Shown: piece after piece, positions 1 through 32,000 of the stretch
How the letters are laid out: each line of letters starts with the position of its first letter
How positions within the stretch are numbered: position 1 is the first letter of the stretch
NCBI GenBank assembly: GCA_054661495.1
Contig: BAAFSQ010000081.1
Span: 6,651 to 38,650, forward strand
Origin: Zygophlyctis sp. KS116
Lineage: Eukaryota > Fungi > Chytridiomycota
Direction: 5' to 3'
DNA: 32,000 nucleotides
Position numbers and translations under genes: made by a program
Notes under the pieces: generated by a model
Seen by the model: only the letters and a program-made list of their open reading frames with translations
What the model was told of the DNA's origin: nothing
Databases searched by the model: none

Positions 1-576
1 GGACCAACAGGACAACTAAATATAAAAAATTTGTAATTACGCTATTACAAACAGTTTTGCACGATTAGTTGGACCAACACCCAATGATTCCTGTGTACCA
101 ATTGCTGTTGGTCGAATATACAATGAATAGCCTCTTTGATCAGGAATCCACCGTTCTTCCACCTTTAAAAATTCCTTTATACATTGCAACAATTGCTGTT
201 TATCAAACGAGGGCAACGCTAATCTTTGACAAGACTTTAATAGCCTGGACATATTCATTCCTGGACGAAATAATCGTATTCTTCCTTCCTTATCCTTGTA
301 TGCCTTCATTCCTTCAAAGCATTCTATACCATAATGAAGACAAACAGATGAAGGATCAATAGCCAACTTAGCATACGGACGAATCTGCGGCGTTTCCCAA
401 CCTTTTTGTTACGCTTTGTATTTACCTTTTGTTGCTGACCAATCAATAGTCAGCATATGATCAGTAAATGTTTGACCAAAAACCAATTTAGGCAATGGAG
501 TCAACTCTTTAATAGTTTTTGCCTTGGAAATACTCAACGCCGAAGCACTTAGAGATGAATAACGTTTAATAATCAT
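1..576 (-). CDS. BAT1: Branched-chain amino acid aminotransferase (5' part; continues beyond window start)
   Basis: ATG 576 gives MIIKRYSSLSAS...LVFGQTFTDHML. After a 24-nt intron (425-402): GWETPQIRPY...LHYGIECFEGMKAY...RLFRP...SLYIRPT. After a 25-nt intron (40-16): CPVG. These are class IV aminotransferase/BCAT motifs. Confidence 0.93.
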
Positions 577-584
577 TTTTTGTG

Positions 585-1142
585 TCAAGGCTTTTCAAAT
601 CCAGGAACAGATCTTATAAACTTATCAACCAATGATTCAAATTGTGCATTCTGAATTTTAACTGGATCGGCCAGTTCTAATGGGTTTTTAACAACATATT
701 CCACGTATAGATTATATAGATCTAGTAATACATCTTGTAAATTTGATATCGAATGACTGGTTAAAATTACAAATCTTTGAGAAGAAGGAGTTTCATAGAA
801 ATGTAGTTTGTAAACGTTTGTAGATAACGCCAAGTAACCATTAAACTGATTAGCCAACTTATTTATAATATTCTTTAGAGAAAATACAATTCCATACACC
901 AATTTAGAATCCTGTTCTACCTCTTTAGATTTAATTTCTTCCTCTTGATTATCTATTCCATGAGAGAGAGATTTAGAAGCAATTTGTATATTAGAATGTG
1001 ATAGTTTAGAGACATTAGATGGAGATTCAGTGGTATTTGTTACTGTTGGAGGAGCAACAGTCGAGGAAAGACGACTATTCCATTCTTGATAGTATGTACA
1101 AGAACAGTGGCGATTAAAGATGAAGAGTTTGTAGATTGTCAT
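585..1142 (-). CDS. BET5: TRAPP complex subunit 1 (Bet5/TRAPPC1, sybindin-like) with Ser/Thr-rich insertion
   Basis: MTIYKLFIFNRHCSCTYYQEW...KLVYGIVFSLKNI...YKLHFYETPS...LYVEYVVKNPL; intronless ORF. Confidence 0.9.
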   Translation of the reverse strand: MTIYKLFIFNRHCSCTYYQEWNSRLSSTVAPPTVTNTTESPSNVSKLSHSNIQIASKSLSHGIDNQEEEIKSKEVEQDSKLVYGIVFSLKNIINKLANQFNGYLALSTNVYKLHFYETPSSQRFVILTSHSISNLQDVLLDLYNLYVEYVVKNPLELADPVKIQNAQFESLVDKFIRSVPGFEKP

Positions 1143-1193
1143 TTTTCAATAATTTTACACCAACAATTTTACTTTTTAAATTATGACGATTCA

Positions 1194-1221
1194 TGGTTGA
1201 TGGTTGACGGTTGACGCTTGA
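1194..1221. repeat. Four tandem 7-nt units in the divergent BET5/CFAP65 intergenic region
   Basis: TGGTTGA TGGTTGA CGGTTGA CGCTTGA read directly. Confidence 0.75.
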
Positions 1222-1340
1222 TCCAAAAAATGGGTTAACATAACTGGGATTGATTAAAAATAATCTCAGAGATCAGAGGATCTAATATGCCACACGGCTA
1301 TTAATGATGAGTCGCGCTTATGACAGCGTTCGCGTCGAAA

Positions 1341-4300
1341 ATGATTAGAGAAAGATCAGAACAGCCAACAGTTTTACGCTCACAGTCAAATTCACCACAT
1401 GTGTCTGTGAGGCATTCGATGAGAGCTCCATTAGTGCCGACTCCCAATCGTCGTGAAAGAAGATGCGAGTTTGGTATTGATATGTTGGAATCAGTGGTGT
1501 TCGGACATTGGTAAAATATTCTTTTTCATTATCTTAGGGAACCTGGTGGCGAGAATGTAAAACAATTGATAGTTAAAAATGTACTCATGAAAACTCAAAA
1601 GATTAAATATAAACTCCCAAAAACTAGATATTTTTCAATGGAATTTCCAAAAACTGTTACATTGTCTGCTGGGATGAGTTGGACGATTCCAATTACATTT
1701 AGACCATTGGCAAAAGTAATTTAGATTTTTAACAATTAGGAGATTTATAATGATTTTGTAGAATTTACAACAAGTTTTGGAAAATTTAATCTTCCAATCA
1801 AGGCAGTGCTGCCAGAACATGTTTTGGAATTTCCAAAACTTATAGATTTTGAATATTGCCCGGTTAAAGAAACAGCAACGAAAACCTTTGTACTTAAGAA
1901 TACTGGTGAACTTGGTACGTCTTTTGAATGGGAAGTCTCCAATCCTTTTTCTATAATTCCTCAAAAAGGTTTTTTAGAATCAGGAAATCAAGCAATAATA
2001 AAAGTACAGTTTGATCCAAAGGTAAAAAATGTTGTATTTAATGTTAGATGGCTTGCTTTTTAGAAGCGACTGCATTATGTGTATTTGGGGATAAATCAAG
2101 ATGGGAAAAAACTAAATCAGCTAAATCATTGAAAATTTCTGGTGTTGGAAAGTTTTCATTTTTAAGTATTGGAAAAGGGGATGGCATTTTCAATTTTGAA
2201 AGTGTATTTGTTGGAAAATCAGCCTCAAAAACTTTTAATTTACAAAACCCATCGCTGGTAAAGAATGATATTCTTTTAAAACATAGGTTGAAGCTAAATT
2301 TTCAATTAAAGGTACTGAATTGGAATCCGAATCATATTTTGAATTTTCAACGTATTCTGGAATTATTCCGCCTAATGCAAAAGTAGAAATTTCTGTAAAT
2401 ATCAAATAAGCTTATTCTTAGATAACGTTTAAACCTGTAGCCGCAGGTATTGACTCAACTGAATATTTTACAATTTATTCAGTTTCTGGGAATAGTGTTC
2501 GTATAACATGTACTGGGATGGGAATCGGTACATAATTTTTTCTAATTATTTCTAGGTCCTTGTCTGGTATTAAGTAGTAATGTAGTAAATTTTGGTGATG
2601 TTGTTGCCGGTCAAACTGTAACAAGATCATTGACAATACAAAATACTACAAATAGCATTTCTTTTTATCAGTTTTTAACTGAAAAAAATGGAGTATTTCG
2701 GATTGATAAGCCTTTTGGAACATTGAAGCCATTTTCTTCTCTGGTGCTCACATTGAAGTTTTCTGCGACTGAACCAATTAATTATTATAAAAGAATATTC
2801 TGTCTAGTAGAAAATCAAGATGGATTGGTATTTTTGCTTTCTAAAGATAGTATGTTGATCTCATTGGAACTGTATACACAGATAAAAGACGGCCTCCAAC
2901 TTTTTCACCTAAATTCCTACTTAATTACCAAGAAAGAGTCAAAAACGGATTATGGAATTATGGTCCTGAACATCTAGAAGATATGCTCAAAAATGATATT
3001 GTGAAATGCAATGATGGAAAATGGTCATTTGTAAATCCTGAAGACCAGGCCCAAGCACGTAATATCTAGTGTTCTAACATTTTAAGTAATACAAAAACCA
3101 CTTGATCAAAATTATGATTTTGACAAAGTCGGCAGTGAATACTTTTTTGCAAATTCTGGTGCTAATCTTCCATGCACTCTTTTGGATACATATGTTGAAT
3201 TTGGATCTTGCTCGCGGTATAGAATGGTCGAGTCACAGCCAATAAGAATTACCAACAATACAACAGGAAAAATGAGCTGTGTCTGGGTGATGCCCGGCGA
3301 AGCTACAGGGTACTTCAATATCATTTAAAGTTCAAGAGAAGAATCACCATTTGTCGTTTCGCCAAATTTTGCAGATATTCCAGCAAAATCAACGACTGAA
3401 TTTAGAGTTCACTTTAGACCCACCATCGAGAATTCTTTTTATGGTGTTCAACTGGAATGCTTTGTATTTTTCAAATCAATGCGAAGTTTTCGCTTGGTAA
3501 ATGATGATACATTCACTCCACCATGGTGTTTGACACCTTTAGTCTCTGGAAACACGATACCAATTGGTGAGGATACATTTATTCCAAAGGTGACATTTGG
3601 GGAAACTCGGCTAGATTTTCCTGCTTGTCAAGTTCATCGTTCAATCTATCGAACTGTGAGAGTAACCAATACAGGGGATACTCCTGTTCGATTTTCTTTT
3701 CCAGATACCAAAGCTCAAAATAATGATTATGAAAAAGCTACTATTTTTGCCGTAAAGCCACGAGTTGGAATGTTAGATAGCAATGAATCACGGCTCATTC
3801 TATTTCGATTTTCTCCTACGGAACAGAAAATTTACAAAAATGTACTTAAATGCCAATTCAATTCAGCTCTGACAAACGCTCATGTAGGCAATTTAATCTA
3901 ATATTGTTAGGATTTAGAAGTCAGAGGGGAAGGTTGGCTACCCAAATTAACATTTGATAATGGTGGACTACTTCGATATCGACCTACCTGCATAGGATCG
4001 ATATCTGAGAAGAGATTCATGACACATAATTCTTCGAAAATAGTATTATATTATGAGGTAATGTGTTTCTAATTTATAATTAGTGGAAAATACCCACTCA
4101 GTATCAATCATTCATTTCAATTAGTCCTTTGAAAGGTAAGCTGGCACCAAGTGAGACTGTTAAAATGACTTGTGTGTTTTATCCAAAAGACAATCAGAGC
4201 TGGGTCTTGAAAATCCCGTGTTATTATTATCATACGTGCAAAGAATCAGGGAATACTTCAATAATTTCCTTGGAGAAAAAATCCACTCTATCTATTCTTT

Positions 4301-6877
4301 GCTCTGGAGCTTATGGAACGATAACATGTGAGCCAAAAAATATCGATTTTGGAGTGATTTTGGTAAATACGGTCTGTGAAAAGGAGATAATTCTGTACAA
4401 TTCTAGCGAATGTGACTTGAATTACACTCTGGGAATACTTGAGCAGCAGGAAGAAGGCGTATTTTCAAAGATCGAATCTAATTCAAAAAGTTTTATTCCT
4501 CCAAATCTAAGCGTTTGCTCAAGCATTCCCTTGGAATGCCTTTCAGCGTCCCAATATATATCAGAGATTTTGCCAGCGCGATCAAAACAAGTTTTGAAAC
4601 TCCGGGCTCAACCAAAGGAGAATCGAATTTATAACTTTAGACTGTTTTATTCTCTTGTGGCAAAAAATAGTGATTCAAATGATGAATCTCCTCTTAATTT
4701 AATATGTGATGTTTTGGCTAAAGGAGTTCAGCCCTTGGTACAAATTATGGATGTAAAATCAGAAGGCTGGAGTAAATCTATTTTATGGAGACTACTTTCC
4801 TTAGACTTATTAAATTCTTCATTAAGATCCATCAGTACTGATCCAATGGCATATGCTGAATTCTCTATTGACAAGCCGATGCAGACTAATATAGGAGATG
4901 GTTTTAAGAAGGATTTCAAAGAGATAATATCATTTGATTTTGGAGCTGCCCAAGTCGGATACCACCCAACAAGTATTAGCCTGGTTTTGAAAAATGATGG
5001 ACAAGTGCCTGTCGATTGGGGATTCTATTTTCCTAATGATTTACAAGTTGATTTGGAAGAATGGGCTGATTCAGGTGAATATACAGAAGATCAGCTTCAC
5101 GAAAATTTAATCATTGATAACAATTTATTTCAAATAACTCCAAAAAGTGGGCATTTAGAACCTGGGGAATCAAATCATATTTTGCTCTCGCACACCCACG
5201 AGTTTGCCGGCTTTCATAAATTACCTGTACTTTTTAAGCTCAAAAATGGGTATTCTCGCTCCGGCAAAGAATTACTCATTAATTTTTTTGGCCATTCTGT
5301 AATTAAATCAAAACAGTTCCTGCAAATACCAATATCTCAATATTCATTTGAACCTATTGAGGTAGGGGATACGCACCCGCCGGTGCAGATGTATCGTATG
5401 ATAAACAAAAGCAGCACACCGTTAAAATATGAAGTGGGCGCTAAGGTGCTTGAAACTCTTAAATTAAGCAACTCTGGTTTTGAAATTTTACACTGTGCCA
5501 ATATGAAAGGCGTAATTCCAGCTAATGGTATTGGATTCCTAGAATGGATCTTTCGGCCACTTTCGAATGCCTCCCATAACATCGAAGTCCCTATATCTAT
5601 AAAAAATGGGCAAACAAGAGTCATATCTTTTTCTGCGTCAGGTTATTCAGATGACTTAGAAGTAGCGAAACAGAAGAAAGACCCAAAATTATATCCCGAT
5701 TCTGTACCAATACTTCCAATGCTTGATTTTGTGCGTGAGACTGCAGTACTTTCTCTCGAACGTCTTAATTTTGGGCATTCTCCTTTGGGTGCCTCTTTGA
5801 GACGAATTGTAGTGGTTCAAAATACATCTAATGATTCTGAAATTGTTTTCAGATGGAGAATCCCGGAATTCTGGGAATCAAAAGGTATGGTTTTAATTTT
5901 AAATTGACGATAGTTATTAGAGTTTCTCCGACAACAGGAATTTTGAAGGCGAATGAATCAAAAGTTTGTAAAGTAACATTCTGTCCCAAATTTATACCGA
6001 AAATATATGATCTCGATTTATATTGTGAAATCACCGATAAGAACTGCATGGTAATTTTCTAAATTTTATATTAGGACGAATATTTGGGGAAAAAAGAAAT
6101 TGAAGAGAAAACTCGGAAGGAGATTTTGGACATGGAGGGTGGAGTCATCTCATGTGATGCATTAAATTCTTCCAATAACCTGATTTCTAACTCAGAATTA
6201 AACAAGTATAAAGCTCTTCCGCCAATAGGGGAAAGCAGTTTGCAAGTTAACGATATAAATAGATCAAAGTCTGAAGAATGTAAATATGATTATTTTTTAA
6301 TTGTAGCCATACCGGAAGAAGTCGCTCCTCCCACTTCTTACGACCTGATTCTTACAATCAAAACGAGAACTTATAATTTTGATGATTTCAGAGACAGATT
6401 TCACGGATATGAAGCCTTTCATTTTGAAAAACCCACAATTAGATATACTCCTGTTGACGAAGTTTATGATGATACAGTAAGTTAAAATTACATTCCTTAT
6501 AATAGATCATGATTGATTCCGTCAAAGATGTTATGTTTTCCATTCTTGATAATCTATTCTTGGATCCAGACATTAGAAACATTGTGAATGAGCCTTCGTA
6601 TTTCCCATTTTACGCTCAAATCGTTTCTAACGGTAGAAATGGAATTTTCTCTGAAACAGAGCAAAATAAAACAAAGTCCGGACTAGTCAAATGGAATCCT
6701 TTCAACGATACCGCTGTAGACATTAATCACAAATACAAAAAAATTGACATTCTCAATACATCAGAGTTTCAAAACCTGGCAGAATCTATTTTGGAAGCAA
6801 CAATCTACAATTTGATGCAAGAAGCAAACGCTGAAGAATTCGACATAACAAAATACCCAATGCTTTTCCAAATATAA
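1341..6877 (+). CDS. CFAP65: Cilia- and flagella-associated protein 65 (CCDC108), multiple ASH/MSP Ig-like repeats; about 16 exons
   Basis: Spliced N-terminus WEPGGENVKQLIVKNVLMKTQKIKYKLPKTRYF...LSAGMSWTIPITFRP, plus MRSFRLVND..FTPPWCLT and EEWAD motifs, match CFAP65. Introns: 1511-1537, 1716-1739, 2022-2047, 2258-2286, 2395-2421, 2528-2555, 2828-2850, 3059-3086, 3310-3336, 3884-3910, 4058-4083, 5885-5913, 6051-6074, (6280-6306), 6477-6505. Start may be 1320. Confidence 0.9.
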
Positions 6878-7693
6878 CTATTTATTTTTAAATTTGCTCT
6901 CCCATTCATTTTTAACCTTCTTAAATATTAACATTGCAACCTTAGCATCTTCAACTGAACAGTGTTTTCCACTTTGAATTTCTAATCCTAACAACTCTTT
7001 TGCCAGTGTTTTAAGAGCAGGGTGTTTGCCTTTGGCATATTTCTTAAAAGGTAAATATTTTGAAGTATCTCTTGTCATATTAGCAGGGTGTTTCAGCATT
7101 AAAACTTTTAAGTCATTTTTTAAAGCATGGCCCACCAGAATTCTATCTTTTAAAAGATTTGCAATTTTCAATTGTACATCTTCAAAATTCGATGCATTCT
7201 TTAGATGATGAGGGTAAACTCCAGAGACCCAACTTCTATAATCAGTAATTCTTTCTTTAGCCTTGACGTATTCATCTAGCACTGTGCTTCCGTGGAAATT
7301 GACTATTGATACTCTGGCCAACACAGAGATAGAGCCATCTAATCCAGTTCCAACCATTTCACAATCTATTCCTAAATATTTTCCGATTTTTTGTGTATTC
7401 TTTGGTGCATAGCTCGTTATGACTGAAGGTGTATGCATTATCTGATCTAAAATTTGCATTTGTTCCAATGACTCTTTCTGAATAGATGAATCTTTTTGAA
7501 TAGATGAATCTTTTTGAATGGATGACTCTTTTTGAATGAATGCCTGTTTCTGATCGCATATCTTTTTTTCCGGATGCTTTTGAACCAATGGCATTTCTAT
7601 GCTTTTTACTGTTCTTTTCTTTTTGGGCTTCACTACAGATTTGCTTTTTTTAATTCCAAGGATTGAGTCAACAATGTCATCTACTTTCTGCAT
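6878..7693 (-). CDS. REX4: RNA exonuclease 4 (DEDDh)
   Basis: KYLGIDCEMVG, LARVSIVN, TDYRSWVSG, ILVGHALKNDL, HCSVEDA. ATG 7693 is in an A-rich context; a possible upstream exon starts at 7804. Confidence 0.92.
   Translation of the reverse strand: MQKVDDIVDSILGIKKSKSVVKPKKKRTVKSIEMPLVQKHPEKKICDQKQAFIQKESSIQKDSSIQKDSSIQKESLEQMQILDQIMHTPSVITSYAPKNTQKIGKYLGIDCEMVGTGLDGSISVLARVSIVNFHGSTVLDEYVKAKERITDYRSWVSGVYPHHLKNASNFEDVQLKIANLLKDRILVGHALKNDLKVLMLKHPANMTRDTSKYLPFKKYAKGKHPALKTLAKELLGLEIQSGKHCSVEDAKVAMLIFKKVKNEWESKFKNK
7468..7539 (-). repeat. 4 x 18-nt coding tandem repeat in REX4 N-terminus (IQKESS/IQKDSS)
   Basis: Plus-strand units ATGACTCTTTCTGAATAG / ATGAATCTTTTTGAATAG / ATGAATCTTTTTGAATGG / ATGACTCTTTTTGAATGA. 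Confidence 0.85.
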
Positions 7694-7843
7694 TATTTTT
7701 TTTGTGAAAATTTTCAAAGACGCATTAGGTCCAAAACTTAAATTATGCGCTACTGATCTAAAACATTAGAAAATCAGATTACAAATATACCTTGTTATTT
7801 CCATTATATAAACACACTACCTTGCATTCAAATACATCAAGGT

Positions 7844-8837
7844 CTATGTTGAATAAAACAGCAAATAACTTGATCCCTTTGAATCATTTAAAAACAATTG
7901 TAAATCTTGTTGAATACTCTAGTATTTATAAATATATGAAATTACTGTAACTGTATCATCATCAACCAAAAACCATTCATCATCCTTTTTAACAATACTT
8001 ACATAATGTCCATGATGAGGTCCACTTCCTACATGTATAATTACAGATACTAAGCTATAAGGCCTATTCCCAAGATTTAGTAAAAGTGGATACGGAACTG
8101 AATCTAAAATCTTTACAAATTTTTGTACTTTAGCAGAGTACTTAAATCTCTTTAAATGAATTACTAGAATTGGAGGAAAATTATTAACTACAATTCAAGA
8201 AATTAGATTATAGTATATACCTTTTTCTAGCTTCCTGATACGATCCTCCACAATCTCCTTCACAAAAAAACTTATTTTTCCCATCCAATAATTCATATTT
8301 TTCAAATTCCTTTAAACAGTTTACTAGTCCATCTTCTTTAATTTCTAAAGACAAATCTATAAATTCCTCATCTCTAGATGTAATATTTTCACAAGTCAAA
8401 CATGTAGTACTTGTAGTTGTTGAACCTGTAAACAATTTCTGAGCCCAAGAATTTACTTTTTGAGCCTTTAAATTTCCAGAGTCCTGATGAGAGTCTATAG
8501 TAGTAGATATAGATGATAAATCTTGAATGATATAGTTTAGAGTGAAATTAAACATTTCCTGTGCATCCTGATGGCTCATATTCCTAAAATTTGAAAATTC
8601 CTTTTTTAGATTGTATACAAAGTCTTCCGGTGCAACATAAGATTTCCTTGCAGCTTTAATTTTTAGAAACAATTGTTTTAGTGAAATCGTTAGAGATTTT
8701 GGTGAATTTTCCAATAATAAATTGTCTCTAAACAGCGACAAATGAAATAGACATTGCAAGACTGAATTTATATAACAAGTATTCCCAAAATTCTCTAGAC
8801 CGACCACAGGTACTGGTTTATTTAGCCATTTGAACAT
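7844..8837 (-). CDS. Ubiquitin-specific protease (USP12/USP46/CreB-like)
   Basis: Cys box GLENFGNTCYINSVLQCL, HQDAQE, PPILVIHLKRF, His box HVGSGPHHGHYVS, WFLVDDD, SYLLFY. Introns 8220-8196 (apparent GT..TG) and 7945-7919. Confidence 0.88.
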
Positions 8838-9038
8838 TTTTAAGTTTTGTCCTTGAAAATTATTTAAAATCGGACAATTTACAATTATTTTCTTGTTAAA
8901 ATCAGACAAATCGTCTTTTGAACAAATGAATAACATTCTTCTCCATGGCGCATGGCCCCTATGCTATGATAGTATATACTGGAACCAACAGATCTGAAAC
9001 TGATTCGAGTCTGTCCGATAACCTCAACCTATTGTATC

Positions 9039-9348
9039 ATGTTTGATCTATACGTTTATTCAGGACTCTTGGCAATCGGTGGTGCGATTGGATATTTAAA
9101 GGCAGGGTCTACTGTGTCACTAGGAATGGGATTAATATCCTCAGGACTGGTTTATGTCGGTATAATTTTCAAGAAAAAGGGAAATTCGGTGCCTTTAGCG
9201 GTAGAAGGATTTAGAGTAATAATATTAGATTATATCAGGGCTTTTGCTATTGATCATGGGTAACAAGTTTATTAAGTCGGGAAAATGGATGCCTGCAGGT
9301 ATTGTTACAATTTATTCTGGTTATGTACTTATAAAGTCATTGATCTGA
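9039..9348 (+). CDS. TMEM14 family small membrane protein
   Basis: YSGLLAIGGAIGYLKAGSTVSLGMG; intron 9201-9228; then ...MGNKFIKSGKWMPAGIV. Confidence 0.88.
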
Positions 9349-9400
9349 AAAATCATGGAGAGGCTAAGAGTGGCGTATTGTTTATTGAATAAATATCAAA

Positions 9401-11479
9401 ATGGAATTGTCTGAGAAGAAGCTCAAAAAGATGTATGAGAAGAATTTAAAGATTCTGAATGAACTAGCAAAGCAAAAGAGTAATAAGACTTGCGCAGATT
9501 GTTCGGCTGCAAATCCAAAGTGGGCATCTTCGAATTTAGGAGTTTTCTTGTGCATAAAGTGTGCTGGATTTCATAGGAAACTGGGATCATCAATCGTTAA
9601 ATCAATTACTTTAGATAATTGGACTAAAGAAGAAATGGAAATTATGATTGATGGAGGAAATGAAATAGTTAATTCAATCTATTTGAATGGGTCGAATAAG
9701 CCATTAGAAGCAGACTTTGATTATATAAAGGACAAATATGAACGTAAAATGTTTGCTAAACAAGCTCAATCGTTTGATAAACATCAAAAATCTGACAAGG
9801 AAACATTATCAATTTTGGAAAATATGGGATTTACAAAGAAATCTATAAACTTGAAAGCTTTGGAATTGGCGGGTGGTGATGTACAGACAGCCATCGAATT
9901 GCTATTATCAGGAGCAGTCGGAGATGTTTCAAGTCCAAAGAAACCAAACAAGGAAATTTCAATTGATACAGCTGATGATAAAATTCAAGAGTTGAGTTTG
10001 CCCAAGTTACCAAACAAAAAGGATATATCACAAACGGATTCAATGGGTGATTCTAGTGAGTCTCTTCAAACAAGAGATTTTAAAATTCCAGATTTGAGAA
10101 TGAGGGAAAATTCAGATATAAAGCAAGATAGTAGTCTGGGTGATAAAGGCAATATGTTTGATACCATTAAAGATGAAAAGATTAAACAGGCTCTGGAGAA
10201 TGCTATTGAACAGCTGGCTTCTTTTGGTTTTAGCGATGCGTCAGACTCAAGGGCTGCTTTGAGACAAGCTAGAGGAGATGTCGAGAAGGCTTTGGGTATT
10301 TTATTAAAATGGAAAGATGAGCGTGCAAAAAGAGAAGATGTCTACAAATCGCAAAGACAGACGGAAGAATCAAAGACAGACAAGCCAAACTTTCTTGGTA
10401 GCATGGATAATATGGCCCCACCCCAAGTCATGGGTAATGGTTTCAAGACTCAGCCCCATCAATTTCAGAATCAGCCCCATCAGTTTCCGACTGAAAGTAT
10501 CTACAAATCTGCACTGCAGTATGAAGTGTCTGGATATATATCACAAGACCCTGTTGCTTTTAAATACGCTCAAACTCAACCAATATCAGTGCAGACATCA
10601 TTTCAAGAACCTCAGTCTACGAATAAATTTATCCAGCCGTCGATGTTACATCAAGCTATACAGAACCCACAAACAATCCAGAATGCTCCTCCACCTACCA
10701 TGTATCAGCCGCAAAACACAATCGATATTTTTTCAGATCAGTTTAATTCACAGCCAATTCTACCCACCAATGGCTGGCCTGAAAGTTCAAAAAACAATCC
10801 TTTTGCTTCTAAGCCGCTTCTACCAGCAGTTACAGCTCAGAATACGTCTTATAATTTTGTTGAAATCTCAAATTCCAATATCCCTAAAGACAGCAATAAT
10901 CTAAAGCAGAAATTAGGCTTTTCAAACGATCTAGCAGATATTTATTTTGGGCTTGACTCTGCTCCAGCAGTACCTGTGAACAAAGCTCCCACTTTTAATG
11001 GCCAGATATTCCCAGTAGACGATAAACAAAATATGCCAGCTCAAAATGTAGCCGGACAGTCAAAGCCCTCAAAAGACATAATAATGAGTCTATACAACAA
11101 CAATGCAGCAAATAACACTCATATCCAAAACAATCCTTTTGCGTTCAATCAGCAACAATCTATGCCACTTAAACCTCAGCATCGCCTCTCATTGGTAAAA
11201 ACCATTAACCCGAATCCATTCGTATTAATGAATGGACTACCGAATGCTACTGATGTTTTGAACTATTCATCACATGCTGGTATTTCTAAAAACGTAAGTT
11301 ATCAGATTCCCAACGGCAGTACCCAAACGAATCCTTCGGGTAGGAATTATCAGTTGGATAATTACTCCGCATCTGCTCTTGGGGTCTCAGAAATCTTTGC
11401 TGCTCCTCCGGCTCTACCCTCTGATAAAGAACGGGCAAATGCTTCACTTTTCTCTGATTTACCAAATTTTAAAAGATAG
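9401..11479 (+). CDS. ArfGAP-domain protein with two UBA domains and NPF motifs (Gts1/SMAP-like endocytic adaptor)
   Basis: CADC-x16-CIKC zinc finger with WASSNLG and GFHR. UBA-like LENMGF...ALELAGGDVQTAIELL and LASFGF...ALRQARGDVEKALGIL. Three NPF motifs in a low-complexity tail. Intronless. Confidence 0.88.
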   Translation: MELSEKKLKKMYEKNLKILNELAKQKSNKTCADCSAANPKWASSNLGVFLCIKCAGFHRKLGSSIVKSITLDNWTKEEMEIMIDGGNEIVNSIYLNGSNKPLEADFDYIKDKYERKMFAKQAQSFDKHQKSDKETLSILENMGFTKKSINLKALELAGGDVQTAIELLLSGAVGDVSSPKKPNKEISIDTADDKIQELSLPKLPNKKDISQTDSMGDSSESLQTRDFKIPDLRMRENSDIKQDSSLGDKGNMFDTIKDEKIKQALENAIEQLASFGFSDASDSRAALRQARGDVEKALGILLKWKDERAKREDVYKSQRQTEESKTDKPNFLGSMDNMAPPQVMGNGFKTQPHQFQNQPHQFPTESIYKSALQYEVSGYISQDPVAFKYAQTQPISVQTSFQEPQSTNKFIQPSMLHQAIQNPQTIQNAPPPTMYQPQNTIDIFSDQFNSQPILPTNGWPESSKNNPFASKPLLPAVTAQNTSYNFVEISNSNIPKDSNNLKQKLGFSNDLADIYFGLDSAPAVPVNKAPTFNGQIFPVDDKQNMPAQNVAGQSKPSKDIIMSLYNNNAANNTHIQNNPFAFNQQQSMPLKPQHRLSLVKTINPNPFVLMNGLPNATDVLNYSSHAGISKNVSYQIPNGSTQTNPSGRNYQLDNYSASALGVSEIFAAPPALPSDKERANASLFSDLPNFKR

Positions 11480-11548
11480 CTCAATAGACAAGATTTCTTA
11501 CTGATATTTGCTCTCTGATTCTAATGATTTTAAAGTCAATTATAGCTT

Positions 11549-11925
11549 TTATTGATTATCTCGTATAGCTGCCGTCCGTATTCCCAACTGAGCAACGCCG
11601 CAATTTTCCAGTTTCCCATCAGTCAATGCTAAATCACCATGCTCCATAAGTTGAAGAAAATTGAGACCTTGCTTTGAAAATATCCCCCTTACTTTTGAAA
11701 CTTGCGAATCAGATATGCCTCTTTCAGTCTTCGATTTTTCGTAAAATCCATCCATGGTACTTGCTTTCTTTGGAAATTCATCAAACGCAACCATGGCATA
11801 AAATAAGCAATCATTTCGCAGGTCACTTAATTCTTGAACAATTATGTACAACTGTCATCCTTTGAGTAAAGATGTCTAATTGGTTGTATTTTAAGACGAT
11901 CTGAGCCTTTCAGAGCCACAAAGAA
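11549..11925 (-). pseudogene. Probable relic of a small protein with a ubiquitin-like region and a SAM-like C-terminus
   Basis: ...SDRLKIQPIRHLYSKDDSC runs into a stop. A frameshift near 11850 continues IIVQELSDLRND...FYEK...LALTDGKLENCGVAQLGIRTA. No ATG-initiated intact model found. Family resemblance (SAM-like LTDxxLxxxGVxxLGxR) is from memory only. Confidence 0.45.
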
Positions 11926-11996
11926 TAGACTATTTCAAAGTTATTGTTCATGATCATATAAGCAAACGCCATTATCAATCCGAATCGAAAAGAGTT

Positions 11997-12060
11997 CTTC
12001 GGGTCGGACTTATCAGTTGGATAAATATCCGCATCTGCTCTTGGGATTTCAGATATATTC
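11997..12060 (+). repeat. Degenerate direct copy of the ArfGAP gene 3' segment 11334-11398
   Basis: Manual alignment: 56/65 identical, 8 substitutions and a 1-nt deletion. Confidence 0.85.
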
Positions 12061-12062
12061 CC

Positions 12063-12979
12063 ATGAATTATAATAATATCTGCGATACTTCGTTTATTCA
12101 TCCACAGTCACCACCAGTTCCTGCGCAACATCCAAGTCTAGACATTCATATAGAGACGCATGATCCGCGTAGAAGAACAACAAGTGGATCTTCTTCTCTT
12201 GCAAAGGCGCCAGATAGGCTTTTGTCTGGAAATATTGGTGGGATGGCTGGAGTTCCAAACCATAATGGAAAACAATTAAGCGGATTCGATCAGACAAAAG
12301 TATTGGCGCCGAGAGCGAGAGCTAAATTGGATTTGGACAAAAAAGTAATGTTGAGCGATTATTCTATCAGCTCAATTGTATTAAACAAAAATATTTCATC
12401 ATCAGAACCGATACAACATTCTAGTCTGGGAATCCAAAGACAGATTAATCACGCAAAGAATACAGAATTCAATCCAATCAGCGAAATAAGTAAATATATG
12501 GTCAGATGTCAAGAAGGCCTGAAAAATATACATAGCAAGGTCACAGCAAAGGTATATATTATTAATTGTAAATGAAAGAGTTTGAACTGTAAAAGGACAG
12601 GCGCTGATCAGTATTTTAATTTGAATCGAATTGATGGCGAGGAGAAGCAATTTGATCTTCCAAAATCTCAAATACCTGTAAATAAATTAAGGACAATACC
12701 TAGAGCTAAAAAATCTACCAGTCAATCTTGGTTGGAGGCGTTGGAGTGTAAGCCTGATATTCAATCTTTGTAAACTAGTTTTATTGGGGTTTAACATTTA
12801 GTAGCTCAAAGCCTTTAGAAGTTGATACGATTTCCCTTCCATTTCCTCAAATTCTGGACAATCCTTTTATTCCTGGAATCGGAAATCCTTGTATATCAAT
12901 ATCCTCTTTTCAAGTCAACTTTGAGGACTCTTATAGATGGACTTTGTATGAAAATATTGTAACTCCCGATGATATTTGA
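12063..12979 (+). CDS. Hypothetical protein, 3 exons, no recognised domain
   Basis: ORF segments join in frame through typical short introns 12552-12578 and 12770-12801; stop TGA 12977-12979. Confidence 0.6.
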
Positions 12980-13151
12980 ATTAGTGATAAAAATACATAT
13001 TATATTCTAATTAAGATTGACTTTGATCTATGGGTGGGGTATATATTATCCACTACTATTTTTTCATACAAGTTGAATACCACGAACTGACATCGGATCT
13101 AAATATACAAGGATGAATTGAATTTCCAATAAACTGATGATTTTTTCAGTT

Positions 13152-16046
13152 TCATTCGTCAGCTGTTTGATTTGATAATCCCGGTTCTATTGTAATTGAT
13201 GAAACTTCAACCACTGGTGGCGGTGATATGCTTGTGTTGCCAGAGATATTATATGTGCTTGTTCCAGGGTTTAGTAGAAGCTCTAATTCATTGGCGGCTT
13301 CTTCAAGCGGAATCCATTTTTCTGTTTTTGCTCGATCAATTTCCTTCATCAATTCCGGATTATCGGCACAAGACTTCCAAAATGCTTTGTTATCATTAAT
13401 ATTTCTTAAATGGATATCAATATCTTCCTTCATAAATTCACCCCATGCTTCATAGAGCGGGCGGACAATAAAATCTATAAACCCCTAGCAGATTAAGAAT
13501 ATAATTCAACACTTACAACTTGGCATTTAGGAATATCAGTAGTATCTTTATCCATGAACATGGTAACTTTCAGACCTCTCTTCTTTTCTTCCTCACCTTG
13601 GGCAAAGAATTCTCTCATTATCATGTCCGTCCACTTCCTGCTAAAGATAGATTTTTTGGTGGGATTATTGATATCTGCACATTTCATGGCCATATTTAAT
13701 AGGAGTTTTCTATCCTGCTTTGTTTCAAGATTTAGACCAGCTCCTGATAGTTTACTCTTAAATTTTCCAATCCATTCAAAATGAACAGCCATGTCGGTCG
13801 CAAGAACCATAGAGACAGTCATTTCCCGAATAATTTTACGAGATTCTGGAGCTAAATGTTCAATTATATCATAAGTATCATCCAGCATCAACTCGTATAC
13901 TGAAGCAACATGGTAATTTTCCAAAACACATGAGTCATTGTAGCGAATTGCTAGAAGAGCCCTAGTTGAAATCATATAAGCATTATTTAGACCAGGGTGC
14001 TTATAATCATGTATAATTGGCGCTATTAAAACCGCCATTTTTTCTTCTGGCCTTAATATATCCCAAATTCTTGACCTTGAAACGTAATAATGCATTGAAT
14101 GAGTAACATCTGCAGCATGCAATGCATTGTGATAAGGATTTGTAGTCAAATATCCAGTTTCAATTGCACTAAGCCATCTTCGGAATGTTAATTCATTCAT
14201 ACCGTAAAGAGTAGCATATTCATATCTGCGAAAAATATGCCAACCAATGTAGTACAAAACTTTGCCCTTGGCCATATTGTACAATTCAAAAATATCAAAC
14301 TCTGGATCATCAAGTCTTTTAGAGAGGAAATTAAATATTTCGCCGTCCTCCGGCATCAAAAGAGCTTGATCCAACATCGGGTCTTCTTTTTTATGGGTTA
14401 TTACAACAGATGAGATATTATTTGGATTCTTATCAGTAAGCATCATATCATTCAGCCAATCATGAACATCTGCATCAGCAGGCTTTTGATATAAATCCGG
14501 CACAAAAAGGTTGTGACTATCTTGAGATAGTATCCCGAGAATAAAATCGATTTCATCAGCTACTATTCGGTCAATTGTTAGATCTTCTTTGACCTGCTTT
14601 AAAATGTTTGTTGCCCGAGTTAGTGGTACTTCAAGTGAAATTTCTCCAGGCTCTTCTTCTTTTCCTTTAAGCTGTCTAATGAGAGCCTCATTGGCTTGAA
14701 CAAGTTTATTCATATATGTATCCCGTTCTAAAAGTTCTAAAGCATTTAGCTTTATAAACCATTCCAAGGACAACATAATGAGAATACAGAAAAAAGAATT
14801 GGCCAGCATAACAGCTTCACTAGAAACTGAAATTGGTAGATATAAAGGCTCCCCACAAACTTTGTAATCACAAGCAGGATCGTAAACCCGGCTCATTGAA
14901 AAAATAGCCAAAATATAGACTATAAACATTAGAGTACAATAAGCCAAGAAATGCAGCCTAAGAAATGGATGCCCACTTTGTAGAAAAATAAAACTCAAAG
15001 AAGCGAACCAAAGAACAAAAACCTCCTGATGAGACTCCCGAGATATAAAAATTATGCCCGCAAAAGGAAATAAAGAAATATATAGAGGTATTACAGATCC
15101 GATATCTATAGAATAAGCTAACCTTCCAACTTGAATAGCTATACAAGACAAGGCAAAGTAAGCAAAAGTAGCAAAAAATTGAATATGAGGAGTCCAATTT
15201 GAATACCAAGCAAAAAATAGAATGAGAAGATATGAAACATAGAGTAAAGCCAACTGTAGGAGGATAGGTCCTCTTAAAGGTTTTCCAAGATTGTTGATAT
15301 TTTTGATAAGGTTTTCTACTAGTAGAGACGCTTTAGAATTTAATGAAGAATTTGATCCCATTTCTTCATTTTCAACCGATTCAGCAATAGCAGAATTCTC
15401 TAATGATATCTTTTTTGATGATTGATTAGCTCTGTGATAATAATCCTCGGAAATAGATGTCCTTCTTGATTCGAGAGTATTAATATTTTGAATCATATCC
15501 TTCAAGTCATCCCCTGTAAGAGACATTGAAGTTTTTTTCTTTTTCTGTCTATTCTGATTACTTGTTCCTTCCGCAGAAGAATTAAGAAGCGATTTTCGTC
15601 TTTCAGAATTTGTATCCGCAGATTTAGTGGTAGATTTTGTCCAAATCTGAGGTCTATCGGACTGAGCGAGATTTGTTGCTGTTATAATTTCATTTTCTAT
15701 CATTCCAGTTGCGGAATTTATATTAGTTGTGTCTGTAATCGGCTTTTTCCCATTATCCATGGCTCCCGCCAACTGCGATAGAACCATGGTACTTTTCTTC
15801 AAGGCCCCAGAAGGATCTGATGCGCTATTATTGATTGAATTTGATAAGAATGCTGTACTCTTTTTGATTGCCGCATTACTTATTCCCAGCATACTCTTCT
15901 TTGGGCCGTCGTTAGATTTTTTAGATGATGAATCTGGACTTAAACCACCCAATACCAGGGCGCTTGCCCTCATTTTGGGCTCTTCAATCTTTAATGAATT
16001 GCCTAAACGATAAACATACTGATAAAGTACCTTTTCTTGGCTCCAT
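13152..16046 (-). CDS. Membrane-anchored class I 3',5'-cyclic nucleotide phosphodiesterase (about 6 TM + coiled coil + PDEase_I)
   Basis: YHNALHAADV, IHDYKHPG, LENYH, LATDM, KCADINNP, EFFAQG, CQVGFIDFIV (across intron 13516-13485). Six hydrophobic segments at about 14755-15270. Likely first exon MEPRK plus intron 16030-16003. Confidence 0.9.
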
Positions 16047-16206
16047 CTATAAGTTTAACACGGAACTTTGGGTAAAAATATTTCCGATTCCACATATTGC
16101 GTCATTAGTCAAGAGAAAATCAAGATCATCAGAATCATACAGTCAAACTGATGATCTTGCTGATAATAACCCCCCAATCGTCACCCTCAACTCTATTGCT
16201 GATCAA

Positions 16207-16617
16207 ATGAATTTCTCTGCAATTTTATCAGCTCTGCAAGTTCCACCAGATACTCCCGATGAAAGCTCTCTAGGACTTTATGAAATGTTGGATGTCGAAG
16301 AAGTACCGATTCAGCCACTAGAGGTCAAACAAATTGAGCCAATCAGCAAACCTGCATTGATTCCTCCGCCACTCTTTATGGGAAAAATTCCATCTGCTAT
16401 GGATGCAAAGGCTGGATCTCAAATCTCTTCACAGGTAAAATCTAATAGCTCTAGTATTATTGTTGCAGAGCCAAAAATGAGAGATTTGCATAAAGATTTG
16501 GTTACAATGGTTCCGTCTTCAGTTAGGCGGAAAGGACAGGTCCTAGAGAATCCAGCAAAAAAGGTTAAAGGTTCAAAAGAAGAGGAATTTGAGAAGTTTA
16601 TATCTCAGTTTGAGTAG
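16207..16617 (+). CDS. Small Pro-containing protein with a WBP11/Saf1-like C-terminal motif
   Basis: IVAEPKMRDLHKDLVTMVPSSVRRK and a terminal EEEFEKFISQFE resemble the WBP11 C-terminus. The ORF-track start (15925) overlaps the PDE gene, so ATG 16207 is preferred. Confidence 0.55.
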   Translation: MNFSAILSALQVPPDTPDESSLGLYEMLDVEEVPIQPLEVKQIEPISKPALIPPPLFMGKIPSAMDAKAGSQISSQVKSNSSSIIVAEPKMRDLHKDLVTMVPSSVRRKGQVLENPAKKVKGSKEEEFEKFISQFE

Positions 16618-18463
16618 ATCTTAGGCTCTTGTATACTAGCTTCTGAAATGCAACTTGTGTAGGGGCTTCATTATACCGTGGTATCATAGTGTTATCTTGC
16701 TTCAGTTTCAATTGATCGATTTGGCTGGAATTTAGAATCATTTGAATGTTATTCCAAAGTTCATGATGGTTAGTCATGCTGGAGAGTACTTGTAATTCCT
16801 TGTTATGCTTGATTACTAATGAATAAAATTCGTCATAGCTTCTGCTTGAATTTAGAAATAAATCACCATGAGATCTAATGTTAAATTAGGCTATTTACAT
16901 TATGAAATTAAATACTTTTAATATCTAAAATTAGATTCAATTTCCTTACTTTTATAATAATATCAAAACTTTTGTTTAGTAATGCGACATGATTTGAAGC
17001 AATGAATTTCACCAATAGCATCAAACCAGACCATATTTTAATCCAGTCGACATTTAAAACTTTCTTAGAATCTTTAAGAAAGTATAGGATTCTTAATAAG
17101 CAATCAACAGCTGTTAATAATAGTTCAATAGATATAGATTTTCCTAGATTAGAGCGGATCAAGACACTTAGCGATTCCAACATTACTGCAAGCATACTTT
17201 TTTGAGATGTTTCAATAGTCTAATAATTTAATGATTGGCAGAAAATAGCTGTTAAGAATAACTTACAAGATCAATTAGGCTCTTATTCAAATGATACTCT
17301 TGAGTGATTAAATAATTACGCATATAGTCATTTTGAACTAATGCATTAAAAGTCAGTACTCCAAGTTTGCTATACAATACATCCTTTGCATTTGTAAATA
17401 TTTGATAACACATTCCAATAAATTCTGAGACGGCAGTCCCAATTCTGATTCCAGAGCCTTTTGCCTTTAGAGAGAAAACTGGATTATTTTCATAATGCTT
17501 GAAAGCCAATATTTTTGTAAAGTAATCATTTGTATAAACGCAATCATAAAACAATAACATTGCGTATCTTCTTTCCTTTGATATCCCAAAATCAGATAAT
17601 TTCTTTTTTTGAGAATCATTTAGCTTATCTTCATTTATTTGGCATTCATATGCCATTCTTGCCTTCCAAAAGTTTTCCATAAAATGCGATGCCAACTTTG
17701 TACATACTCTTGAATCATTTAACAGACCCAACTTTAAATATATATAATTCTTTGTCTCGTATCTCTTATAATTCATGAGTAATGAGAGACTAATGATTGA
17801 TTGAAGACCCATTGCCGATGTAGATGGATCAATTGCAAAAGTTACAAGAGCCATGAATAGTTCGCCTCGAGCAATAAAATAATCATTGAAGATATTATCC
17901 AATGGTGAATCAACAGCCACAAGAGTCAAAAGCGACAATGCTTTTTTCCTAACAATTGCATGATCTATTGAGCTGATCTTTGATACAATAACTCTAGTAA
18001 ATCTTTCAAGAAATGCTTCTATAGAATCCCAGTCCGAGAATGCTAAAATAAAATTGGAGTTTGATTTATGAACTTTGAACAATGCTTTAAAATACATATG
18101 CATCAACTATAATTAATGGAAATTAGTTACATCTAATGCATTAGCTTCCATGATATCTTGATCCGTTTCGGTCGCGTCGAGAGCTACTGATTGAGTCAAC
18201 ACATTTACCTCTTGATAATAGCAACCTCCAAGTTGGTTGCAAAGAGAAAAACTCCAGAGTTGATTTTCTTTCTGCAAGATCCATGAAGCCTTTAGCATCC
18301 ACAGGTGCGCTAAATAATTTAATCCAGAATTCGTTATGCTCCTCGTACAAATCCAGTCCCTGAATCTAAGTCGACAGTTACCTACCTCAAACAAACGATG
18401 ATAAAGCGGAAGAGCCGGTTGGCTGCATGCATTCATTGTTGACAGAAGAGAATCGGCAAACAT
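16598..18463 (-). CDS. ARMH3/C10orf76 (UPF0668, DUF1741)-like armadillo-helical protein; 7 exons
   Basis: LYHRLFEG...EFWIKLF, LLMNYKRYETKNYI, LNVDWIKIWSGLMLLVKFI, ILKVFNFIISHGDLFL...SYDEF, PRYNEAP. Six introns of about 22-47 nt restore the frame. Confidence 0.72.
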
Positions 18464-18475
18464 TTTTATTGGCGA

Positions 18476-21020
<2,545 letters not shown>

Positions 21021-21118
21021 TTCTTCCGAAGCGATTACGTCGTTTAAAAAATCGTGTAATATCAAATCTTTTATTTCATCATACTTCATACTTAATAAAT
21101 GTAGATAGATTAGATGAA

Positions 21119-21382
21119 TTAAATCAAGATGATTTCAACATGATCATGTACACCCTGCAACAACAATTCCGATTCGTAATTTAGTATTTTCCGTTTTTTA
21201 GCAGCTTTTAGTGTCCCAACAAGAGCTTCTACTAAATCATAAGTACAATAAAACTTACAAATATTTGCAACTTGATCATCTCTTACTAGAATTCCAAAAG
21301 AAACTGTTACTTTTCCATTTTTTACAGTTCCAAGTCTTTTTATTTCTTGAACAAGTTTAGAAATTTCATTGTCCACATGCAT
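21119..21382 (-). CDS. ABRACL: Costars/ABRACL actin-regulatory protein
   Basis: MHVDNEISKLVQEIKRLG...VSFGILVRDD..ANI[27-nt intron 21258-21232]LEALVGTLKAAKKRK...ELLLQGVHDHVEI. Confidence 0.92.
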   Translation of the reverse strand: MHVDNEISKLVQEIKRLGTVKNGKVTVSFGILVRDDQVANICKFYCTYDLVEALVGTLKAAKKRKILNYESELLLQGVHDHVEIILI

Positions 21383-21493
21383 TTGATCTTATCAGTTGAG
21401 TAGTGTGCTCTTTACAAGGAGTAGGAGTGTGTCATTAGTAGGAGTGACTGGTGTTCAAGGCGCAGGGGAAAAGAAAGAAAAAGTGGCTGATGG

Positions 21494-21644
21494 TCTAGGA
21501 GAATCTTTTGAGTTTCAAAAAAGTTTTGTCAATTGTCCTTTAAGACTTCCATTCTTTCAGGACGCTGAAAACTTTTAAGAGTAAACTAGAGGGTCATTAA
21601 GCGCGGTCGTTAAAGATCAAGTATTTTTGGGGTCCGGCACTCTC
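21494..21644. ncRNA. Candidate structured RNA or cis-element (long nested hairpin followed by an Sm-like ATTTTTGG between two small stems)
   Basis: Nested complementary blocks: 21494-98/21586-90, 21504-07/21577-80, 21519-27/21568-76, 21535-39/21559-63, 21542-45/21553-56. No family recognised. Confidence 0.35.
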
Positions 21645-21651
21645 TTACATT

Positions 21652-22107
21652 TTAGTACTTTGAAATTACATTTTTATCTTGAATTTCCTTTAATAAATCT
21701 TGTTGATTTTTAGTTAAATTTTGAATCTTTTCTTGAATAGAGTCTAGATCTTTTTCTAGATTTGAAATCTTTTCATTGACATCTTCAGACTTTGATTTTG
21801 CAGAGAGTCTAGTTCTAACTCCTTCTGCAATGACAACACTTCCTGCAACTACAAATAAAAAGAATTCAGAAAGAAAGTCTGCACCAGATTCTACAGCTCT
21901 AGATTCTGACAATGGTTTATGAATGGCTTTAGAGTCATAATCTAAAAACTTTAGTTTAAGTGAATGTTCTAGTGAATGTGTTTTTTGCGCAATTGAAATA
22001 CAAAACTTTTGTAAAGAGGGATGGGTAGTTGCAGATCTTTTTAGAGATTTAGCGATTGGTTTTGAGAGTGTTTTTATTAATAGTCCAATGATCTTTACTG
22101 AAGCCAT
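21652..22107 (-). CDS. OPA3: OPA3 family mitochondrial protein
   Basis: KIIGLLIKTLSKPIAKSLK, KPLSESRAVESGADFLSEFFLFVVAG, C-terminal coiled coil. Confidence 0.92.
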   Translation of the reverse strand: MASVKIIGLLIKTLSKPIAKSLKRSATTHPSLQKFCISIAQKTHSLEHSLKLKFLDYDSKAIHKPLSESRAVESGADFLSEFFLFVVAGSVVIAEGVRTRLSAKSKSEDVNEKISNLEKDLDSIQEKIQNLTKNQQDLLKEIQDKNVISKY

Positions 22108-22258
22108 TTACACAATTGAACCCTTTTAGATATTATGTCTAATAGTTTCTTTTTAGTAATAAATTTAATAATAGATTTATCTTGCGTCATTCTATCCATC
22201 TGTCCCATCCAGGACTGAGCTGTCCCACTGTCCATTTAATAATATTCCATCTTAAGAA

Positions 22259-23175
22259 ATGAGATTAATAATACTACTTCAACTCATCAAACTCATTCTA
22301 GCAAAGATTGAATTCTTTACGCCGTTTGGAATGTCAAAGACTAAAAGTATTGAATATGAAATTGGAGAGTCTTCTACAAATTCTGGATCAGGACAAACTA
22401 TTCTATATTTAAAGAGAGGAGGAGTTATGAGAGGTCCAGTTAATGTTTATTTAGTTTTCTATGGACAGAATTGGACACCATCAAGAACATTTAAAATTCA
22501 GAATTTTGTAAAGAATATGCATTCTTCATCATACTTTTCAATTATTAAAAACTATAAAGATGAAGTTGGGAATATTACTGGACCATTAATCTTAAAACAA
22601 AGTATTTGGCAAAGTTATGAATATGGATTAAATTTGGATATGTCCGGAATTATTAAGAATCTCCACAATTTGTATCCAAGAGTAGATCCACAGGGAATTT
22701 ATGCTATTTTATCTGATAATCAGACTTCTATTAGTGTATCTGCACAAATTGAACTTTGTAAGGCTTTTTGTGGATTTCATACAATTGTTGGTCAAAGAAA
22801 AGTAAATTAATAATTTTAATATTATAGATTGTAGTCGTTGGGGATGCATCTATTTGTGGTCAATGTTCACCATTCAGAGATTCTCCAAGTTTAGATAAAA
22901 AAGCAGATGCAATTACTAATATTCTAGCACATGAGATTATTGAAACTCTCTCTAATCCGGACACTTCAAATCCATCATACTTGAATGCAAATAATGAAGA
23001 GGTATTTAATCTCTTTTTTAAAAATTAGAATGCAGATATTTGTAATTTTAATATGGGAAAATCAAATCCTGTAGATGCAAGAGGAAATCGTTATAATGTT
23101 ATCGTTGGACATTTGAAATACTATGTACAATCTTATTGGAGTTTATTGTCAAGTGGATGTTCTATGATGGATTAA
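22259..23175 (+). CDS. Secreted Phi-1/EXORDIUM-like protein; 3 exons
   Basis: Signal peptide; GGVMRGPVNVYLVFYG, FCGFH, ADAITNILAHEIIETLSNP, ENADIC, YNVIVG..KYYVQSYW. Introns 22802-22827 and 23002-23028. Confidence 0.8.
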
Positions 23176-23237
23176 TCAGTTTTTGTATTATAAACAATAA
23201 ATTTAAGTTCAACCAGTAAGACTACTAGAAGCGTTAG

Positions 23238-23309
23238 TATGCATCAGAATATCAACAGATTGTAATCATTTTTCATGTGAAACACGGATAAGAATTCATC
23301 ATTTGCATA
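23238..23309 (-). ncRNA. Box C/D snoRNA U18 (snR18/SNORD18)-like
   Basis: Terminal stem UAUGCA/UGCAUA, box C AUGAUGA (23302-23296), guide UCCGUGUUUCA complementary to LSU rRNA UGAAACACGGA, C'-like AUGAUUA, box D CUGA (23247-23244). Confidence 0.85.
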
Positions 23310-23376
23310 ATCTCATTTCAAAAAAAAACAATTTGGTACAATATAAAAAATCTACAGAGTTAGTGATTATGAGAAA

Positions 23377-23466
23377 CTGATCAGATAGTTTGGTAAGTTT
23401 GTACAGTATCAGCACTTTAGATCAGAAGCAGAACTGGCATGTTTTGTACAGTTATCATCACTTCAG
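23377..23466 (-). ncRNA. Box C/D snoRNA snR61 (U38/SNORD38)-like
   Basis: Box C GUGAUGA (23461-23455). 13-nt guide GCCAGUUCUGCUU before D' CUGA (23425-23422), complementary to LSU AAGCAGAACUGGC; the D+5 rule gives the A equivalent to yeast Am1133. C' GUGCUGA, box D 23384-23381, stem CUGA/UCAG. Confidence 0.9.
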
Positions 23467-23509
23467 AATAAAAACATACCTATTATAATTTAAAGAGAAA
23501 CAATATGTG

Positions 23510-23585
23510 AGAGCATCAGTTGGTGGTGCATGTTATTTATCATCATCATATGTATGTAATAATGGATATCATCATCATTTGCTCT
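23510..23585 (-). ncRNA. Box C/D snoRNA snR55 (U33/SNORD33)-like
   Basis: Stem AGAGCA/UGCUCU, box C AUGAUGA (23578-23572), C' AUGAUGA. 12-nt guide CAUGCACCACCA one nt before box D CUGA (23519-23516), complementary to SSU UGGUGGUGCAUG; D+5 gives the U equivalent to yeast Um1269. Confidence 0.9.
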
Positions 23586-23695
23586 AAACTTTTTGTAAAA
23601 AAAAAGAATAAAAGGCCTTGTCCTGGTACTTGAATACTTGTCTGGACTGCCGCACGATTTAACATGGCGACAATTATGGCGTCCGATTATCTAAA

Positions 23696-25033
23696 ATGGC
23701 TTTTACACTAATCAGTCTCTCATGGTTTGCAACAATCATTATGGCTGCTGGATTTGATATCAATGATGTATCTTCAATAAATATCGCTCATAAGGCTACT
23801 GCTGCAAAGTTGATGTCATATTATCAGCCAAACGATAAGGGAACTATCCCTCCAGTTGAATCTGAAGATGAAAATGGATTTCAATGGTTTGAAATGGGTA
23901 TTTATTGGGGTGCAATCATGGAATATACTAATACTTCATCTGATAAGCAATACTTTAATCTGGCGGGTGCCGCCTTGAGCAATGCATCATTTGGTGGAAA
24001 TCTTTCTTTTATTGGAGGGAAAGTGAATGGAAAATGGTCAGATAATATGCACTGGAATGATGATATTCTATGGTGGGGATTTGGAGGTATTTAAATCATT
24101 TCTAAAAGATTAGTTATTCAAGGGGCTGAAATTGAAGGAGTTGAAAGCAAAATGCAGAATGGCTTAAAGTATCTTGATTTAGCTAAAAATACTTTTGATC
24201 AAGTATTTAGTCAATGGGATGATCAATGTGGAGGAGGTGTTTACTGGGCGAGAAATCGAAATGATGAAAAACAAAATCGAAGATTGTACAAATCAACAAT
24301 TTCAAATGTTCAGACTATAATCTTGGGAGTCCGCTTATATCTATTAACATCAGATTCACAATATCTTGATGCAGCTACCAGAATATATACTTGGCTTAAA
24401 GGACCATCAGGGATAGTAACCCCAGATGGTAAAGTATATGATGGAGTATATGCTCGCTTCTGTGATAAAGTTGAAAAAAAGGAGTTTAGTTACAATTCAG
24501 GATTATTCTTGGGAAGTGCTGCATTACTTTTTAATGCTACAAAGAATCCAGACTTTATTAAAGATGCATCTGTAGTATTCTCCAATTTCCAAAATGTATT
24601 TACAATGAACAATACGGTATTCGATCCCTGTGAAGTCTCAGGAACATGTAAAAAGAATCAACCACAATTCAAAGGAGTAGCAATCAGATTTTTACGATAC
24701 TATTATCAAATATCTGCTGATATTGAAATCCGTAAAAATATTTCTAAAATAATTCAAACTTCGGCAGCATCTCTTTCATCGACTTGCAATGAGGAGGGAC
24801 TCTGCAGTAACTTTTGGCTTCCACAAACATCTGATCGTCCACGAAATGTTCACAATCAAATAAATGCATTGGAGTTGTTGAATGCATTGGTAGTGATCAA
24901 AAGAGGCTATTTGTATGAATTCATGAACTTTCTCAAGAAATATTCAACGACTACTGAAAGAAGCGCCAGTAGCGCTAGTAGCATGTATCTACAGGCCATA
25001 TCTTGGGCTTGGGTGTTGCTATTGCTGGTTTAG
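23696..25033 (+). CDS. Glycoside hydrolase family 76 (Dfg5/Dcw1-like alpha-1,6-mannanase/transglycosidase), secreted, probable GPI signal
   Basis: Signal peptide; catalytic WNDDILWWG; intron 24087-24113; WDDQCGGGVYW, YKSTISN, FSYNSGLFL, FKG; Ser/Thr spacer and hydrophobic C-terminus. Confidence 0.9.
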
Positions 25034-25120
25034 GAATAAACATGGATTTTTTTTACTAGATTGAATTATAACCCAATATTATTAGGAAATCCAAACCTGA
25101 TAATAAGTCGCGTAAAAAAA

Positions 25121-25410
25121 ATGACGGCAGATGATGATAACATTGAGCCTCCCAGTATGTCAATTTTCACTTAAATATAGAGGTTTTAATATCATCGGAA
25201 GAACTTGCAAAGACACAGATTCCTCTTGCCTTTCGTGACTACTGCGCTCACTTGCTTCCAGAGTTGAATGCTTGTAGATCGAAATCTTTATATGCTCCAT
25301 GGGCTTGTGAGAATGAAAGACTGGCATGGCATAAGTGTCAGTATGATGAATATCAGAGACGGATGAGAGTCTTGGACAAGAGACAAAAGGAAAAAGAAGC
25401 TCAATCATAA
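25121..25410 (+). CDS. NDUFB7: NADH:ubiquinone oxidoreductase subunit B18/NDUFB7 (absent from the ORF track)
   Basis: ATG 25121; intron 25155-25180; then IPLAFRDYCAHLLPELNACRSKSLYAPWACENERLAWHKCQYDEYQRR, with twin CX9C. Confidence 0.93.
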
Positions 25411-27761
25411 TCTTGATACTGATTTAGTAATCGAATCCAAAAATGAATCCACTGGAAGACTAGGAATCTCATTTACTGAAGGCATTCCATTCACTAATGA
25501 TTTATAAATATATAAAATACCTAGAGCTTCCTTCAACTCTTCAATTTTAACAGTAGTAGGTTGTGTGAGTGATTTATTGGATGATCTAAGAGATGCACCA
25601 ATCTTTTTCCAATCGGTATATCCGGGAGATGTATGGCTGATTAAAAGTTTTTTATCTTGTAATTGAGTTAAAAAAAGTTACAATGAGGATCTTCCACAGT
25701 ATTTGGAGAGAAAAATGAAAGTCTAGAGTCAGACTTTAAGAATCTCAGAATAACAGATTTGTCTAAAATGCAAGTCTTGGTCTCCTTGAAGCGATCATCA
25801 CTGATAATTTAATTGGAAAAAATACCTAAATTCGAGTGTCATGCATTTTTCAATCGCAGATCCGCCATTTTCAATTCCATATACCCATAAATTGGAAGCT
25901 ATTCGTTCCTTTTTAATTTCCATAACACTATTATTCATTTCTGATAGCCCCAAAGAGCTCGAGGCATCACACAAGACATTGAGAATGACATTTCCAATAG
26001 AGCTTGCATGAGGGATTGAACCTTCAATAGTTTTATCTTGTAAAACAAGCAAAAACGCTGCAACTCTTCCGAATTCCACAAGTCCAAATACTTGACAAAT
26101 TGAAGCTAGAATAGTTCCACAGATACAAAAGTCTACTGGTTTTACAAACGGTTGGGAAAGACAATCAAGCATTTTTTCTCGTAATTCAACACAAAAGCTA
26201 CTATCAGATTCTGTTGGGTAAGAGCTAAATATAAAATTGTTCAATATCTTACTGTGCGTGGCCAATGTCTAGTTTTAAAGCTTTCTCTATAATTGTGTAT
26301 ACTAACACTCTAATATCTAAAATTATTAATCAACGCAAAATACCTTGGTTTTGATTGTTGTAAAAATTTACACATGGCTTTAAAACTTCATAAGAGATTG
26401 GAGAATGAACAATAATAGTACTTTCCCTCCTACTTAAAGTCCTTTTCTTAAAAAACGGAGAATTTCTAGTATTCAAGAGCGCATTAATGCATTCTAAAAT
26501 AGGAATAGTTGAAGTACACTGATCGAGCTGTTTTGCCAAAAAATTAATCAAGTCATTAAGTTGATTTGGATATGATAATGAAAGAGCAAGATTTCCTATC
26601 TAATAAATAAAATTTACAAGTACCAGTTGAAGAAATTAACAAATGTTGATAATCTTTTTGTAATTTGGCATCTGTTGTATCTAAATTGGATTGTAATTGA
26701 GTCACAAAAACCTCTAATAACTCTAAATTTGCCAATGTTATAACTGCCCCTCCTTGAATTATCAGCTGAGCTATACAAGACACTATTGTAAACTTTGCAT
26801 TAGCTGAAAATTTCTTTTCTGTATCTTGGATTTTCTCTAAAAGACTTGATAACAGAATATATAAGTTTTGTGATTGAGAGCAAGAATTTTGAATTATTTC
26901 AACTACTCTTACTACTAACCAAGTAGACTCCCAGAGTTTATTTTCGTCCAAAAATCTATAGTTATTTAATTGAAAAACGTACAAGAAAATTGTGTTTAAA
27001 AGAGATTTAAAGTAAATTGACTGTACCATACATAAATCCGCTAAACAATCTGCCGATATTGACTCTAATTCACTAGTAATAGTCTCTAATTCATTTTTAC
27101 TATTTGAAATTTTGAATAAATTCATTATAACTGCATGTATCATATAAGTCCCATAAGATTCTAACGCTGTTTTCTTAAAGATTGCATCTGTTGCAGAAAT
27201 CACTCTTAGAGTTTTTAAAGCTGATAATCTATCAGTCATTGAAGTATTTTGATCTTTAATGATTTCTGTATATTTTATAATAATTTTTGAATAAATTTCC
27301 ACTGCATTTCCTCCTAAAGAGTCTCCCTTTGGAAAAAATTCATGAAACAACAAAAACTAGAAAATTAGATTTAAAATACTTACCGTCTGTGTTGCTCTTT
27401 CATGCATCTTGATCATACTACTAGATAATATTTTAAAAACAATTTTGAGAACAGATTTTGAGAATAAATTCAAATTTTGAGCGCAATCCTTGATTAGAGC
27501 ATCTAAAATATGTAGCAAAATGCTTATTCTCCTATAATTTAATTCATAAAATTACGCTATTCTATTTCTATAAAGATCATTTAGGCCCTTGTTTTCCAGG
27601 ACTAATCCAATCTTTGGAAGTTTTTGAGGTTTAGAATTAGCATAAAAAATCAGTAGGGAGAGGGATGAATTGTTTATTATCTCTGATGATTTATTTGATG
27701 GATAGATATTGTGGATCAGGATGAAATGGTTATAGCAAAATGCCCAGCAACTTTCGCCCAT
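25405..27761 (-). CDS. EFR3: EFR3-like scaffold of the plasma-membrane PI4K complex; about 10 exons
   Basis: Cys-bearing N-terminus, LIHNIYP...SSLSLLIFYANSKPQKLPKIGLVLE, ILDALIKDCAQNLNLF, and C-terminal TVKIEELKEAL. Nine introns of about 24-28 nt restore the frame. Confidence 0.82.
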
Positions 27762-27915
27762 GAAAGATTTTGACAGAGTTTTCGCGTTTTTGTATGCGAC
27801 CCGATGCGAGACTGGTGCGAGACCAATGGGAATAGGCTATGGTCGCTCCCATGGTCCAATGGTCCACCACGCAAACTTTGACACACTGACACACCAAGAA
27901 TTTGCAATCAATATA

Positions 27916-29075
27916 ATGGACAAGAAATCACTTTTATTAGGAACTTGCATCGGGGTCTCTATTTCACTACTCTATCGGATTATAAGAAAGAAACTTTTAA
28001 AAAAACCCATTCCTCTGATGCAACAAGTTACTATCGGAAACACTCCAATCTTTACTTGTCAGTCCTTTCCAAACATTATTTTAAAAGCAGAGTATGCAAA
28101 TCTAGGAGGATCTCCTAAAGATCGGATTGCATATGGTATAATAAAGAGAGCATTTGATTCAGGGGATCTGAAAGAAGGAGATACTATTTTTGAAGGGACA
28201 GTGGGTTCAACTGGAATATCATTAGCATTAATGGCTAGAATATTTCATCTCAATTGTTATATTGTAATGCCAGATGATCAAGCACAAGAGAAATACAAGG
28301 TATGCTATTTTACAAAGTAATATACAGATTTTAGAGATTCTTGGTGCAAAAGTTGAAAAGGTTAAGCCTGCTTCTATTATTGATCCTAATCATTTTGTAA
28401 ATGTTGCAAGACAAAGATGTCAAGAATTAAATAGTGGGGAATCAAAGAATAGAGGATACTATATAAATCAATTTGAAAATACTCTAAATTCAGAAATACA
28501 TTTTAGTACAACAGGTCCAGAGATTTATAATCAAACTAGTGGGGAAATAGATGCTATTGTTCTTGGTTGTGGAACTGGTGGTACAATGGCTGGAGTTGCA
28601 AAATATTTAAAGAGTAAAATTCCTCATTTATTAGTGGTTCTAGCTGATCCTCAAGGATCTGGTCTATATTCAAAAGTTAAATTTAATACTCTTTGGTCTC
28701 ATACAGATGCAGAAGGGACTCGTAAAAGACATCAGGTAGATACAGTAGTGGAGGGAGTTGGACTAAATAGGTAACAATTTGAATTTTTGATTTTTTTATA
28801 GGCTTACTTCTAATTTTTCAATGGCATTATCATTTATCGATGATTCAATATCAATTACTGATCAAGAAGCAGTAAACATATCTAGAATGGTATTAGAAAA
28901 AGAAGGCTTATTTATTGGAAGTTCTTCAGCTGTTAATTTAGCTGCATCTTTAAAGTTGCAAGAAAAATTACCCAAAGGATCAAGAATTTTAACGCTTTTG
29001 CCTGATCATGGGTCTAGACATGTTACAAAATTTTGGAATGATTTGTACTTGAAAGAGCAAAATATACAAGTTTAG
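27916..29075 (+). CDS. Cysteine synthase-like PLP enzyme (yeast MCY1 / S. pombe cys12 type) with N-terminal membrane anchor
   Basis: KAEYANLGGSPKDR (PLP Lys), EGTVGSTG, NQFEN, GCGTGGT, RKRHQVDTVVEGVG, EGLFIGSSS. Introns 28300-28327 and 28771-28801. Confidence 0.9.
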
Positions 29076-29087
29076 GTTAATTTTTTA

Positions 29088-30465
29088 ATGTCTGAAGCTC
29101 TGTTTGGTAATATAGATGGGGATGTAATGCCTATGGAAGTTGAGTCATTGTGTGTTGCCTGTGAGGAAAATGGAACCACCCGATTGTTGCTAACAAAGAT
29201 TCCACATTTCAAGGAAGTGATCATTATGGCATTTGAATGCCCACACTGTGGCGCTAAAAACAATGAAATCCAATCTGCATCAGCGATCGCACCTCAAGGA
29301 CAGACTCAAACATTGACGGTCAAAGATGTTAGAGATCTCAGTAGACAAGTTGTCAAGGCTGAGTCTGCAAGCATTTTTTTCAAGGAAATAGAATTCGAAA
29401 TTCCGGCATCAAGTCAGAGAGGCAGTTTATCAACTATAGAAGGAATTCTAGGTCGATCTATTGAAGGTTTATCACAAGATCAAGATGATAGGCGAGTAAT
29501 ATTTTAAATAATTAAATCAAGGTGAATGCTCCAGAGATTTATGAAAAAGTGGCATCTATTATATCAAAATTAGAAGAATATAAAAATGGGACATGTTTTC
29601 CATTTACAATGGTTCTAGACGATCCTGCAGGGAATTCTTATATTGAAAATCTTTTAGCTCCAAAAGAAGATCCGCAGATTCAAACATCTCATTATCAAAG
29701 GACAAAGGAACATAATGAATTTCTAGCGCTTGCTGAAGGTACCAATCCGGAACCTAGTAAAGATGAAGAAACTGGAATAACTGCAGATGACCTTGCTTTT
29801 AAAGAAGAAGTTCATGAATTTCCAGGAAATTGTTCTAGATGTAATGCACCTTGTACCACAAAAATGCACATTATGGGTAATATCAAACAGTTTAAAAGTA
29901 TTAGATATTCCATATTTTAAAGATGTCATCATTATGGCCACTAGTTGTGATTCTTGTGGATATAAAAGTAATGAAGTAAAGTCTGGAGGATCTATTTCTG
30001 ATAAGGGAAGAAAAATTAAAATATCTCTCACTGATGCTGAAGATTTTTCAAGAGATATTCTAAAATCTGAAACTTGTGGTCTTTCTATCCCCGAAATCGA
30101 TTTGGAATTAACACCTGGAACATTAGGTGGACGTTTTACTACCGTTGAAGGACTCCTTCGTCAAGTTCAAGATGAGTTGGCCGCACGCGCACCATTTGTT
30201 AGAGGAGATTCCGCAACGGATGATTCAAAGTCTAAAATGGATTCATTTCTAGATAAATTAGAAAAAGTCTTAAATTTGGAAATTTTACCAATTACACTCA
30301 TATTGGATGATCCACTTGCTAATTCTGTAATTATTTAAATGTTAATTTTAGCACCTACAAAACTTGTACGCTCCAGATCCAGATCCAAATATGGAAATTA
30401 CAGAGTATGAGCGATCATGGCAGCAAAATGAGGATTACGGATTAAATGATTTAAAATGCGATTAG
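29088..30465 (+). CDS. ZPR1: Zinc finger protein ZPR1
   Basis: ESLCVACEENGTTRLLLTKIPHFKEVIIMAFECPHCG and second finger CSRC...IPYFKDVIIMATSCDSCG; LDDP motifs. Introns 29496-29521, 29877-29904, 30327-30351. Confidence 0.96.
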
Positions 30466-30549
30466 ACTCATAAATTCGGCGTCCGTCTAAAGTCACGAGA
30501 TTGTCCAGGTCATTCATTATCCACTTGACTTTTAACTCTATTTTAAAAA

Positions 30550-31234
30550 ATGAATAGTCCGAAAACTCTCCAAGAGCTCATCTCAAAGATAAGCAATGAA
30601 TTAGGAACTGACAAAGGTCTGACCCATGTAGACGTTGATGTTTCTAAAATTCGTCAGTGGATGTCCAGCTATCAATCCAATTCTGAAGATTGGAAGCAAT
30701 ATGCTCTATGGTAAGCAAACCGTTCTTAATAAGTAGGGATAAATCAAGACACTACACTAGAAATCTTGTAGATGGAGGCAACGGACATTACAATCTGATG
30801 ATATTATGCTGGAATCAAGGAAAAGCAAGGTATGTCTTTAAGCGCTTAACTAAAGTCCAATTCATGATCATTCAGGCTCTCATTGCTTAATGAAGGTTAT
30901 TGAAGGAGAGCTAACAGAGACAAGATTTACTTGGCCAAATGGTGGGACTGATTTACAGACGGGATCGGACTCTGAAAAAGAACTGGATCAAAATGTTCCA
31001 AATAAAAAATCCATGAAAGTATCTGCAGAGGCTACACTTCAATGCAATGAAGTCACTTATATATCAGATGATCTAGGATTGCATCGTGTTGGGAATAAAA
31101 CAAATCAGCCTGCAGTATCACTTCATCTATACACTCCTCCGTACAGCAAATGTAAACTGTTTGATGAAAGTACTGGACACTGCCATCCATCTGCAAACTG
31201 TTTATTCTTTTCGCAGAACGGCCAAAAACTCTGA
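30550..31234 (+). CDS. CDO1: Cysteine dioxygenase type 1, copy A
   Basis: [18 protein letters not shown] (two His plus cross-link Cys), [13 protein letters not shown]. Introns 30711-30736 and 30830-30855. Confidence 0.94.
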
Positions 31235-31753
31235 TTGGCGCCTACTCCTGGACGTAAAATGTTTAATAAACTCAGTAGAGCATCTCTAAATCTCTTTAAA
31301 TTCAATACATCCGTCCGCCTTCTCTCTAATTCCAGCAAGATGTAATCTGAATCGGCTTTTTAAGCTATACTGGAGCTAATCCCACAGGTGCATGAACATA
31401 CCTCCAATGATTATTTCCGTTGGACTGTTTGATCATTTGTTGTAACGATTCGATCGGGATGGACTGATCCGTACGATTCTTGAAGGAAAGTTGCTGAATC
31501 AATGGTAGATCAAAATATTTTCATCAGCAGAATCTATTTTCCTTTTCGACGCTCAAACTCGGACAATATCCCCTATAAATTTCACTTTTAAGATTTGCTG
31601 ATGTGCGCTCTAAATGGAGAGTGTTTTTGGTCTTTCATTGATGATAAGTTTTGTATTAAAAATCTAATCATGTACATACAAGACAGATCCAGAAGGGGAA
31701 GATAGCCCTTGTAACTCTTAATTCGCCCTGCACACTTTTTTTTTAAAAAAAAA

Positions 31754-32000
31754 ATGGAAAGTCCTAAAAATCTTCAGGAGCTTATCACACTGATCCGTAA
31801 TGAATTAGGAGCTGGAAAAGGAATAACTGACGCGGATGCTGATATCTCGAAAATTATTTCGTGGATGTCCAGCTATCAATCCAATTCTGAAGATTGGAAG
31901 CAATATGCACTATGGTAAGCAATCCGTTCTTAATAAGTAGGGATAAATCAAGACACTACACTAGAAATCTTGTAGATGGAGGCAACGGACATTACAATCT
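31754..32000 (+). CDS. CDO1: Cysteine dioxygenase type 1, copy B (5' part; truncated by window end)
   Basis: MESPKNLQELI...[18 protein letters not shown], intron 31915-31940, then [19 protein letters not shown]. Confidence 0.9.

Follow-up and report, generated by a model that had tools for sequence, protein, structure and literature searches.

Three snoRNA clusters have been described in fungi, and cluster II among them consists of snR57-snR55-snR61 (PMC3596301). Each of these snoRNAs sits in an intron of a non-coding host in Zygomycota, Basidiomycota and Euascomycetes; S. cerevisiae and its relatives make them from an unspliced polycistron, in which the splice signals have decayed (PMC3596301). 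A cluster lacking snR57 has been reported from Euascomycetes, and internal exon loss has left juxtaposed introns in at least 61 cases, for which EST and RT-PCR data, including those for cluster II of Y. lipolytica and D. hansenii, support stepwise 5'-to-3' removal or the use of alternative acceptors (PMC3596301). For the snoRNA61 host intron of S. pombe an internal zero-length exon was found by spliceosome profiling (bioRxiv 10.1101/226894), and the UHG-like hosts of N. crassa, confirmed by RT-PCR, have been compared with UHG/GAS5 (PMC2780460).

The locus analysed here lies in the window, i.e. the whole stretch of 32,000 nucleotides from Zygophlyctis sp. KS116, and belongs to a 523-nt spacer between a Phi_1-family gene and a GH76 gene, in which we find three box C/D snoRNAs on the minus strand:

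about 23173-23175: stop codon of the Phi_1-family gene, bordering the snoRNA spacer
23585-23510, minus strand: unit 1, box C/D snoRNA of the snR55/SNORD33 family (Rfam and 18S pairing)
23466-23377/23378, minus strand: unit 2, box C/D snoRNA of the snR61 family (Rfam and LSU pairing)
23310-23237, minus strand: unit 3, U18-like paralogue, box C/D (sub-threshold SNORD18 match and rRNA pairing)
23696-25033, plus strand: GH76 gene, ATG at 23696

Each unit contains a C box AUGAUGA or GUGAUGA (RUGAUGA) and a D box CUGA and is closed by a terminal stem (6 bp in unit 1, 4 bp in unit 2 and 6 bp in unit 3), which bears out the original prediction of three minus-strand units with these elements. The spacers between the units measure 43 nt (units 1-2) and 67 nt (units 2-3), and on their common strand unit 1 (snR55) directly precedes unit 2 (snR61). 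An Rfam cmscan, the check proposed with that prediction, returned only two matches at gathering thresholds in the whole window, namely unit 1 as SNORD33/snR55 (RF00133; 51.6 bits, gathering threshold 44) and unit 2 as snR61 (RF00476; 50.0 bits, gathering threshold 45). Unit 3 stayed below: in a permissive scan of positions 22900-24000 (1.1 kb) the best sub-threshold match was SNORD18 (RF00093) at 23307-23240, with 31.3 bits and an E-value of 0.0013 against a gathering threshold of 41. We are practically certain that units 1 and 2 are real snoRNAs, and unit 3 is very probably one, too.

Guide pairing was checked against the genome's own rRNA fragments, i.e. about 75 nt of 18S and 3.3 kb of LSU. 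The rDNA is fragmented in the assembly (12.7 Mb in 1175 contigs): the 18S piece of about 75 nt sits at the end of contig C180 (1-75), which then continues into unrelated sequence, the LSU is found on the 3.3-kb contig C637 (1-3330), and the conserved 18S motif GTGCCAGCAGCCGCGGTAATTCCAGCTC is missing from the assembly. The D guide of unit 1, CAUGCACCACCA, pairs at 12 of 12 positions with 18S TGGTGGTGCATG (L001 59-70) and by the fifth-nucleotide rule points to U62 of this fragment, the Um1269 site in yeast numbering. For unit 2 the D' guide UGCCAGUUCUGCUU forms 14 bp, one of them G-U, with LSU AAGCAGAACTGGCG (L003 855-868) and targets the adenosine of the Am1133 site (yeast numbering). A D-side element of the same unit, CUUACCAAA, is complementary to UUUGGUAAG, which adjoins the D' target in the LSU; its UACCAAA is also kept in the Rfam snR61 consensus, and we read the element as a probable accessory pairing. 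Unit 3 carries a D' guide, UCCGUGUUUCA, that matches LSU TGAAACACGGA (384-394) at 11 of 11 positions, and a second guide at the D box, CAAUCUGUUGAU, that forms 12 bp, including two G-U pairs, with 18S GGAUUGACAGAUUG (L001 23-34) and by the same rule selects the U in GGAUUGACAG. This predicted 18S site is 38 nt upstream of that of unit 1; in N. crassa, Um1227 (snR82/snoR14/HBII-55 family) and Um1265 (snR55) are likewise 38 nt apart (PMC2780460). Thus the rRNA complementarity originally noticed for each unit holds against the organism's own rRNA. The register of the guides is correct in units 1 and 2; in unit 3 it is correct only if the D' box is AUGA or CACA. Altogether the cluster predicts four rRNA methylation sites (target nucleotide in square brackets):

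unit 1, predicted: 18S U of UGG[U]GGUGCAUG
unit 2, predicted: LSU A of AAGC[A]GAACUGG
unit 3, D' guide, predicted: LSU UGA[A]ACACGG or AAAC[A]CGG, depending on the D' box used
unit 3, D guide, predicted: 18S U of GGA[U]UGACAG

The identities first proposed for units 1 (snR55/U33) and 2 (snR61) stand; that of unit 3 has to be narrowed, as the true U18 of this genome is encoded elsewhere. The host gene of U18 in S. cerevisiae is EFB1, and the canonical U18 of the present genome (41.4 bits, gathering threshold 41) is found in an intron of the corresponding gene:

L009 1093-991 (contig C324), minus strand: U18 (SNORD18) in the first intron of EF-1beta, 103 nt

The exons around this intron are in frame (...DKSYIAG / FNASTEDV...), and exon 2 encodes the acidic and GNE domains. 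In the C324 U18, GGUCCGUGUUU is directly followed by CUGA; unit 3 reads UCCGUGUUUCACAUGA and has no canonical D' CUGA directly after GGUCCGUGUUU, but CACAUGA in its place, i.e. three extra bases and a degenerate D' box. Either the degenerate box would act at the U18 site, or AUGA would serve as D' box and direct the guide to the A three positions upstream. Unit 3 shares with the U18 of the EFB1/EF-1beta intron the UCCGUGUUUC guide and the overall layout; unlike it, it scores below threshold, has a shifted or weakened D' box, carries an extra 18S guide and lies outside EF-1beta. It is a U18-like paralogue and not the genome's U18.

To describe the introns of this genome we collected ORF-joining GT..AG candidates in 232 kb, whose length distribution is flat apart from a sharp peak at 25-29 nt. 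A donor PWM (median 6.9) was trained on 77 local GTA-initiated introns of 20-33 nt; these tiny introns mostly start with GTAA or GTAT and show a weak yTAAy about 9-10 nt ahead of TAG or AAG. Around the three snoRNAs the following splice-like elements can be placed, all on the minus strand:

23637 or 23629 to 23480, minus strand: putative intron 1, containing unit 1, with donor GTATTC or GTACCA and acceptor AATAG
23482-23474, minus strand: putative zero-length exon, TAG directly at GTATGT (from sequence signals)
23479-23352, minus strand: putative intron 2, containing unit 2, with GTATGT, CACTAAC (ACTAAC at 23364-23359) and TAG
23351-23340, minus strand: putative 12-nt micro-exon ATTTTTTATATT, deduced from the flanking signals
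23339-23225, minus strand: putative intron 3, containing unit 3, with a weak GTACCA, TACTAAC (ACTAAC at 23238-23233) and TAG

Each snoRNA is flanked by a GTA donor, a yTAAy or ACTAAC branch site and a TAG acceptor, signals that are rare by chance but of uneven quality. With a score of 8.0 the internal donor of intron 2, GTATGTTT (GTATGT), belongs to the top third of the local introns; the intron 1 acceptor (7.6) is at about their median. As for the donor of intron 1, GTATTC at 23637 scores 5.8 and GTACCA at 23629 scores -0.3, lower than all 77 local introns, which makes GTATTC the more likely site; the GTACCA of intron 3 at 23339 reaches 3.6, and just four of the 77 score lower. Hence the GTA and TAG strings with which the original prediction bracketed each unit are present where it had put them, but its GTACCA donors lie at or below the bottom of the genome's donor range.

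Two sequence combinations stand out from the background. The junction TAGGTATGT (TAG/GTATGT) has a single occurrence in a sample of 464,000 strand positions, namely between units 1 and 2; its TAG is the first AG downstream of unit 1. ACTAAC-N3-8-TAG occurs seven times in the 464,000 positions; two of these occurrences fall in the cluster, after units 2 and 3, and three of the five others close bona fide tiny introns. We estimate a probability of about 3e-7 that two of three units would by chance be followed by this motif at a distance of up to 30 nt. Branch site and acceptor are 9-10 nt apart in the cluster, as they are in the local tiny introns, and the TACTAAC of intron 3 touches the terminal stem of unit 3. 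In a position-specific 3' PWM trained on tiny introns the ACTAAC acceptors score low, which we read as a difference in composition between intron types and not as counter-evidence. A genome-wide search for C box...D box...ACTAAC revealed no enrichment (9 matches vs 9 in the control). RNase III-type processing was set aside because the spacers do not fold (no stable hairpins, z-scores from -0.3 to +0.6), and nothing in them resembles an RNase III entry site.

RNA evidence comes from one low-depth contig of 219 nt in a lake-water metatranscriptome (run X1), which matches positions 23393-23613 with 0 mismatches. It is unspliced and colinear across the intron 1/2 boundary TAG/GTATGT, and may accordingly derive from a precursor, from an intron with two snoRNAs or from contaminating DNA; no splicing is visible in it, and it is compatible with splicing, too. 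Over the rest of 22300-24900 there was no RNA coverage beyond this single contig of a single run, and no junctions were seen. The spliced non-coding host of the original prediction is partly supported, by splice signals that are improbable by chance and not by a junction, the sole RNA contig being colinear. The contig also lacks 2 nt at 23548, where CATACATAT forms part of the internal loop of unit 1; this deletion, which touches neither the boxes nor the guide, may reflect natural variation.

Part of the locus exists a second time in the assembly:

L007 1453-1775 (contig C93), minus strand: copy of units 1 and 2 with the putative introns and micro-exon, 98.8% identical

The copy extends from four bases before GTACCA up to the base before unit 3; it does not contain unit 3, and homology stops exactly at the 5' end of this unit. 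It is located directly downstream of a same-strand coding gene and does not include the GTATTC donor. All four differences lie outside the snoRNAs and splice signals, and the TAG/GTATGT junction is unchanged. The micro-exon has 11 nt in the copy versus 12 nt in the window and is therefore under no reading-frame constraint. The copy is too recent for much inference. Beyond this genome, a search of metagenome contigs for the pattern snR55 guide...snR61 guide gave no match. In a collection of 5.8 billion proteins no relative of GH76 (23696-25033) exceeds 57% identity; the nearest ones are encoded on metagenome or Logan contigs, and tandem GH76 copies occur on several of these. Judged by this search, the organism has no close sequenced relative in the collection. 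On the contigs of the closest GH76 homologues (L015-L018, at most 57% identical) none of the guides was found.

The genome does splice long snoRNA introns in coding genes. Two such hosts were checked and both show exon continuity, namely EF-1beta with U18 (103 nt, see above) and SHMT with a snR79-like snoRNA (143 nt):

L040 1503-1361 (contig C17), minus strand: SHMT intron, 143 nt, with a snR79-like C/D snoRNA and a TACTAAA branch site

The genes GH76, EF-1beta, Phi_1 and SHMT were identified by searches with their single exons. The SHMT intron falls between Pfam positions 192 and 191, and the guide of its snoRNA, AGACUACAACGGUAUCUGA, agrees with the snR79 family consensus. These two introns support the long-intron class for snoRNAs that had been proposed from the window. 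An ACTAA branch site is found in four of six snoRNA introns versus four of 77 tiny introns (Fisher p = 5e-4, from a small sample); the EF-1beta/U18 intron has just TTTTAAT. We regard it as doubtful that the snoRNA introns of about 100-160 nt form a mechanistically separate class, recognised by strong ACTAA branch sites like those of yeast and, where the host is non-coding, spliced recursively via zero-length exons; if true, two modes of intron recognition would operate in one very compact genome whose ordinary introns measure about 26 nt and carry a weak yTAAy.

A number of further elements of similar appearance were noted. On C324 (L009 1357-1500, plus strand), divergent from EF-1beta, a C/D candidate lies in a GTAAAA...AACTAAC...TAG cassette of 144 nt; its guide GGCAUUUGGCU matches LSU AGCCAAAUGCC at 11 of 11 positions, and beyond the cassette there are further intron-like units; the promoter region shared with EF-1beta (L009 1240-1290) contains three tandem copies of CGACTGTGCCT. 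On C17 (L035 29-162, minus strand) a 134-nt GTAAGA...AACTAAT...TATAG cassette encloses a C/D candidate with a 7-bp terminal stem in an apparently non-coding host. C15 bears a C/D-like element with a 5-bp terminal stem (L033 3927-4004, plus strand), flanked by GTATTT as possible donor and TTGTAG as acceptor; the available rRNA fragments yielded no target for it. In the window itself, positions 25723-25825 (minus strand) could form a 103-nt GTATTT...CTTAAA...TAG intron with GUGAUGA...CUGA and a stem of just 3 bp, which has no Rfam match. The Rfam family search of the whole genome did not find U14, and 150 kb of other contigs gave no Rfam match at gathering level.

The best reading of the locus is, in our opinion, a non-protein-coding host on the minus strand that probably carries its snoRNAs in introns. 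We infer a single unit of transcription, the splice sites it would use and the pathway by which the snoRNAs would be released. Transcription would start in a divergent promoter region of about 60 nt common to GH76, and each snoRNA would reside in its own spliceosomal intron. With no exon between them, introns 1 and 2 would be spliced out one after the other in the 5'-to-3' direction or via alternative acceptor choice; the 12-nt micro-exon would precede intron 3. After excision and debranching, exonucleases would trim the introns to the ends protected by the snoRNP, giving RNAs of 76, 89-90 and 74 nt, which would guide 2'-O-methylation of an 18S U (unit 1), an LSU A (unit 2) and both an LSU A and an 18S U (unit 3).

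The same three snoRNAs might also be released without any splicing, from a polycistronic precursor through endonuclease cleavage and exonuclease trimming, the splice-like strings being relics of de-intronisation. The colinearity of the RNA contig across the spacer between units 1 and 2 and the weakness of the GTACCA donors would fit this scenario, and S. cerevisiae and its relatives do process the same cluster unspliced after signal decay (PMC3596301). However, the signals at the present locus are intact (GTATGT at 8.0, two perfect ACTAAC at normal distance from TAG), no hairpin suited to RNase III exists in the spacers, and long snoRNA introns are in use elsewhere in the genome; we consider an unspliced polycistron unlikely. 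The strong internal GTATGT, unique in our sample and placed right after TAG, also bears on a composite intron, in which the first donor alone works together with the acceptor at 23480, 23352 or 23225, so that lariats carry one to three snoRNAs and the internal GTATGT and GTACCA are unused as donors. Such an arrangement appears quite improbable given this donor and the real use of an internal zero-length exon shown by spliceosome profiling in S. pombe (bioRxiv 10.1101/226894), even though the donor of intron 3 is weak and the RNA contig, lying within 23629-23352, covers both units, as expected of a lariat or intron with two snoRNAs; in juxtaposed fungal snoRNA introns composite use could not be told from stepwise splicing (PMC3596301).

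Alternatively, the units might be three independently transcribed snoRNA genes, each with an A/T-rich promoter element 20-35 nt upstream. Independent genes are frequent among yeast snoRNAs (PMC2780460), and TATA-like A/T-rich strings precede each unit (e.g. TTTTATATT at unit 3). This reading is hardly credible here, as it leaves the splice signals unexplained, has to fit into spacers of just 43 and 67 nt, and is at odds with an RNA contig that links units 1 and 2 and with the C93 copy, in which both units were moved as one block.

Taken together, an intronic non-coding host remains our preferred interpretation, and the locus most likely is this organism's version of fungal cluster II, made up of snR55, snR61 and a U18-like dual-guide third member. 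Annotation of the seemingly 'empty' spacer would thereby gain three snoRNA genes, a putative non-coding host and a duplicated copy. Dikarya and Rhizopus are known to have the snR55-snR61 linkage and the exon-less junction between the two introns; an organism whose introns are extremely short would now join them. Such a case agrees with the idea that the few long introns owe their length to the snoRNAs they contain and not to limits of splicing, and it raises the modest question of how a spliceosome for tiny introns treats these few long ones. The locus reveals no new kind of mechanism: because intronic clusters in non-coding hosts, including juxtaposed introns, are already documented in fungi (PMC3596301, PMC2780460, bioRxiv 10.1101/226894), the novelty claimed in the original prediction is unsupported.

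Compared with these systems, the locus resembles the cluster II and UHG-like hosts (N. crassa CD34/CD38) in that snR55 is followed by snR61 on one strand, with one snoRNA per putative intron, no coding potential, tiny or absent internal exons and splice signals flanking each snoRNA. It differs from cluster II in that snR57 is missing (no further snoRNA match in 22900-24000, and just 44-52 nt between the donor and unit 1) and the third member is a U18-like snoRNA with a snR82/HBII-55-type 18S guide. Unlike in the cluster II hosts, the ordinary introns here measure about 26 nt, and splicing is predicted from the sequence. The closest parallels to the junction between introns 1 and 2 are the S. 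pombe snoRNA61 host SPNCRNA.445, in which a 3' splice site adjoins a 5' splice site between snoRNA introns, and the 'complex introns' of Candida, Y. lipolytica, D. hansenii and Euascomycetes with their juxtaposed 3' and 5' splice sites; those cases were established by profiling, ESTs or RT-PCR, and ours is predicted from the genomic sequence. With the S. cerevisiae snR57-snR55-snR61 unit it has in common that the same two families are adjacent and probably co-transcribed, but that unit lost its splice signals and is unspliced, whereas here the signals are intact and the spacers free of hairpins. Like mammalian UHG/GAS5, which have much larger introns and exons and an unrelated snoRNA content, it would produce a non-coding transcript with several introns, and the snoRNAs inside these would be its useful output. 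In its predicted layout the locus matches the described fungal arrangement down to the exon-less junction.

Follow-up and report, generated by a model that had tools for sequence, protein, structure and literature searches.

A candidate zero-length exon between two box C/D snoRNA introns in a chytrid-like fungus

Introduction

On the minus strand of the window (i.e., the whole stretch of 32,000 nt that was analysed) a TAG trinucleotide is followed directly by GTATGT, with one box C/D snoRNA on either side. The question raised by this arrangement is whether two introns meet here with a zero-length exon between them and are spliced out in turn, with one snoRNA coming from each, or whether the TAG belongs to an ordinary exon, the GTATGT is passed over, or no splicing takes place at all.

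Arrangements of this kind have been described from Ascomycota. Complex introns were reported for cluster II (snR57-snR55-snR61) and cluster III (snR41-snR70-snR51) from the Candida clade, D. hansenii, Y. lipolytica and Euascomycetes (PMC5033589; PMC3596301), and complex introns of fungal snoRNA clusters are likewise the subject of Mitrovich et al. 2010, as cited in these two reports. For the snR57-snR55-snR61 host of the Candida clade, Donovan et al. described classical splicing next to nested splicing (with a negative exon size) and recursive splicing (with an exon size of zero), whereby the exon sizes within the Candida/Debaryomyces clusters were found to be 1, 0 or negative and a zero-size exon was identified between snR41 and snR70 of D. 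hansenii (PMC5033589). Luo et al. reported that internal exons were lost at least 61 times from clusters I-III of Hemiascomycetes, Euascomycetes and Archiascomycetes, documented by ESTs and RT-PCR that the introns are removed stepwise in the 5'-to-3' direction, and proposed that snoRNA introns are mobile (PMC3596301). Spliceosome profiling carried out by Chen et al. revealed a zero-length exon within the 336-nt intron of SPNCRNA.445, the snoRNA61 host of S. pombe, the splice signals of which are conserved among Schizosaccharomyces species (bioRxiv 10.1101/226894). The preliminary description of the locus had referred to exon shrinkage in snoRNA hosts of some ascomycete yeasts, which is right and understated, as exon-less junctions have been published for the very same cluster (PMC5033589, PMC3596301, bioRxiv 10.1101/226894).

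Results

The locus and its three snoRNAs

Three box C/D snoRNAs were identified on the minus strand of a gap of ~500 nt between two plus-strand genes (Table 1), with zero ORFs of at least 60 aa on the minus strand of 23200-23690. SnoRNA 1 possesses a terminal stem of 6 bp (AGAGCA/TGCTCT), a box C (ATGATGA) and a box D (CTGA, 23519-23516), with which the 18S guide CATGCACCACC is in register, whereby the stem and the conserved guide are visible in the Rfam alignment; score, boxes, stem and guide together make it a member of RF00133. SnoRNA 2 is a member of RF00476, in which the D' guide CAGTTCTGCTT is followed by CTGA (CAGUUCUGCUU and CUGA in RNA letters), box D is located at 23384-23381 and the terminal stem is CTGA/TCAG. 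SnoRNA 3 carries the guide TCCGTGTTTC and the terminal stem TATGCA/TGCATA; as its score stays below the gathering score of RF00093 (31.3 versus 41 bits), it is U18-like by its guide UCCGUGUUUC and not a certified member of that family. No alignment was obtained between units 1 and 3 that would identify them as paralogues.

Table 1. Features of the snoRNA locus and of its neighbours. Positions are those of the window; features are ordered from the upstream to the downstream end of the minus strand.
Feature	Position	Strand	Basis or remark
GH76 glycosidase gene	start codon 23696	plus, divergent from the snoRNA host	Pfam
Candidate intron 1 donors	23624-23637	minus	donor matrix
Duplicated block of 324 nt	23310-23633	minus	98.8% identity to C93:16305-16628
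snoRNA 1, SNORD33/snR55 type	23510-23585	minus	Rfam RF00133, 51.6 bits versus gathering score 44
Putative 3' region of intron 1	23483-23513	minus	predicted from reading of the sequence
TAG (23482-23480) abutting GTATGT (23479-23474)	23474-23482	minus	would unite the 3' splice site of intron 1 with the 5' splice site of intron 2
snoRNA 2, snR61/Z1/Z11 type	23377-23466	minus	Rfam RF00476 (match 23466-23378), 50 bits versus gathering score 45
Intron 2 branch site CACTAAC (23365-23359, branch A 23360) and TAG (23354-23352)	23352-23365	minus	
Micro-exon of 12 nt, ATTTTTTATATT	23340-23351	minus	11 nt in the C93 copy
GTACCA, likely weak intron 3 donor	23334-23339	minus	4.2 bits; followed by T9 at 23328-23320
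snoRNA 3, U18/SNORD18-like	23238-23310	minus	Rfam RF00093, 31.3 bits, under gathering score 41
Intron 3 branch site TACTAAC (23239-23233) and TAG (23227-23225)	23222-23239	minus	
Phi_1-domain gene	ends near 23170	plus	Pfam

The snR61-type snoRNA follows directly upon the snR55-type snoRNA on one strand of a non-coding host, which is the order of fungal cluster II. No snR57 was found upstream of the snR55-type snoRNA, where Rfam gave no third C/D match, and the U18-like snoRNA that comes after the snR61-type snoRNA stands in the stead of snR57. The distance from snoRNA 1 to the divergent GH76 start codon amounts to only 110 nt. Those GH76 homologues that bear organism names come from chytrids (31-34% identity), and the closest relatives are lake/metagenome contigs. 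A strain of 99% identity is present in the GROS21 sample series.

Splice signals of introns 2 and 3

Splice signals were scored with matrices derived from 84 confident introns of the window and of 200 kb of other contigs (C1-C5 among them). Ordinary introns are ultra-short in this genome, their lengths peaking sharply at 26-28 nt; their donors follow GTA(A/T)NT, with GTAATT being the commonest donor hexamer, and their acceptors are mostly TAG. The yeast-type motifs are scarce: ACTAAC is four-fold depleted (40 seen versus 159 expected on 464 kb of strand, i.e., 232 kb of genome) and GTATGT/GTAAGT is under-represented (~80 versus 159 expected). As snoRNAs 2 and 3 are each followed by ACTAAC and TAG in spite of this depletion, the locus appears to be spliced with its snoRNAs residing just upstream of 3' splice sites, and splicing of units 2 and 3 is predicted with high confidence. 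The branch sites of introns 2 and 3 are located 8-9 nt from the AG, and the end of the snoRNA is 30 nt away from the AG in unit 1, 26 nt in unit 2 and 15 nt in unit 3. In a genome-wide search the succession box C, box D, ACTAAC was not enriched (4 matches versus 4 in the control).

Intron 2 is thus predicted to comprise 128 nt (23479-23352). The internal exon of only 12 nt that had been claimed downstream of it was found as described, with TAG before it and GTACCA after it. GTAGAT at 23355 (4.6 bits), which overlaps the intron 2 acceptor, is an alternative donor for intron 3. At the other end of intron 3, TACTAAC overlaps the terminal stem of snoRNA 3 and a second TAG is located at 23224-23222.

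The junction

The minus strand reads ...TTTAAATTATAATAG up to the G at 23480, directly followed by GTATGT, then by the 7 nt TTTTATT and, from 23466 on, by the terminal stem of snoRNA 2; both the contact of TAG and GTATGT and the 13 nt between G+1 of the latter and the snR61-like stem, as put forward in the preliminary description, are exactly borne out by the sequence. The junction is located within the 43-nt spacer that separates snoRNAs 1 and 2, whereby an AG directly precedes a GT and each flanking predicted intron holds one snoRNA, which is the layout of a zero-length exon. The donor tagGTATGTTTT at 23479 scores 10.1 bits and hence ranks among the top 5% of true donors. Because donors of at least 10.1 bits occur once per 12.5 kb of strand only (232 kb of genome), which corresponds to a chance of ~0.3% within the 43-nt spacer, GTATGT is almost certainly a real donor, which naturally pairs with CACTAAC...TAG to give intron 2.

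Judging the acceptor side is less straightforward. Between the 3' end of snoRNA 1 (23510) and GTATGT no AG exists besides the abutting one; an AG further upstream that would leave a real exon, as considered earlier, is not present in this interval, so that an intronic snoRNA 1 with an acceptor of its own would leave no exon. As the donor consensus carries AG at positions -2/-1 in 25% of the introns (21 of the 84 ordinary donors), the AG alone says little. Its context scores 6.3 bits with the acceptor matrix, corresponding to the 25th percentile of true acceptors; among AGs located in sequence of the same AT-richness 23% attain this value, as do 2 of those 21 ordinary donors that carry AG, and the context is only ~3x more acceptor-like than AT-rich background. 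The context thus reads as acceptor-like but not compelling. After removal of intron 1 the joined caa|GTATGT would score 9.0 bits as a donor.

With a folding energy of -2.5 kcal/mol (z = -0.28) the 43-nt spacer is unstructured, which renders an RNase III-type cut between snoRNAs 1 and 2 unlikely. Apart from the present site and a paralogous copy of 99% identity, the whole 12.7-Mb genome has no match to the pattern box D, AGGTATGT, box C, and the reversed-pattern control gave 0 matches. The relaxed pattern box D, YAG|GTA, box C was not enriched genome-wide (17 matches versus 16 in the control). Matches of this relaxed pattern at C99:20620-20672, C269:8928-8970 and C252:10506-10572, all on the minus strand, look like further abutting snoRNA introns (e.g., CTAAT-ACATAG|GTATTT). 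Tandem C/D boxes were found 43 times genome-wide versus 21 times in the control, and most of these matches are acidic coding repeats. On the minus strand of C110:8730-9201, an snR75-like match of 31.8 bits is located ~300 nt downstream of a tandem C/D match, the box D to box C spacer of which measures only 35 nt.

The upstream end of intron 1

Upstream of snoRNA 1 two candidate donors were identified and no others, each directly preceded by CAA. GTATTC (23637-23632) scores 4.4 bits and is missing from the paralogous copy on contig C93; GTACCA (23629-23624) is present in both copies and scores 1.8 bits, which is below the 5th percentile of true donors (3.5 bits). The GTACCA hexamer recurs together with a T9 tract upstream of snoRNA 1 (23629) and of snoRNA 3 (23339), its background rate being 1.6e-4 per nt. 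As the copy at 23339 aligns to a GTAATT in the contig of a related fungus (Logan SRR23867098_923338, hereafter L034), GTACCA appears to mark a donor position, and by analogy the GTACCA at 23629 is the best candidate for the donor of intron 1, which would then comprise 150 nt.

The T9 tracts (23597-23605 and 23320-23328) start 18 nt past the GTACCA at 23629 and 5 nt past that at 23339, and both are located 8-11 nt upstream of the respective snoRNA (1 or 3). U-rich tracts downstream of weak 5' splice sites aid U1 recruitment via Nam8/TIA-1, and the T9 tracts may be such U-rich enhancers of weak donors. Two acceptor-like sites were also observed in this part of the units: TTTAG at 23584, immediately 5' of snoRNA 1, scores 9.9 bits (a value met once per 4.7 kb), and a GAG directly 5' of snoRNA 3 scores 4.0 bits and would close a GTACCA...GAG unit of 28 nt, which is the modal intron length. 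These sites (within 23584-23601 and 23312-23339) may represent alternative mini-introns or chance.

The putative 3' region of intron 1 is AG-free and contains a weak branch candidate (CTCAC, in which the A at 23508 would lie 28 nt away from the AG), followed by the pyrimidine-rich TTGTTTCTCTTT and by TTTAAATTATAATAG; in its make-up it looks like the 3' ends that short introns have in this genome. An ACTAAC-type branch site, as present in introns 2 and 3, is absent from intron 1. The earlier claim that introns 1 and 2 abut without an exon is supported in part. The anatomy agrees with it, with a strong donor at the sole available AG, an Rfam-supported snoRNA on each side and unmistakable branch and acceptor signals after snoRNAs 2 and 3; the candidate donors of the predicted intron 1 are weak, however, and the AG context is only ~3x above background.

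A paralogous copy and related contigs

The block of 324 nt that recurs on contig C93 reaches from 4 nt ahead of the first GTACCA to a point shortly before snoRNA 3; it comprises both GTACCA sites, snoRNA 1, TAG|GTATGT, snoRNA 2 and the micro-exon. The sequences flanking the block in the window (contig C81) and on C93 are unrelated. On C93 the copy is preceded by an ankyrin-repeat gene (Pfam), starts 35 nt past the stop codon of the latter and is followed by a same-strand ORF. Both copies differ at 4 places, all of them within spacers (three substitutions and a 1-nt deletion in the micro-exon), so the differences avoid the snoRNAs and the splice signals. TAG|GTATGT is identical in both, and the copy is too young to inform on constraint. 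It looks as if an intron cassette had recently been transposed or duplicated. Because the C93 copy resides in the 3' UTR of the ankyrin gene, this mRNA would escape damage only if snoRNA 1 were intronic, which mildly favours the two-intron reading.

L034, which stems from a related uncultured fungus, is the only syntenic relative contig, identified via its Phi_1 homologue. It keeps the order OPA3 - Phi_1 - U18-like snoRNA and ends 33 nt upstream of snoRNA 3, i.e., short of the junction. Within the U18-like orthologue (L034, 5456-5523; 26.4 bits with RF00093) guide and boxes are conserved, and over positions 5415-5556 a comparable micro-exon end and donor were found, with GTAATT aligned to the GTACCA of the window (23339); no TACTAAC follows the U18-like snoRNA in this contig. 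Homologues of GH76 exon 1/exon 2 were available with their DNA from seven loci, none of which carries a snoRNA; these loci probably are paralogues or non-syntenic.

Scanning genome contigs for an snR55|snR61 junction in relatives yielded nothing, and a pattern scan of metagenomes for snR55-snR61 adjacency gave no match with a spacer of 40-70 nt and, with a spacer of 70-100 nt, one environmental, ascomycete-like contig (Ga0335081_10919463). The minus strand of the latter (400-860) shows a HomolD-like CAGTCACA box and at least 4 snoRNA introns, whereby TAG|GTAGGT, i.e., a zero-length exon, is located between the first snoRNA and the snR55-like one and an exon of 26 nt precedes snR61.

Discussion

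Explanations for the junction

On balance, the data lean towards introns 1 and 2 abutting with a zero-length exon and being removed one after the other, thereby releasing one snoRNA each. To a similar degree it is favoured that the host is a short non-coding minus-strand gene between the Phi_1 gene and the GH76 gene, which would carry one box C/D snoRNA per intron, with introns 1 and 2 in direct contact. That the AG at 23480 is used, which donor opens intron 1 and which step comes first are inferred from the sequence. In such a host, the AG at 23481-23480 would end intron 1 and the GT at 23479-23478 would start intron 2, and both introns would leave in two separate splicing reactions. If exon 1 was joined first to GTATGT, the resulting caa|GTATGT (9.0 bits) would subsequently serve as donor together with CACTAAC...TAG at 23352, a sequence of events that would represent recursion in the strict sense. 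If intron 2 was removed first, intron 1 would then use the same AG, the upstream context of which is kept. Either order would yield two lariats with one snoRNA each, as required for exonucleolytic maturation, and debranching followed by exonucleases would trim them to the ends protected by the snoRNP. As a by-product, a spliced host RNA would be formed, consisting of exon 1, the 12-nt micro-exon and the last exon.

The main rival explanation, which the preliminary description had not listed and which we regard as rather unlikely, albeit deserving close attention, places snoRNA 1 into an exon, so that cutting or trimming it free would sacrifice the host RNA, while TAG|GTATGT would be an ordinary first donor whose exon side happens to end with AG. 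The transcript would then start just upstream of snoRNA 1, or a mini-intron of 46-54 nt (from GTACCA or GTATTC to the TTTAG at 23584) would precede it. It fits this explanation that a quarter of the ordinary donors carry AG at -2/-1, that the acceptor context exceeds AT-rich background by ~3x only, that the donors upstream of snoRNA 1 are weak and that the 9.9-bit acceptor-like site (met once per 4.7 kb) is located immediately 5' of snoRNA 1 at 23584. Space for exon 1 is scarce as well, as only ~58 nt separate the candidate intron 1 donors from the GH76 start codon at 23696, leaving little room for exon 1 and a promoter, and exonic cluster members do exist, one in Y. lipolytica and all of them in Saccharomyces (PMC5033589). 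However, release of an exonic snoRNA 1 would sever the ankyrin mRNA in its 3' UTR at the C93 copy, the spacer contains no stem-loop for an endonuclease, and the recurrence of GTACCA and T9 at units 1 and 3 would be left unexplained. Moreover, nearly all cluster II snoRNAs outside the Saccharomyces lineage are reported to be intronic (PMC3596301).

The two explanations that dispense with the junction altogether fare worse. The preliminary description had offered as an alternative that GTATGT is skipped, whereby one intron of ~280 nt, beginning with a donor 5' of snoRNA 1 and ending with the TAG at 23352, would leave both snoRNAs within a single lariat. It is true that, past the upstream donor, CACTAAC (23365-23359) is the sole strong branch site and that intron 1 lacks one of its own, but the strength of the internal donor makes skipping very improbable: a 10.1-bit donor has a chance of ~0.3% to occur in the 43-nt spacer and was retained in both copies, and a lariat with both snoRNAs would have to be cut internally, within an unstructured spacer. 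Still more improbable is an unspliced polycistron processed by nucleases only, in which the splice-like motifs would be relics or chance. Polycistronic processing is the rule in Saccharomyces, and the snR75-containing cluster of the present genome has at least one box D-box C spacer of only 35 nt, leaving little room for splice signals; yet the joint chance of finding two ACTAAC and TAG successions after box D (snoRNAs 2 and 3) in an ACTAAC-depleted genome, together with a top-5% donor, is far below 1e-4.

Comparison with known systems

The likeness of the predicted host to ascomycete cluster II comprises the pair and its order (snR55, then snR61), the non-coding host and the tiny neighbouring exons. 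One snoRNA per intron would be kept by abutting introns in the window as it is there, with stepwise removal being documented in ascomycetes. In contrast to ascomycete cluster II, snR57 is lacking at this locus and a U18-like snoRNA follows snR61; furthermore, the snR55/snR61 junction of the Candida species contains a 1-nt exon, whereas the present one would contain none. The exon losses described by Luo et al. relate to three ascomycete groups only and not to early-diverging fungi (PMC3596301).

The mobility of snoRNA introns proposed by these authors invites a far-reaching extension, which we consider improbable. The exon-less snR55/snR61 junction would then not result from late ascomycete degeneration but would either date back to an ancient fungal cluster II host, with both fission yeast and a chytrid-like lineage having kept it, or have been selected repeatedly, and the 324-nt block bounded by GTACCA would be a self-contained, splice-competent two-snoRNA cassette that was recently copied into the ankyrin 3' UTR, as a live example of such mobility.

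Among the closest known systems is SPNCRNA.445, which is also a non-coding fungal host of an snR61 orthologue with a 3' splice site abutting a 5' splice site; its annotated intron measures ~336 nt, the counterpart in the window ~280 nt. In S. pombe both sites were proven by 5'-P/3'-OH spliceosome libraries and RT-PCR, whereas here they are read from the DNA. As for lineage, SPNCRNA.445 belongs to Taphrinomycotina, the window to a chytrid-like fungus with standard introns of 26-28 nt.

Drosophila and vertebrates have introns of tens of kilobases that are spliced recursively at ratchet points, or zero-length exons. The window junction resembles these ratchet points in its pyrimidine-rich tract, in the AG|GTAAGT/GTATGT succession and in the functional 5' splice site that would be regenerated (9.0 bits). 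Unlike ratchet points, which are found in introns of >10 kb, it would divide halves of ~150 and 128 nt, hence the mechanism would be alike without the junction being a member of that class. The selective reason likely is one snoRNA per lariat here and not intron length; moreover, the donor of the window exists before the first step and could act in either order. Stwintrons of filamentous fungi (PMC8469720) are likewise two U2-type introns in direct contact that are removed consecutively. Within a stwintron, however, a splice signal of the outer intron is split by the inner one, so that the order is fixed (PMC8469720), whereas the introns of the window would lie side by side with no signal interrupted.

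Biological meaning

What is new here is the lineage, namely a chytrid-like one, as this kind of junction has already been published, the same cluster included. With mechanism and occurrence in that cluster on record, no new question is opened by the locus. If confirmed, the junction would show that exon-less snoRNA host introns with stepwise splicing are found beyond Ascomycota, in a zoosporic lineage that diverged early, and the rule of one snoRNA per lariat would be upheld even where the intervening exon is gone. The locus would furthermore provide a natural test case for a spliceosome that is tuned to ultra-short introns and has to deal with introns of 130-150 nt with yeast-type signals.
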